64,000 bases of DNA from Myxococcota bacterium (GCA_036012755.1 DASCPX010000137.1:96001-160000); one strand, 5' to 3'. Positions 1 through 64,000 are shown, counted from the first letter of the stretch. Notes: generated from the letters alone by a model not told the origin. A program made the numbers and translations.

Positions 1-367
1 CCATGTCGTGGTCGTTGCAGTCGGTGTCGTCCTGCACAGCGTCCGGCGGGATCGGGCAGGTGGTCACGGGCGCGTTCGGGTTCCCGTGTCCGTCGGCGTC
101 GTAGTCCTCGAACCAGCCGACGTAGTCGTAGGTGTCCTCGTCCACCAGCTCGTCGCAGTCCTGGTCGAGGCCATCGCAGAGCTCGGTGGCGCCCGGGTGT
201 ATGTCCGGATCCTCGTCGTCGCAGTCCGGCCCCAGCCAGCCGCCCATCTCCAGGGCCTGCTCCTCCCACTCGAGGTCGTAGTAGTGGTCCTCGTCCGAGT
301 CGAGGAGCGCCATCCGGTAGCTCTCGTAGACCTCCCGAGAGGTCAGGCAGGCAAGCAGCATCCCCAT
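1..367 (-). CDS. Lipoprotein-like protein with MopE-related/putative metal-binding DCDD...PGATELCDGLDQDC repeats; runs off the window edge (3' partial)
   Basis: Not in the ORF track. Manual translation: MGMLLACLTS...GPDCDDEDPDIHPGATELCDGLDQDCDELVDE...DYDADGHGNP...DTDCNDHD, open to position 1. Confidence 0.75.
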   Translation of the reverse strand, partial: MGMLLACLTSREVYESYRMALLDSDEDHYYDLEWEEQALEMGGWLGPDCDDEDPDIHPGATELCDGLDQDCDELVDEDTYDYVGWFEDYDADGHGNPNAPVTTCPIPPDAVQDDTDCNDHDM

Positions 368-422
368 GGCCCGCAGTCTATCGCTGGGACGCCGCCGGCC
401 CCCCGGACGTTAGCCTGCAGGT

Positions 423-1172
423 GTGGACGAGCGGGTTCGAGAGCTGGTCGAGTCGCTGCGGGCTCGCGGCGTCGACGTCGGTGGGCTGGAAGAGCTCGGC
501 GCGGAGCTCGACGACCAACCCTGGCACGCGCGGGTGAAGGCTTTTGCCATGCGGCAGTGGGACAACGTGGTGGGGGAGCTCGACGAGACCCGCGAGGCGG
601 CCCGGCTGGTCCAGAAGGCCCACGCCGGGGAGCTCGACGATGTCGAGACCGCCAAGCTCCAGGCGCAGCTGGGCGACCTCGCGCGGATGGTCCCCGCGGC
701 AGTTCTCGCCCTCGCGATCGAGGCCGTCCCGGTGCCTGGCACGAGCGTCGTCACCCCCTTCCTGCTCATCAAGCTCGGGCTGTTGCCCAGTCGCTGGCGC
801 GAGACCTACGTGCTGTCGCGCCTGCGCGCCGAGGCCGATCGGCTGCGCGCCGAGGGGAACACCTCGGAGGCAGCAGAGGTCGACACCCTGCGGGCCACGG
901 TCACCCTGGAGGTCGAGGCCCGCGAGCTCCTCGGCAAGGAGCTGCGCCCCCACTGGGACGCCGACCGCGACGGCTGGGACGAAGAGGACGTCGTCGCCTA
1001 CGACGAGGCCCTCGACCGCTGCCGTGGGCGGGACCCCCGATCCAGACGCTGGTACGTCGCCTATCATGGCGAGATCGTTGGACCCGTGCAGCTGGCTGAG
1101 CTGCCAGACGACCTCGACGCGCTCGTCTGCTTCGAGCGCTCCGGGTGGGTCAAACGCTCACACCTGCTCTGA
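423..1172 (+). CDS. Hypothetical protein with LETM1-like segment, DxDxDG motif and C-terminal GYF_2-like domain
   Basis: 249-aa ORF: DLARMVPAAVL...PFLLIKLGLLPSRW, DADRDG, WYVAYHGEIVGPV. TAGCCT lies 6 nt before the GTG. Confidence 0.65.
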   Translation: MDERVRELVESLRARGVDVGGLEELGAELDDQPWHARVKAFAMRQWDNVVGELDETREAARLVQKAHAGELDDVETAKLQAQLGDLARMVPAAVLALAIEAVPVPGTSVVTPFLLIKLGLLPSRWRETYVLSRLRAEADRLRAEGNTSEAAEVDTLRATVTLEVEARELLGKELRPHWDADRDGWDEEDVVAYDEALDRCRGRDPRSRRWYVAYHGEIVGPVQLAELPDDLDALVCFERSGWVKRSHLL

Positions 1173-3920
1173 GTCGACCCGGAGGTTCAAGAGCTCGTGG
1201 AAGGCCTGCGGGCCCAGGAGCTTGCCGCTGGAGTAGCCGGTGGAGTCCTTGATGATGGGCTTCTTGAGGTCGTAGCGCCGGATGACGGCGTCGCTGGGCG
1301 CCGGGGCCGCGTCCCAGGCTGGAGCAACCTCGTGCGCCAACTCACGATTATCGCTCAGGTTGTTGCTGTTCTGCAGGACGATTCCGCTGCACTCCAGCCG
1401 ACTCCTGATGCGCCCCTTGTACTGGCCCTTCTTGCCCTTGAGCGCCTTGTGGTCCCCGAACCGGACGGTGCCCTCGACGTCGCTCCACGGCGCGACCCGA
1501 ACCCGGCAGACCCCGCTGTTCTTGCCCTCCTGGATCCGGTGCAGCCCGGCCTCGAGACGCAACAGGCCCGCGGCGTAGCGTCCCTTGATCGCGAGCATCG
1601 CCGGCTCGTCACTCCGCATCGGCTCCCGCAGCCAGTCGACCTCCATCTTGCGTGAGTCCGCCCAGGCGAGGAGCTGCTCGACGACGAGGTCTCGGGCGCG
1701 TCGCGCGCCGGCGCCCAGAGGCCGGACCTCCACCAGCGCGTCCCATGCGCCCTCGAAGCCCATGAGGAGCAGCTCCCGCCTCGCCCGAGCGAGGGCTCGC
1801 TCGTGACGCAGCAGGTCGTGGGCGACGCGCTCGAGCGCTGCCCGACCGGTCTTGCGGGCCTCTGTCTGCAGCGACTCGTTCCATCCCCTCAGCCGCTCCA
1901 GGCGGTCGACCACGCTCGCTAGCCGGTCGAGGTCCCGAAGCACCTTGGCCGCGGTCTCCGGCTTGCTCCAGAACTCCCTGTGGCCACGCCGCTCGTCGAG
2001 CTTCGTGCGCTGCTCTCCGATCGCCTCTTCGTCCACCTCTGCGGCGAGCGCTTCGATGGCCCCGGCGGCAGCCTCCAGCCGCCTTCCGAGCTCGGGCCGG
2101 GTGAGCTTCTGGCCCTCTGCCTTGACCGGAGCCGCGGCCGCGCGCCGCTGGCGGATCTCCTCGGTCTCCAGGAGGCGCACGCGGATGTGCCCGTCCTTGG
2201 CGTGGATCTTGACGATGCTGCCGGGCTCCACGCTGCGTTCCATCATCGTCATCGCCAGCGGCAGCACGAGCTGGCGCTGGATCTCCCGCTTGAGCGCTCG
2301 GGCGCCGTACTTGGGCTCGAAGCCCGTCTCGATGACGCGGTCGAGGGCGTCGTCCGTGACCTCCACCACGAGGTTCCGGCCGGCGATGCCCTCGCGCGCG
2401 AGGATGCGTCTCAGCTCCCAGCGGGCCACCTGCTTCACCTGCTCCTTGCTGAGCGGGTGGAAGACCACCACGTGCTGGAAGCGGTTGAGGAACTCCGGTC
2501 GGAAGTGGTTCTCGAGGGCCTTCGTCACGGCGTGGCGGCGAGCCGACAGCCCGGTGTCCGGGGTGAACCCGAAGCTCTTGTCGCTGCCCTGGGCGCCCAC
2601 GTTGCTCGTGGTGATGAGGATCGTGCTGCGGAAGTCGACCGTCTTGCCGCCCGGAGGCGTCATGCGGCCCTCGTCGAGCACGCCGAGCAGCAGGTCCCAG
2701 ACGTTGCTGTGGGCCTTCTCGAGTTCGTCGAGGAGCAGGACCTGGAAGGGCTGGGCGCGCACCGGGTCGACCAGCGCCGCGGGTCGGCCAGGGTCCTTGG
2801 GGTTGCCGACGAGCATCTCGAAGGAGTGGTAGTCCTTGAACTCCGAGAGGTCGAAGCGAAGCAGCCGCGACTCGGAGCCGTAGAGGAAGCGCGCGAGCGC
2901 CCTGGCGACCTCGGTCTTGCCGACCCCCGTCGGGCCGACGAAGAGGAAGGTCCCGATGGGCTTGTCAGGGTCGTGGAGTCCCGCCTTGAACAGCGCGATG
3001 GCCTCTACGACGGCCTCGAGAGCCTCGCGCTGACCCACGATGCGCTCCTCGAACCAGGCGCGGATCTCCTTCGCGGGCATGGTCGCCGTGCGGCTGACCA
3101 CGAAGAGGGGGAGCCCGCTGTAGACCGAGAAGACACGCTCGATGAGCTGCGGACCAAAGACCGCCTCCTCGCCGGCAGAGGCCTTCTCTACCTGGTAGTC
3201 CCGGACCTGCTCCAGCAGCTCCAGCGCTGGTCCGGGCTGGGGCCGTGAGGGCAGGAACCTGGTCGTGAGCTGGATGAGCGTGCTGCGGCAGTCACCGTCG
3301 AGCACGACGCCGCCGCGCTCGGCGGCTCGGTCCAGGCAGGCCCTGACCGACTCGACGGCCAGCGGTCCGACGTTGACCTTCGTGAAGAGCGAGACGAAGC
3401 CGGGGTGCCGCTCCATGAGACGCAGGGTCTCCGGGGTCGCCTCCGCCAGCAGCGTCAGCCCCTTGCCCTGGATGTGGGGCCTGAGGGCGTCCAGCAGGTT
3501 GTTGTCGCTCTGGGCCGTGCGGCCGGTCTTGGGCAGGTTCCAGGCGTCGCTGAAGTACAGCACGGTCTGGAAGTCGACGGCCTTCTTGGCGATGGTGGTG
3601 ACCTTCGACTGCCACTCGCCCAGGTACTTCGTGCCCGACATCATGGCGGTGCTCGAGAGCTCGACGAGGTCGCCGCCGCCCTTCGCCATGCGCTGGGCGA
3701 CGGCGTGCACGACAGCGGTCTTCCCGACCCCGGACGGGCCGACGAGCAGCACGCTCTTCTTACGCTCGAGCAGCTCGGCGACCTGCTTCACTAGCTCGTC
3801 GCGGAAGTCGACGGGCGGGAGCTCCCCGTCCCGCGCCGCGTCCACCAGGTCACGCCCGTCTTCGGCGAGGGCGTTGTCGTAGTCCGTGTCCATGACTGGC
3901 CGTGGAGGATACTCCGACAC
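1158..3920 (-). CDS. ClpA/ClpB-family double AAA+ ATPase lacking the Clp N-domain, with C-terminal peptide-chain-release-factor-like (PCRF) region
   Basis: Walker A GPSGVGKT and [35 protein letters not shown]-terminal [22 protein letters not shown]. True start may be Met10 at 3893. Confidence 0.85.
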
Positions 3921-4991
3921 ATGGGTTCGAGCTTCGGCCGGTTGTTCCGCGTCACTACCTTCGGTGAGTCACACACCGGCGGCCTCGGCGCCGTGGTGGA
4001 GGGCTGCCCGCCAGGGCTGGTGCTGGATCTCGCGGCGATCCAGCGGGACCTCGACCGCCGCCGTCCGGGGCAGTCGTCCATCGCGACGCAGCGAAAGGAG
4101 CCCGACACCCTCGAGATCCTCTCCGGGGTCTTCGAGGGCCGAACCCTCGGGACCTCCATCGGCCTGCTCGTCCGGAACAAGGACGCCGACCCCTCGGCCT
4201 ACGCTCCGTGGTCGGACCTCTACCGGCCCTCCCACGCGGACTTCACCTACGACGCCAAGTACGGACTGCGGAACTGGCAGGGCGGAGGTCGGGCCAGCGC
4301 TCGAGAGACCGTCGCCCGAGTCGCCGCCGGGGCCATCGCCAAGCAGGTCCTTGCCACCTTCGGCGTCGAGATCCTCGGCTGGACCGCTGCCATCGGGCCC
4401 ATCGTCTACGCCGGGGTCCCCGCGGACCTCGCGGCCGTCGAGGCCAACCCCGTGCGCTGCCCGGATCCGGAGATCGCCGCAGAGATGGAGGAGCACATCA
4501 AGTCCGTGCGCGCGGACGGAGACACCTGCGGTGGCATCGTGCGCTGTGTCGCTCGCGGCGTCCCGGCAGGCTGGGGAGATCCTGTCTTCGACAAGCTGGA
4601 GGCCGACCTCGCCCGGGCGATGCTGTCGCTGCCTGCCTGCAAGGGCTTCGAGTCCGGCAGCGGCTACGCCGGCACGGGCATGCTCGGGAGCGAGCACAAC
4701 GACATCTTCGTACCGACTCCAGATGGCGTGAGGACCCGCACCAATCACTCGGGGGGCATCCAGGGGGGCATCAGCAACGGCATGCCGGTGTTGATCTCGG
4801 CTGCCTTCAAGCCGGTGGCGACGATCTTCAAGGAGCAGGAGACGGTCGACTCATCCGGGGCTCCCACCACCATCACGCCCCGGGGTCGGCACGACCCCTG
4901 TCCGGTGCCCCGAGCCGTGCCCATCGTAGAGGCCATGGTGGCGCTGGTGCTCTGCGACCACGCCCTGCGGCATCGAGGACAGGTCGGCTGA
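3921..4991 (+). CDS. aroC: Chorismate synthase
   Basis: [45 protein letters not shown] signatures. Confidence 0.97.
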
Positions 4992-5828
4992 TCACTCAAC
5001 GATAATCGTCAGTTCCGACTCCAACCGCTTCCACTCTGCCGTGTCCCATTCCAGCGTCGGCTCCCCTGGTGTGACCCGGTAGAGCCAGGAGATGCCCCCC
5101 TTGCCGGCGTAGTGGTCCTCCATGGCGTAGAGCGGGTCCGACAGGGCCGTCTCGAGGTCGACCCAGACGGCGCCTTCCTCTTCGTAGGCGCTGAGCACCT
5201 CGTCGAGGTGGTCCGCCGCCAGGCTGTTGACGTGGAGCAGCAGGACGTGAGGTACGTCCCTGCCGGTCACCTCGACGCCGAGCTCGCGGAAGTGACGTCC
5301 CGCGCGGAGCAGGTGGTCTGCGTACAGTCCCGCCGCCTTGGCATTCCCCTCCTGGTACTTCTGGGCCAGCATCCACTCGTGGTTGTCGATCGTCACCGGG
5401 GCGATGGTCAGGGTCTGCTCTATGTCCGCACGCACCCGATCCCGGATCTCCACGGTGTTGCCGCGGCGCAGGTAGGGGTAGCGGAAGTAGCGCGTGCCCT
5501 CGCCGAGCTCGGCGGTGCAGCTGTGCACCCCTTCGAGCCAGAGATCGGGGTCCACCGAGCGGAGGTCGTCGTGCCTGGCCTGGTGGTTGCCCAGCTCGAA
5601 ACCTGCGGCGCGCCACTGCTCGAGGGCCTCTGGCCAGGCGGGCTCGCAGTTGACGAACCCCACCGCCGGCACACCATGCTCGGTGAGCGTTTTCAGCAAC
5701 TTGGATGTGCCTGGCGCGACGCCTTGTTCCGGCCTGACACCGTTCCAGGGGAGATCGTCGATCGTCACCGCGACGCGCCAGGGCTCGGCGCTCTGGGCCA
5801 CGCACGCGATCAGAGAGATGACCACCAT
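4992..5828 (-). CDS. Polysaccharide deacetylase family protein, exported
   Basis: VAVTIDDLP, ELGNHQARH, YFRYPYL, VLLLHVN (NodB-type motifs). Confidence 0.85.
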   Translation of the reverse strand: MVVISLIACVAQSAEPWRVAVTIDDLPWNGVRPEQGVAPGTSKLLKTLTEHGVPAVGFVNCEPAWPEALEQWRAAGFELGNHQARHDDLRSVDPDLWLEGVHSCTAELGEGTRYFRYPYLRRGNTVEIRDRVRADIEQTLTIAPVTIDNHEWMLAQKYQEGNAKAAGLYADHLLRAGRHFRELGVEVTGRDVPHVLLLHVNSLAADHLDEVLSAYEEEGAVWVDLETALSDPLYAMEDHYAGKGGISWLYRVTPGEPTLEWDTAEWKRLESELTIIVE

Positions 5829-5912
5829 GCGTCCATCCTCTCACCGAATCCGGCATGCCGGAGGCGGGCGCCCTCTCCCAGGCTTGGCCCGCCCGCCTCC
5901 GGTGGTCACTCG

Positions 5913-7637
5913 TCAGAGACGCTTCCAGAGCTCGACCATGTCGACCTCGCCGTCGTAGGGGGTGTCCACCACCACCGCGGCCATCCCGCCGCCGTCCCAG
6001 CCGTCCGCGAGTTCGTCGCCTGCGATGTCGCTCACAGAGGCCCCGAGCTCGACGCGGCCGACGATGCGAGGGCTGCTCAGCTCGAAGGCAGCGAGGAGCT
6101 GTGTCTCGTCGACGGCCTTGGCCATCCACTCCGGAAGCGCAACGCCTCGGGTCAGGTCGATGCAGGCCCCGAGCGCCTCTTGTGCGACCTCGATGGCCGT
6201 CTTGCCCTCCGGCGCCGGCACGCCGCGAAGGACCTGGGCCAGGAGATCTGCTCGGACACGGCAGGAGGCGGTGATGCTCAGCTCGTGCTCGCCCTCGAGC
6301 GCGTCTGCGATCGGCAGGGCGCGCGCCTTGAGCGACAGGATGTCCGGGACCACGAGGTGCTCCTCCTTCCTGGGCAACTCCGCCGTGAAGCTGCGCTGGA
6401 GGGACGCGATCCCCGAGGTCGACAGCGCCGTGCCGACGTCCGTGGTGTCGCCCTCGCCGAGCAGCGCCCCCGCCGCCTGGAAGGCGTCGCCGAAGACGAG
6501 CTCCTCCGCGCGGCCCTCGCCGTCCTTGCTGAAGTCGGTGTTCAGGATCACCTCGACGCCGGGTCCAAGGTGCTCTTCTCCCGGGAGGATGTTGCCGACG
6601 AGGCGCGCCGACATCGCGCCGGCCTCATCGTGGTTTGCGGCGGAGAGGGCCTTCGCGAGCGCATCCATGCCCGGGACCAGGCCCATCAGGTGGATGCTGA
6701 CTTCCGTCGCCGCGGCGGCGCCGAAGCCCAGCTCGGCTCGAAGGCCTTCGCCAGCCGAGATCAGCTGCAGGTCGGCTCCGACAGAGGCCGCTGCGCTCAG
6801 CTTGGAGAGCACGCCGTCCTGATCCAGGACCTCGAGGACCTGCTCGGTCATGCCCGGCGCGGCGAAGGGCCCCGAAGAGGTCAGCACCGTGCTTGCCTCG
6901 AACTCGGCGCTGGCGTCTGCGGCGGCGAAGACGCGAGTCTCGCCGTGGCTGGGTGCGCGCTCTTCGAGGGTCCTCATCATCAGCGGCTCGAGCAGCGCTG
7001 TGATCGGAGTGCTCGGGCCGAGCATGAAGCAGGCCGCCACGCCGAGGGCGTGCAGGACCTCGCCAGGGTCCATGTCGATCTCGAAGGTCACGTGTTGGCC
7101 GATGCCGACCGCGCCGGAGGCCGATGCCTCGGCATGCTCCATCTCTTCGGCGTAGGTCTTCTTCACGGCGAGCTCGCGCGAGAGCTCGACTCGGCCTGCC
7201 TCCGCCGAGTCGCGGAAGAGCAGGGCTTGGGACTCCGCGGCCAGCGGGATCCCTTCGATCTTGCCCTTGACGTTGGCTCCGAACTCCACGCCCGTGCCCA
7301 CGCGCAGCATCATCTCGATGAGCTGGTGGGCGAGCTCGGCGCTCTCTGTGGCGATCTGCTGGCCGCTGTAGCGCATCACCTCTCGCGCGACGTCTTCGTT
7401 CTTGAGGGGGTCGAGCAGGACCAGCTGGCTCAACGGCAGGGCTGGGAGCAGCATCGGCGCGAGGTCTCCGAGCAGGTGCATCGCGTCTGCGATGGCCGGG
7501 GACTCTCCGGCGGACTGGATGCCCGTCGCCTCGAGCTCGGCGGCGTTCGACGTCTCGGTCGCCGCGGCGTGGGTCGCCTGTGTGTCCTGTTCTCTGTTGA
7601 TCGACTTCGCGGCGGCGGTGAGCAGTCCGATGGACAC
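5913..7637 (-). CDS. Hypothetical protein, acidic and Ala-rich, 574 aa
   Basis: Long ORF filling the gap; GGAGG just upstream of the GTG; no recognisable motif. Confidence 0.65.
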   Translation of the reverse strand: MSIGLLTAAAKSINREQDTQATHAAATETSNAAELEATGIQSAGESPAIADAMHLLGDLAPMLLPALPLSQLVLLDPLKNEDVAREVMRYSGQQIATESAELAHQLIEMMLRVGTGVEFGANVKGKIEGIPLAAESQALLFRDSAEAGRVELSRELAVKKTYAEEMEHAEASASGAVGIGQHVTFEIDMDPGEVLHALGVAACFMLGPSTPITALLEPLMMRTLEERAPSHGETRVFAAADASAEFEASTVLTSSGPFAAPGMTEQVLEVLDQDGVLSKLSAAASVGADLQLISAGEGLRAELGFGAAAATEVSIHLMGLVPGMDALAKALSAANHDEAGAMSARLVGNILPGEEHLGPGVEVILNTDFSKDGEGRAEELVFGDAFQAAGALLGEGDTTDVGTALSTSGIASLQRSFTAELPRKEEHLVVPDILSLKARALPIADALEGEHELSITASCRVRADLLAQVLRGVPAPEGKTAIEVAQEALGACIDLTRGVALPEWMAKAVDETQLLAAFELSSPRIVGRVELGASVSDIAGDELADGWDGGGMAAVVVDTPYDGEVDMVELWKRL

Positions 7638-7781
7638 GGGACCTCCAGGGGTGCCGTGCTCTTGTGCAGCTGATGTGCCGATCGTGATCTCGGGGACTTG
7701 GCCCCCAATCCGACGCCGGATCGACTGGGTGTCGACGGCAGTCCGTCAGCCTGTCGTCACCGGCTGTCACCCCCGCCGGGG

Positions 7782-9614
<1,833 letters not shown>

Positions 9615-9682
9615 GGCGCGCCCGGTTCACACGGCGCGGCCGGGTTGTCGAGGCTTGCCGGCACTCCATCAGCACATTAACA

Positions 9683-9694
9683 TGTACATGTACA
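9683..9694. promoter_or_regulatory. Perfect 12-bp palindrome TGTACATGTACA, candidate antitoxin operator
   Basis: AT-rich palindrome 16 bp upstream of the antitoxin start, followed by GGAGG (9701-9705). Confidence 0.55.
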
Positions 9695-9710
9695 CATCTC
9701 GGAGGCTGGA

Positions 9711-9959
9711 ATGCTGGACCGCAGGCTCGTGGTGTTGTTGGAGGGGAGGGACCACAAGGCGCTGAAGCGGCTCGCCGCCTCGGAGGGACGCACCCTCGGA
9801 GATCTCGTCAGGACCGTGCTCCGCGACCACCTCGCGGAGTCACGCTCGCAGGGACCCACGCGGAAGGAAGCGGTCGCCTTTCTCTGTGGCGAGCGCGACA
9901 GCGGCTTCGACTGGTACGAACACAAGCGCGAGTACGAGGCCCGCTATGACGAGGACTGA
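9711..9959 (+). CDS. CopG/RHH-type antitoxin (VapB-like)
   Basis: 82 aa, RRLVVLL...[17 protein letters not shown]; overlaps the PIN toxin gene. Confidence 0.75.
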
Positions 9960-10380
9960 GGTTCTCGTCGACGCCAACGTCTTCATGTACGCCCTCGGAG
10001 GGCCCCACACCTACAGGGACCCCTGCCGGGCGATCGTGCGCAGCATGGGCTCGAGCGAGCGGGGCTGGGTGCCCGTGGTCGACGCGGAGCTCTTCCAGGA
10101 GATCGCCTATCGCTACCGGCGCTCCGGTCGCCCTGAGCTCGGGCTGGACATCCAGCGCGGCATCCTTGCCCTCGGGCTCCGCGTCGTGGCCATCGACGAG
10201 CGTGTCCTCGCCGAGTTCATCAGCCTCCAGCTGGGCCATCCCCAGGCCAGCGCGCGGGACCTGGTCCACGTCGCGGTGATGCAGTCGGAGGCCATCGACA
10301 GCATCCTCACCGCCGACCGGAGCTTCGAGAGCCTCGGCGTCACCCGGCTCGATCCGCTCGACTTCGCGAGCGGCCTGTAG
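9946..10380 (+). CDS. vapC: PIN-domain toxin, VapC family
   Basis: VLVDANVFMYA, ELFQEI, ARDLVHVA, ILTADRSF carry the acidic PIN residues; ATG at 9946. Confidence 0.85.
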   Translation: MTRTEVLVDANVFMYALGGPHTYRDPCRAIVRSMGSSERGWVPVVDAELFQEIAYRYRRSGRPELGLDIQRGILALGLRVVAIDERVLAEFISLQLGHPQASARDLVHVAVMQSEAIDSILTADRSFESLGVTRLDPLDFASGL

Positions 10381-10951
10381 CCACCCGCAGGCGCAGGCCC
10401 ACCTCGCCCCCGGACCAGCGGGTGTCCAGGGGGCCGCCCTGGGGCACGAGGTGTGCGGTGGTGACGATCGAGGCGCCGAGGCCCAGTCCGGACCCGAGCT
10501 CGCGCTCCCACCCGAGCTCGGCGGAGATCCCCAGGCCGGGCTTGCGGGTGATGACGAAGCTGTCCGAGGTCCTGAACCGGATGCCGGCGAGGCCCAGGCC
10601 GGCTCCGGCATGAAGGCCCGGGCCGAAGCCGTACCTCATCGTCATGCCAGCGTGCAGCCCGGCCAGGCGTACGTTGGCCGGCGGGGCAAGGGCGCCGTCG
10701 CGGCGCTCGTCGGGGGAGGGGGCCCACCAGAGCTGTCCGAAACCCCACACGGAGATGTCCTCTGTGACGCCCATGCCGACCCCGGCGTGCACCAGCGGGG
10801 ACCAGCCCGCGATGACTTGACGGCCGGACCAGTTCGGGGGGTCGGAGACCACGGGGATCTCCGAGCGGGTCTGCGCGTAGCTCAGCCCGGCGCCGGCCTC
10901 TGCCAGCGGCTCCGCGGTGGCGACCGCACACAGGATCCCCATCAGGGTCAT
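10340..10951 (-). CDS. Exported hypothetical protein, probable small outer-membrane beta-barrel
   Basis: MTLMGILCAVATA leader; Gly/aromatic amphipathic strands; ATGA overlap with the upstream HD-GYP gene. Confidence 0.55.
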   Translation of the reverse strand: MTLMGILCAVATAEPLAEAGAGLSYAQTRSEIPVVSDPPNWSGRQVIAGWSPLVHAGVGMGVTEDISVWGFGQLWWAPSPDERRDGALAPPANVRLAGLHAGMTMRYGFGPGLHAGAGLGLAGIRFRTSDSFVITRKPGLGISAELGWERELGSGLGLGASIVTTAHLVPQGGPLDTRWSGGEVGLRLRVATGRSRSRADRAG

Positions 10952-12786
10952 CGAGGCGTGATGACCCCTACCCAGAGCTTCTGAGCGAAGAAGAGGTCGA
11001 CCGCCGGGATCTCGATGTGGCCCATGTCGGCCTCTTCCTTGAGGATCGCGTGGGCCCGGTCGACGGTCATCGCGGACTTGTAGGGCCGGTCTCCTGCGCA
11101 GAGGGCGTCGAAGATGTCCGTGATGGTCATGATGCGCGCGCCGTAGGGGATCTGCGCCCCCTTGAGGCCCAGCGGGTAGCCCGTGCCGTCGAGCTTCTCG
11201 TGGTGTGCGTGGGCCAGCTCGGGCACGTTCTTGAGGTGGCGTGTCCAGGGGATGATCTTGAGGAAGTTGTAGGTGTGCGTGACGTGCCGCTCGATGGCGC
11301 GGCGCTCGTCCTCGTCCAGGCTCCCCCGCGGGATGCACAGCCGCGTGACGTCACGCGAGGTCAGGACGGATTCGTCCAGGGCGTCGATGTACCAGCGTTC
11401 GGCGATCTCGATCAGGGAGTCGACGTCCATCACCTTGAACTTGAAGCCCGGCTTGTTCATGCGCTGGATGTGGACGAGGTCGTCGTCGAGCTGGTGGAGG
11501 TTGACCTGGAGCTCCATGTCGTCGGCCTTCTGGCGACGGAGGAGCTCGAGTCGGGCCTGCATCGCCGCGAGCCGGAAGCGGCCTTCGATCTTCTCGAGCT
11601 CCCATGGGTAGAGCTTGTCCGCCTTCAGCAGCACCTGCTCCGGCACGCCGATCTTGCCGAAGTCGTGCAGCACGGAGGCGTAGTGAAGCTCCTCGAGCTC
11701 CGGGTTCGAGAAGCGGATCTCGCGGAAGTGCTTGTCGTCGCTGTCGTTGACCGCTTGGGCCAGCGCAGTCGTGAGCCGCGCGACCCGGTTGCTGTGACCG
11801 GCCGTGCTCGGATCTCGAGCTTCGATGACCGTCACCGCCGCGGTGACGAAGCTGTCGAAGAGGTTTCGGATGTCCGAGTAGAGCCGGTGGTTCTCCATCG
11901 CGACCGCGGCCTGGGAGGTGATGGAGCGGGCCAGGGCCGCGTCCCGATCGCTGAAGGGGAGCACGCGGTCGAAGCTGGCCAGCGGGATCCCGTGGACGGA
12001 CTTCCGGTTGTAGGTACCCAGCACGCCGATGACGGCCCCGTCCCGGTCCAGCATCGGCACCAACAGCGCGGACCTGGTCTTGTAGCCCAGGGCCTTGTCG
12101 TTCTGGTGGTTCAGCCGGTAGGGGGCGTTGGCGGGGACCCGGTCGAGGTCGTCGATCTTCAACAGCTGACCGCGGTTCGCCACGAAGCCTGCCAACGAGC
12201 TGTCGTCGATTGGCATCGCCTCGCGGTTCGGCTTGAAGTCGACGGTGTCGTTCTGGGCCGCAGCGAAGATGAGCTCGTCGCCTTCCTTCAGGAAGATGCT
12301 GCCACTGTCTGCCCGCAGCGCGCGGCGCGCGTGGGTCAGGATGCGGTGGAGCAGATCCTGGCTGTCGGTGATGGCGGAGAGCGCGAAGCCGATCTCGTTG
12401 AGGATCTGGACCGTCTCTCGTTCGTCGTGCATGCGCGATCGGAGGCGCTCGATGTCGACGAGGTTGCGTAGCGCTCGGCTCATGCGCAGGTCGACCTCGT
12501 CGGGTCGCACGATGTCGTAGCAGTCGAGGTCGTTTCGCGGAGAGATGGCGATCACCCGTCGACCGAGGCGCTGAGCGACCATCACCCGGGTGAGATCGAC
12601 GACGAGGATGCGCCCGGTCACGTCGGCTGGAGAGGCGAGGTCGACGGGGACGAACTGGGCGCCCGCGCGCTGGGCGCAGCCTTTCACGATGTTGGCGAAG
12701 GGCGAGGTCGCCGGCACCATGGCGACCTCGACGCGTGGGGCTTCACGCGTGGGGCGTGGGTTGACTGTCACCGCGGGGCCGCTCAC
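10948..12786 (-). CDS. GAF + HD-GYP cyclic dinucleotide phosphodiesterase
   Basis: GAF region (SLAGFVA...TRSALLVPM); TAGHSNRV, LHDFGKIG, HHEKLDGTGYP, DIFDAL, DRPYK. Start uncertain. Confidence 0.9.
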   Translation of the reverse strand: MSGPAVTVNPRPTREAPRVEVAMVPATSPFANIVKGCAQRAGAQFVPVDLASPADVTGRILVVDLTRVMVAQRLGRRVIAISPRNDLDCYDIVRPDEVDLRMSRALRNLVDIERLRSRMHDERETVQILNEIGFALSAITDSQDLLHRILTHARRALRADSGSIFLKEGDELIFAAAQNDTVDFKPNREAMPIDDSSLAGFVANRGQLLKIDDLDRVPANAPYRLNHQNDKALGYKTRSALLVPMLDRDGAVIGVLGTYNRKSVHGIPLASFDRVLPFSDRDAALARSITSQAAVAMENHRLYSDIRNLFDSFVTAAVTVIEARDPSTAGHSNRVARLTTALAQAVNDSDDKHFREIRFSNPELEELHYASVLHDFGKIGVPEQVLLKADKLYPWELEKIEGRFRLAAMQARLELLRRQKADDMELQVNLHQLDDDLVHIQRMNKPGFKFKVMDVDSLIEIAERWYIDALDESVLTSRDVTRLCIPRGSLDEDERRAIERHVTHTYNFLKIIPWTRHLKNVPELAHAHHEKLDGTGYPLGLKGAQIPYGARIMTITDIFDALCAGDRPYKSAMTVDRAHAILKEEADMGHIEIPAVDLFFAQKLWVGVITPR

Positions 12787-12917
12787 TAGGGGGAGAGGGT
12801 ACCGCGCCCATCAGCTCGTGGACACCCGGACTTCCGGGTTCGCGGCCCGTCGCCGGTGCCCATGCACGTCCACAGCCGCCGCGCTATCGGGGCGCCTCCA
12901 ACCAAGGGGTCGGTGTC

Positions 12918-14048
12918 ATGTCCAAGCGCATCCTCATCGCTGGGAGCGGTGGAATCGGTCGTGCGGTGGGCCTCCTGCTGCGCGAGCTCGGTGAGCTCGA
13001 CGTCGAACTCATCTTCGGCGACGCCGACCCCCAACAGGTCGCATCCGCTGTCGAGTTCGCTGGCGGCGGGGACAGCGTGGGCATTCCCTTCAACGGCTCG
13101 ACGCCGGAGCTCGACCGCGCGCTGGCCTCGGCGGATCTCGTGCTCGACTGCCTCCCGGGTGGGCAGGCGACGCGCGTCGCTGCCTGGGCCCTGGAGCATG
13201 GCTGCCACTACGCCAACCTCACCGAGTACGTCGCCCAGACCAACCTCATCCTGGAGATGACCCGAGAGGCCCAGACGGGCTTCGCGCTCCAGTGTGGGCT
13301 CGCGCCGGGCTTCGTGAACGTGCTCGGGAACAAGCTCTTCCAGGACTTCACGCGCCGCTTCGGGGTCGACAAAGTCGACGTGCTGAAGATGCGCGTCGGT
13401 GCGCTCACCCGCAACGCCGAAGCGCCTCACTTCTATGGCTTCACCTGGAGCCCCATCGGGGTCGCCACCGAGTACGTCAGGAACGCGGTCGTCGTGCGCG
13501 ACTGGAACCGGACGAGCCTCGACAGCCTCGCCGAGGTCCAGAGGTTGCTCATCGACGGCGTGCCCTACGAGGAGGCCACGACCTCTGGTGGGGCCGCGGA
13601 CATGCCGACGGCGCTGTCCGGGCGAGTCCGTCACCTCGACTACAAGACTCTTCGCTACCCGGGGCACTGGGCCTGGGTCCGTCGCCAGCTGGATGCGATC
13701 GGCGAGGTCCCCGACCGGGTCGCGCAGCTCCAGGACCGCATGCTCAGCGCGATCCCGCAGATGCAGGACGACATCGTCGTCATCTACGCCGCCTGCGAAG
13801 GCCGGACTCCCTCTGGTCGCAGACGCCTCGACGCTGCCTACAAGGTCTTCCCCATGGAGCTCGGCGGCCAGCGCCTCCGAGCCATCCAGTCGACCACCGC
13901 CGCGGGCCTCGCCGAGTGCGCGCGCATCCTGCTCACAGAGGACGTCCGGGGTGCCCTCCTGCAGAGCCAGCTCGGCTGCGAGGACTACCTGAACGGGCCC
14001 TACTGCTCTGCGGTGTACGGCCACCCGCTGAGCGAGCAGCTCGGGTAG
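12918..14048 (+). CDS. Saccharopine dehydrogenase / lysine 6-dehydrogenase family oxidoreductase
   Basis: GSGGIG Rossmann motif, CGLAPGF, FTWSPIG, TSGG, LDYKTLRYPGH. Confidence 0.88.
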   Translation: MSKRILIAGSGGIGRAVGLLLRELGELDVELIFGDADPQQVASAVEFAGGGDSVGIPFNGSTPELDRALASADLVLDCLPGGQATRVAAWALEHGCHYANLTEYVAQTNLILEMTREAQTGFALQCGLAPGFVNVLGNKLFQDFTRRFGVDKVDVLKMRVGALTRNAEAPHFYGFTWSPIGVATEYVRNAVVVRDWNRTSLDSLAEVQRLLIDGVPYEEATTSGGAADMPTALSGRVRHLDYKTLRYPGHWAWVRRQLDAIGEVPDRVAQLQDRMLSAIPQMQDDIVVIYAACEGRTPSGRRRLDAAYKVFPMELGGQRLRAIQSTTAAGLAECARILLTEDVRGALLQSQLGCEDYLNGPYCSAVYGHPLSEQLG

Positions 14049-14072
14049 GATTCTGCCTCTCAGGAGGTCTGT

Positions 14073-14792
14073 ATGAGCCGTCTTCAAGACCAGGTCGTGT
14101 GCATCACGGGTGCCGGGAGGGGCTTGGGCAAGGCCCTCACGCTCGCCTTCGACGCGGAGGGGGCGCGGCTGTCGCTGGCGGCGAGGACCGCTCCTGAGAT
14201 CGACGAGATCACCAGCGGGTGCCGCGATGCGATCTCGGTCCAGACCGACGTCCGGGTGCCCGGCGAGGTCTACGCCTTGGTCGAGGCCACCGTCGGCGAG
14301 TTCGGACGCCTGGACATCATGATCAACAACGCCGGCGTCGCCATCTACGGGCCGGTCGGCTCATACACGACGCAGGAGATCGACCAGATCATCGACACCA
14401 ACGTCAAGGGCGTGATCTTCGGCAGCCAGGTGGCGCTGGAGGCCATGAAGGCCCAGCGCAGCGGCTTCATCGTCAACATCGGCAGCATCGCGGGCAAGAT
14501 GCACCTCGTGAACGAGTCGGTCTACGTCGCGAGCAAGTGGGCCGTCACCGGGTACTCGGGGGTCTTGTGGCAGGAGGCGCGCAAGTTCGGCGTGCGCGTC
14601 TGCAACGTCTGCCCAGGCGGGATCGACACCTCGTTCTGGAAGACACAGGAGTTCCTGCCCTTCCCGGACCGCTTCGATCCCGAGCGCGACTTCCTGAAGC
14701 CCGAGCTCATCGCTCAGAGCATCATCGAGCTCGTCTGCCAGCCGGCGTCGACCTGCACCTCCGAGCTGGTGATCCAGCCGGTGCTGTTCTGA
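14073..14792 (+). CDS. SDR family oxidoreductase
   Basis: TGAGRGLG, NNAG, YVASK. Confidence 0.93.
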   Translation: MSRLQDQVVCITGAGRGLGKALTLAFDAEGARLSLAARTAPEIDEITSGCRDAISVQTDVRVPGEVYALVEATVGEFGRLDIMINNAGVAIYGPVGSYTTQEIDQIIDTNVKGVIFGSQVALEAMKAQRSGFIVNIGSIAGKMHLVNESVYVASKWAVTGYSGVLWQEARKFGVRVCNVCPGGIDTSFWKTQEFLPFPDRFDPERDFLKPELIAQSIIELVCQPASTCTSELVIQPVLF

Positions 14793-15163
14793 TGGAGGTC
14801 CCCCTCCCACTGGGGGACGTGCTCGATCGCATCACCATCCTCCGCATCAAGGTCCGCCGCATCGAGGACGTCGCCAAGCGCCTCCACGCTCGCCGCGAGC
14901 TGAAGCTGCTCGAGCGCCGCTGGTCGATGCTCGGCTACGGTCGCCTCCCCGAGGAGGGCGAGCTCGAGGGCGTCAACGAGATGCTGTGGGAGGTCGAGGA
15001 TCGCCTCCGCGCGATGGAGGCGAGACAGGACTTCGACGAGGACTTCGTCGAGGCCGCTCGGAGTGTCTACCGGCTCAACGATCGTCGGGCGGCGCTGAAA
15101 GCAGCCGTCAACGAGGCCCTCGACTCCGAGCTGGTAGAGGTGAAGAGCTACCACTCCTACTGA
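14792..15163 (+). CDS. DUF6165-like protein
   Basis: MEVPLPLGDVLDRITILRIK...LWEVEDRLR...ARSVYRLNDRRAALK...EVKSY; TGATG coupling to the SDR gene. Confidence 0.75.
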   Translation: MEVPLPLGDVLDRITILRIKVRRIEDVAKRLHARRELKLLERRWSMLGYGRLPEEGELEGVNEMLWEVEDRLRAMEARQDFDEDFVEAARSVYRLNDRRAALKAAVNEALDSELVEVKSYHSY

Positions 15164-15809
15164 AGCGACCCACCAGCAACAGCAGGAGCGCCCCGAAGCC
15201 AAAGGACAGCGGGTTCACGTGGCTGCAGCCCGCGTCCTCCGTCGCCGCGACGTCCCCGTCTTCGGGACCCACGCTCTTGTCGGGGGCCTTGCTCTTGGCG
15301 CCCCCTTCTTCCAGGCGGCAGCTGGTCGCGCTGGCCTCGGCGACCCGGTAGACGTCCAGGCGCTCGTCGGGTGTGCCGATGATCGCGCTGGTGACGGTGG
15401 AGATCGTGGTTCCGCAGGCGACGCGGGACTCCGGCACGGCGTAGGTCGGCTCGAAGCGGCTGATGTGCGCGCAGCCGATGCCCTGCTCGCAGAGCTCCTC
15501 CTGGCGCCGGACGTCCTCTGCCGTGACCGTCGCCCAGGCGTCGTAGTCGGCGCGGGTCATCAGGTACATGGTGGCGCTGCCCATGCCCGAGCTGCGCGAG
15601 GCGCCGTTGGCGAGCCGGGCTTCGTTGGACTCGTGGTCGAAGACCCGGTAGGCGGACAGCTCGCCATCACCCGCGTCCTGCATTGCGAGCAAGACGATGT
15701 CCGGGTGCGCCTCGAGCCCCTCGATCCGCAAGCTGTGGGTGATGTGTTTCTTGCCCGTCGGGGCGTCAGGGATGATGTCGGCCAGGGCGAGGGAGCAGAG
15801 CAGCAGCAT
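15108..15809 (-). CDS. Exported hypothetical protein with MYXO-CTERM-like C-terminal anchor
   Basis: MLLLCSLALA leader; C-terminal DAGCSH...FGALLLLLVGRFSR. Confidence 0.65.
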   Translation of the reverse strand: MLLLCSLALADIIPDAPTGKKHITHSLRIEGLEAHPDIVLLAMQDAGDGELSAYRVFDHESNEARLANGASRSSGMGSATMYLMTRADYDAWATVTAEDVRRQEELCEQGIGCAHISRFEPTYAVPESRVACGTTISTVTSAIIGTPDERLDVYRVAEASATSCRLEEGGAKSKAPDKSVGPEDGDVAATEDAGCSHVNPLSFGFGALLLLLVGRFSRSGSSSPLPARSRGPR

Positions 15810-15831
15810 GGGTGCATCGTAAGCTCGATGG

Positions 15832-16455
15832 GTGCTCCTGATTGGCCTCGTGTTCGCGGAACCGGTCCACCTCGTCGCCGTCGACGCCCACGGGCGAGTC
15901 GTCGAGGAGGCTGTGTGGACAGCGGAGGCGGGAGAGGTGGCGCGAACCGGTGACGGGACGGTGGAGCTGCCACCTGGTCACCACCGCCTCGCGGTCAGCG
16001 CCGAAGGCTTCTTCGGGGCCACCGTCGATCTGGACGTCCGGGCAGGAAAGACCGGGGAGATCCAGGCCGTGCTGGATGCCTCGATGGTGACCTTGGAGGA
16101 GCGGCGCATCGTCATCCACGACGCGATCTACTTCGAGACCAACAAGGCCATCATCAAGCCGGAGAGCCACGATCTCTGCCGGCAGATCGCCCGGCTGATC
16201 GTGGAGCATCCCGAGCTGCGGCTCGTCAGCGTGGAGGGGCACGCCGACGCTCGGGGCACAGAGGACTTCAACCTCGAGCTGTCCACCCGTCGCGCTGCGG
16301 CGGTGGTCGACTTCCTCGTCGGCCAGGGAGTGAGTTCCGAGCGTCTGCAGTCCCGCGGCTGGGGCGAGCTCCGCCCTGTGGTCGAGGGAGTCGACGAGGA
16401 GGCCTGGTCCCAGAACCGGCGAGTCGAGTTCCTGGTGGTCGAGCGCGCCGACTGA
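15832..16455 (+). CDS. OmpA-family peptidoglycan-binding protein with PEGA-like N-terminal domain
   Basis: IYFETNKAII, VEGHADARG, NLELSTRRAAAV, NRRVEF. Confidence 0.9.
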   Translation: MLLIGLVFAEPVHLVAVDAHGRVVEEAVWTAEAGEVARTGDGTVELPPGHHRLAVSAEGFFGATVDLDVRAGKTGEIQAVLDASMVTLEERRIVIHDAIYFETNKAIIKPESHDLCRQIARLIVEHPELRLVSVEGHADARGTEDFNLELSTRRAAAVVDFLVGQGVSSERLQSRGWGELRPVVEGVDEEAWSQNRRVEFLVVERAD

Positions 16456-16507
16456 CACCGCCCTGATACCGGCCGGCCGGGATCGGGCGTCACCTTGGAG
16501 AGCGGTG

Positions 16508-17383
16508 ATGGGTTCCCTCCTGCTCTTTGCGTGCCGCGCTCCGGTCGAGGACCAGATCCCGGCGGACGCGGAAGCTGCGCTCGCCAGCTGCGACGTCTCG
16601 GAGGAGCGAGCCGCGGTCGCCACGGCCAGCGCCGAGTTCGAGGTGCCCGTCTGCCTGCACGCCGTCTGGCCGAGCGAAGGAGCCGCCGAGCGCCGCTTCG
16701 ACGACGAGCTCGCGGAGGGCACGGAGAACCGCCACATCGACCGGGTCAACCGCCTGCTGCGCGGGGCCCCCAACGGCGAGGACGACGAGCGCACGCTGGA
16801 CACGGGGATCCAGCTCGTGCTCGCGAGTCTCGAGGTCCACGCCGACAAGGAGCTCGTCGAGCTCGGGGATGTCGCCGACCACCAGGTGGCGCTCGAGACC
16901 CTCGGCGCGACCTGGAACCGGTCTGGCTGTGTGAACGTCTACGTGCTCTTCAACGACGACGCTGTCTGGGACGGAGCCTTCGCCAGCTACCCGGGCCGAC
17001 CGGAGCTCGGAGGCATCGTCACGGTCAACCAGCCCGACGAGCGCAGGCTGGCCCACGAGTGGGGACACGTGCTCGGGCTGCGCCACACCCACGAGGAGGG
17101 CTACGGCGCGGAGTGGGAGGGCGACTGCGACGTCACCGGCGACCTGCTGTGCGACACCCCCGCCGATCCCGGCCCGGAGCGCTGCCGCCAATGGAACGAC
17201 AGCGACGCGGAGGTCAGCTGGGTCGAGTGCCCCGAGCGCTTCGCCTCGATCGAGGACGAGGTCCCGCTCGACAACCTCATGTCCTACTGGGAGCCCCCCT
17301 GGACCTCGCAGGGCTTCAGCTCCGAGCAGATCGAGCGCATGCACTGCACCTGGAGGCAGGGCCAGGAGCTGATCGTTCCATAG
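16508..17383 (+). CDS. Zinc metalloprotease lipoprotein (M43/pappalysin-like)
   Basis: HEWGHVLGLRHTH zinc motif, GDLLCDTPAD, NLMSY Met-turn. Confidence 0.85.
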   Translation: MGSLLLFACRAPVEDQIPADAEAALASCDVSEERAAVATASAEFEVPVCLHAVWPSEGAAERRFDDELAEGTENRHIDRVNRLLRGAPNGEDDERTLDTGIQLVLASLEVHADKELVELGDVADHQVALETLGATWNRSGCVNVYVLFNDDAVWDGAFASYPGRPELGGIVTVNQPDERRLAHEWGHVLGLRHTHEEGYGAEWEGDCDVTGDLLCDTPADPGPERCRQWNDSDAEVSWVECPERFASIEDEVPLDNLMSYWEPPWTSQGFSSEQIERMHCTWRQGQELIVP

Positions 17384-17421
17384 CTCCCGCGCAGCACGAT
17401 CAGGCGGGCTAAGGTCTCTGT

Positions 17422-18282
17422 ATGCCCCTGCTCCTCATCGCCTGTCTCGGCATGGACACGCTGGTCCAGGAGCCCAGAGGTGAGGGCAGGCCCCCCCTCG
17501 GCGGAGCCACGGATCTGGACACCTCCGAGGCGCCTGACACCGGCCTCCAGAACAACGGGGACAAGGAGCCTCAGGACACCGACGAGCAAGAGGAGCCTCC
17601 AAAGGACAACAACCCGGTGATCACCGCCTTCGCCGCGAGCGAGGAGGACTCGAAGGTGCGCTTCACCTTCGGGCTCGAGGACCCGGACGAGGATCTTGGC
17701 GGTGGCGAGGTGACCGTCGAGTGCGACGGGACAGAGGTCCGCTACGACTACCCGGGGGAGATGCGCTGGACCGACGGCGGCTCCCCCTTCGTGCTCTGGG
17801 AGCTGGACGACTTCGTCCCCGAGGAGAAGGTCACCTGTCGAATCCAGGCCACGGACGGCGCCGGGAACGCTGCCGAGCCGAAGACCACGACCTTCACCCG
17901 CGCCAACTTCATCCGCGAGATCACAGAGGGCGGCGACACCCAGGGCACCAGCGAGGGCATCGGCAGGATCCCGGTACCAGCCACCATCCGGGGGAGCATG
18001 TACGGCACGGGGAACAACGGCTACGCCTTCACAGAGGACATCGACTTCGTGAAGTTCAGCGTAGAGGACACGGGCTCCCGTGAGTTCACGCTGAACTGGA
18101 CCGAGACCTCCGCGGACTACGACCTCTACCTCCTGGTCTCAGGGGCCGAGACGCTGGCGGCCTCCGCCACCTACGACTACCCGGAGTCACTCACCTACGA
18201 GCTCCAGGCAGACACCACCTACTTCTTCGCCGTCGCAGGCTGGTCTGGACCGCCCGGAGACTGGACACTTCGGATCGAGTAG
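17422..18282 (+). CDS. Lipoprotein with Ig-like and PPC-like domains
   Basis: MPLLLIAC leader; DIDFVKF...ADYDLYL...WTLRIE. Confidence 0.7.
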   Translation: MPLLLIACLGMDTLVQEPRGEGRPPLGGATDLDTSEAPDTGLQNNGDKEPQDTDEQEEPPKDNNPVITAFAASEEDSKVRFTFGLEDPDEDLGGGEVTVECDGTEVRYDYPGEMRWTDGGSPFVLWELDDFVPEEKVTCRIQATDGAGNAAEPKTTTFTRANFIREITEGGDTQGTSEGIGRIPVPATIRGSMYGTGNNGYAFTEDIDFVKFSVEDTGSREFTLNWTETSADYDLYLLVSGAETLAASATYDYPESLTYELQADTTYFFAVAGWSGPPGDWTLRIE

Positions 18283-18284
18283 CC

Positions 18285-19607
18285 ATGAGCAAGACAACCG
18301 CCCTGGTCCTGGCTGCCGGGAAGGGCACCCGCATGCGCTCGAGCCTGGCCAAGGTCCTGCATCCCCTCTGTGGGAGGCCGATGGTCGGCTGGGTCGTCGA
18401 AGCCTGTCACGAGGCCGGGCTCACCCCCGTCGTGGTGGTCGGGCACCAGGCCGAGGCGGTGCGCGACGCGCTCCCGGGGATCGAGACCGTGCTCCAGGCC
18501 GAGCAGCGTGGGACGGGACACGCCGTCCAGTGTGCGGCGACGGCCCTGCCGATGGAGGGGACCCTGGTCGTCCTCGCCGGTGACACCCCGCGCCTCCGCA
18601 GTGCGACCCTCGCTGCCCTGGTCGAGCGACACCAGCTCAGCGGCGCCCGGTGCACGGTCCTTACGATGCCGTGTTCACCGGAGACGGCCTACGGTCGGAT
18701 CGTGCGGGACGATGCCGGAGAGGTCCTTCGCATCGTCGAGGCCGCCAACGCCACCGCGGAGGAACTCGCCATCACGGAGGCGAACTCGGGCACCTACGCT
18801 TTCGACGCCCGCTGGCTGATCGAGGAGGTGCTGCCTGCCTTGGAGCCCCATCCCCCGAAGGGCGAGCTCTACCTGACGGACGCCATCGAGGCCGCCGCCG
18901 GGCACCTCGAGGCCCACCTGCACCCGGACGCCGGGGAACTGGCCGGAGTCAACGACCGCCAGGCCCTGCACGAGGCCGAAGGGGCGCTTCAGGAGCGCAT
19001 CAACCGCCGCTGGCGTCGAGCCGGCGTCAGCATCCGGGGCCCCGCCCACATCGACGCGGACGTGATCCTGGAAGAGGACGTCACGCTTCACCCCGGGGTC
19101 GTCCTGCGGGGGGACACGTGCGTCGCCGGCGGCACCACCATCTACGCCTACAGCGTCCTGGAGAGCGCCCGGGTCGGGAGGGACTGTCGGATCGGGCCCT
19201 TCGCTCGCCTGCGCGAAGGCACGGTGGTCGATGACGACGTCAAGATCGGCAACTTCGTCGAGACCAAGAAGGCCCACCTCCACGAGGGCGTGAAGGCCGG
19301 GCACCTCTCCTACCTGGGGGACGCCGAGATCGGCGCCGAGACCAACATCGGCGCGGGCACGATCACCTGCAACTACGACGGCTACGCCAAGCACAAGACG
19401 ACCATCGGCGAGCGCGTCTTCATCGGCTCGAACTCGAGCCTCGTGGCCCCGGTGTCCGTCGGGGACGATGCCCTGGTCGGGGCCGGCTCGACCATCACGC
19501 AGGACGTCCCCGGCGACGCGCTGGCCTTGAGCCGGGGCCGCCAGAAGAGCTTCCCCGGACGGGCCAAGGACCTGAAGGCCAACCTGAAGAAGAAGGCCGG
19601 GAAGTGA
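18285..19607 (+). CDS. glmU: Bifunctional UDP-GlcNAc pyrophosphorylase / glucosamine-1-phosphate acetyltransferase
   Basis: LAAGKGTRMRS, GTGHAV, GELYLTD, GNFVETK, HLSYLGDA, NYDG and hexapeptide repeats. Confidence 0.97.
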   Translation: MSKTTALVLAAGKGTRMRSSLAKVLHPLCGRPMVGWVVEACHEAGLTPVVVVGHQAEAVRDALPGIETVLQAEQRGTGHAVQCAATALPMEGTLVVLAGDTPRLRSATLAALVERHQLSGARCTVLTMPCSPETAYGRIVRDDAGEVLRIVEAANATAEELAITEANSGTYAFDARWLIEEVLPALEPHPPKGELYLTDAIEAAAGHLEAHLHPDAGELAGVNDRQALHEAEGALQERINRRWRRAGVSIRGPAHIDADVILEEDVTLHPGVVLRGDTCVAGGTTIYAYSVLESARVGRDCRIGPFARLREGTVVDDDVKIGNFVETKKAHLHEGVKAGHLSYLGDAEIGAETNIGAGTITCNYDGYAKHKTTIGERVFIGSNSSLVAPVSVGDDALVGAGSTITQDVPGDALALSRGRQKSFPGRAKDLKANLKKKAGK

Positions 19608-21853
19608 CGACCCCCGCGCACCTCCTGGGCCTGAACCCACCTCAGCGCCTGGCGGTGGAGACCATCGACGGCCCGCTGCTGATCCTCGCGGGCGCGGGCT
19701 CCGGCAAGACCCGCGTCCTCACTCGGCGGGTCGCCCACATGCTGCACGTGGGCATCGCTCCGTGGAACATCCTGGCGGTGACCTTCACCAACAAGGCCGC
19801 CGGCGAGATGAAGAAGCGCGTGGCCGAGATGGTGGGGCCGGACGCCGACAAGCTCAGGGTCTCCACCTTCCACTCCGCCTGCGTCCGCATCCTGCGCATC
19901 GAAGCTCACCGGCTCGACTACCCCAGGAACTTCGCGATCTACGACGACGACGATCAGAAGCGACTGCTCAAGACCATCCTGCAGGACAACAACGTCGACA
20001 CGAAGCGCTTCACGCCCAACGCCGTTCGCAGCCAGATCGACCGGGCCAAGAACAAGATGCTCGGGCCCGCCGACCTGGAGGACGCCCACCGCCTCGTCGT
20101 CGAGGCCTTCGTCGAGTACGAGCGCCGGCTGAAGGCCGCCGGTGCGGTCGACTTCAACGACATCATCAACAAGGTCGTGGAGCTCTTCCACGGGGACGAA
20201 GAGGCGCTGTCGAAGTGGCGGAATCGCTACCGCTACCTGATGGTGGACGAGTACCAGGACACGAACCGGAGCCAGTACCTGCTCATCAAGGCGCTGGCGG
20301 GATCGATCGGGAACCTGGCGGTCGTCGGTGATGACGATCAGTCCATCTACAGCTTCCGCGGCGCCGACATCCGCAACATCCTCGACTTCGAGCGGGACTT
20401 CCCTGGGGCCGTGGTGGTGAAGCTCGAGCAGAACTACCGCTCCAGCGGGCGCATCCTGCAGGCGGCCACCGCTGTGGTGAAGCGGAACACTGGTCGGAAG
20501 GAGAAGGTGCTCTGGACCGAGGCGGAGGCTGGCGCGCCGCTGAGGGTGATCGTCGCTCGGGACGAGGAGGACGAGGCCCGGCGTGTCGCCGCGCGCATCC
20601 AGCAGGGCCTCCGGGGGGGCCGCAGCCCGGACGACTTCGCCGTCATCTACCGCACCAACGCGCGCAGCCGGCCCTTCGAGCAGGCCTTCAGGCGCATGGA
20701 CATCCCCCATGTCCTCGTGGGTGCGCGCAAGTTCTACGCTCGACGAGAGGTCCGGGACCTGCTCGCCTACCTCAAGCTCGTCGTCAACCCCGGCGACACC
20801 ATGGCCTTCTCGCGCGTGATCAACGTGCCGAGACGGGGACTCGGCCCCAAGGCGATCGGCCGCATCCGGGAGCAAGCGGAGCGAGCAGACACCTCGCTCC
20901 TCGAAGCCAGTCGCTTCCTCGGGTCTGGCCGCGGAAAGCAGGCTGCTGCCATGAAGGCCTTCGCCGGGCTGATCGACGACTTTCGCCAGGCGGCGGAGGA
21001 GCTCACCCCCGGGGAGCTGGTCCAGCGCGTCGCTGAAGACACCGGCTACCGGGCCGGGCTCGAGGCCGACAACACCGAGCAGTCCATCGGGCGGCTGGAG
21101 AACATCGACGCCCTCGCCGTCGATCTCTCCACGGAGGAGTTCAGCCTGGCCGAGGAGCTCGGGGGCGGCCCCATGAACATCCTGAGCGCCTTCCTCGACC
21201 GGGCATCCCTGGCGGGTCAGGACGAGGAGATCCCCGACGGAGGGCGGGTCACGTTGATGACCGCCCACCTGGCGAAGGGCCTCGAGTTCCCGGTGGTCTT
21301 CGTGGCGGGGCTCGTGGAGGGCTCCTTCCCGCTGACAAGGGAGCAGACGGAGGAGCGCCTGGAGGAAGAGCGTAGGCTCACCTACGTGGCCTTCACCCGC
21401 GCCGAGCAGGAGCTGATCCTGACGCGCTCGATGATGCGCATCGTCTACGGCACCGGACCGCAGCGCTGCTCGCCCTCACGCTTCCTGGACGACATCCCGG
21501 CGACGCTGATCGAAGGCCGGCATGTCCGTCGCAGCATGCCGAGGCCGAGCGTCGATCTCGTAGAGGCTCGACAGCGCATCGAGAGGTTCACCAGCCGGCA
21601 CGAAAAAGCGCGAAAAGAGACGACGGATGGTGCAGAGACGACCTCGCCCCCGACCGAGCGGCGGACCATGCTCCCCGAGAGCGCGGCGGACCTTCGCGTC
21701 GGAATCCGGGTCCTTCATCCGGAGTTTGGAGAGGGAGTCATCCGCAGCGCATCCGGATCTCACTCGAACCCTCGCCTCACCATCGAATTCGCCGGGCGGC
21801 GCACGCGAACCCTGTTCGCCGGCTTCGCCAACCTGGAGATCGTCGTTCAATGA
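19604..21853 (+). CDS. pcrA: ATP-dependent DNA helicase PcrA/UvrD
   Basis: AGAGSGKTR, TFTNKAA, VDEYQDTN, GDDDQSIYSFRGA, LEQNYRS, AKGLEF, EEERRL; C-terminal Tudor-like HPEFGEG. Confidence 0.93.
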   Translation: MTTPAHLLGLNPPQRLAVETIDGPLLILAGAGSGKTRVLTRRVAHMLHVGIAPWNILAVTFTNKAAGEMKKRVAEMVGPDADKLRVSTFHSACVRILRIEAHRLDYPRNFAIYDDDDQKRLLKTILQDNNVDTKRFTPNAVRSQIDRAKNKMLGPADLEDAHRLVVEAFVEYERRLKAAGAVDFNDIINKVVELFHGDEEALSKWRNRYRYLMVDEYQDTNRSQYLLIKALAGSIGNLAVVGDDDQSIYSFRGADIRNILDFERDFPGAVVVKLEQNYRSSGRILQAATAVVKRNTGRKEKVLWTEAEAGAPLRVIVARDEEDEARRVAARIQQGLRGGRSPDDFAVIYRTNARSRPFEQAFRRMDIPHVLVGARKFYARREVRDLLAYLKLVVNPGDTMAFSRVINVPRRGLGPKAIGRIREQAERADTSLLEASRFLGSGRGKQAAAMKAFAGLIDDFRQAAEELTPGELVQRVAEDTGYRAGLEADNTEQSIGRLENIDALAVDLSTEEFSLAEELGGGPMNILSAFLDRASLAGQDEEIPDGGRVTLMTAHLAKGLEFPVVFVAGLVEGSFPLTREQTEERLEEERRLTYVAFTRAEQELILTRSMMRIVYGTGPQRCSPSRFLDDIPATLIEGRHVRRSMPRPSVDLVEARQRIERFTSRHEKARKETTDGAETTSPPTERRTMLPESAADLRVGIRVLHPEFGEGVIRSASGSHSNPRLTIEFAGRRTRTLFAGFANLEIVVQ

Positions 21854-21956
21854 CCCGCTCCATGGCGAGACCCATGCTCCCGCGCTGTTGTGCCCCGGTA
21901 GGGGCCGGTGGTAGCGTGCGATGGCGTCTTCTTGCGGGACTGGAACCAGGCACCCC

Positions 21957-23396
21957 ATGATCGTCACATGTCCACAGTGTTCTGCTCGGTACAAGCTGGA
22001 CCCGAGCAAGATCTCCGCCCGCGGGGCGAAGATCACCTGTCCGCGCTGCCGACACGTCTTCATGGCGTACCCGGAGCTGGATGACGACGGTTCGGCCACG
22101 GGCATCACGACGCTCTCCCGCGCACGCCGTCGGGCCGAGACCACCGACAATCCTGCGTCTCCTCCTCCCAACGCCGGCACGCGGCGAAGCAGCGCGGAGA
22201 ACCTGGACTTCCGCATAGTTGGCATTCCCTCTTGGAAGGTGAAGGTCAAGATCGGCCTCGTCTACGACTTCTCGGACATCAAGACGCTCCGGAAGTACAT
22301 CCAGGACGGTCGGGTCACACCAGAAGACGTGATCTCCCACGACGCCAAGAGCTGGGTCACCATCGGGGACATCCCAGACCTCGACGCCTACTTCGTCGAG
22401 ATCTACGAGCGAGCCGAGCGCGCGATCGCCGAGGGCGGCTCCGGCTTCGATGACGAGCAGCCCACCAACGTCGTCGGCATGGGCAGCCTGGGCTCCGATC
22501 TCGCCGCACAAGCTCTCTCCGAGGCGACTCGAGAGGCCGAGGTCTCCGAGGACGGCCCTGCCGAGAACGAGTACGGCCCGCAGTTCGTCGATCCGTTCGC
22601 CGCGCTGAAGGACAAGCAGCGCGAGAAGATCCAGCAGCGTCGCAAGCGCTCTGGCACCGGCCCCCTTCCCCAGAAGGACTCTTCGGACCAGAAGCGCCTG
22701 CTGATGGCCGCCGTGGTGCTGATGGCGCTGGGTGCTGGCGGGTATTGGTACGTCACGTCCAACGGGGACCCCGCGCCCACGCCGACGGACCGGACCACCC
22801 AGGCCACCAAGGACGGCAAGACCGAGTTGGAGATCCAGGCGGCCAAGGCGGCCAAGGCTCAACTCGAGCAGCAGATGCAGGAAGCCGAGGATGTCGAGCT
22901 CGGCGGCATTGGTGGTGACGACGAGCTGTTCGTGGTCGTGCCCGAGCACGTCCGCAACGGCCAGAAAGGTACACCGATCGGCAACGGGGGGCGCAGCGTC
23001 GATGCCGACCCGTCACCTGGGGCGGTCGCGGTGTCGGACGACATCAACTCCACCCAGGACTGCCAGGACTTCACCCGCAGAGGTGAGTGGGGGCAGGCGA
23101 AGCTGGCCTGCACGCTCGCGCTGGCCGATTCGCCTGGCAACCCCGCCGTGATGGTCAACTACGGCGTCTCGCTCTACGAGATGAACGAGCTCAACCCCGC
23201 GAGCAACCAGCTGGGCGGGGCGGCGAACGCGGGCTCGAACGACCCGCGCATCGAGAAGTACCTGGGGCACATCGCTCGGGAACAGGGCGACGTGCTGGGG
23301 GCCTCCGCCCACTACCAGAACTACCTGGCGGCGAATCCGAACGCGCCCGACAAGGCGAAGATCGAGGCTCTCCTGAGTCAGCTCCAGGGGACCTGA
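21957..23396 (+). CDS. MJ0042-type zinc-ribbon + GYF-like + transmembrane + TPR protein
   Basis: MIVTCPQCSARY...CPRC; GYF-like WKVK...SWVTIGDIPDL; TM LLMAAVVLMALGAGGYWY; C-terminal TPR. Confidence 0.8.
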   Translation: MIVTCPQCSARYKLDPSKISARGAKITCPRCRHVFMAYPELDDDGSATGITTLSRARRRAETTDNPASPPPNAGTRRSSAENLDFRIVGIPSWKVKVKIGLVYDFSDIKTLRKYIQDGRVTPEDVISHDAKSWVTIGDIPDLDAYFVEIYERAERAIAEGGSGFDDEQPTNVVGMGSLGSDLAAQALSEATREAEVSEDGPAENEYGPQFVDPFAALKDKQREKIQQRRKRSGTGPLPQKDSSDQKRLLMAAVVLMALGAGGYWYVTSNGDPAPTPTDRTTQATKDGKTELEIQAAKAAKAQLEQQMQEAEDVELGGIGGDDELFVVVPEHVRNGQKGTPIGNGGRSVDADPSPGAVAVSDDINSTQDCQDFTRRGEWGQAKLACTLALADSPGNPAVMVNYGVSLYEMNELNPASNQLGGAANAGSNDPRIEKYLGHIAREQGDVLGASAHYQNYLAANPNAPDKAKIEALLSQLQGT

Positions 23397-23455
23397 GGAA
23401 ACTCGGCGCCCGAGGGCGCGGTACACTCGATCGTCGAGTCGGGAAACACGTCTAC

Positions 23456-25405
23456 GTGCGCATTCGCTGTCCGCAGTGCTCTACCGCGTTCGAGCTCAAC
23501 CCACCCCTGGGCCGCTCGGGCAAGCCGCGGCGGATCAAGTTCCGCTGTTCGGCGTGCGGCACACCGCTGAGCGACGAGCACGAGGACGTCGTCCATGACG
23601 CCGGGGAGGAGGAGCCGGGTTCCAGTGACCCGAGCTGGACGCCCGGTGCCGTCGAGCACGGCGGGGATCCCAGCTCCAGGGTCTCCGAGCCGAGCTACCA
23701 CAGCGAGAACAGCGAGAGCTTCGTCTCGGACGCGAGCTACGTGTCCGAGCCGAGCTCCGCGCGCCCCGTGCCCACGCTTCAGGGTGGAGGGATCGGTGGC
23801 TCGTCCCTGCCCTTTGATCCTGCCGGCGCCTACTCCTCCAACCCGGTCGGTCAGGCGCTCGAAGACTTCGACGGCGGCGAGGGGCTCGAAGGCTTCACCG
23901 CCGCGGAAGGGGAGCAGCACCCGGCGCTCGACAACCCCGAGGGGACGCTGCTCAAGCAGGAGGGCAAGGTCTACCACGTGCGCAACCTCGCCACGATCCA
24001 GCGCTGGATCGTCGAACGCCGTGTCCTGCGCGAGGATCTGATCTCTACCGGGGGGATGCGCTGGGAGCCGGTCGGCAACCACCCGGACCTCGAGATCTTC
24101 TTCCAGATGGTCGAACGGCTCGACGAGCTGGAGCTGGCGGCTCGCATGCCGCCTTCGGACGACTACGATCCGCGGCCGCCAGTCTCCGACGGGACCCCCC
24201 TGGGCAACAGCCTGGTCGGCGAGCACGAAGCTGATCCGGTGAGCGGGGGCTCCTGGGAATTCGAGCCTGAGCCAGGCGCCGGCTTGCTCCAAGAGGTCGA
24301 GGAGAGCCAGCCGGGCGAGTCCTGGGACGACGACGAGTCCGACGCCAACCCGGACGCAGAGGCCTACCGTTCCCGGCCCAACTACGCCTACGAAGACAGC
24401 GAGCCCAGCGACTACCTCGCTGGGGACGAGGACATTCCAGGCTTCGACAGCGCGCTGGAGCCTGGCGCGCAGACCTGGGACGAGCCTGCCGACAACGACC
24501 AGGCGGTCGTCTTCGTCTCGAACAAGAAAGCCAGCGAGACCGCCAGCCCGACGCTGGCCCCCGCCGAGGAGGTCCTGTCCACCGAAGAGGTCGCCGTCGA
24601 CCCCGAGCCACCGGCCCAGGTGGACGTCGCGTCCCAAGAGGAGCAGATGCCTGCCGAGGACTCGGAGTCCGACGGCGCGGACAGAGCCTTCTTCGGCAGC
24701 CAGTTCTCCGCCTACGCCAAGCCCACAGAGGAGCTTCCACGCCCCACGGACGCGGACGAGGAGCTCGCCTGGAACGAGGACAAGTCCGCCCGCCAGACGC
24801 GGAGGCTGATGACCGCGGCGGTGGTGCTGTTGTTCATGGTCCTCGTCGGCGTCTGGCTGGTCACGGCGGAGCCGCCACAGCCGGCTGCCGAGGACGACCC
24901 TGTCACGGATGAGGCGGTCACCGAGGACGAGCCCATCGCCGAGGACGAGCCCATCGCCGAGGACGAGCCCATCGCCGATCCAGTCATCGAGGACGACGAG
25001 CCGGAGGTGATCCCGGTCGAACGCGACCCGGTCGAACGCGACCCGGTCGAGCGCGACCCGGTCGAACGCGACCCGGTCGAGCCTGACGAGCCCTTCGTTC
25101 CTCCTGTGCCGGTGACCGGGCGCACGACGCCCAGCCGCAGCGCAGCCCAGTGGGTCGACGAGGGCTGGAAGCGGCTGGAGACACGTGATCTGCGTGGTTC
25201 GCGGCAGGCCTTCGTGGAGGCCCTGTCCCAGGAGCCGCGCAATGCGGACGCGCACTACGGGCTGGGTTATGCGGCCCAGACCCAGGGAGACCATCCCTTC
25301 GCCATCAAGCACTACTGCATGGCCCTCGACAACGCTGGCGGTCGCCAGGAGATCCTCCGGGATGTGCCCGCGCTGCTGAAGTCGATCAACGGCACGTGCG
25401 ACTAG
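23456..25405 (+). CDS. Second zinc-ribbon + GYF-like + acidic linker + transmembrane + TPR protein
   Basis: GTG start, (M)RIRCPQC...CSAC; QRWIVERRV...WEPVGNHPDL; TM AAVVLLFMVLVGVWLV; TPR AHYGLGY. Confidence 0.78.
   Translation: MRIRCPQCSTAFELNPPLGRSGKPRRIKFRCSACGTPLSDEHEDVVHDAGEEEPGSSDPSWTPGAVEHGGDPSSRVSEPSYHSENSESFVSDASYVSEPSSARPVPTLQGGGIGGSSLPFDPAGAYSSNPVGQALEDFDGGEGLEGFTAAEGEQHPALDNPEGTLLKQEGKVYHVRNLATIQRWIVERRVLREDLISTGGMRWEPVGNHPDLEIFFQMVERLDELELAARMPPSDDYDPRPPVSDGTPLGNSLVGEHEADPVSGGSWEFEPEPGAGLLQEVEESQPGESWDDDESDANPDAEAYRSRPNYAYEDSEPSDYLAGDEDIPGFDSALEPGAQTWDEPADNDQAVVFVSNKKASETASPTLAPAEEVLSTEEVAVDPEPPAQVDVASQEEQMPAEDSESDGADRAFFGSQFSAYAKPTEELPRPTDADEELAWNEDKSARQTRRLMTAAVVLLFMVLVGVWLVTAEPPQPAAEDDPVTDEAVTEDEPIAEDEPIAEDEPIADPVIEDDEPEVIPVERDPVERDPVERDPVERDPVEPDEPFVPPVPVTGRTTPSRSAAQWVDEGWKRLETRDLRGSRQAFVEALSQEPRNADAHYGLGYAAQTQGDHPFAIKHYCMALDNAGGRQEILRDVPALLKSINGTCD
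24923..24976 (+). repeat. 3 x 18-bp perfect tandem repeat GAGGACGAGCCCATCGCC (encodes EDEPIA)
   Basis: Read directly from the sequence; in frame. Confidence 0.9.
25012..25080 (+). repeat. About 4.6 x 15-bp tandem repeat CCCGGTCGA(A/G)CGCGA (encodes PVERD)
   Basis: Read directly from the sequence; in frame. Confidence 0.9.
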
Positions 25406-25421
25406 CACCGGAGAGCTCAGA

Positions 25422-25766
25422 ATGTCCGACAAGTACGACCAGGAAGAGGACTACTTCGCCCGAATCGACCGCGAGAAGAAGGCGGCCCTGAAGGCGAAGC
25501 TCGATGCAGAGGCCGGTGACAAGGCCCTGGCCGAGCGCAAGGCACTTCACTACCTCAAGTGCGGCAAGTGCGGGGGCGACATGGCGCCGAAGCTCTTCAA
25601 GGGTGTCACGATCGACCTTTGCGGCGAGTGCGGCAGCGTGCTGCTCGACCCCGGTGAGCTCGAAGAGCTCGCGGGAGAAGAGGGACACGTGCTCAGCAAC
25701 ATCGCGGAGCTGTTCGGCTTCACGCGCCAGGGCACGGACGAGGTCGACAGGTCCGGAGCGGACTGA
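25422..25766 (+). CDS. zf-TFIIB-like zinc-finger protein
   Basis: EEDYFAR...CGKCGGDM...IDLCGECGSVLLDPGELE. Confidence 0.8.
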   Translation: MSDKYDQEEDYFARIDREKKAALKAKLDAEAGDKALAERKALHYLKCGKCGGDMAPKLFKGVTIDLCGECGSVLLDPGELEELAGEEGHVLSNIAELFGFTRQGTDEVDRSGAD

Positions 25767-25772
25767 ACCGGC

Positions 25773-27602
25773 TCAGTAGAGGTTCACGTCGTCCGTGGCG
25801 GAGAGGACCTCTTCGTAGGTCGTGACGCCGCGACCCAGCTTCTTGATGCCGTAGTCGCGCAGCGTCAGCATGCCGTCGTTCAGCGCTTCCTTCTTGACGT
25901 CCTGTGCTGGCGCGCCTTGCTGGATGAGGCGCTGGATCCGGGGGGTGATCTGCATCACCTCGTAGAGCCCCGTGCGGCCCTTGTACCCGGTGCCGCGGCA
26001 GCGGATGCAGCCGTCGCCGGACTTCACCATCAGCTTCCGGTTCTCTGTTCCGAGGATGCCGAGCGAGAGCGCCTGCTCCTCGCTGATCCAGTCCGGGGCC
26101 GTGCAGTGCGGACAGATCTTGCGCACGAGACGCTGGGCGATCACGCCGACGAGCACGCTCGAGAGCAGGTAGGGGTAGACGCCCAGATCCAGCATGCGCG
26201 TGATCGCCGCCGAGGTGTCGCTGGTGTGGAGCGTCGAGATCACGAGGTGGCCCGTCAGCGCGGCCTGGACCGCGTACTGAGCGGTCTCGGGATCCCTGAT
26301 CTCACCGATCATCAGGATGTCCGGGTCCTGCCGCAGCACGTGCCTGATTGCGTTGCCGTAGTCGAAGCCGATGGCCTTCTGGATGGCCATCTGGTTGAAC
26401 GCCTCGTGGACCATCTCGATGGGATCCTCGAGGGTGCAGATGTTCAGCCGAGGGTTCGCCACCGCGTGTAGCGTCGAGTAGAGCGTCGTGGTCTTGCCGC
26501 TTCCCGTTGGCCCTGTCACGAGGATGAGACCGGTCGAGGCGTGGATGAAGCTCTGGTAGGCGAGGAGCTCTTTTCGGAAGAAGCCGAGGTTCTCCAGGTT
26601 CTGCAGCAGCACGCCCGGGTCGAAGACGCGGACGACGACCTTCTCTCCGAAGGCGGTCGGAACCGTGCTGACCCGCAGCTCGATCTCCTGGTGCTGGTAG
26701 CTCGTCTTGAAGCGCCCGTCCTGAGGCCGTCGACGCTCGGCGATGTCCATGCGGGCGAGCATCTTCACCCGGCTGACCATCGCGGGTTGGACGACCTTGG
26801 GCAGCTTGTGGATCGTGTGGAGGACGCCGTCGATGCGCAGGCGCACGTTGGCCTCGTCGCGCTTGGGCTCGATGTGGATGTCGCTGGCGCGGTGCTCGAA
26901 GGCGTAGTTCAGGATGTACCAGACCGCCTGGACGACCGGCTGGTCGGTGGCGTCGAGCTCATGGATCGACTGGAGCTTGTAGAGCTGCTCGAGGTTGCCG
27001 ATGTCAGGCAGGTCCGAGGCGAACTCTCGTGCCGCAGCCTTCATCGAGCGGCGGAAGCCGTGGAACTCGGCGATGGCCTGGAGGATGGCCGACTTCATCG
27101 CCATCACGGGTCGGACCGCCTTGCCCTTGAAGCGCTCGACCTGCTCGACGACGTCCTTGTTCCAGGGGTCGGCGACTCCCACGACGAGCTCTTCGGGTGT
27201 CTCGTCGATGGCGATGATCATGTGGCGCTCGGCGAAGGGCCCGCCGAAGGCCTCTGTGACCAGCTTGTAGTCGAGCTGCAGGGCGTCTACCTCTCGGTAC
27301 TCGAGGTCGAGCTCCTCTGCGACGATCATCGTGACCGCTCGCTCCGACACGTAGGGCTCGCCTTCTGGAAGGTCGGCCTCGAAGGACGGGAAGCGGAAGC
27401 TGGCGATGAGCTCGATCTCGCTCACCGTGTAGGAGACGCGCTGCTTGCCGAGCAGGCGGCGCATCTCCGCCCGCTTGTCGAGCATGATGTGGCGTTCCTG
27501 CTCACGGCCCCGATTCAGCACGTCGGTTCGCTGGCCGCGGTGGATCAGCTTCCTCAGGACCAACAGATCCAGGATCCATGCCAGGCGGCTGGGGTTCGTC
27601 AC
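25773..27602 (-). CDS. GspE/PulE/PilB-family secretion or pilus assembly ATPase
   Basis: ASDIHIEP, RRPQDGR, GPTGSGKTTTLY, LEDPIE, LRQDPDILMIGEIRD, TGHLVISTLH, tetra-Cys motif. GTG start at 27602; the longer ORF-track extension is antisense to the next gene. Confidence 0.93.
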   Translation of the reverse strand: MTNPSRLAWILDLLVLRKLIHRGQRTDVLNRGREQERHIMLDKRAEMRRLLGKQRVSYTVSEIELIASFRFPSFEADLPEGEPYVSERAVTMIVAEELDLEYREVDALQLDYKLVTEAFGGPFAERHMIIAIDETPEELVVGVADPWNKDVVEQVERFKGKAVRPVMAMKSAILQAIAEFHGFRRSMKAAAREFASDLPDIGNLEQLYKLQSIHELDATDQPVVQAVWYILNYAFEHRASDIHIEPKRDEANVRLRIDGVLHTIHKLPKVVQPAMVSRVKMLARMDIAERRRPQDGRFKTSYQHQEIELRVSTVPTAFGEKVVVRVFDPGVLLQNLENLGFFRKELLAYQSFIHASTGLILVTGPTGSGKTTTLYSTLHAVANPRLNICTLEDPIEMVHEAFNQMAIQKAIGFDYGNAIRHVLRQDPDILMIGEIRDPETAQYAVQAALTGHLVISTLHTSDTSAAITRMLDLGVYPYLLSSVLVGVIAQRLVRKICPHCTAPDWISEEQALSLGILGTENRKLMVKSGDGCIRCRGTGYKGRTGLYEVMQITPRIQRLIQQGAPAQDVKKEALNDGMLTLRDYGIKKLGRGVTTYEEVLSATDDVNLY

Positions 27603-27626
27603 GGCGCGAGGATACCTCCCTGGGCG

Positions 27627-28850
27627 ATGGTGCTTCTTCTCCTGGCATGTAGCGAAGTGGTCGAGGACGTCGCGACGGGCGACGGCTTCGCCAAGGACAC
27701 GGACATCCGCATGGTGTCGCCAGCGGCTGGCGCGTCCGTCTCCCAGGACTTCATCGTGACCTTCGAAGCCGGAGCGGCTCTGCGTCGGGTCCAGGTCGAA
27801 CTCGACGGAGAGCCCGCCGGTGCGATGTCCGATCCGACCGGCCGGCTCGATGTCAGCGCGGAGCCGGGTCGGCGCCTGTTGAGCCTGGTGGGCTACGACC
27901 GTCAGGGTGCGGAGCTCTCCCGCGACGAGCGCGAGGTGCGCGTGCTGTCCGACGAGGAAGAGGCATCGGGCTGGGTGGCCATCACCACGCCGAGTGACGG
28001 CGCACACCCGGTGAACCCGGTGACCTTCGTCGCCGACGGATCGGGTGGTGTCGCCACGATCGAGTTCCTCGCCGACGACTGGAGCCTTGGAACCACGGCT
28101 CCCGGCGAGGTGCTGACCTACAGCTTCAGCGGCACTGGCTTCGAGCGGGTCATCGTGGCGCGAGGGCTGGACGCGGATGGCGCGGAGCTCGGCGAAGACA
28201 CGATCACCATCACGGTCGAGGACGGCGGCGAGGCAGGACCCACCGACTTCAACGAGCTCCTCGTCGACATGGTCGGGTCCTACCCGATGGACGGGACCTA
28301 CGAGTTCTACTGGCCCAGCGGTGGCGGCTGGTCCGGGGGCACCCAGGACCTCTGGTACCAAGGCGAGCAGATCGGGAGCGATGGAGGCTACTCGGCCTGC
28401 TACTGCTCGGGCATCACCTGGGAGTGGTACATCCGCTCCTTCCAGGAGTGGGCCGCGTACAACGGGGCCGATCCGGAGGATCTCAACGGCGTCGACGAGG
28501 CCGACATCTGGTCGATGCGGCTCGACTGGTACGTGCGGGAGCTCTACGGCCCCGGACCCTCGGTAGCGATGGAGACCTATGGTCTCGGGGTAGAGGTGCC
28601 GAGCTTCGACGACTGGGAACCCGGCGACATCGTGCAGTTCTGGCGGACCAGCGGGAGCGGGCACACGGCTGTCTTCATGGGCTGGATCGAGGACGACGAC
28701 GGCAACCGCGTCGGCATGGAGTACGCCAGCTGCCAAGGCAGCACCGACGGTCTCGGTATCAACGACGAGTACTTCGGCTCACACGCTGGCGCGCTCGACC
28801 CGGCCTTCATGTACGCGGCGCGGGGCTACCTGCCCGGGCTCTGGTACTGA
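27627..28850 (+). CDS. Lipoprotein with two Ig-like domains and a C-terminal NlpC/P60-like (Cys-His) hydrolase domain
   Basis: MVLLLLAC leader; CYCSGITWE and PGDIVQFWRTSGSGHTAVF. Confidence 0.7.
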   Translation: MVLLLLACSEVVEDVATGDGFAKDTDIRMVSPAAGASVSQDFIVTFEAGAALRRVQVELDGEPAGAMSDPTGRLDVSAEPGRRLLSLVGYDRQGAELSRDEREVRVLSDEEEASGWVAITTPSDGAHPVNPVTFVADGSGGVATIEFLADDWSLGTTAPGEVLTYSFSGTGFERVIVARGLDADGAELGEDTITITVEDGGEAGPTDFNELLVDMVGSYPMDGTYEFYWPSGGGWSGGTQDLWYQGEQIGSDGGYSACYCSGITWEWYIRSFQEWAAYNGADPEDLNGVDEADIWSMRLDWYVRELYGPGPSVAMETYGLGVEVPSFDDWEPGDIVQFWRTSGSGHTAVFMGWIEDDDGNRVGMEYASCQGSTDGLGINDEYFGSHAGALDPAFMYAARGYLPGLWY

Positions 28851-28940
28851 CGCCGGGGTCCTGATCCGATCCGCCGCCCCCGACAGGGTGTAGGGGTGCA
28901 GGGCAGAGATTGGGTTGTAGCCGAAGGCGGCGAATCGGGG

Positions 28941-29003
28941 TCAGGGGCGTCGCTGGGGAGGCGGCGTGGCTGGTGGGCTCCAATCGAAGAAGTCCGCGGT
29001 CAT
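28941..29003 (-). CDS. Candidate 20-aa small ORF MTADFFDWSPPATPPPQRRP
   Basis: GGGAGG Shine-Dalgarno just upstream; shares an upstream motif with the neighbouring gene. Confidence 0.35.
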   Translation of the reverse strand: MTADFFDWSPPATPPPQRRP

Positions 29004-29063
29004 GTCGCCTCCCTCGGTGACATCTGGAGCTTCACATCATGATCGGGATGCCGTCAACGCGAT

Positions 29064-29105
29064 ACTGCACAAACCGTAGGTCAGATCCGCGTGTCGCGTG
29101 CAGAA
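29064..29105. promoter_or_regulatory. Operator-like inverted repeat CTGCAC-N27-GTGCAG, copy 1
   Basis: ACTGCACA...GCGTGCAGAA, repeated at 29640-29682. Confidence 0.5.
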
Positions 29106-29110
29106 CTGCT

Positions 29111-29587
29111 CTAGTCGGCGTCGATCTCGAATCGGCCGACGTGATCGAGGCCCGAGTTGTCCACGCCCTCCCAGGTCCCGACCAGGGTGTTGTCCTCGAC
29201 CGTGCCCGTCCAATCCCAGGAGCTGTCGACAGTGAAGATCGTGCCCCCGTCTGTGCTTCCTTCGATGCTCAACGAGAGCGGCTCTCCGCCGCTGTCCCAG
29301 TCGCAGGAGGCCATCCCGGAGAGGCTTCCGGAGTCCTCGATGTCGACGTTGGCCGATCCGCTGCATGAGTCGATCTGCTCGCTGCCATCGTAGAGATCGA
29401 CCATCACCATTCCACCGTAGGTGCCCGCGGTGAGCTCGTCGTTCGCCTCCGAGTCTTCGCCGGTGTCCGAGTCTTCGACGTTCCCCGAGTCGGCATCGGG
29501 CGTCGCGGTGTCGGTGAGCTCCTCGCCCGCTTGACCGCCGAGACCTGGGACTCCGAAGCACGCGAGGCTCAGCAGTGCGAGCGACAT
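29111..29587 (-). CDS. Acidic hypothetical lipoprotein
   Basis: MSLALLSLAC leader; GGAGGAG Shine-Dalgarno. Confidence 0.7.
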   Translation of the reverse strand: MSLALLSLACFGVPGLGGQAGEELTDTATPDADSGNVEDSDTGEDSEANDELTAGTYGGMVMVDLYDGSEQIDSCSGSANVDIEDSGSLSGMASCDWDSGGEPLSLSIEGSTDGGTIFTVDSSWDWTGTVEDNTLVGTWEGVDNSGLDHVGRFEIDAD

Positions 29588-29639
29588 CTCTCCTCCAAGA
29601 CTCCAGTTTCGCCTGCTCCCGACGGATCGCAAGTGCGGG

Positions 29640-29682
29640 ACTGCACATACTCTGAGCCGACTTCGCCCGCGGGCGTGCAGAA
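29640..29682. promoter_or_regulatory. Operator-like inverted repeat CTGCAC-N28-GTGCAG, copy 2
   Basis: Lies in the divergent region upstream of the DUF4423 regulator. Confidence 0.5.
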
Positions 29683-29699
29683 TCGCTAAGCTGTCCCTG

Positions 29700-30668
29700 A
29701 TGAACTTTGAGATCCTTGCTCGAGAGCTGCTCGTGGTGTTGCGGGGCAAGCGCTCCCAGGTCGCCTGGTCCAGGCGGCTCGGGTACAAGAGCAACGTCGC
29801 CTACGCGTGGGAGTCGGGGCGGCGCAGGCCCACGGCAGCCGAGACCCTGAGGGCGGCGCGCAGGTCCGGGGTGGACCTCGACCTGGCGGTGACTCGCTTC
29901 TACGGCAATCCGCCTCCTTGGCTCGACGAGACCGACCCGGCGAGCCCGGCGGCCGTAGCGCGTCTGCTGGAGGATCTGCGAGGGAACACCTCTGTGAGCG
30001 ACCTGGCCCGGCGCGCAGAGCTGTCCCGCTACAGCGTCAGTCGCTGGCTCTCGGGGCAGACCCAGCCGAAGCTGGCGGACTTCCTGCGCCTGGTCGAGGC
30101 GGCATCGCTGCGGACCATCGACCTGGTCGCCGTGCTCGTCGATCCGGAGTCGGTGCCAACGGTAGCTCCCATCTGGAAGCGGCTGGAGGCGCGGCGGCGC
30201 GCGGGCTTCGAGCTCCCCTGGACCCAGGGCGTCCTGCGCGCGCTCGAGCTGGACGCCTACCTCGCGCTGCCAGGGCACGAGCCCGGCTGGATCGCCTCAC
30301 AGCTGGGCATCACCCGACAAGAGGAGGATCGCTGCATCCAGTTCCTTCACGAGACTGGCCAGATCGAGCTGGATCGGCACTTTCGCGAGACCGCCTTCGT
30401 CTACGCCGTCGACACCCGGCGCGATCCGGAGATCGGTCGTCGCATCAAGGAGCACTGGACGCTGGTCGCTACAGAGCGGATCGCCAGCGGGGCCCCCGGG
30501 CAGTTCAGCTACAACGTCTTCACGGTCAGCGAGGCCGACTTCGAGCGGATCCGGCAGATGCACTTGCGCTACTTCCGGGCTCTGAGGGCGGTCGTGGCCG
30601 AGTCCGAGCCTGGCGAGAAGGTCTGCGTGGCGAACGTTCAGCTCTTCACGCTCTCCAGCCACTCCTGA
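29700..30668 (+). CDS. Double XRE-type HTH + DUF4423-like transcriptional regulator
   Basis: SQVAWSRRLGYKSNVAYAWESGRRRP and SVSDLARRAELSRYSVSRWLSGQTQP; C-terminal FSYNVFTVSEADF...ANVQLF. Confidence 0.8.
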   Translation: MNFEILARELLVVLRGKRSQVAWSRRLGYKSNVAYAWESGRRRPTAAETLRAARRSGVDLDLAVTRFYGNPPPWLDETDPASPAAVARLLEDLRGNTSVSDLARRAELSRYSVSRWLSGQTQPKLADFLRLVEAASLRTIDLVAVLVDPESVPTVAPIWKRLEARRRAGFELPWTQGVLRALELDAYLALPGHEPGWIASQLGITRQEEDRCIQFLHETGQIELDRHFRETAFVYAVDTRRDPEIGRRIKEHWTLVATERIASGAPGQFSYNVFTVSEADFERIRQMHLRYFRALRAVVAESEPGEKVCVANVQLFTLSSHS

Positions 30669-31315
30669 ATGGCCCGCGCAGCCTCTGCCGGCTCTCGTTG
30701 GAGGACGAGGTGGGGGCTGGAGAGCTCGACGACCGTCGTGCTCGGCGCAGCCTTCACCAGGGTGTTCCTCGCGCCCCAGAGGAGCATGTCCCAGCTCGCG
30801 TGCAGGTAGAGCACCGGCACCTCGAGAGCCTGTAGTGCCTCCTTCATGTCGACCTCCAGGACCCGCTCGGCGCGTTGCACCAGCAGCGCTCCGGGGACCT
30901 CGTTGACCTCGCGGATGATCTCCTCCACGAGCTCCGTCTCAGCCGATGGACCCACGAGGAAGCTCCGCACGATCAGGCCGTTGACCCGGTTCCCCAGCAG
31001 GCGCGCCAGGGGCCGCGTCCAGGTCGGGAGAGGCCCCTCCGAGAAGGTCGCCGCGAGGACCAGGCCGACCACTCGGTCTGGCACCGCGGACGCGACGCCG
31101 ATGCCCACCGGACCGCTGAAGGACTCGGCGACGATGACCAGTTCGCCCTCCGGGAGCTGATCCAGGACGAAGGCGATCAGCCGCTCGTAGCTGAGGTCGT
31201 CCAGCGGGTAGGTGACACTCCGGGTCGGAGTCCCGTCGGGCAGCGCTGCGACGAAGTGGGCATAGAGCGCGCCGTTGCCGTGCAGGCCCGGCAGCAAGAG
31301 GTAGGTGGCGCTCAC
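30638..31315 (-). CDS. Alpha/beta hydrolase
   Basis: LLPGLHG, AESFSG nucleophile elbow, PHLVLQ. Confidence 0.85.
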   Translation of the reverse strand: MSATYLLLPGLHGNGALYAHFVAALPDGTPTRSVTYPLDDLSYERLIAFVLDQLPEGELVIVAESFSGPVGIGVASAVPDRVVGLVLAATFSEGPLPTWTRPLARLLGNRVNGLIVRSFLVGPSAETELVEEIIREVNEVPGALLVQRAERVLEVDMKEALQALEVPVLYLHASWDMLLWGARNTLVKAAPSTTVVELSSPHLVLQREPAEAARAIQEWLESVKS

Positions 31316-31321
31316 GTAGGG

Positions 31322-31858
31322 CTAGAGGATCGCGGATGCCATCAGGACCAGCCACGCTGCCATGGTCAGGCCGGTCTTCACGATGTTGCCCATCAAGGTC
31401 GCCGCGGTGGCCCAGAGCGCTGGCCGGACAGCGTCCTTGGTCGACTTCTTCGCGTCCACGCTGAGCTCACCGATCAGGGCCCCGAGGAAGGTACCCAGCA
31501 AGGCTCCGATGAGCGTGCCGAGGATGGGGATCGGGATCAGGAAGGTCAGGAAGAGCCCGCCCAGCACGCCACCGGCGATGGAGCCGATGGCTGCGCGCCG
31601 CGACCCCCCGCCTTTCTTTACGCCCAGGGCCGCGGCGCCGAGCTCGAGGCCCTCGCCGAGGAGGGCGAGCAGGACTCCGCCGCCGATCGCCCACCAGCCG
31701 AAGGTCACGTGGGTGGTGCTGCCGAAGATCAGCGTGTCGGTGAGCTCCAGGATCAGCGCCAGGCCGAGCATCGCCCAGCCGCCAGGTAAGGAGAAGGCCA
31801 CCGTGCCGACACAGACGAGCCCGACGAGGGCGAAGAGCACGAGGACAGCGACTTCCAC
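31322..31858 (-). CDS. DUF456-family membrane protein
   Basis: SLPGGW, GVKKGGGSRRAAIGSIAG, GTFLGALIGEL. Confidence 0.8.
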   Translation of the reverse strand: MEVAVLVLFALVGLVCVGTVAFSLPGGWAMLGLALILELTDTLIFGSTTHVTFGWWAIGGGVLLALLGEGLELGAAALGVKKGGGSRRAAIGSIAGGVLGGLFLTFLIPIPILGTLIGALLGTFLGALIGELSVDAKKSTKDAVRPALWATAATLMGNIVKTGLTMAAWLVLMASAIL

Positions 31859-31860
31859 CT

Positions 31861-32781
31861 TCAGACCATAGTCGCGGAGCTCAGGCTGTCGAGGAACATC
31901 ACGACGCGGCCCTCCTGCCGCCAGCTGAGGGCGGCGGCGAGGGTCTTCGCCGTGTAGGTGGGCTCCAGGGAGAGCCCATGCTCGCGACCGAGGTCCATGG
32001 CGCGGTTGCCGCTCTCGGTCGGCACGCCGTAGCCGCCGCCGAACTCGCTGTGCCAGACACGGAGGCGCTCTCCGTCGACGCGGACACCGAGGCGGCGACC
32101 GGCTGAGCGAGCGAGCGCGAGCACGATGCTCCGATTCGCGAAGGCTCGGTCCACGACTCGGACGGCGTGTAGCCGCGTGGACAGTCCGGCCATCTGCAAT
32201 CCGACCAGCAGTCCGGCGACGGTTCCGCCGCTTCCGAGGGCTGCGAAGAGATCCGTGGGCTCCGGGCACTCCCCACGCTTCACCTGCTGACCCAGCTCCA
32301 AGCCGCCCTCGACCCAGCCCAGCGAGCCCAGCGGCGTCGATCCCCCCGCCCAGACGAAGTAGGGCCAGCGGCCGTGACTGCGGTGGACCTTCTCTGCGGC
32401 GTCGATGGCCGCGAGGGGGAGGAGGATCTCCTTCGGCACCATCGTGATGCTGGCTGCCTCGAGCTGGAGCCTGCTCCAGTTCTTCTCTACGTGCGGTGTC
32501 GAGGGCTGTGGCAAGACCAGCGCGTGCGTGCGGACGCCGAAGCGCTTTCCGTGCAGGGAGCAGGCGAGCAGGTGGTGGCTGCCGGTCGCGCCCAGGGTCA
32601 GCATGTCACCGCCGCGGCGGCGCGCCTCTGGCAGCAGGTAGGCCAGCTTGCGGACCTTGTTGCCGCCGTAGAGCGTGTGGGAGCGGTCCTCGCGCTTGGC
32701 CCAGATGCCAAGGCCGGTCACTTCCTCTACGGGAGTGGGGAAGTCCCCGACATCATCACGCTCGAAGCTGCCCAGTGACAC
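31861..32781 (-). CDS. D-cysteine desulfhydrase / ACC deaminase family PLP enzyme
   Basis: AKRED...YGGNKVRKL, GGSTPLG, LGSGGTVAGL, LEPTYTAK. Confidence 0.88.
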   Translation of the reverse strand: MSLGSFERDDVGDFPTPVEEVTGLGIWAKREDRSHTLYGGNKVRKLAYLLPEARRRGGDMLTLGATGSHHLLACSLHGKRFGVRTHALVLPQPSTPHVEKNWSRLQLEAASITMVPKEILLPLAAIDAAEKVHRSHGRWPYFVWAGGSTPLGSLGWVEGGLELGQQVKRGECPEPTDLFAALGSGGTVAGLLVGLQMAGLSTRLHAVRVVDRAFANRSIVLALARSAGRRLGVRVDGERLRVWHSEFGGGYGVPTESGNRAMDLGREHGLSLEPTYTAKTLAAALSWRQEGRVVMFLDSLSSATMV

Positions 32782-32790
32782 AGGGCGAGC

Positions 32791-34638
32791 CTACTCCTCC
32801 TTCGCCAGCTCGCGCTCGAGCACCTCGACCATCGCCTCGTGCTCGAAGCGGTTGTTGACGTACTGGATCGTGCCGTCGATCCCGATGATCCAGTCCTGCG
32901 GGAAGGCGGCGGTCGGGAAGGCGAACTCCTGCTGGTAGTTCATGATGACCCCCGCGTCGTCGACGAGCACGGGCATCGTCAAGCCGAGGGCGTCGCGGAA
33001 CTCCTCCAGCACGGACTCGTCCTCCATCCCGATGGCCCAGACCTGGACGCCGCGGTCGGCGTAGACCTGGTAGATGCTCTGGTCGATGTCCGAGACCTCG
33101 GACGGGCAGACCGGTCACCAGGTCGCGAAGTAGGCGAGCACGACTGGATGCCCGAGGTGCTCTGACAGCGTGTGGCTGTTGCCCTCGAGGTCGCGGAGCG
33201 TGAAGTCGGTGGCGGTGGCGCCGATGTAGCTCCCAGAGTCGACGCCCGAGATGAGCTCCCTCTCCTGCGTTGGGCCGTCCGCGTCGTTGGAGGCCACGCA
33301 GAGGGTGGCAGAGAGGTCGTCTCCGCCGCCGTAGGTCAGGCGGATCAGCGCGCTCTGGCCAGAATCCAGCAGGCTCCCGCTGACCTCGACGGTGACCTCG
33401 TCGCTGTCGACCGTGGCTCCGGACAGCTCGAGGACGCCGGCTCCGCGATTGGTGACCCGGACCTCGGTCGAGCCGCCCTCTGCGGGGAGCACGATCTCCT
33501 GGTCGCTCATGGAGAGTTCGCCGGCCTCTGCCCCCGTCCACTGGAAGCTCGAGAAGTAGTTCCAGTCGCCGACCCAGCCGACATCTCCAGAGGCGCCGAT
33601 GGCCAGGGCGAACTGCTCGCTGACCTCTCGAGCCAGCCAGGTGGGGTTCGTGGGGTCGGAGATGTCGAAGAGGGCGACGCCCGTGTGGTCGGCGGCCCAG
33701 AGGCGCCCATCGGCGGTGTCGGTCATGAGCACCGATCCCCCGGTCTCGACCAGGGCGACCTCGGTGGGCGCGCTGGGGTCGGAGCGCTCGAGCACGCGGA
33801 CGCCGTAGCCCCCGTTGCTCACGTAGAGGTAGTCCGCCGTGGCCTCGACATGGAGGGTCGCCCCGTCGACCGGGACGGGATCGTGGACGACGGGGTTGCC
33901 GGGATCGCTGACATCGATCGGGTAGACGCCGCCTGCGTTGTCGGCCGCGTAGGTCCAGCCCTCGATGATCTCGGAGAGGTCCCAGGTGGTCTCGGGCCCG
34001 GCGACGGTGGTCAACAGCTCCGGGTTCTCGGGGTCGGTGAAGTCGTAGGCTCGGACGCCCTCGCCCCGCACGGTCGTGTACAGGATCGGGTCGGACCAGG
34101 CGAGCCCCTCGAGTCCGGACTCCAGCACCGGGTTGTGCTGCTGCCAGGTCCCGGCGCTGTCACGGATGGCGACCGTGAGGCCAGTGTCCCGATGCGACAG
34201 GGCGAGGATGCCGTCGCCGAGGACCTCGACCCGGTGGTAGCGAGCGTGGTCGTCCTCTTCGGGGAACCACGTGACGAACTCTGGGGCGGAGACATCCGAG
34301 ATGTCGAAGATGCCCAGCCCGCCTTGACCGACCGCGTAGGCATCGTCCCCGTCCAGGTCCAGATCGACCCACTCGGCGAAGCGCGCTGGTCCCGGCTCGT
34401 CCTTGCCCTTCTTGTCGTACCCCATCCACACCAGGGGGTCGTCCGGGAGGTCCGCTGGGGCCTCGCAGCTGGCGGGGAGCGTCGTCCACTCGATCGGCTC
34501 GCCGGTGTCGCCGGTGTCATCTCCAGGGAGAGACGTGTCGTCCTCTTCTCGAGAGCCGGGCACGCAGGTGCCTTCGGCGGTCAGCAGCTCGTCTGGGGCG
34601 CAAGGGTGGCTGGAGCAGCTCAGGGACAACAGAAGCAT
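32791..34638 (-). CDS. Predicted selenoprotein (615 aa): lipoprotein leader, LVIVD-like beta-propeller, Ig-like domain and TlpA/redoxin domain with U-P-V-C
   Basis: In-frame TGA at 33115-33117 within YFATW*PVC; the frame stays open into ORF 32791-33027 (FPQDWIIGIDG); SECIS-like hairpin follows. Confidence 0.85.
33081..33114 (-). promoter_or_regulatory. Bacterial SECIS element candidate
   Basis: UGA-CCGGUCUGCCC-GUCCGA-GGUC-UCGGAC-AUCGACC: upper stem starts 11 nt after UGA, with AGGUCU apical sequence. Confidence 0.75.
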
Positions 34639-34723
34639 GCCCGGAGGATGCCACCGGGGGCACTGGGTTTCGCAGCTCGTAATGCCCGAGACACTCCGAT
34701 CCGATTCCCTGTCCGGAGGCTAC

Positions 34724-35410
34724 ATGCCCGTGTTTCTCGTGCTCCTCGCCGCCTGCGGCTCAGACTCCGGTGATGTCGCCACTGCCACGATCGCCCCTGT
34801 CGCGGGTCACATCCGCCTCGCCCCGGTCTCCGAGCCCCTGGTGCTCGGCATCGAGTTCGGCGAGGTCGACCCGAGCGAGGTCCGCGTCGAGTGGTCCCCA
34901 GAGGGTGAGGACACAGAGGCTGTCGCCGAGGTCGTCACCGCCGAGAGCGAGGGAGTCGTCGCTGTCGTATCGGACTTCGTCGAAGACGTCGGTGCGCGCT
35001 GGAAGGACGACTCGGCGCCCGAGCCCGCCGCGATCGTGGTCGAGGAGGTCGCTGAGGCCGTGGTCGCACCGGAGACGGTCGTCGAAGCACCAAAGGTGGA
35101 CGTCCTCGCCCAGCTGCTGGGCACCGACCCCCTCGCGGAGATGTCCGTCGACCAGGTCATCCGGCGCTACTCCAGCCAGGCCCAGTACTGCCACGAGACC
35201 GCGAAGGAGCGCTACTCCGAGATCGAGGGCCGCGTCAGTGTTGCCTGGACGGTCGAGGCCGGCGTCGTGAAGGACGTCGAGATCCTCGACGACACCACCG
35301 GCGATCCCCAGATGGCCGGCTGCGTGGCGCGCAAGGTCAGGTACTGGCGCTTCCCAGCTGGGATGGACGCCGAGGTGGAGCATCCCTTCGTCTTCCAGCG
35401 GGCGATCTAG
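34724..35410 (+). CDS. Lipoprotein with AgmX/PglI C-terminal (TonB-C-like) domain
   Basis: MPVFLVLLAAC; VIRRY...YCHE...GRVSVAWTV...GCVARKVRYWRFP...HPFVF; GGAGG Shine-Dalgarno. Confidence 0.8.
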   Translation: MPVFLVLLAACGSDSGDVATATIAPVAGHIRLAPVSEPLVLGIEFGEVDPSEVRVEWSPEGEDTEAVAEVVTAESEGVVAVVSDFVEDVGARWKDDSAPEPAAIVVEEVAEAVVAPETVVEAPKVDVLAQLLGTDPLAEMSVDQVIRRYSSQAQYCHETAKERYSEIEGRVSVAWTVEAGVVKDVEILDDTTGDPQMAGCVARKVRYWRFPAGMDAEVEHPFVFQRAI

Positions 35411-35802
35411 GGTCTCCTGAAGACCAGTCGTACGTCGAGCGCCCCGGCCTCGAAGCGCCCGACCTCGCAGCGAAAGCCCTCTTCGTCCGGCACCAGCCGC
35501 ACCACCGGACCGAGGCCGCTCGGCACCCAGTGGAAGCCGCCGCCTTCTCGCGGGAGCACCGCGTGGACATCGGCGATGCCCTCGCTGGTGAAGTGGTGCA
35601 CGACGAGGTCGCCGTCTTCGCCGACACCGTAGAGGCAGAGGTCGCTGTAGCCGTCGATGACCTCTGTGTACTCGATCCATGCCCCGTCGAGGATGGCCCT
35701 GACCCGGGCTTCGCCGCGGACGGGGGAGAGGTGCACCACTCCGGTGACGACCCACTCGCCGAGCATGAAGGACAGCGCTTCGAGCTTCTCGAGATGGGGC
35801 AT
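35407..35802 (-). CDS. Hypothetical protein (DUF1579-like beta-rich fold)
   Basis: LEALSFMLGEWVVTG motif; fills the gap between genes. Confidence 0.55.
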   Translation of the reverse strand: MPHLEKLEALSFMLGEWVVTGVVHLSPVRGEARVRAILDGAWIEYTEVIDGYSDLCLYGVGEDGDLVVHHFTSEGIADVHAVLPREGGGFHWVPSGLGPVVRLVPDEEGFRCEVGRFEAGALDVRLVFRRP

Positions 35803-35828
35803 GCCGGCTTTGTCGATAATGTGCCCCC

Positions 35829-37184
35829 ATGCCGCGCGCCCCAATGCTTCTGTTGCTCGCCGGAGCCGCCCTCGCTGCAGATCATCGTGGCTGGACCGAG
35901 GGCACGCCGGCGGCGGGTACGGGGGCCCTGCTGGCGCCGCGGGATCCGATCCCTGTCGAGCTGCCCGCCTGGGTCGTCGAGCGGGTCGCGGGGCCCACCT
36001 TCGTCTACTACTTCTCTCCAGCCTGCCCCCACTGCCAGGCCACTATCGGCGAGGTCGTCGAGCTCTCGGCGAAGACCCCGGGCGTGAGCTTCATCGGCAT
36101 CTCGACCGGGCGCGCGACCGAGGAAGAGGTCAGCCGGTTCAAGGCAGACAACGGCGTCGAGTTCGACATCCTGATCGACCAGCCCCAGGGCTTCGCCTAC
36201 TCCCTGGGCGCTCGCTCGACGCCGACGGTCCTGGTCCTCGAGCCCGCAGGGTCCGGCGTGGTCGCCACGGACTACTACGGACCCTGGGTCCAGGGGAACT
36301 CGCTCTTGTTCCAGATGCGGAGAACCCCGGAGATGGCCTTCGCGATGTTCGAGGAGGACGTGTACCAGGGGGACTCCGTCTGCGGCGCCTGCCACACGGA
36401 GGAGGCTCGCAGCCTCTCGCTCACCCACCACGCCATCGCCTACCAGACCATCTACATGCACGACGACCAGGACGACCCGGAGTGCGTCGCCTGCCACGTC
36501 ACCGGGCTCGGCGCCCAGAGCGGCTTCCAGCTCGGCGAGCACGACAGCATCCTCGCCGGGGTCGGGTGCGAGGCCTGCCATTCCCCGGGCGGTCCCCACG
36601 ATGGCGCGGTCGTCGACCCCCGGACCGCCTGCGTCGCCTGCCACGACGCGGAGCACAGCATCGCGTTCTCGGTCGAGAAGGGCCTCCCCCACATCGACCA
36701 CTTCAGGGCGAACGCAATGACCGATGCCCAGCTCCACGCTCGGTGGATGGAGCTCGCCACGGGCGAAGCCGCCCGGCCGCTGTTGGCCTTTCCGGAGGGC
36801 AGGAACCTGGGCCCGTCAGCCTGTGTGTCCTGCCACGAATCAGAGGTCGCCGCCTGGGAGGAGTCCAGCCACGGCGAGGCCATCGAGTCGCTCTCGCGCA
36901 AGGAGCGGAGACAGCTCGACTGCGTGCGCTGCCACGGGACCCCGTCCTCCAGCGGCGCGCCGCCTGCCAGCGTCGAGGACTACAGCGCCGGTGTCGGCTG
37001 CGAGAGCTGCCATGGGCCGGGAGAGGCCCACGTGGAGGCGCCGTCCTCGTCGAACATCCAGGGCCTGGGCGAGAGCTGCGCGGAGTGCGTCATACAAGCG
37101 GTCTGTACGAGCTGCCACGACAAGGAGTGGGACGCCGCCTGGAGCCTGGAGGCACGCATGGAGTCCATCAAGGGCCACAAGTGA
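35829..37184 (+). CDS. Thioredoxin-fold (CPHC) domain fused to a multiheme cytochrome c with 8 CxxCH motifs (c554-like duplication)
   Basis: FSPACPHC; CGACH, CVACH, CEACH, CVACH, CVSCH, CVRCH, CESCH, CTSCH; signal peptide. Confidence 0.88.
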   Translation: MPRAPMLLLLAGAALAADHRGWTEGTPAAGTGALLAPRDPIPVELPAWVVERVAGPTFVYYFSPACPHCQATIGEVVELSAKTPGVSFIGISTGRATEEEVSRFKADNGVEFDILIDQPQGFAYSLGARSTPTVLVLEPAGSGVVATDYYGPWVQGNSLLFQMRRTPEMAFAMFEEDVYQGDSVCGACHTEEARSLSLTHHAIAYQTIYMHDDQDDPECVACHVTGLGAQSGFQLGEHDSILAGVGCEACHSPGGPHDGAVVDPRTACVACHDAEHSIAFSVEKGLPHIDHFRANAMTDAQLHARWMELATGEAARPLLAFPEGRNLGPSACVSCHESEVAAWEESSHGEAIESLSRKERRQLDCVRCHGTPSSSGAPPASVEDYSAGVGCESCHGPGEAHVEAPSSSNIQGLGESCAECVIQAVCTSCHDKEWDAAWSLEARMESIKGHK

Positions 37185-37918
37185 CGGCGCTCGAGCTGCT
37201 GCTCCTGGCATTGGTCGGACTGGTCGCCGGCACGGTCAACACGATCGCAGGGGGTGGTTCGTTCATCACGCTCGCGGCGATGCTGTGGATGGGGCTGCCC
37301 CCGGTCGTCGCGAACGCCACGAACCGGGTCGGGGTCGTGGTGCAGTCGGGCGCGGCCACCGTCCAGTTCCACCGCGAGGGCCAGCTCCAGACCGGGGGCC
37401 TCGTGGCGGGGGGTGTCGCCGCTTGCGCGGGCGCGCTGATCGGCGCCTGGGTCTCCCTCGAGCTCGACGAGGAGCTCTTCGAGCGGCTCATCGGTGTGAT
37501 CATGCTGGCCTTCGTGCCGGTCCTGCTCCTGCGCCCGAAGCGGTGGCTCCAGGGTGCAGAGAAGGCTGCTCGTCCCTGGCTCCTCGTCCCGGCGCTCTTT
37601 GCGCTGGGCGTCTATGGTGGGCTGCTGCAGGCCGGCGTCGGCATCTTCCTGCTCGCGGCGCTGGTGCTGCTCGGGGGACACGACCTGGTGAGGGCCAACG
37701 CCCGCAAGGCCCTCGTCGTGATGCTCTTCACGATCCCGGCGCTGCTGCTGTTCGTGTGGCAGGACCAGGTCTTGTGGCTCGCCGCCATCGTGCTGTCCCT
37801 CGGCTCCGCCCTCGGCGGCTGGCTGGGCACGAAGCTCACGGTGAGGTGGGGCCCTGGCTTCGTCCGAGTCGTGCTGATCCTGGTGATCGCGGTGAGCGCT
37901 GTCCGGCTGTTGCTCTGA
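37181..37918 (+). CDS. TauE/SafE sulfite exporter family protein
   Basis: GTVNTIAGGGS, PPVVANATN, GVYGG...AGVG; GTGA overlap with the cytochrome gene. Confidence 0.9.
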   Translation: MTALELLLLALVGLVAGTVNTIAGGGSFITLAAMLWMGLPPVVANATNRVGVVVQSGAATVQFHREGQLQTGGLVAGGVAACAGALIGAWVSLELDEELFERLIGVIMLAFVPVLLLRPKRWLQGAEKAARPWLLVPALFALGVYGGLLQAGVGIFLLAALVLLGGHDLVRANARKALVVMLFTIPALLLFVWQDQVLWLAAIVLSLGSALGGWLGTKLTVRWGPGFVRVVLILVIAVSAVRLLL

Positions 37919-37955
37919 ACCCGCGAACGCTGCTCTGGCGAGATAGGCTCGATGG

Positions 37956-38429
37956 ATGGTGCTCGCCCTCCTGCTGGCCTGCGCGAAGGACGCGCCCGAT
38001 GCAGAGCGGTGGCTTGAGCTGGGTGCTGGGCTGGACAGCTACGCGACCCTGGACGCCAGCGACGAGGTGGAGATCGTGTTGGGACCGCAGGGCGGGTACA
38101 TGATCGCCCTGGCGCTGCAAGCCGTCGGGGTGGAGGGCGGCGACCCGCTGGACCCGACGGTCCCGGACAATCCCCGCACGACCTTCCAGTCCTACCTCCC
38201 CTCCCAGCCGGACGCGATCGGCAGCATCACCGTGGCGCTGGGCCTGACCCGGGTCGACGACGAGGTCCACGAGCTCGTCGGTGTGTGGCTGATCTTCAAC
38301 CCCGAGCTCCCGCTGGAGGACTACTTCGACCAGGAGATCGCCGTCACGGTGGACATCGTGGACGAGGCAGGCAGCCTTCACGACGAGGAGACCGTCCTCG
38401 CCGTGTGGCCCGGTGACTCAGGGCTCTGA
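37956..38429 (+). CDS. Hypothetical lipoprotein
   Basis: MVLALLLAC leader; GPQGGYM motif. Confidence 0.7.
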   Translation: MVLALLLACAKDAPDAERWLELGAGLDSYATLDASDEVEIVLGPQGGYMIALALQAVGVEGGDPLDPTVPDNPRTTFQSYLPSQPDAIGSITVALGLTRVDDEVHELVGVWLIFNPELPLEDYFDQEIAVTVDIVDEAGSLHDEETVLAVWPGDSGL

Positions 38430-39011
38430 GACCTCGACGTCGACCCAGGTGTAGTAGTCCGGGGCGTTCACGACGATGCCAAGCTGTCCGCCCGTGAGGT
38501 TCGTGACCCTCATCAGCAGGAAGTCGTCCGGGCCGGGTTCGCCCGCGGCAGCTGGCGCGGACCAGCAGGCCTCGAAGGGCACGTAGCCCTGCTCTCCCTC
38601 CTCCTCGTCGTCGATGGAGAACATCTCGATGAGCTCGTCGTCGCGAACCAGGAAGAGCTCGTAGCGCGCCACCAGGCCGGGCTCGTCGACGCGGGCGATG
38701 TGGACGGACACCAACCCGGTGATGGGGTCGAGCACGGGGTAGGTCCACTCGACGAGGGCCCCGGCGCTGAGCAGGAAGTGATCCCCGGTCGCGATGTCCG
38801 TGCGGTGCTCGTCGATCCCGTAGCGTCCGTCTGCATCCGGCGTGGCCGAGCCTCCCTGGACATAGAGCCGGTGCCAGCCGGTTCCTTCCAGGGCGTCTGC
38901 CGGGCTCTTCTCGTAGACCAGGGGCAGCTCGCACTCGGCGGGCTCCGGAGGCGCAGACAAGTCCGGATCCGTCCTGCAGCCGGGCGAAAGCGAGAGTAGG
39001 ATTCCGACCAA
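38418..39011 (-). CDS. Hypothetical lipoprotein
   Basis: ILLSLSPGC leader; protein-like acidic composition; start uncertain. Confidence 0.6.
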   Translation of the reverse strand: MVGILLSLSPGCRTDPDLSAPPEPAECELPLVYEKSPADALEGTGWHRLYVQGGSATPDADGRYGIDEHRTDIATGDHFLLSAGALVEWTYPVLDPITGLVSVHIARVDEPGLVARYELFLVRDDELIEMFSIDDEEEGEQGYVPFEACWSAPAAAGEPGPDDFLLMRVTNLTGGQLGIVVNAPDYYTWVDVEVSEP

Positions 39012-39046
39012 GCGATCACCTATCCGTCTGGTGCCGAAGAGGCCTC

Positions 39047-39967
39047 ATGAAACCAAGCCGCCGGCACCTGCTCGCGGGTAGCGCCAGCCTCGCCGCGCTC
39101 AGCGCCGTGGGCTGCAAGTCCCCAGACTCCCCGCCGGTCACAGACAGCGCCGGCGACTCCACCACGATCGACACCGGCCCGCTGCCCGACCTCGGCGAGC
39201 CAGAGGTCGGCTCGGAGCTGTGGCAGACGATGGCGGCCTACGTGCGCGCCAGCGCCGACGGTGAGATCGGCGGCCGCGTGAACCTCTTCAACCCCGCCGC
39301 GGTGCCTCATCGCGTCGTGGTCCAGGTCTTCACGCTCTACGGCCAGCTCGTGGCGCGAGAGGAGATCTCCGCCCTCGGCGCCGAGCTCTCCGACCACGTC
39401 GAGCTGCACGACCTGCTCGAGCGGAACGATGTGCCGCTGCCCTTCGAGGGCCACCTCTGGGTGGGGGCGACCCCCGAGTCCGGCAGGAGCTTCATGGGCC
39501 TGCAGGGCATCATCTTCGACTGGTACGGGCCCGCGCACATCGCCTCCGTCCACGGTATGCGGGATTTCGGCAACTCCAACTCCGACTCCAGCTGGTCGGA
39601 CCTCATCCTGCCCAAGGTGATCAGCACCGAGCGCTACGTCTCCCGGGTCGCCATCGTGAACGCGACCGCTGACGGCGTCTCAGAGGGACTCAACGCGCGG
39701 CCGCAGGTGATCATCAGGGACGACGAGGGCGAGGAGCTCGTCAACTTGGAGCTCGATGAGCTCCCGCCCTACTGCGCGACGATCTTCACGGTGGACGAGC
39801 TGCCTGGCGGCGACGCGCTGTCCATCGGCAGCATCCAGATCCTCGAGCCGGAGGCCGGGCTCGTCGCCATGGCCTTCCTCGTCGATCGCGACAACGACGG
39901 CTTCGTCTCGGCGGATCACTTCTTCGACCGCCACTTCGTCACCCACCTCGCCGGCTTCGTCGGCTGA
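39047..39967 (+). CDS. Tat-exported lipoprotein of unknown function (paralog A)
   Basis: SRRHLL twin-arginine motif and AVGC lipobox. Confidence 0.75.
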   Translation: MKPSRRHLLAGSASLAALSAVGCKSPDSPPVTDSAGDSTTIDTGPLPDLGEPEVGSELWQTMAAYVRASADGEIGGRVNLFNPAAVPHRVVVQVFTLYGQLVAREEISALGAELSDHVELHDLLERNDVPLPFEGHLWVGATPESGRSFMGLQGIIFDWYGPAHIASVHGMRDFGNSNSDSSWSDLILPKVISTERYVSRVAIVNATADGVSEGLNARPQVIIRDDEGEELVNLELDELPPYCATIFTVDELPGGDALSIGSIQILEPEAGLVAMAFLVDRDNDGFVSADHFFDRHFVTHLAGFVG

Positions 39968-39978
39968 AAGGAGCGAAC

Positions 39979-40824
39979 ATGGCTGATGCCGTGACCCTGG
40001 CCCGCTTCTGGCAGCTCTACGAGTCCGGGTACCTGCCCTCGGTAGGCTCGTGGGTGCAGGTGGCGCCTGACTCGGACCTCACCACGGTGCTCAACGCCTT
40101 CAACTCCCTCGGCGAACAGCAGCTGGAGATCTTCCTCATCGACCAGTCCGGGAGCACGGTGGTCTGGCACGTGCCGGACCCGCTGGCGACCAACAAGACG
40201 CTTCGGATCGACCTCGAGACGATCATCCCGGCTGAGTCCCTGCCATTCGAGGGTGCGGTCTGGGTCTGGGCCCTCGGCGACAGCTCTGAGGGCAGCATCG
40301 GCCTGCAGGCCATCGACCTGGACTTCGTGGATCGGACCCGCCCAGAGGGCCACAGCGCCGGCAGCGTGCACATCGTCTTCGACTTCATCAACACGCTGTC
40401 GATGGGTCCCTTCATGGACTACGTCTCGCCGCGGGTGCTGGTCGACGCGACCCCCGAGGGGAGCCAGCGGTACCAGAACTACCTGGGCGTGGCGCACATC
40501 CCGCTGGAGCTGGGGACCGCAGGCATGGAGCTCGAGATCTCCCTCACGAACGAGGCCGGCGAGACCCAGACCGCGGATCCGATCGAGCTGGAATCGATGG
40601 GTTCGTGGTTCGGTAGCCTGGAGGCGCTGTTCCCCGGGATGCCGGAGTTCCTGGCCCGTGACGGAGAGGACCGCGGCTACGGCACCGTCAACGTGCGCGA
40701 GGCCAACGGACGAACGACGGGGCTGGCAGGCATGTTGAAGGTGGTCGATGTCGTCAACAGCTCGCTGATGGTCAACCACCTCAACGATCGCAACTTCGCG
40801 CGGCCGGCCATGAAGGAAGACTGA
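39979..40824 (+). CDS. Hypothetical protein without signal peptide (paralog B)
   Basis: AAGGAG Shine-Dalgarno; shares LPFEG-x-x-WV, GLQ and SVH motifs with the upstream gene. Confidence 0.75.
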   Translation: MADAVTLARFWQLYESGYLPSVGSWVQVAPDSDLTTVLNAFNSLGEQQLEIFLIDQSGSTVVWHVPDPLATNKTLRIDLETIIPAESLPFEGAVWVWALGDSSEGSIGLQAIDLDFVDRTRPEGHSAGSVHIVFDFINTLSMGPFMDYVSPRVLVDATPEGSQRYQNYLGVAHIPLELGTAGMELEISLTNEAGETQTADPIELESMGSWFGSLEALFPGMPEFLARDGEDRGYGTVNVREANGRTTGLAGMLKVVDVVNSSLMVNHLNDRNFARPAMKED

Positions 40825-40885
40825 GGGTCGGACCGCGTGACATCGCCGAGGCTCCTCGCTCCTCTCCTGCAACCGAGGAGTCGAG

Positions 40886-42093
40886 ATGCCGCGTGTCGCC
40901 GTCGTTGGGACCGGGCCCGCCGGGCTTGCTGCCGCAGAGCGCCTGGCCGAAGAGGGCCTGGAGGTCACGCTCTTCACGCTGGGGCACCACCTCGACGGCA
41001 AGGCATGCAGCTGGGAGATCGAGGGCGGGCGCACCGTCGAGCACGGACAGCACGTGCTCCTGGGCTTCTACGAGGAGCTGCCGGCGCTGTTGGCCAGGGC
41101 GGGCGTCGACGCTCGCGAGACCACCGTCTCGAACCGGGGCCACTACCGGATCTTCGAGGATCGGGACGGCGAGGCCCACCACCTCTACCTGGGGGAGTGC
41201 TCCCCGGGATCCCTGGTTCGAGGTCTCCGGTACACGGGCTTCACCGCCGCGGAGCTAGCGAAGTTCTCGGTGTTCTTCGCCTCTGTCGCGCCCTCTGTGA
41301 TGCTCGGCGTCCCCGAGGCCTGGTACGACATCTGTCTCTCCGCCTGGGCCCTGCAGAGGGGCTTTCCCCTCAGCCTGGTGACCACCAACGCCTTCCGGTC
41401 GAGCCGCGAGGCCCAGCTCAACTGGCCAGGGGAGATCTCGGCCTACTCGATGCTCAAGACCCTCCGCATCGTCGGGCGGGACTACACCAACGCAGAGGCC
41501 TGCATCCCGGCCGGCGGCATGAGCGCCATCTGGTGGGAGCCCATCGCCCGCCGCATCGAGGCCCTTGGTGGCGAGCTCCGCCGGTACTCCAAGCTGGTCG
41601 GCATCGAGCACGACGACGGACGCCTGTCGGGCCTCACCTTCGCCTCGCCTCGGCCGCACGCCCCCGGCCAGCGCTACGTCGAGGGGACCATCCCCACGGT
41701 GCCCGGGAGCGAGTGGACAGAGGGGGGACTGGACGGCGCCGTGCTGACGCTCCCTGCGCCAGCCTTGCAGGAGGTCCTCGATCGAGACCCCGTCCTGCCC
41801 CACCTGCCCGAGCTGCGAGGCATCGCGCGGCTGAAGACCATCGCGCCTTTGGGCCTGCACGTCTGGCACCGGAACGCGGTCACGGAAGGACCCCTCCATC
41901 GGGGCCGCCCTGCACTTCGTCGGCCAGGAGACCTGCTTCGATGGCCTCACCCTCACCTTCGGTCCCAGCCTGCTGCCGGTGGAGACTCGCTGGTGGACCG
42001 TGGGCCTGGCCGTGATGCCAGAGCTGGTCGTCCCCCTTCGACGGAGAGCCTGGATGGACCGAGTGGGGTGTGGGCTTCACCGGCAGGCTGTAG
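40886..42093 (+). pseudogene. FAD-dependent oxidoreductase (amine oxidase / carotenoid desaturase-like), disrupted near 41885 and 42035
   Basis: VAVVGTGPAGLAAA, DGKACSW, EHGQHVLLGFY; protein-like text shifts frame after RNAVT; the C-terminal FAD motif is missing. Confidence 0.65.
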
Positions 42094-42100
42094 ACCTGGC

Positions 42101-42439
42101 TCAGGTGTCGTCGTCGTCGTTGCAGTTGGAGTCGATGCCGTCTCCGGGGGTCTCTTCGGCGTCAGGATGGATGTTGGCGTCCTCGTCGTTGCAGTCCTCG
42201 TTCGAGTCGTAGCCGTCGCCGTCCTCGTCCACCCGCCCGGTCTCGGCCACGCCATAGAGCGCCACCACGTCGCCGCCGGTGTCCTTGTCGCCGCACGCCG
42301 CCAGGGCGAGGCCCAGGACCACCGCCACGCCCGGCAGGCGTGGATCGATGCTCCGGATGGAGACCCCACAGTGAGGGCAGCGGGGCTCGCTCTTCCGGTA
42401 GAAGCAGGCGCAGGAAGGACAGGGCAGCATCTGGGACAT
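42101..42439 (-). CDS. Small lipoprotein, likely radical SAM substrate (Zn-ribbon leader, LAAC, LYG motif, MopE-like tail)
   Basis: CPSC...CPHC, LGLALAAC, DVVALYGV, DEDGDGY...DCNDEDANIHPDAEETPGDGIDSNC. Confidence 0.8.
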   Translation of the reverse strand: MSQMLPCPSCACFYRKSEPRCPHCGVSIRSIDPRLPGVAVVLGLALAACGDKDTGGDVVALYGVAETGRVDEDGDGYDSNEDCNDEDANIHPDAEETPGDGIDSNCNDDDDT

Positions 42440-42470
42440 GGCGACAGCATGCCACCGCCCGACGGGCTGG

Positions 42471-43667
42471 TCAATCGAGTGGGAGGTCTTCGACGATCAG
42501 CTCGAAGCGACCGTGGTCGAAGGGGGCGCCGGTGGCCTGCTCGCAGCGCACCAGGCGCTCGCGCCGGCCCTGCCTCGCCAGCTCTGTGACCCGGTGGTAG
42601 CAGAAGGGGTTGTTGCCCCGGCGGCCAAGGACGGAGGTGCTCGTGGAGGGGCAGCCGGCCAGGCACACATCGCCGTAGTAGCAGCTGCCGCAGAAGCCCC
42701 AGAGCTGGCTCTGGTCCCGAGATCGGCAAGCCAGCACCGAGGGATCCTGCTCCCAGATCTGGCGCAGGGAGAGCTCGGAGAGCCGGCCGGTGCAGTAGTC
42801 CTCTGTGGGCATCGACAGGCAGGGCTTGACCTTGCCGTCGCTCTCCAGGCCGATCACCCAAGTGCCCCCCTTGCAGCCAGGCCAGTGGGTGGCGCTGCCT
42901 CCCGGACGCGAGCGCAGCACGACCTCGTGGGGCCCGAAGTAGCCCACGTTGTCCCCGGCGAAGATGTCGAAGGGAGGACGGCCTGGCAGCTCGGGAGATC
43001 CCAGCTGGATGGCGGCGAGGCTGTCGATGACGGGCACGACCTCCCAGGGCTGCAGGAGCCAGTCGGGCGCGTCCGCCGCCCTGCCCATCGGCGAGGTCAG
43101 CTGGACCTGCCAGCCGTCCACGCCGTGGGCCCGCAGGAGCTCGGCCAGCTCCGGCAGCTGGTGCATGTTCAGGCGGTTCACCTGGGTATTGGCCGACACG
43201 GGGAGCCCCGCGGCCACCCCCGCGTCGAGGGCGCCGAGGGCCAGGTCGAAGCCGCCCGCCACCCTCCGCATGCGCTCGTGGGCGTCCCGCAGCCCGTCCA
43301 CCGAGACCGCCAGCTGCCCGAGCCCGGCGGTCGCGAGGCGATGGGCCATGGCCAGGTCCAGGGCCCGACCGCCGGTGAGCACCGAGACGAAGACCCCGGC
43401 GTTCACCAGCCCCTCGATGATGAGCTCCAGGTCCTCTCGCAGGTAGGCCTCGCCCCCGATGAGGGTGACCTCGCGGCAGCCCAGCTCGGCCAGCTCGGCC
43501 ACCACCTCCAGCGTCGCCGCCGTGTCCAACTCCCCGGGCTCCGGCAGCCCGGCGCGACTGCCGCAGTGGGCGCAGGCCTGGTCGCAGCGACGGGTCAGCT
43601 CCCACACGGCGTAGACAGGCACGGTCTGGGGCTGGCCGGGTCCTGGCCGCCGGCGGCTGCTGGGCAT
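42471..43667 (-). CDS. Radical SAM/SPASM domain enzyme (splicease / Y_X10_GDL-associated type)
   Basis: AVWELTRRCDQACAHCGSRAG, IGGEAYLR, GDNVGYFGP, GCKGG...ESDGKVKPC, CGSCYYGDVCLAGC, NNPFC. Confidence 0.9.
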   Translation of the reverse strand: MPSSRRRPGPGQPQTVPVYAVWELTRRCDQACAHCGSRAGLPEPGELDTAATLEVVAELAELGCREVTLIGGEAYLREDLELIIEGLVNAGVFVSVLTGGRALDLAMAHRLATAGLGQLAVSVDGLRDAHERMRRVAGGFDLALGALDAGVAAGLPVSANTQVNRLNMHQLPELAELLRAHGVDGWQVQLTSPMGRAADAPDWLLQPWEVVPVIDSLAAIQLGSPELPGRPPFDIFAGDNVGYFGPHEVVLRSRPGGSATHWPGCKGGTWVIGLESDGKVKPCLSMPTEDYCTGRLSELSLRQIWEQDPSVLACRSRDQSQLWGFCGSCYYGDVCLAGCPSTSTSVLGRRGNNPFCYHRVTELARQGRRERLVRCEQATGAPFDHGRFELIVEDLPLD

Positions 43668-43673
43668 CGTCGG

Positions 43674-44144
43674 CTACTCCGCCAGCTTGCGCAGGCGACC
43701 CTCGAGGGCCTCGATGTCCTCTTCGGAGAGGGCGCCGCGTAGGACCTCGACCACCTCTCCCGCCTTGTCCATGACGTAGCTGGTGGGCATCGCAGCCGGA
43801 TCGAAGAGGCCCACCACCGCGCCATCCGGATCCAGGCCCACCAGGAGCGACAGCTCCAAGCGCTTGATCGTCGCGTCGACCGGGGGACGACGGCGATCGA
43901 TGTTGATGGTGATGACCTGGGCGTCGCTGCCTTCGAGGCGCTCGCTCAGGGCGTCCAGCATCGGCAGCTCCGCGAGGCACGGAGCACACCAGGTCGCCCA
44001 GAAGTTCAGGAGTGTGGCCTTGCCCTCCAGCTGGGAACGACCGAGCTGGGCGTCTGCCGTCGTTGGCAGGAGGAAGGCAGGCGCGTCGCTCCCGACGGCG
44101 GTGGCCGCGTGAGCGGGGCCCAGGAAGAGCAGCAGGCAGCCCAT
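43674..44144 (-). CDS. TlpA-family thiol-disulfide oxidoreductase
   Basis: NFWATWCAPCLAELP, MPTSYV; TGATG coupling. Confidence 0.92.
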   Translation of the reverse strand: MGCLLLFLGPAHAATAVGSDAPAFLLPTTADAQLGRSQLEGKATLLNFWATWCAPCLAELPMLDALSERLEGSDAQVITINIDRRRPPVDATIKRLELSLLVGLDPDGAVVGLFDPAAMPTSYVMDKAGEVVEVLRGALSEEDIEALEGRLRKLAE

Positions 44145-45313
44145 CAGTAGACCCACGCCGTCGACGTCCCCCCCGTGCCGCTGTCGACGCCGTCGCTGGG
44201 GGTCACCGTCAAGGTCCACTGCTGGCCTGTGTGCACGTCCTCTCCAGGCACCTCTGTGCCGGTCCCGTAGGCCGCGCCGTCCACCGTCCAGGCCACCGTG
44301 TAGGTGATCGCGTCGCCGTCCGCGTCGACGGACGCGGTGTCGATCATGGCGATGAGGGTGGTGCCCTCCCTGGGGTTGGTGGGGTCGATCCACACCGTGG
44401 GAGCCGTGGGCGCGGTGTTGGCCACCTCGACCTCGTCGCTCGCGACCGTCTCGCCGACCCCCTGGTCGTCGCTGACGGTCAGCTCACAGGACACGAGCTG
44501 CGCGCGCACCACCGAGCCTGCCGCGAGGATCTCGCCCTCGGCTGCCGCCACTCCATCGATCGTCCAGACGATCTCTGTGCTCAGCTCGTCGTCGTCGGCA
44601 TCGTCCTCTCCCAGCCCGATGCAGGTTGCCTCCGTCTCGGCGGTGAGCGGCTGGGGTGTGATCACTGCGGCGCCGAAGGTCGGCGGTGTGTTCGAGATCC
44701 CGACACCTGCCCACGCCTCGGCCCGGGCCTGGCTCCCGTCGACGGTCGCCGCCCTGCAGAGCCACTGCTCGTCGCGGGTGGTCTGGTCCGGGTCCACGCT
44801 GGAGCTGTCGGAGTCCTCTACCTCCACCCCGTCTCGGAACCAGGTGTACATGACCTCCAGCTGCTCGCCGTCGGGGTCCGCCAGCTCGACGGTGGCATCC
44901 AGGGTGTCAGAGGTGGTGGGCTGCTCGGGAGAGAGCGTGAGGCTGATCTCCGGGCCCTCGTTGGCGATCTGCACGTCGTCGAGGACCTCGTCGCTGACCA
45001 GTTCGCCAGCTCGCGCCGTGACGCTGAGGCTCCAGGTCTCTCCCACCGAGGTGAAGGAGGCGGGCACGGCCGCCGCGTCGTCCAGCTCTGGGACCGGCTC
45101 CCCGTCCACGCTCCAGCGCAGCGTCAGCTCGGGTGAGGCGCTCTCGGAGCTCTCCCCCGGGACCAGGACCAGGGCCAGGAGGTCCGCCGCGCTGCCAGGT
45201 GCCTGGGGCTGGATCGACACCACCGGCGCGGTGATCCAGGCGGGCTCCTCTGGCGTCGTGGAGGGTCGACCCCAGTCCTGATCGCAGGCGGGCAGCAGCA
45301 GGAGCCCCAACAT
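44144..45313 (-). CDS. Lipoprotein with about four Ig-like repeats
   Basis: MLGLLLLPAC; repeated P..P, DxDGD/E, W-x-x-DG and VTPxDG units. Confidence 0.75.
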   Translation of the reverse strand: MLGLLLLPACDQDWGRPSTTPEEPAWITAPVVSIQPQAPGSAADLLALVLVPGESSESASPELTLRWSVDGEPVPELDDAAAVPASFTSVGETWSLSVTARAGELVSDEVLDDVQIANEGPEISLTLSPEQPTTSDTLDATVELADPDGEQLEVMYTWFRDGVEVEDSDSSSVDPDQTTRDEQWLCRAATVDGSQARAEAWAGVGISNTPPTFGAAVITPQPLTAETEATCIGLGEDDADDDELSTEIVWTIDGVAAAEGEILAAGSVVRAQLVSCELTVSDDQGVGETVASDEVEVANTAPTAPTVWIDPTNPREGTTLIAMIDTASVDADGDAITYTVAWTVDGAAYGTGTEVPGEDVHTGQQWTLTVTPSDGVDSGTGGTSTAWVY

Positions 45314-46191
45314 CAGGAGCCCACCAGGACGACGGCGGTCGTCACGGGCTCGCCCTCTGTGCGCCCGTCGTAGGGGGTGACGACGCAGTAGACGGTCTCG
45401 GCGCCGGCGTAGTCGTCCAGGTCCAGGCTCGACAGGCTCCCAGGCACCGCGTCGTCGTCCACGTGCCAAGCATAGCGGAAAGCAGCCGGATCGTCGTCCG
45501 CGTCCTCCCAGCCGGTCGTGGACACCGACAACATGTTGTCTTCGACCTCGATCGTCGCGCTGGCGACCGAGGGTGCGGCGTTGTCGATCACCGCGTACTG
45601 CTTCAGCTCCTCGCCCACCTCCTCGCCGTCATCGGGGGTGACGCTGACCTCGACGAGCTGATCTCGCAGCGCCAGGCCAGCCGGCAGCGAGGACGAGATC
45701 TGGGTCTCCAGCGCCGCGCCGTCCACCGCCCACTGGTAGGCGAGGCTGACGGGATCGCCGTCCTCGTCCGAGGTCGTGACCTGGGCGATCAGCGGCTGGG
45801 TGACATCCCCACTCTCGAGCACCACGTCGTCCACGACCGGGGGGGTGTTGACGATGAGCACCTTGGCGCTCAGCGGCGGCTCTCGGGGGCCGTCCAGCTC
45901 TGGGGTGACGACCACCCTCCAGCTCTCGCCCTTCTGGGTCTGGTCCGCTGGGATCACCAGGCCCTCCAGGCCCACGATCTCCTCGTTGTCCCGGAACCAG
46001 GCGGTGGAGATGGCGGAGGTGTTGTCGCTGGTGGTGACCCCTACGAGCAGATCATCTGCCGTCTGCGGTCGATCGGGGCTGAGCACGACCTCGATGACGC
46101 CTCCGGTGTCCTGCTGGGGTTCGCCAGCCTCGCCACCTCCCGGGACATCACAGGCGGCGAGCAGGACGAGGGCGAGGAACTCAGAACGCAC
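45313..46191 (-). CDS. Lipoprotein with about three Ig-like repeats, paralogous to the downstream gene
   Basis: LVLLAAC; DEDGDPV...WAVDG...VTPDDG repeats. Confidence 0.75.
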   Translation of the reverse strand: MRSEFLALVLLAACDVPGGGEAGEPQQDTGGVIEVVLSPDRPQTADDLLVGVTTSDNTSAISTAWFRDNEEIVGLEGLVIPADQTQKGESWRVVVTPELDGPREPPLSAKVLIVNTPPVVDDVVLESGDVTQPLIAQVTTSDEDGDPVSLAYQWAVDGAALETQISSSLPAGLALRDQLVEVSVTPDDGEEVGEELKQYAVIDNAAPSVASATIEVEDNMLSVSTTGWEDADDDPAAFRYAWHVDDDAVPGSLSSLDLDDYAGAETVYCVVTPYDGRTEGEPVTTAVVLVGS

Positions 46192-47284
46192 TGGTCACTC
46201 CGAAGCGACCCACGTGGGCGACGAAGGACCAGTCGTCGTGGGTCTGGAGATAGTAGTCGTATGCCAGGTGGACGGAGAGCTGGGTGAGGCGCTCTGGATC
46301 GAGGCGCGAGCGCACTGGCTCGAGGTCGACCACGGCCTGGGTCCCCCAGAGCTGGCTCACCATGGCGTCGTACTTGTAGTCCAGGCTGAGGTAGGTGAGC
46401 TGGCGGGCCTCGGCCGCGGTGTAGCTGTCCTGGTGGAAGTCCGACGCGGTCTGCACGTAGTGCCTGTAGCGGAGTCCCAGGATGACCAGCTCGCCGACGT
46501 GCTGGTTGTAGGCGAGCTCGGCGGTCACCGAGCGGATCCCCCAGTCGTCCCGGTAGAGCCTCACGAAGGGGTGGAGGGCCCCCCGGATCGGCACCCACTG
46601 GTCCACTCGCAGCGAGGCGGCCTCTCGGAAGCGGCGCTCGGGGTGGGTCTCCATGACGTAGACCGGACTCTGTTCGGCGTGGGAGACGATGTCCGAGTAG
46701 TAGGGGCTGGCCTGGTAGCCACGCACCCAGGTGGGGCTGTAGCTCAGGGTCAGCACCGTTCCGCGCGTGAGGACCTGGGCGAAGGTGAAGCGCCAGGCGT
46801 CGGTGTCCTTGCGGAGTGACTCCGTGCCGGCCTGGCCCAGGCGCAAGGGCTCGATGGTGTCGAAGCTGTGGTACCAGTAGGCATCCAGGGTGGTGCAGCG
46901 CTGGGCGAAGTCGCGGCTGAGACCGCCCCCCACCGTCGTCGAGCCGTAGTCGGGCTCCACGCTGCGCTCCAAGAGCATCGAGCCCCGCTGTGCCCCGCGG
47001 TCGTAGCCCACGCCCAGGCTGCCGGCGCGGCGGGTCTCCTCGCCCATCTCCGGGCTCGCCGAGCTCATGCCGTCGATGCGTCGGGATGCGGAGGAGATCA
47101 CGTCCACGAAGGCTCTGCCGGTCACCGCCACCGTGTCGGAGACGTCCATCGAAGCGTTGGCAACGGGAGTGGACACCAGGGTGCCAAGGGAGTCGGTGTA
47201 GAGGTGGCCCGAGACCATCACCCGTTCATCCGCAGCCGCCACCCCGACCAGGGCGGCACCGAGCAGGGCGAGGCTCAGTTGCAA
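46181..47284 (-). CDS. DUF3570-family outer-membrane beta-barrel
   Basis: DVISSAS, EPDYGS, YQASPY, ETHPERR, RLYRDDWGIRS, YRHYVQT; C-terminal Phe. Confidence 0.85.
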   Translation of the reverse strand: MQLSLALLGAALVGVAAADERVMVSGHLYTDSLGTLVSTPVANASMDVSDTVAVTGRAFVDVISSASRRIDGMSSASPEMGEETRRAGSLGVGYDRGAQRGSMLLERSVEPDYGSTTVGGGLSRDFAQRCTTLDAYWYHSFDTIEPLRLGQAGTESLRKDTDAWRFTFAQVLTRGTVLTLSYSPTWVRGYQASPYYSDIVSHAEQSPVYVMETHPERRFREAASLRVDQWVPIRGALHPFVRLYRDDWGIRSVTAELAYNQHVGELVILGLRYRHYVQTASDFHQDSYTAAEARQLTYLSLDYKYDAMVSQLWGTQAVVDLEPVRSRLDPERLTQLSVHLAYDYYLQTHDDWSFVAHVGRFGVTSAF

Positions 47285-47481
47285 CCGCAGCCCCCGCCGG
47301 CGACCGCGTAGCCGCCAGCGCTGCCTTCACGCGTGCAGATGAAGTGCTGCTCGAGGAAGAGGGACTCGGGGATCAGCTCCGGCTGCATGACCGGGTCGGC
47401 CAACAGCTCCCGCTCATAGGACCGCACGGTGGCGCAGCCGCTCAGCAGCAGCACCAGCAGGACCTTCAAGAGTGTCTTCAT
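47275..47481 (-). CDS. DUF4266-family small lipoprotein
   Basis: LSGCATVRSYERELLADPVM...REGSAGG...GGGCGCN. Confidence 0.9.
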   Translation of the reverse strand: MKTLLKVLLVLLLSGCATVRSYERELLADPVMQPELIPESLFLEQHFICTREGSAGGYAVAGGGCGCN

Positions 47482-47488
47482 GGGCACC

Positions 47489-49741
47489 TCAGTTGTCCAG
47501 CGCTCCCTGGTCGATCCAGGTAGCGATGTCCGCGCTCTCGTCCGTGGTGAACCAGCCGCTGGCGTGGTGATTCCCCTTCGTGACGAGGGCGCTCGTGGAG
47601 CTGCTGTAGGGGGTGACTGTGCCGCTGGACATGACCAGATCGTAGGAGCTCACGTCGAGGTCGCCGTCGATCCTCTCGTCACCGTGGCAGCTGTGACAGC
47701 TGGCGATCAAGATGGGCAGGACGGTGTCGTTGAAGGAGGTCGGGGGCCAGGTGGTGGCCGAGAGCTCCACGACGTTGTCGTCCTCGTTGCCGTCGGCGTC
47801 CTCTGCTCGCACCACCAGGTACCAGGTGCTGCCGTAGTCCAGGTCTTCGAACTCCGCCGAGGTCTCTCCGGGCGCCGTCGTGGACTCGGGCACCGAGAAG
47901 TCCTGCCCACCGGCGACATCTGAGAGGTAGAGGCGGTAGATCAGCTCGGATCGCGGCGTGGAGTCGTCCGAGGCCGCGGACCAGCTGGCCTGCAGGGCCG
48001 TCTCGCTGGTGGCCTCCAGCGACTCCACCCCGGCGAAGACCGGAGGCCCCTCGCCGCCGCCGCCCGCGACTCCGAAGAAGATGCTCTCGGACTCCGTGCG
48101 CGTGTTTCCGCTGAGGTCCGCCAGCCCGGCGCCGAGCCCGAGCTCGCAGAAGCTGCCCGAGGGGAGGGGGGCGAACAGCTGCAGCTCGATGGCGACGAGC
48201 TCGCTGTCGTAGCTGGGCAACAGCTGCTGATCGGCCCCGCTGCAGCTCAGGGTGATCAGCTCGGCGTCGAAGCTGCGCAGGTCCGGGGCCTCGGACAGGG
48301 CCAGTCGTGGCTGGGTGTCGGGGTCGTTGTCCGTGCTCCCGTCCCCGGGGGTCGTGCCGGTGATCCGAGGGGGTTGGCGGTCTTCAGCCGTGCCGATGGT
48401 GAGGCCCCACGATGGGACCTGCGCCTCGTTTCCGCTCAGATCCGTGGGGGTCGTGTCCAATCTCAGCAGCACCTGCTCCCCCGCTGGCAGGCCCTCGTCC
48501 GCGCTCCAGGTCAGCGTTCGCCCGTCTTCGTGCAGCTCCAGCTCTCCGAGCACCACGACGCTGTCGTACTCGACGAGCAGCCCCTCGGCGCTCAGGGAGT
48601 CGGGGTCGAGCTCCTCGTCGAAGCGAAGCTGTACCGCGGAGCCGGGCGGGACCCGCCGGGTGTCGGGGGTGGGCAGGATGGCCTCGGCCTCGGGCGCGGT
48701 GTGATCGGGCCAGGTCTGGAAGACCAGCAGGGTGGGGCCTTCCTGCGCAGCGCCGCCCTCGCTGCGGAGCCCCTCGAGCCACAGCGCGCAGCTGCGACCT
48801 TCGGTCAAGGGCAGGCGGGGCTCCAGCTCGATCATGGCCTCTTCGCTGTCGTAGGAGACCGCGGCTCCCAGTGGGGCGCAGGTGGTGTCGAGCGAGGCGC
48901 TGTCCTCGCTGACGCTGGAGGCCTGAAGCGGGGCACGGAACCAGACCTGTAGCAGCCGCTCGGGGTCGACTCCGCTCTCTCCGCTGGCGGGGCTGGAGTC
49001 AAGCACCCGGGGGCCTCGATCCCCTCCGGTCTGGAAGTCGATGCGCTGCTGGGACGCCAGGTGGTTTCCTGCCAGGTCCCGCAGGGCGCGCTCCAGCACC
49101 AGGGTGTACCCGGCCCCTTCCTGCAGCTCCTCCAGGGGTCGCAGGTAGAGCCGGGAGTCCTGCTCCGAGGCGATGATGGCGAGCTCCACGCTGCCCTCGT
49201 CCCCCTCCAGGTGCAGGCTGGCCGCGGAGAGACCGGCGACATCCAGCGGCTCTGACAGCAGGATCTCGAAGGCGCCGAGCGTGTCGACTCCCTCCGCCTG
49301 GTCCGCCGGGGTCGACAGCAGGACCTCTGGAGGGATGTGGTCCGTCGCCACGAGCGCGCCGAGGGCGCCCTGGTCGCCGCCGGGCCGGTGACAGAGGTTG
49401 CAGTCCGCGGTCGCCGGTAGCTGGTGGTCCGCTGAGCGCTGGTCTCCCAGCTGGAAGGTCACCGCACCCGCCGGGAGGCGCTCGAGGCTGTAGAAGAGCC
49501 CGAGCTCGGTGCTGGTCGCCAGGAAAGTGGTGCGGCCCGAGCTGTCGGTGAGTCTCAGCTCCGCGTCGGCCAGCGGCGAGCCTGCCTCCAGGTCCGTGAA
49601 GACCGTCCCGGAGGCGGTGAAGCCAGGGTGGCAGGCCGCGCTGCTGCAGCTGGGCGTGCCAGCGTGCACGGCGTCGAGGTCGGCGTTGCTTCCAGCGCTC
49701 AGGTCGCAACCCGCGGCGAGTACGAGCAGGGCTGGGAGCAT
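47489..49741 (-). CDS. Lipoprotein with c-type heme motifs, four Ig-like (Big_5-type) domains, FN3 and C-terminal planctomycete-type cytochrome c domain
   Basis: LAAGC; CSSAACH, CNLCH; repeated PP-V-STP/SP...SEPLD/DEELD...DLAGN/DLSGN; WSAASDD; PILIASCHSCHG...WIDQGA. Confidence 0.8.
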   Translation of the reverse strand: MLPALLVLAAGCDLSAGSNADLDAVHAGTPSCSSAACHPGFTASGTVFTDLEAGSPLADAELRLTDSSGRTTFLATSTELGLFYSLERLPAGAVTFQLGDQRSADHQLPATADCNLCHRPGGDQGALGALVATDHIPPEVLLSTPADQAEGVDTLGAFEILLSEPLDVAGLSAASLHLEGDEGSVELAIIASEQDSRLYLRPLEELQEGAGYTLVLERALRDLAGNHLASQQRIDFQTGGDRGPRVLDSSPASGESGVDPERLLQVWFRAPLQASSVSEDSASLDTTCAPLGAAVSYDSEEAMIELEPRLPLTEGRSCALWLEGLRSEGGAAQEGPTLLVFQTWPDHTAPEAEAILPTPDTRRVPPGSAVQLRFDEELDPDSLSAEGLLVEYDSVVVLGELELHEDGRTLTWSADEGLPAGEQVLLRLDTTPTDLSGNEAQVPSWGLTIGTAEDRQPPRITGTTPGDGSTDNDPDTQPRLALSEAPDLRSFDAELITLSCSGADQQLLPSYDSELVAIELQLFAPLPSGSFCELGLGAGLADLSGNTRTESESIFFGVAGGGGEGPPVFAGVESLEATSETALQASWSAASDDSTPRSELIYRLYLSDVAGGQDFSVPESTTAPGETSAEFEDLDYGSTWYLVVRAEDADGNEDDNVVELSATTWPPTSFNDTVLPILIASCHSCHGDERIDGDLDVSSYDLVMSSGTVTPYSSSTSALVTKGNHHASGWFTTDESADIATWIDQGALDN

Positions 49742-49763
49742 CGGCTCAGTATAGTGATCCGCC

Positions 49764-50780
49764 ATGGTCTCCCCTCGATCCATCGGCAGGTGGGTCCTGC
49801 CCGCCTCGGCGCTGCTGCTGACCGCCGCGGCGCCTCCCGTGGACGACGAGGCGATGGTCCACGCGCAGCGGGAGCTGATGGGCACCGGCTTCCAGGTCCG
49901 GATCCCCGTCACGGAGCAGACCCGCCTGGAGGCGGAGCGGGTCGCCGAGCTTGCCCTGGACGAGGTCGCCCGCATCGAGCGCCTGGTCTCCAGCTGGCTG
50001 GCCGACAGCCAGCTCTCAGAGGTCAACCGCCGCGCTGGAGGGACCCCTGTGCCGGTGGACGCCGAGCTCCTTGGCCTGGTCCGGCGGGCCTTGGAGATCT
50101 GCAACCAGACCGGTGGGCTCTTCGACATCACCTATCGGCCGCTGGCGGCCGTCTGGGAGCTGTCGGCCGAGCCCTTCGTCCTGCCCGAGCCAGCCCTGGT
50201 CGCCGCTGCCCGCGACAAGGTCGACTGCAGCAAGGTCGAGGTGGACGAGGGAGCCTCGACCCTGCGCCTGGCAGAGGAGGGCATGTCCATCGGCCTGGGC
50301 GGCATCGCGAAGGGCTACGCGGTCGATCGGGCCTCTGCGTTGCTCTGGAGTGAGGGCTTCATCGACAGCCTCGTGGATGGGGGCGGGGACGTCCTCGCCC
50401 GAGGCAGACCCGCAGACCGCAGCTGGCTCGTGGGTGTGCAGCATCCCCGGGAGCCGCTGGGCACGCCGCTGGCCCAGGTCGCGCTGGAGGATCGGGCTCT
50501 GGTGACCTCTGGCGACTACCTGCGCTTCGCCATGCACGAGGGCACCCGCTACCACCACATCCTGGATCCCCGCACGGGCCAGCCGGCTCGCGGGTTGATC
50601 TCGGTGAGCGTCCTCGACGCCTCTGCCGAGCGCGCCGACGCCCTGGCCACGGCCCTGTTCGTGGCGGGGCCGGAGGGGGCCCTCGAGCTCCTCGGGCAGC
50701 TCCCGGAGGTGGACGCGCTGTTGGTGATCGAGGGGGGCGAGCTCTCGATGACCGAGGGCTTCGCGGCGACGATGCAGTGA
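49764..50780 (+). CDS. apbE: FAD:protein FMN transferase
   Basis: LMGT, GLFDIT, GLGGIAKGYAVD, GGD, TSGDY, HHILDPRTG, ADALATA. Confidence 0.95.
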   Translation: MVSPRSIGRWVLPASALLLTAAAPPVDDEAMVHAQRELMGTGFQVRIPVTEQTRLEAERVAELALDEVARIERLVSSWLADSQLSEVNRRAGGTPVPVDAELLGLVRRALEICNQTGGLFDITYRPLAAVWELSAEPFVLPEPALVAAARDKVDCSKVEVDEGASTLRLAEEGMSIGLGGIAKGYAVDRASALLWSEGFIDSLVDGGGDVLARGRPADRSWLVGVQHPREPLGTPLAQVALEDRALVTSGDYLRFAMHEGTRYHHILDPRTGQPARGLISVSVLDASAERADALATALFVAGPEGALELLGQLPEVDALLVIEGGELSMTEGFAATMQ

Positions 50781-50784
50781 GTCG

Positions 50785-51006
50785 CTACGCCGCTCTGCGC
50801 GACTCGCTCGAGAGGTCTACGACAAGGGCGAAGGGACCTTGGGCCGCCTCCAGGGATCGAAGCTCCGAGGCCGAGCTCAGCTCGAAGACCTCGTAGCCCT
50901 GCTTCTGGAGACGAAGTCGTGAGATCGCCCGCTGGCTCGCCAGGGGGTGGACGACACAAGCTCGCTTCTGAGGCGGCTGCACGAGCCGCAGGACGCGTTG
51001 GATCAT
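50785..51006 (-). CDS. Small hypothetical protein, possibly a degenerate receiver-domain fragment
   Basis: LQKQGYEVFEL...FALVVDL resembles receiver beta2/beta3; fills the gap. Confidence 0.35.
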   Translation of the reverse strand: MIQRVLRLVQPPQKRACVVHPLASQRAISRLRLQKQGYEVFELSSASELRSLEAAQGPFALVVDLSSESRRAA

Positions 51007-51095
51007 TCTGGGTGCGCTCCGGGGAAGGGCCTCTTGGCTCGGGTTCCTCCAGTGATGGAAGCGGAATCCGCGGTCGTTGACGTTAGGGTGGTGAG

Positions 51096-52913
51096 GTGAT
51101 CTGGCTGTTGCTGGCCTGCAAGGGCGATCCGACGCAGGACTCTCAGGGAGGCCTCGAGCCGATCTGCGTGGACGACGCCAGCTGGAGCGCCGGGACCCGG
51201 GCCTTCACCAACGCGACCGAGTCCTGGGAGCTCGACAGCCTCGCCGCGACCGGCATCCGCATCAGCGCCGTCGACTTCGACGGAGACGGGTGGACCGACC
51301 TCGTCGTGCGCGGGGGCCACGGCGTCGACTCGTCCTCCAGGAACACCTGGCTCCTGCGGAACACGGGCGAGAGGTCCTTCGAGGACGTCACCGGGGAGCT
51401 GCCGAGCCGCTCTGGGGCAGTTCGGGAAGGCGCCAACTGGGTCTTTGCGGACGTCGACGGTGACGGCGATCTCGACGCCTTCTCCGGGCTCGCCGACTCC
51501 GATGGGTCTCTGGAGCCCGAGACCAGCGAGATCCTGTTGAACGACGGGACCGGTGTCTTCAGCCTCGGCTCAGAGGACCTCGAGCTGCGGCGAGGCAGCG
51601 GAGACATGCCCTACGGCGCCGCCTTTGCGGACGTCGACGGGGACGGACACGTCGACCTCTGGGTCACCGAGTACCCCAGCTCCAACTACCAGACCGACCG
51701 CTTCTATGCGGGGGACGGGGCTGGCGGCTTCACCGACCTCACGAAGGACCGCGGGCTCAAGACCATCGCCTGGAGCGCCGTGAGCGACCTCAACGCCGGC
51801 CTCGGTCACAGCGTCGCCTGGTCCGCGCTCGCCTGCGACCTCGACGACGACGGCCGCCCCGAGCTGCTCGCCTCCAGCTATGGCCGAGCGCCCAACCACC
51901 TCTGGCACAACGACGGCACCGGCCACTTCGAGAACGTCTCGGTCTCCAGCGGCTACGCCTACGACGAGCGCACCGACTGGAGCGACAACGAGTCGGCTCG
52001 ATGCTGGTGCAAGCTGCATCCCGACGACGATGACTGCGAGGGCGTGCCCGAGCCGGAGCGGATCGCCTGCAACACCGACAGCGACGCCTTCCGGTGGAGC
52101 CACTCCAGCGATCGCGAGGCCTACCGGCTGGGGGGCAACAGCGGGGCCACGATGTGCGGCGACGTGGACAACGACGGCCTCGCCGATCTCCTCACCACCG
52201 AGATCGTGCACTGGGACGGGGGCTCCAGCTCGGACCCGGCCGAGCTGCTGTTCAACGCTGGTGACGTGGTCTTCGAGCGGCCTGGCAACGAGGTGACGGG
52301 GCTGGTCCGCGAGCACGACCGGGTCGACTGGAACGACGGGGACATCACGGGCTCGCTCTTCGACTTCGACAACGACGGCTGGCTCGACGTCTACATCGGA
52401 GACAGCGACTACCCGGACAGCCGCGGGCGCCTCTGGCGGCAGACCGCCCCTCGACAGTTCGAGGGCGTGCCCATCGAGGACGGCATCGACCACTTCCGCT
52501 CCCATGGCTCCGCTGTGGCTGACTTCGACCGCGACGGGGACCTCGACATCGCGGTCGGCCACTCGGGCGCCCGCTGCGACTCGGACTGCTACGACGAGAT
52601 GCACGTGCGCATGTTCGAGAACCAGCTCGGCGGCAACTTCGTCCAGCTCCGGCTGAGAGCCACGACCGGCTCGAACTCCGCGGCCATCGGGGCCAGGGTG
52701 CGCCTGACGACCGGGTTCACCCAGACCCACGAGGTCACCGGAGGCCACGGTCAGTGGGGCGCCCAGGACGACCTCGTGGTGCACTTCGGCATGGGCGAGG
52801 CCTGCACGGGCGCCCTCGAGGTCCGCTGGCCCTCGGGCGACGTCGAGACCTTCGACGTGATGAGCGGCTACCTCTACGAGGTCGTCGAGGGCGAGGGCGC
52901 GATCATCCCGTGA
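51096..52913 (+). CDS. CRTAC1-family protein (FG-GAP repeats + ASPIC/UnbV), lipoprotein
   Basis: Repeated DFDGDGWTDL/DVDGDGDLD; NSAAIGARV, VHFGMG, EVRWPSG. Confidence 0.9.
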   Translation: MIWLLLACKGDPTQDSQGGLEPICVDDASWSAGTRAFTNATESWELDSLAATGIRISAVDFDGDGWTDLVVRGGHGVDSSSRNTWLLRNTGERSFEDVTGELPSRSGAVREGANWVFADVDGDGDLDAFSGLADSDGSLEPETSEILLNDGTGVFSLGSEDLELRRGSGDMPYGAAFADVDGDGHVDLWVTEYPSSNYQTDRFYAGDGAGGFTDLTKDRGLKTIAWSAVSDLNAGLGHSVAWSALACDLDDDGRPELLASSYGRAPNHLWHNDGTGHFENVSVSSGYAYDERTDWSDNESARCWCKLHPDDDDCEGVPEPERIACNTDSDAFRWSHSSDREAYRLGGNSGATMCGDVDNDGLADLLTTEIVHWDGGSSSDPAELLFNAGDVVFERPGNEVTGLVREHDRVDWNDGDITGSLFDFDNDGWLDVYIGDSDYPDSRGRLWRQTAPRQFEGVPIEDGIDHFRSHGSAVADFDRDGDLDIAVGHSGARCDSDCYDEMHVRMFENQLGGNFVQLRLRATTGSNSAAIGARVRLTTGFTQTHEVTGGHGQWGAQDDLVVHFGMGEACTGALEVRWPSGDVETFDVMSGYLYEVVEGEGAIIP

Positions 52914-53599
52914 TCACCTGGCTGATCGCATGCACGACACAGGCGGGCGAGTTCGTCACTGGCCCTGCGGAGCCGGTGGTCGAAGAGAGCCAGCCGATCG
53001 AATCCAGACCGGACTCCGAGGCCCCGAGCTTCGCCTCCTCCTCCGACCCGTTGACCCAGGACGAGAAGGACGCGATGACCGGGGTCACGTGGAACGAAGG
53101 CTGTCCGGTCCCCCTCGACGATCTCGTGGCGCTGCGGCCGAGCCACTGGGACATGGAGGGTCGGGTCCAGACCGGCGAGCTCGTCGTGGCCGAGGTGCGC
53201 GTGGCGGAGCTCGAGACCGTCTTCGCCGCCCTCTTCGAGGCTCGCTTCCCGATCCGCTCGATGCGCCCTGCCAGGGACTTCGGCGGCTCCGACGACGCCT
53301 CGATGGAGGCGGACAACACCTCTGCCTTCAACTGCCGAACGACGACGGGCGGATCCTCGTGGAGCCAGCACAGCTACGGCCACGCCATCGACATCAACCC
53401 GGTGGAGAACCCCTACGTCAGCGGCTCGCTGGTCCTGCCCCCTGCGGGTGCGGCCTACACGGAGCGTGACCCGGAGGTGCCGGGCCTCATCGTCGAGGGC
53501 GATGTCGTCACCGCGGCCTTCTCTGCCATCGGCTGGGGCTGGGGTGGCGACTGGTCGAGCCTGAAGGATTACCAGCACTTCTCTTCCACCGGCCTGTGA
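52910..53599 (+). CDS. M15-family metallopeptidase (D-Ala-D-Ala carboxypeptidase / endolysin-like)
   Basis: NTSAFNCR, SQHSYGHAIDINP, WGWGGDW, KDYQHF. Confidence 0.9.
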   Translation: MITWLIACTTQAGEFVTGPAEPVVEESQPIESRPDSEAPSFASSSDPLTQDEKDAMTGVTWNEGCPVPLDDLVALRPSHWDMEGRVQTGELVVAEVRVAELETVFAALFEARFPIRSMRPARDFGGSDDASMEADNTSAFNCRTTTGGSSWSQHSYGHAIDINPVENPYVSGSLVLPPAGAAYTERDPEVPGLIVEGDVVTAAFSAIGWGWGGDWSSLKDYQHFSSTGL

Positions 53600-53654
53600 T
53601 GGGTCGGCTCTCCCCTCGCACCGCCGTTATGATGCGTCGTCCCACGGGGTAGCA

Positions 53655-55160
53655 ATGCAGACCGGCACCGTCGCCGACCAGCCCATCATCGAGCTCCTCT
53701 GCAGCCTCGCGGCCCAGAAGGCCAACGGCCGGCTGGAGGTCCGAAACGACAACCGGCGTCGGGCCTTCTACTTCGAGGGCGGTCGCCTCTCGCTCACCAA
53801 GAGCAACCTCAAGAGCGAGTCGATGGATCGGCTGAAGGAGCGCCACCCGGACTCGGGCACCGAGGCGCTGCTGAAGCGCCAGGCCCAGCTGAGGCTGCGC
53901 AACGTCGTGCGGTTGTCCGAGGGCGAGTGGGAGTTCGTGGCCAACGTCGCCCCCAAGGATCGGAGGCCCTTCGATCTCATCGGCGGGTGCTGGCTGCTCA
54001 TCCAGCACGAGCTGCCTGAGGAGTGCATCGACGCGCGGCTGGTCGGTCACGACGACCGCTTTCCGCGCCGCTCGGAGACCGGAGTGCCCCTCGACCGACT
54101 GCCGCTCGGCTCGGAGCTGAAGGACATGCTCCGCGAGCTCGACGGCACCCGCACCCTCGAGGACATCATCGACTTCGCCCCCGCCGATCCGAAGGACGCC
54201 CGCAAGGCGCTCTACCTCGGCCTCATCTGCGGTTGCGTCAGCTTCGACGAGGAGGGGCACTTCTCGGAGGTCCGCGCGACCGGCACAGAGAGCGAAGACG
54301 AGCCCTCGTTCTCGATCTCGGACCTCATCGCCGGGGCGGTCGGTGGAGCCGTCGACAAGCCTCCGGACGAGGAGCCCACGCTCACCGTAGACCCCGGCGC
54401 CGAGCCGGAGATCCAGAGGCTGCGCCAGGAGCTGGTGCGGGTGAAGAAGGCCGAGGACGCATTCGAGGCCCTGGGGATCCACTGGGACGCCAGCGAGGCC
54501 GAGTACCGCAAGGCCTACTTCGCCCTCGCGCGGGATGTCCACCCCGACCGCTGGGCCACCCAGTCCGGCGACCTCCAGGAGCTCGCGAGCGAGGTGCTGG
54601 CCCGCCTCAACGAACACTGGGAGAAGGTCTCCGATTCGGACCGCCGAAAGGCCTACGTCGACAGCGTGATCCACGGCATCAAGACCGAGGACGAGCTCGC
54701 GATGGAGAAGGTGCGGGCCATCCTCGACGCAGAGGACCGCTTCAAGCAGGGCCTGGCGCTACACCACCGCGGTGACGTCGTGCGCTCCCACGAGATCTTC
54801 CGGGAGATCTTCGAGATGGTGCCGGAAGAGGCCGAGTTCCGCGCCTACTACGGCTACACGACCTTCAAGCTGAACTGGGCCAACAACAAGGAAAAGGCCC
54901 AGGAAGGCGTGACCATGATCAAGGCCGCCATCGACGATCACGTGAAGCTCGACTCCGGGTGGGTGCTGCTCGGCCTCGTCTTCCGCACGACAGGTCAGCA
55001 CAAGAAGGCCCTCAGCGCCTTCAAGCGGGCGCTCGAGATGAACCCCGCGAACACCGAGGGTGTGCGCGAGTATCGACGCTCCATGCGCGACGTCGCGGAC
55101 GAGAAGAAGAAGGACGAGGGCGGCAAGGGTCTCTTCGGGCGGTTCTTCGGGAAGAAGTGA
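53655..55160 (+). CDS. DUF4388-like + DnaJ (HPD) + TPR protein
   Basis: GRLEVR...FYFEGG; FEALGI...RKAYFALARDVHPDR; C-terminal TPRs. Confidence 0.85.
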   Translation: MQTGTVADQPIIELLCSLAAQKANGRLEVRNDNRRRAFYFEGGRLSLTKSNLKSESMDRLKERHPDSGTEALLKRQAQLRLRNVVRLSEGEWEFVANVAPKDRRPFDLIGGCWLLIQHELPEECIDARLVGHDDRFPRRSETGVPLDRLPLGSELKDMLRELDGTRTLEDIIDFAPADPKDARKALYLGLICGCVSFDEEGHFSEVRATGTESEDEPSFSISDLIAGAVGGAVDKPPDEEPTLTVDPGAEPEIQRLRQELVRVKKAEDAFEALGIHWDASEAEYRKAYFALARDVHPDRWATQSGDLQELASEVLARLNEHWEKVSDSDRRKAYVDSVIHGIKTEDELAMEKVRAILDAEDRFKQGLALHHRGDVVRSHEIFREIFEMVPEEAEFRAYYGYTTFKLNWANNKEKAQEGVTMIKAAIDDHVKLDSGWVLLGLVFRTTGQHKKALSAFKRALEMNPANTEGVREYRRSMRDVADEKKKDEGGKGLFGRFFGKK

Positions 55161-56257
55161 GCGACCTCTACGTCAACAGCGTGCTCTTCCACCTCGAGCC
55201 CGTCCGGCGGTTGCTCGACGACGACCGGGTGAGCGAGGTCCTCGTAAACGGACCCGACGAGATCTGGGCGGAGAAGGACGGCAAGCTCATCCTCGTCAAG
55301 GGGCTCTCCTTCGGCGGAGAGGAGGAGCTGCAGGCCGCTTGCATCAACCTCGCCCAGTACAACCAGAAGTGCCTGGACGAGGAGAACCCCCGGTGCGACG
55401 GGCTGTTGCCCGACGGGAGTCGCATCCACATCGTCTTGCCGCCGGTGACAGAGCGCATCCACCTGGCGATACGGAAGTTCCAGTCCAAGACATTCGGGCT
55501 CAAGGATCTGATATCGCTCAACTTCCTGACAGAGGACGCCGCCCGGTTCCTCAAGGTCGCGACGCTGATGCAGAAGAACGTCATCGTCAGCGGCGGCACC
55601 TCCTCGGGCAAGACCACGCTGTTGAACGTCCTGTCGTCCTTCCTGGGCGATGACGAGCGCATCGTCCTGTTGGAGGACTCCAGCGAGCTCCAGCTACGCA
55701 ACCGCCACGTCGTCGCCATGGCGACCAGGCCCCCCGACCTCCACGGGCGCGGAGAGGTCACCATGCGCGACCTGTTGCACTCGACGCTGCGACTGCGCCC
55801 CGACCGCATCCTCGTCGGCGAGGTCCGCGGCCCAGAGGCCCTCGACCTGCTCAACGCCCTGAACTCCGGCCACGGCGGCACGATGACCTCGCTGCACGCG
55901 AACACGCCCCGGCAGGCGCTGGCCAAGCTGGAGACCCTCTGCCTGTTCGCTGGAGAGGACGTCCCGGCCCGCGGCATCCGCACGGCCATCGCCTCGGCGG
56001 TCGACGTCGTCGTGCAGTGCACCCGGCTTCGGGACGGCACCCGTCGGATCAGCTCCATCGCAGAGGTGGGCGACAACGTCGATCAGCACGGGAACTACGG
56101 TGTCACCGAGCTGTTCGCGCTGAAGGCGGGTGGCCTGGATGCCTTCGGGAAGATCATCGGCAGGCTGCACGGCAAGGGGATCCTGCCCTCCTTCTACGAA
56201 GACGCGATCGCCCGGGGTTGGGTCATCAAGAAGGTCGCCTTCGACATCCGCGAGTGA
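55157..56257 (+). CDS. cpaF: CpaF/TadA-family ATPase (stand-alone paralog)
   Basis: SEVLVNG, LPDGSRI, GGTSSGKTT, LRLRPDRILVGEVRG, NSGHGG...SLHAN. Confidence 0.9.
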   Translation: MSDLYVNSVLFHLEPVRRLLDDDRVSEVLVNGPDEIWAEKDGKLILVKGLSFGGEEELQAACINLAQYNQKCLDEENPRCDGLLPDGSRIHIVLPPVTERIHLAIRKFQSKTFGLKDLISLNFLTEDAARFLKVATLMQKNVIVSGGTSSGKTTLLNVLSSFLGDDERIVLLEDSSELQLRNRHVVAMATRPPDLHGRGEVTMRDLLHSTLRLRPDRILVGEVRGPEALDLLNALNSGHGGTMTSLHANTPRQALAKLETLCLFAGEDVPARGIRTAIASAVDVVVQCTRLRDGTRRISSIAEVGDNVDQHGNYGVTELFALKAGGLDAFGKIIGRLHGKGILPSFYEDAIARGWVIKKVAFDIRE

Positions 56258-57153
56258 TGCTGCTCCTCCTCGCCAGCGCGCTCGCCACCCAGCTGACCTA
56301 CGACCACGCGCCTTGTCCGGTCGGCGAGGACGACCACGCCCGCGTCTACTCCAAGCTCGCGGCGAACCAGATCGGTGGCTGGGACTCCGACCTCGCCCGC
56401 TACTCGAGCGAAGGCCAGTGGCGGGAGTACGCCATCGCCACCTGCCGCGACTCCTTGTTCTCGGTCTACTCCGGGGACATGGGCATGATCCTCGACGCGG
56501 ACGACAAGCGGGCCATCGAGAAGCGCCTCAAGCAGCTTCGGCGGGGTGTCGACGTCGACACCTTGGAGGTGTGGGATCGCTACCTGCTGGCGGTCGAGGT
56601 CTACAGGCTGCTCGGGCGGGATGCGCTGTTCCTCGCACAGATCTACCTGGAGGCGAGCTGGACCGCGCGTGACCGCGTGGTGGGTGTCTACGCGGGGCTG
56701 GAGGGCCCTACGGACGCTCGCGACATCCTGGACGCGGGCGCGCTCGAGCTCGACAAGGTGCTCGACGATCACACGCGGAAGATCGTCTTGCACAACATGG
56801 CTAGGGTCGCCCACCGGGGTGGATGGCCGAAGGAGCGGGACGCCCACCTCACCGCCTTCGAGGCCGTCGGAGACCTCGACGAGGACGAGGCGCGAGTGCT
56901 GAAGGAGTTCCACTGGATCGTGGACGAGGTCGAGCCGCGGCTGCAGGACCTGGCCCTGACCGAGCTGGGGGCCTATCTCGAGACCGCGCCAGAGGGACAC
57001 GAGCGTGTCCGTGCCACCTACCTCATGGCCGACCTGCTGCGCCGCCGAGGACGCCTGGAAGAGGCCCGGCGCGGCTTCCTGCTCGTGGCAGAGAACCCAG
57101 AGGCCCCGGCGGAGTACAAGGACCTCGCGACCTGGCTCGGGGACAACGGCTGA
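56257..57153 (+). CDS. Exported helical/TPR-like hypothetical protein (DUF2225-like)
   Basis: MLLLLASALA; CPVG...GWDSDL; YLEASW; YLMADLLRRRG; TGATG coupling. Confidence 0.7.
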   Translation: MLLLLASALATQLTYDHAPCPVGEDDHARVYSKLAANQIGGWDSDLARYSSEGQWREYAIATCRDSLFSVYSGDMGMILDADDKRAIEKRLKQLRRGVDVDTLEVWDRYLLAVEVYRLLGRDALFLAQIYLEASWTARDRVVGVYAGLEGPTDARDILDAGALELDKVLDDHTRKIVLHNMARVAHRGGWPKERDAHLTAFEAVGDLDEDEARVLKEFHWIVDEVEPRLQDLALTELGAYLETAPEGHERVRATYLMADLLRRRGRLEEARRGFLLVAENPEAPAEYKDLATWLGDNG

Positions 57154-57771
57154 GGTACCGCCGTCGTGCGGTCCCGTGCTGGAGATCAGCACGTCGTCCG
57201 CGCCAGGATAGTCGTTCCCGGACTCCGACGGGGTGCAGGTGCCCTCGCCGTCGATCTCGAAGCTGTCGTAGTCCGTGTCGGTTCCATCAGTCCAGCCGTC
57301 GATGAAGCTGGCGACCTGCGCGGCAGGAGCCGGGCAGTATTCTCCACCGCCTGACCCCGTGATCGTGATGCTGCCCGGGTTGATGCCGATGTGCTCCGCC
57401 TCCCACCGGATCCCGTCGGCGACCAGCACGTCCCCGGTCATCGTCTCCTTCGTGCAGAGCTGCACGCTGGCGCCGCTGAAGCCGTTCTTCTCGTGGGAGC
57501 CGGAGGTGGTGTCCGGGCTCAGGACCGTGGTCGCTCCGCTGAGCGGGCTGGATGACGCCTCCAGGTCGAAGTCCGCGATCTCCATGTCTCCAGAGGCCGT
57601 GTCACGGTACAGCACGTAGAGGGTCGGCCCAAACGCGATCGCGTCGTAGATGGTGGCGTTTGCCTCCACCAGGAGACTCGCCTGGGTGTTCTGGGCGTAG
57701 GGCCAGTAGTCCCGACCAAAGACGGGGAGGGCGAACGAGTCCTTGGCGAACGCGAGCAGCAGCAACAGCAT
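57154..57771 (-). pseudogene. Exported hypothetical protein, apparently truncated (no stop before running antisense into the neighbouring gene)
   Basis: First ~206 codons are protein-like (MLLLLLAFA...); the rest of the 525-aa ORF is antisense shadow of 56257-57153. Confidence 0.5.
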
Positions 57772-57905
57772 GCGACCTTCTGCCCCGACAGAACCGCACC
57801 CGCGAAAGAGCGAAGCTGCGTCCGAGCGTCCGCCCTGTCAGATCAGCATGCCGGACCGGCTCCGGTCCTCGAACCGGTAGCGGTCGAGCCCCCAAGATCC
57901 GAGCA

Positions 57906-58844
57906 TCACACCTTGATCTGCACGATCCTTCGGATGAGCAGGGCTCCGACTGCCTGCAGCGTCATCATCACCAGCAGCAGGCCCCAGCCGACCGCGGTGG
58001 TCCACATGCGGGAGATGAGCTCCGGGTCCATCGTCCAGAGCACGCCCCCGAGCACGAAGGGGAGGATGACGATGATGACGCCCTGTGCGACGCCCTGTGC
58101 GGTCAGCGACTTGATCTTGCCCTGCACCTTCTGGCGCTCGCGGATCGTGTAGGAGATCGTGTCGAAGGTCTCGGAGAGGTTTCCGCCGGACTGCCGCAGG
58201 ATGTTGATGGACGTCACCATGATCTGGACGTCCTCTGTGTCGATCCGCGACTCGAGGTTCAACAGCGCCTCCTCCATCGGCACACCGACGCGCTGCTCGT
58301 CCATCAGGAGCTTGAACTCCTGCGCCACGGGGTTCGGCAGCTCCTCGCGCACCATGTCCATGCACTGGACCAGGGAGAGCCCCGACTTGAGGCCGTTCGA
58401 CATGAAGGAGAGCGCGTCGAGGAGCTGGGTCTCGAAGCGCAGGATGCGGTTTTCCCACATCTTCTTGATGACGAAGCGGGGGAGGCTGTAGCCGCTCGGG
58501 AAGCCGAAGGGGCCGATCACCAGGACCAGGACGACCACCACCCGGATGATGTGGTACCAGCCCTCGAAGGGCAGCCCCGCCGTGACGAGGAAGCCCAGCC
58601 CGATGCTCGCCACGATGCTCACGACGATGAAGCCCACGCAGTAGCGCGCGGGCACCTCCATGAACATCTTGTCGAACATCTCCTGCATCCAGTCGACGTA
58701 GCCGCTGGTCTGGGTCAGGAAGCGTCGCTCCGCCCAGGGACCGAAGAACCAGCCCACCACCGCCCAGGCCCCGATGAAGGGGAGCAGGGCCCCCAGGCGG
58801 AAGGTCGTGAGCCCGTCGAGCCAGGGGGGGACGAAGTCCATCAT
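57906..58844 (-). CDS. tadB: TadB / type II secretion F-family platform protein
   Basis: FETQLLDAL...GLKSGLSL, EQRVG, QSGGNLSE, IKSLTAQG; ATGA overlap. Confidence 0.9.
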   Translation of the reverse strand: MMDFVPPWLDGLTTFRLGALLPFIGAWAVVGWFFGPWAERRFLTQTSGYVDWMQEMFDKMFMEVPARYCVGFIVVSIVASIGLGFLVTAGLPFEGWYHIIRVVVVLVLVIGPFGFPSGYSLPRFVIKKMWENRILRFETQLLDALSFMSNGLKSGLSLVQCMDMVREELPNPVAQEFKLLMDEQRVGVPMEEALLNLESRIDTEDVQIMVTSINILRQSGGNLSETFDTISYTIRERQKVQGKIKSLTAQGVAQGVIIVILPFVLGGVLWTMDPELISRMWTTAVGWGLLLVMMTLQAVGALLIRRIVQIKV

Positions 58845-61033
58845 CGGCGACCCCTCGGGACGACGCGGCCGCCGGTGCCGGGAGCGGAGAAGATGCCCTG
58901 GGGAAGGGCGATGCCACGGGCTTCGAGGTCCTTGACGAAGCGCGGCACGAAGCCGGTGGGCAGGAAGCGGCCCTGGACCTTGCCGTCCTCTCCGAGGGCG
59001 TCCTGCTTGAAGATGAAGATGTCCTGCAGGGTGATGACCTGGCCTTCCATGCCGGTGATCTCGCTGATCTGCGTGATCCGACGCGAGCCGTCCGAGAGCC
59101 TGGAGAGCTGGACGATGATCTGGATCGCAGAGGCCACCTGCTCGCGGATCGCCTTCGAGGGGAGCTCGAGGCCGGCGAACATGACGAGGGTCTCGAGCCG
59201 CGCGAGGCAGTCCCGCGGCGAGTTGCTGTGGATCGTCGTCAGGGAGCCGTCGTGGCCTGTGTTCATGGCCTGGAGCATGTCGACGGCCTCTGCCCCGCGG
59301 CACTCTCCGACGACGATGCGGTCTGGCCGCATGCGCAGGGTGTTCTTCACGAGGTCGCGGATGGCGACCTCTCCCTCTCCCTCGATGTTGGGTGGGCGGG
59401 TCTCCAGTCGCACGATGTGGGGCTGTTTGAGCTGCAGCTCGGCGCTGTCCTCGACGGTGACGATGCGCTCGTCAGAGGGGATGAACGAGGACATCACGTT
59501 CAAGAGCGTCGTCTTTCCCGAGCCGGTGCCGCCGGAGATGAGGATGTTGAGCCGGGCCTCGACGCAGGCTCTGAGGAAGTCGGCGATCTGGTCCGTCAGC
59601 GAGCCGAAGCCCACCAGATCCGCGACCGCGAAGGGGTCCCGCGAGAACTTGCGGATGGTGATGGAGGGGCCGTCGATGGCCAACGGCGGGATGATGGCGT
59701 TGACCCGGCTGCCGTCCTTGAGCCGAGCGTCCACCATCGGGGACTTCTCGTCGATGCGGCGTCCCAGCGGTGCCACGATGCGCTCGATGACGCCTAGGAG
59801 CTGAGCGTCGTCGGTGAAGCTCGCGCCGGTCTTCTGGAGCTTGCCTCCGATCTCGACGAAGACCTGGTCGCTGGCGTTGACCATGATCTCGGTGATGCGG
59901 TCGTCCTCGAGGAAGTCCTCGAGCGGACCGAGCCCAAGGGCCTCGTCGACCACCTCCTTGACGACGCGCTTGCGCTCTTTTCGATCCGTGACGTTGGCGC
60001 CGACCTCGTCCATGAGGCGCGAGACGGTCTCCGTCACCCGCTGGCGAAGGAGCTCGTCGTCAGCAGCGTCCATCTTCTTCAGATCGAGGACCTCGACCAT
60101 GCGCTTGTGCAGCAGCATCTTGGTGGCCGTGCGCGGGTCGATGTTCTTCGCATCCCTGGCCTTGCTCCCGCGCTTCTTCTGGAACTCCTCGAGCTCCTTC
60201 TGCTGGGCCTCTGTGAGCTTGCCGACCCGGCCGCTCGGGCCGAGGTTCGCCACGCCCTGGGGCCTCGCCACCGTCGCCAGCTGGTCGAAGAGGCGCATCT
60301 CGATGACCTTTCGGACGAACTCGTCGTAGACCCGCGCGAGCCGCGCCCGAGCGTTGTTCCACGAAAAGGGCTTGCCCTCCATCGCGGCTGGCTGGCAGGT
60401 CTCGGGCTCGTCGGGCACGCTGACCATGACCTTGCGGCCGAGGCTGCGGGCGACGAGATCGAGCGGGAGTCCGCCCTTCTGCGAGCGGTTCAGCACCACC
60501 TTCATCAGCTCCTTCGGGAACTGGAGGCGCTGGAGGAGCTCCAGGAAGCGGCGGGTGTGCTTCAGCACGGCGACGTCCGGGGTCGCGAGCACGAAGACCC
60601 CGGCTGCCTGTTCGAGGACCTTCACCGTGTGGTCGTTGATGCCGACCCCACAGTCCACGACGATGAAGTCGCAGAGCGGCGCGAACATGGCGAAGAGCTG
60701 CTTGACCGTGTCCGGGCTGACCTCGCCGACGCGGTCCGGGGAGGGGGCGATCGGCACGACGCCGATGCCTGCCGGGTGGGGCGAGATGTACTGGCGCAGC
60801 TGCTGCGGATCCATCTGCTCCACGTACGGCGCGAAGTCGCAGATGGACTTCGGTGGCTGGGCCTCCATGCCCAAGAGCGACACGCAGTCACCGCAGGACT
60901 CGACGTCGAGGTCGACGAGCAGGATGCGGCCGCGGGTCTCCTTGAGCAAGGAGAGCGCGAGGTTGACCGCGAAGGTCGACTTGCCGACGCCGTCTCGAGC
61001 CCCCGTGACGGCGACGACCTTCAGCCCGCTCAC
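58841..61033 (-). CDS. tadA: Fused CpaE/TadZ (MinD/ParA-like) and CpaF/TadA ATPase
   Basis: N-terminal GARDGVGKST, LVDLD, VVDCG; C-terminal GLGPLE, GGTGSGKTT, LRMRPDRIVVGECRG, MNTGHDG. Confidence 0.9.
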   Translation of the reverse strand: MSGLKVVAVTGARDGVGKSTFAVNLALSLLKETRGRILLVDLDVESCGDCVSLLGMEAQPPKSICDFAPYVEQMDPQQLRQYISPHPAGIGVVPIAPSPDRVGEVSPDTVKQLFAMFAPLCDFIVVDCGVGINDHTVKVLEQAAGVFVLATPDVAVLKHTRRFLELLQRLQFPKELMKVVLNRSQKGGLPLDLVARSLGRKVMVSVPDEPETCQPAAMEGKPFSWNNARARLARVYDEFVRKVIEMRLFDQLATVARPQGVANLGPSGRVGKLTEAQQKELEEFQKKRGSKARDAKNIDPRTATKMLLHKRMVEVLDLKKMDAADDELLRQRVTETVSRLMDEVGANVTDRKERKRVVKEVVDEALGLGPLEDFLEDDRITEIMVNASDQVFVEIGGKLQKTGASFTDDAQLLGVIERIVAPLGRRIDEKSPMVDARLKDGSRVNAIIPPLAIDGPSITIRKFSRDPFAVADLVGFGSLTDQIADFLRACVEARLNILISGGTGSGKTTLLNVMSSFIPSDERIVTVEDSAELQLKQPHIVRLETRPPNIEGEGEVAIRDLVKNTLRMRPDRIVVGECRGAEAVDMLQAMNTGHDGSLTTIHSNSPRDCLARLETLVMFAGLELPSKAIREQVASAIQIIVQLSRLSDGSRRITQISEITGMEGQVITLQDIFIFKQDALGEDGKVQGRFLPTGFVPRFVKDLEARGIALPQGIFSAPGTGGRVVPRGRR

Positions 61034-62460
61034 TGGCGGACCTCGTCGAGGTTGAACTGGTCCTTGATCTCGGTGTTCGCCGAGCTCGACGTCTCGTGGA
61101 TGCGCGGGGTCAGGAAGACGAGGAACTGGCTCTTCGACTTCTTGTACTCCTTGTTCCGGTACAGGGAGTAGATGCTGTTCTCTACGTCCTCTTCCGGGAC
61201 GCGGTTGTAGTCGATCGTGTCGCTCACACGCTGGAGACCACCGACGACGACGCTCTCTCCGGCGCGGGCGAACTCGCTGGTCTGGAGCTCGCTCTTGTTG
61301 ACCGCCTGGTAGCCGTTGGCGGCGACCTCGCCCAGCGCCGTGACCTCGACCTTGATGTCCATGTCGACGTCGTTGTCCTGGGCGTAGGGCGTGACGTCGA
61401 CGCGGATGCCGATGTCCTTGAACTCGACGGTGTTGTAGAGGCCCTGGCTGACCAGGTAGGGGTACTCGGCGCCGGCGAAGATGGTGGCGCTGTCACCGCT
61501 CTTCACGCTGATGGTGGGGTTCTCGAGGACTCGCGCGTAGCCGCTGGTCCGGGCCTGCTCGATGCGGGGCAGGAAGCTGGTGATGGTGGCGGTCGCGTAG
61601 CCGTAGGCCTCTGACCAGGCGCCGTTGTCGTAGTCGCGCTGGAAGAAGGCCTCTGGCCCCTGGACCGCCAGCGGTGTCCACTCGATCGCCCAGGTCGTCG
61701 TGAGCGACTTGGCGAGCTCGACGAAGTGCACGTTGATGACGATGGTCTTGGCGCGTCCGGGGATGCGCTCGACCTCGCGCAGGTCCAGCACGTTGACAGC
61801 GTCCGGGTAGAAGGCCCGCGCGATGGCGTCCGCCCGGGCGAGCTCTGCCTGGGAGTGCACGACGCCCTCGAGGATGATCATGTTGTTGACGAGGGTGGCC
61901 TCGACCCCAGGGCGGTCGATCTGCTGCTCGATGAGATCAGAGAGGAGGCGCTGGGCGACTGGGGAGAGCGTGACCATGGACTCCACGAGGGGCTCGGCCT
62001 GCGCGAGATCCTCGACCCGCTGCATCTCCTCGTCGATGCTGACCTCGCCCTGGATGTAGACGCGGTCGTTGACGATGCGGTACTTGAGCCCCTCGATGTC
62101 GGAGAGCAGGTCCTGCACGTTGCGCATGACCCGGCTCAGGTTCGCGGGGATGACGGTCACCTCGAACTGGTCGCGCAAGGTGCCCGCGGTGTCGTAGACG
62201 ATGACGCTGGTGGTGCCGGCGCGCCGGCCGGCGATGAGCAGCTGCCGCGACTCCCGCAGTGGCGCGACGCGGATGATCGTGTCGCTGGCGTAGGAGATGT
62301 TCCCGAACTCGTAGGGCACGTCCACGGCCACCTGGTCCTGGATGACCACGTAGACGTCGTCGATGAGATCGTCGTCGGCATAGCCGTCGTGGGGGCGGGC
62401 GAGTACCACGACCGCCAAGGCCGCGATCAGGAGCGCGAGCAGTGTCCGCAGGCGATTCAT
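61030..62460 (-). CDS. cpaC: CpaC/RcpA Tad secretin with BON-like domains
   Basis: GTTSVIVY N-domain; ARVLENP...SGDSATIFAGAEYP; EFKDIGIRVDVTP; LVFLTP. Confidence 0.85.
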   Translation of the reverse strand: MNRLRTLLALLIAALAVVVLARPHDGYADDDLIDDVYVVIQDQVAVDVPYEFGNISYASDTIIRVAPLRESRQLLIAGRRAGTTSVIVYDTAGTLRDQFEVTVIPANLSRVMRNVQDLLSDIEGLKYRIVNDRVYIQGEVSIDEEMQRVEDLAQAEPLVESMVTLSPVAQRLLSDLIEQQIDRPGVEATLVNNMIILEGVVHSQAELARADAIARAFYPDAVNVLDLREVERIPGRAKTIVINVHFVELAKSLTTTWAIEWTPLAVQGPEAFFQRDYDNGAWSEAYGYATATITSFLPRIEQARTSGYARVLENPTISVKSGDSATIFAGAEYPYLVSQGLYNTVEFKDIGIRVDVTPYAQDNDVDMDIKVEVTALGEVAANGYQAVNKSELQTSEFARAGESVVVGGLQRVSDTIDYNRVPEEDVENSIYSLYRNKEYKKSKSQFLVFLTPRIHETSSSANTEIKDQFNLDEVRQ

Positions 62461-63267
62461 CTAGAAGCCTCCGGCGCGGATGGTCTCCCACTTCGCGCGT
62501 TGGCGACGGCGGACCTGTTGCGGAATGCCGAGGGTGTTGTGGATGGTCGCGTGCTCGAGTTCCACCTTTGCTTCCTTCTCCCACAGGGAGTGCAGGCTGA
62601 GGGAGAGATCGCCGAGCTCCTGCGCCATGATGAGCTTCTGGGCCTCGTCCGGGTAGACGGCGAGGGTGACCGTGCGCCCGCCTCCGAGACCAGTGGGCTG
62701 GTAGGCGACCTCTTCGCCGTCGTTGACGATGACCGCCTGCGGCTGGCCGATGTCGTCCCCGACCGACAGCACCCAGATGTGCTGGAAGAGCGTGACCGTA
62801 CGCACGTCGGACTTGTCGGACTGGCCAAAGTCGAAGGTGCCGATGACGTCGACGTAGTTGCCCGGCTTGATGTGGCCGCCGACCGCGTTGAACTCGTCCA
62901 CGGCGATCGCGACCGCGCGCATCTTGGAGGGCACATAGAAGGCAAGGCCGGCCTCGTTCGGCCTGACGAGCTTGGTCGCGAGGATCTGCTCGCCCAGGGC
63001 GATCGGGTTCGACGAGATCTGGCCGAGGATCTCCTCGACGTCGGTGAGCGCCTTGGGCTGCTTCCACTCCCGCGGCACCTGGCGGATCTCGACCATCGTC
63101 TCGTCCAGGCGGGTGTTGGCCCTGATGTCCGTCGTGGCGATCAGCACTGGGAGGGGCTCGCTGCGGTAGAGCAGGTCCTGCTCTCGCTTCGTGACGTAGC
63201 GGCACTGGACCAGCGTCATCAACAGGGCTGTGACCAGCGCGGCGATGAAGGCCTTGGGGTTCTTCAC
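62461..63267 (-). CDS. cpaB: Flp pilus assembly protein CpaB/RcpC (SAF domain)
   Basis: VLIATTDI, MRAVAIAVD...VGGHIKPGNYVDV, VTLAVYPDEAQKL. Confidence 0.92.
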   Translation of the reverse strand: MKNPKAFIAALVTALLMTLVQCRYVTKREQDLLYRSEPLPVLIATTDIRANTRLDETMVEIRQVPREWKQPKALTDVEEILGQISSNPIALGEQILATKLVRPNEAGLAFYVPSKMRAVAIAVDEFNAVGGHIKPGNYVDVIGTFDFGQSDKSDVRTVTLFQHIWVLSVGDDIGQPQAVIVNDGEEVAYQPTGLGGGRTVTLAVYPDEAQKLIMAQELGDLSLSLHSLWEKEAKVELEHATIHNTLGIPQQVRRRQRAKWETIRAGGF

Positions 63268-63310
63268 GAGTCCTCTTATTCCGCGTCCGCGCGAGCCTAC
63301 CGTACTTCAG

Positions 63311-63502
63311 CTAGCGGACATCGCCTGAGCCGGTCGTCATGCCGTTCTGGAAGACATCACGCGACTCCTTGTCCATCGCGTCGAAGCCCTGCTGCAGCGG
63401 CCCGATGAAGACGTACGCAGTCGCACAAAGGGCCACGGCGATCACCGAGACGTAGAGCAGGTACTCGACCGTGGACTGGGCTTTTCGGCGTCTCAGAACC
63501 AT
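63311..63502 (-). CDS. flp: Flp/Fap pilin
   Basis: RRRKA/QSTVEYLL class III signal with EY motif, followed by a hydrophobic helix. Confidence 0.8.
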   Translation of the reverse strand: MVLRRRKAQSTVEYLLYVSVIAVALCATAYVFIGPLQQGFDAMDKESRDVFQNGMTTGSGDVR

Positions 63503-63993
63503 CGGAGCACCTCTGTGGTGTAGGTGAGGATGCAGGCTGCCACGATGACGGGCACGAAGGGAACCGTCGTGAGCTCGGGCTCGGCGACGTCCATGCCCAC
63601 CGCGCGGGAGACGCCGGCCTTGATCGCCGGCACCAGGTTGCCGAGGCGGCCCTTGACGGCGAGGACGACGAGCCCGAAGGGCAGGGCCAGGATGTAGGTG
63701 AAGAGGCAGGCGCGCAGGGCGTCCGAGGGTCCCCAGAAGGCCCCGATCGCCATGAGCAGCTTGGCGTCACCCGCCCGCACGGTGCGCCCCGCGAGCCAGG
63801 CTGGCACCATCAACCCCAACGCGATGCCGACGCCGGCGAGGCCGGACCAGCCTCCGTGGGTGGCCAGCTGCCAGGTCAGGCCCAGCGCGATGCCCCCGAA
63901 GGTCAACAGGTTCGGCACGCGCTGGCGGGTGAGATCGGTCCCCAGCGCCACCAGCACCAGCGCGAGGACCGCGAGATCGGGGACGAACTCCAT
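63493..63993 (-). CDS. cpaA: A24-family prepilin peptidase CpaA/TadV
   Basis: TDL...RVPN, AGDAKLL, VPFVP. Confidence 0.88.
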   Translation of the reverse strand: MEFVPDLAVLALVLVALGTDLTRQRVPNLLTFGGIALGLTWQLATHGGWSGLAGVGIALGLMVPAWLAGRTVRAGDAKLLMAIGAFWGPSDALRACLFTYILALPFGLVVLAVKGRLGNLVPAIKAGVSRAVGMDVAEPELTTVPFVPVIVAACILTYTTEVLRWF

Positions 63994-64000
63994 CAGGGGT

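Follow-up and report, generated by a model that had tools for sequence, protein, structure and literature searches.

A predicted exported selenoprotein joining an LVIVD-repeat propeller, an Ig-like domain and a UxxC redoxin domain in a Myxococcota genome

An in-frame TGA between two reading frames

The window, the whole 64,000-nucleotide stretch of DNA that was analysed (G000:C137:96001-160000), comes from a Myxococcota assembly of 6.7 Mb in 250 contigs that is 96% complete. On the minus strand, a 507-aa ORF (33115..34638) terminates in ...HPVVLAYFATW-TGA, and a 78-aa ORF (32791..33027) follows in the same frame. Translation of TGA as selenocysteine (U) gave one frame of 615 codons, from the ATG at 34638 to a TAG at 32791-32793, with codon 508 as its sole in-frame TGA (Table 1). 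The residues around Sec508 read ...AYFATW-U-PVC-PSEVSDIDQSIYQVYADRGVQVWAIG...FPQDWIIGIDGTIQY..., and the stretch immediately at the TGA is ...FATW-U-PVC-PSEVSDIDQ.... The earlier note had claimed that an in-frame TGA joins the two ORFs at the first position of a TlpA-type CxxC motif, and the single 615-residue frame bears this out; the TlpA gene used there for comparison, now placed at 43674-44393 (-), carries NFWATWCAPC as claimed. Ten nucleotides downstream of the gene lies a PLP D-cysteine-desulfhydrase-family gene, with a DUF456 gene next. Upstream and divergent are a gene for a lipoprotein with an AgmX/PglI tail, then a Trx-like plus multihaem cytochrome gene and a TauE-family gene.

Table 1. 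Features of the predicted selenoprotein gene, in window coordinates.
Feature	Coordinates	Strand	Evidence
Whole selenoprotein gene (predicted)	32791..34638	-	One frame with a single TGA; same layout in full-length homologs, 584-762 aa
N-terminus MLLLSLSC, unusually short leader	34615..34638	-	Cys8 nearly invariant, in the column of the homologs' lipobox Cys
LVIVD-repeat beta-propeller, residues ~52-370, ~7 blades	33529..34485	-	Pfam LVIVD; model; Foldseek
Ig-like beta-sandwich, residues ~375-465	33244..33516	-	Eight strands in model; weak Pfam matches
TlpA/ResA-like thioredoxin-fold (redoxin) domain, residues 471-615	32794..33228	-	Pfam, NCBIfam, PDB, Foldseek
Predicted Sec508 (TGA), residue 1 of U-P-V-C	33115..33117	-	TGA column in 61/61 homologous genes; Cys in 11 full-length database homologs
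Cys511 (TGC), predicted resolving Cys of UxxC	33106..33108	-	Invariant Cys codon: TGT 33/46, TGC 13/46
Predicted SECIS hairpin GUCCGA-GGUC-UCGGAC	33088..33103	-	Fold; covariation; frozen synonymous sites

Homologs were sought by a six-frame search of 41 genomes (the source genome and 40 relatives). Sixty loci (L021-L080) were read, which gave 58 distinct genes by motif scan and three further genes with variant motifs (FFSPG-U, FSPT-U and FSSL-U) by tblastn. A TGA stands at the aligned column, before x-x-C, in all 61 of these genes, a recurrence that is far beyond chance. Among the matches listed, each one covering most of the protein has exactly one TGA, with a single locus differing (G002:C22); there the match falls into two pieces; the first lacks a TGA, and a TAA interrupts the second. 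The frame stays open for 104-113 codons past the TGA in 58/58 genes, where pairwise identity averages 38% vs 31.5% across the 430 residues preceding the TGA. The region past the TGA is thus not decaying, and the pseudogene-like decay that the earlier note had named as a refuting sign was absent. Together, the TGA in 61/61 genes and the conservation past it make this a conserved UGA-containing ORF of the kind by which bacterial selenoproteins are recognised.

A HMMER search of 1.84 billion representatives (50% clustering) added protein-level evidence. We classified the best 150 matches. The largest class, 91 proteins, stops precisely where Sec would be inserted; 75 of these have ...FATW as their end and one (P0165) has the variant FFTPG. 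These truncated representatives carry the name 'hypothetical'. Eleven are full-length and have W-C-x-x-C at the column of the TGA, two are full-length without the motif (P0151 and P0175), 43 exceed 1000 aa and have only LVIVD repeats in common with the query, and three are fragments. Sec forms thus outnumber Cys forms by 91 to 11 among the best 150 representatives, and the existence of the 11 full-length Cys homologs means that classical Sec/Cys pairing holds at this codon, as the earlier note had proposed to check.

Could the TGA be a true stop, leaving a 507-aa propeller/Ig protein with a decaying remnant or a separate 78-aa fragment behind it? Gene callers annotate the locus in this way, the 91 truncated representatives end at this codon, and an ATG is present at 33027. 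We nevertheless regard a true stop as highly improbable, because in 58/58 genes the downstream codons continue the open frame and are better conserved than those before the TGA, the Cys homologs are continuous through this position, and a covarying hairpin (below) follows the TGA. Translated from its own ATG, moreover, the 78-aa ORF would contain only half of the Trx fold and no active site.

The TGA also recurs in DNA sequenced elsewhere, the stretch that holds it being found in marine metagenome runs. Two runs (X1 and X3) yield contigs that cross it and have 0 differences, although these runs may be its source. A 206-base contig of a vent metagenome from a separate study (X10) covers 33027-33232, again with 0 differences and with the TGA included, so that in this comparison of contigs the codon was unchanged in independent sequence, which the earlier note had wanted confirmed. 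Where other organisms contribute short contigs, these map to 33061-33162 alone and differ at 33106, a synonymous TGC/TGT change in Cys511; this restricted mapping echoes the nucleotide conservation of the region from the TGA to the hairpin.

A hairpin behind the TGA and the selenocysteine machinery

A hairpin with a 6-bp stem and a 4-nt loop begins 11 nt past the A of the UGA. Counted from the U of the UGA, the loop has G at +21/+22 and U at +23. In E. coli fdhF, about 23-24 nt separate the U of the UGA from the loop G/U; here the distance is 21-23 nt. The family divides into subfamily A (46 genes, ...ATW-U-PVCPSEVSD) and subfamily B (12 genes, ...[FYW]-U-PxC(S/G)(L/P)E(V/L/F)PD). In subfamily A, 98.6% of the 276 cells scored were paired, as against 18-51% in controls in which the hairpin was slid along the alignment. 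Two of the six pairs have changed on both sides (GC to AU, GC to CG and CG to GC), and none of 500 shuffles reached the covariation score. In subfamily B the stem, once re-registered, is GUCUGG/CCAGAC around the loop AGGUU, with 97.2% of cells paired and one UA to CG change. The shuffle control was weak here (32/500 shuffles), as expected from only 12 sequences. Comparison of A with B by eye showed that wherever the 3' arms differ, the 5' arms have changed to match.

Codon usage in subfamily A points the same way. Within the hairpin, Glu is GAG in 46/46 genes, Val is GTC in 46/46, and the two Ser codons are TCC in 42/45 and TCG in 41/43, whereas Val codons outside the hairpin are mixed (for example GTG 24, GTC 16, GTT 3 and GTA 2). 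This codon use shows a constraint at the RNA level. The residues SEVSD after the CxxC motif are kept in 0/11 Cys forms, an absence that fits a peptide motif imposed by the RNA. Because the pairing survives compensatory changes and the synonymous sites are frozen, we take the hairpin to be a bacterial SECIS element, the downstream element that the earlier note had postulated. Bacterial SECIS elements are described in PMC1088965 as a stem-loop immediately 3' of the UGA whose small apical loop includes a G, and the GGUC hairpin has just this form. A scan of 32700-33400 against Rfam, with E up to 10, returned no SECIS family and chance matches only. The fold of the single sequence included an extended lower stem, which was dropped since it is not conserved in the alignment.

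The source genome contains the genes required for selenocysteine insertion. A tRNA-Sec on contig C61 scored 62.7 bits vs a gathering score of 47 and was called tRNA-SeC with anticodon tca by ARAGORN. selA was found on C149 (410 bits), selB at C137:87138-88187 (291 bits vs a cut-off of 242) and selD, itself with one in-frame TGA, on C70 (340 bits). Every one of the four is above its curated cut-off, and selB shares a contig with the window, which begins about 9 kb further on. The check for Sec genes suggested in the earlier note thus came out in favour of its reading.

An in-frame TGA by itself cannot separate Sec from other read-through, and near-cognate suppression or a changed code might instead place, for example, Trp, Cys or Gly at this position. 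A reassigned code is contradicted by the normal use of TGA as a stop: among the first 20 family genes examined, 9 end in it, as does the neighbouring cytochrome gene of the window. The complete Sec machinery, the alignment of the TGA with the catalytic Cys of CxxC and a SECIS-type hairpin with a loop G at the expected distance also argue against such decoding, to which we give hardly any weight. The 507-aa and 78-aa ORFs very probably constitute one selenoprotein gene with its SECIS element, wrongly split or truncated in annotation. The earlier note's proposal of a 615-aa protein with Sec508 decoded through SelB and a downstream SECIS is supported by the machinery, the Cys/TGA pairing, the covarying hairpin, the TGA in independent contigs and the lack of downstream decay. 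Its further suggestion, that stop versus readthrough gives a short and a long product depending on selenium, is speculative.

Domain architecture, export and family distribution

Pfam matches span the TGA, with AhpC-TSA at residues 472-594 (E 1.7e-20, 73.7 bits) and Redoxin at residues 473-605 (2.3e-13). The N-terminal part matches LVIVD (PF08309) in three stretches, with 44.9 bits vs a cut-off of 20.2, and relatives carry PF08309 as well. The part between them gave weak matches to HYDIN/VesB-like Ig and DUF1573 models (E 0.17 and 0.21), below cut-off. We built an AlphaFold2 model from a 70-row alignment of 10 of the 58 read-through genes with 13 full-length and 47 truncated database proteins. 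Mean pLDDT was 92.9 and pTM 0.90, with low confidence only at residues 6-9 and 29-43. In the model, 27 strands between residues 69 and 367 (pLDDT >90) form a propeller of about seven blades, which together with the PF08309 score places the protein among LVIVD propellers. Eight strands between residues 375 and 464 make up the sandwich. A Trx fold occupies residues 480-614, and U508-x-x-C511 lies just ahead of the helix 510-529, where a thioredoxin fold has its CxxC; Sec replaces the first Cys (U508-P-V-C511).

Foldseek searches with the model matched the propeller to generic 7-bladed propellers (TMt up to 0.78), and the propeller with the Ig-like domain to periplasmic propeller+Ig sensors and PorZ as top matches. 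The C-terminal domain matched ResA with TMt 0.85-0.88 (1su9_B: TMt 0.87, rmsd 1.9 Å, 23% identity). Sequence search of the PDB likewise returned ResA (4nmu, 3.1e-10), with StoA and the pneumococcal thioredoxin-family proteins 4hqs/2yp6, which we take to be the surface lipoproteins Etrx1/2, also nearest. Pfam scores above cut-off and the Foldseek ResA matches agree on a thioredoxin fold of the ResA/TlpA type, and the Pro conserved in the loop that precedes the final strands is kept in the family consensus. NCBIfam models scored well short of their cut-offs (65 bits vs 170 for the ResA subfamily, 22.8 vs 230 for TlpA). No NCBIfam model reached its cut-off, and equivalog membership (ResA, TlpA, DsbE or StoA) was not indicated; for this reason we file the domain as a member of the superfamily only.

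In the 70-row alignment, conservation of Cys8, Cys58 and Cys447 reaches at least 90%. Homologs start with canonical lipoprotein signals, such as MRPRSALPLLLLAAC, ...LLLLAAC and ...LLLAAC. The lipoprotein assignment of the earlier note finds some support in that Cys8 aligns with this canonical lipobox, but only seven residues precede Cys8, the leader lacks a positive n-region, and no in-frame ATG, GTG or TTG was found upstream of the MLLLSLSC start, which is only about 85 bases from the divergent neighbour gene. The predicted export signal of this copy is atypical, and because of the short leader without a positive n-region its export is less certain than that of the homologs.

The sources label close homologs as MAGs of Myxococcota or Deltaproteobacteria. 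Of 201 genomes sampled evenly across the phylum, 13 had a match at E <= 1e-40, including 6/6 in the window's own family, and every match reaching the redoxin part contained one TGA. A separate search of genome contigs with the single protein gave one weak redoxin match in Fibrobacterales, which was uninformative for taxonomy. Counted over the best 150 of 348 rows as those with one TGA, and hence as lower bounds, copies number at least 14 in one genome (G008), at least 9 each in two others (G021 and G007) and at least 7 in a fourth (G018). The matches include tandem pairs, for example at G002:C59 and G021:C244, and the source genome has a second family member on C228. To judge from these sequences, the family is large, mostly unrecognised and Sec-dominant in a marine Myxococcota-like lineage, and has spread by tandem and dispersed duplication.

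Gene neighbours were compared over the 60 loci (flanks of 1-2 kb) by tblastn of the window neighbours and all-against-all clustering of flank ORFs. Only a same-genus relative shares the gene context of the window. The recurring neighbours, an AgmX/PglI-tail lipoprotein and a sulfatase-like lipoprotein, occur at 5 loci each, no neighbour is found at more than 5-6 of the 60 loci, and no conserved operon partner hinting at a substrate or electron donor was found in these flanks. The source genome has one DsbD_TM gene, which is unlinked.

Proposed function and relation to known systems

From the likeness of the C-terminal domain to ResA and TlpA, we infer that the protein is an extracytoplasmic selenol/thiol reductase tethered to a binding propeller. 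On the comparative evidence, SelB and tRNA-Sec, steered by the SECIS inside the coding sequence 11 nt downstream, read UGA codon 508 as Sec. The predicted product has four parts: a leader with a lipobox Cys, an LVIVD propeller of about seven blades, an Ig-like sandwich and a C-terminal TlpA/ResA-type domain with W-U-P-V-C. Like ResA, TlpA and Etrx, this redox domain would serve as an extracytoplasmic reductant, using the Sec508 selenolate to attack an oxidised substrate, a disulfide or similar oxidised group. The resulting selenylsulfide would be resolved by Cys511, and a DsbD/CcdA-type electron carrier in the membrane would then re-reduce the domain. Substrate binding, or attachment of the enzyme to the cell surface, would fall to the propeller and Ig domains.

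A genuine selenoprotein whose C-terminal domain is instead a peroxidase or Prx-like enzyme, reducing peroxide or sulfoxide and not protein disulfides, is an alternative that we consider unlikely but worth keeping in view. The top Pfam model is AhpC/TSA, there is a weak NCBIfam match to PrxQ, UxxC proteins of this sort are classed as 'Prx-like' in PMC1088965 and in a 2026 review, and SOQ1, a plant analogue with a Trx-like domain and a propeller, has been proposed as a methionine sulfoxide reductase. The motif, however, is thioredoxin-like (W-U-x-x-C), as opposed to the TxxU/C of peroxiredoxins given in PMC1088965. In place of the peroxiredoxin motif PxxxTxxC/U the protein has F-A-T-W-U-P-V-C, and its closest solved relatives by sequence and by fold are the reductases ResA, StoA and Etrx.

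Taking the reductase reading further, we tentatively propose, with rather low confidence, that most of the selenoproteome of the marine Myxococcota-like lineage could consist of surface-tethered 'propeller-reductases'. These would be Sec-dominant, with 7-14+ paralogs per genome and diverging propellers that direct each paralog to a different extracellular or periplasmic target, while the PSEVSD/SLEVPD residues would be dictated by the SECIS RNA and not by protein function. If true, this would reveal an unrecognised major selenium sink in these bacteria and a new route to substrate specificity for an exported redox enzyme, the paralog series being a set of natural specificity variants. The expansion would rank these uncultured marine bacteria as selenoprotein-rich and tie them to selenium supply. 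Set side by side, the Sec and Cys forms illustrate cleanly how an RNA element can constrain a peptide motif. For annotation, a family model with its SECIS would repair the entries truncated at the Sec codon, which no curated NCBIfam model rescues.

The redoxin part has precedents among predicted selenoproteins. Under the heading Prx-like 3, the supplementary sequences of the GOS study (2008) include two reads with ...HPVVLAYFATW-U-PVCPSEVSDIEHS... that continue like the C-terminus of the family, and because these reads match, the redoxin fragment was already catalogued in 2008. That paper treats Prx-like 1-3; the fusions it describes are with Secretin_N-like, Unknown_2 and Unknown_3 regions, and none of those described is with a propeller. 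A UxxC Prx-like family type is also listed in the Sargasso Sea paper (PMC1088965). Table 1 of the 2026 review includes, among predicted selenoprotein families, 'Prx-like thiol:disulfide oxidoreductase, PF00578, UxxC/UxxU', and the words 'propeller' and 'Myxococc' are absent from the review text. The main text of the deep-Sep paper does not mention the terms sought. Our literature search for LVIVD with selenocysteine or selenoproteins, or for a selenoprotein with beta-propeller, redoxin and Myxococcota, found nothing, though supplements could list such genes. The earlier note had called the fusion apparently undescribed; we too did not find the joining to a propeller in this search, but the redoxin fragment was on record. 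The Sec redox module is known; in print we found neither the propeller fusion nor the Sec dominance, nor the expansion within this lineage.

The family shares with the Prx-like UxxC selenoproteins (GOS Prx-like 1/3) a redoxin/AhpC-TSA domain in which Sec opens the UxxC motif, and a SECIS right behind it. The catalogued proteins are short or fragmentary, whereas here the redoxin domain forms the C-terminal 145 residues of a 615-aa propeller and Ig protein. In contrast to GOS Prx-like, the family is also Sec-dominant (91 vs 11 among the best 150) and reaches at least 14 copies in one genome. The NCBIfam model NF041054, 'ResA-like WAxxUGC motif-containing protein', is a curated precedent for ResA-like selenoproteins, but our protein scores 19 bits against its cut-off of 300 and has U-P-V-C where that motif has UGC. 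With ResA, TlpA, CcmG, StoA and Etrx it has in common the fold, sequence similarity, the W-x-x-x-C position, the conserved Pro and, in homologs, a lipoprotein or membrane-anchored setting. It differs from them in having Sec for the nucleophilic Cys, a propeller fused ahead of the domain and no cytochrome-maturation context.

A parallel in architecture is with NHLRC2 and plant SOQ1, which combine a TlpA-like thioredoxin domain and a beta-propeller in one chain, SOQ1 being lumenal and thus extracytoplasmic. The SOQ1 structure 7djl_B is among the Foldseek matches, at rank 44. The two are eukaryotic, place the Trx domain first, have an NHL propeller and use Cys; the likeness is claimed here for the architecture only. 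As to mechanism, NHLRC2 and SOQ1, with substrates that are still under debate, may have in this protein a counterpart that is bacterial and uses Sec.

Conservation and leader of the selenoprotein gene

The region that holds the Sec508 TGA and the SECIS hairpin was the sole part matched at 90% or more by short contigs of other organisms, which came from marine and vent metagenome runs. The DNA sequence of the TGA-hairpin stretch is therefore strongly conserved throughout the community. At the N-terminus, the leader (MLLLSLSC) places just 7 residues ahead of the lipobox-type cysteine, and no canonical start codon was present 5' of the ATG as an alternative in the leader region. Several homologs begin with an equally short M-L-L-L-x-L-A-C, for example at loci L033, L042 and L023, the last from the same genus.

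Features of the window, of its own genome (G000) and of relatives' genomes (G002, G006, G007; C, contig)
Feature	Location	Strand
TGA-hairpin region	window 33061-33162	
Leader region	window 34615-34719	-
PLP-dependent enzyme, D-cysteine desulfhydrase/ACC deaminase family	window 31864-32781	- (as selenoprotein)
Thioredoxin-like domain (C-P-H-C) and multihaem cytochrome c in one secreted protein	window 35829-37184	+
TauE/SafE-family membrane protein, next after Trx-cytochrome gene	window about 37205-37918	+
selD (L018)	G000:C70:290568-291446	
Second family member (L069)	G000:C228:43879-45033	
Split family member	G002:C22:46435-47453	
Short open frame, 141 aa, one TGA	G006:C31:47667-48035	
Short open frame, 284 aa, one TGA	G007:C56:44064-44588	

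Further known or probable Sec genes and possible shortened copies

The selD gene of the window's own genome contains one in-frame TGA, and selenophosphate synthetase is therefore probably a selenoprotein itself. The same genome encodes a divergent second family member with the motif ...FSSL-U-PSC and about 31% identity across the C-terminal part. Among relatives, the family member at G002:C22 was matched in two pieces that overlap; the first, covering residues 256-516, has no TGA, and the second contains a TAA. This copy may be broken or else a frameshifted Cys form. The short frames in G006 and G007, which correspond only to the redoxin or Ig-plus-redoxin part of the family protein, may represent shortened or stand-alone Sec forms of the module.

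Neighbouring genes

The PLP-enzyme gene starts 10 nt past the selenoprotein stop codon; in a same-genus genome (L043), a tandem pair of family genes is likewise followed by a PLP-enzyme gene. The Trx-cytochrome and TauE/SafE genes look like a further exported redox module near the selenoprotein gene. The cytochrome part of the fusion bears eight CxxCH motifs and is similar to the C-terminus of the NCBIfam 'UshA-like (seleno)protein'.
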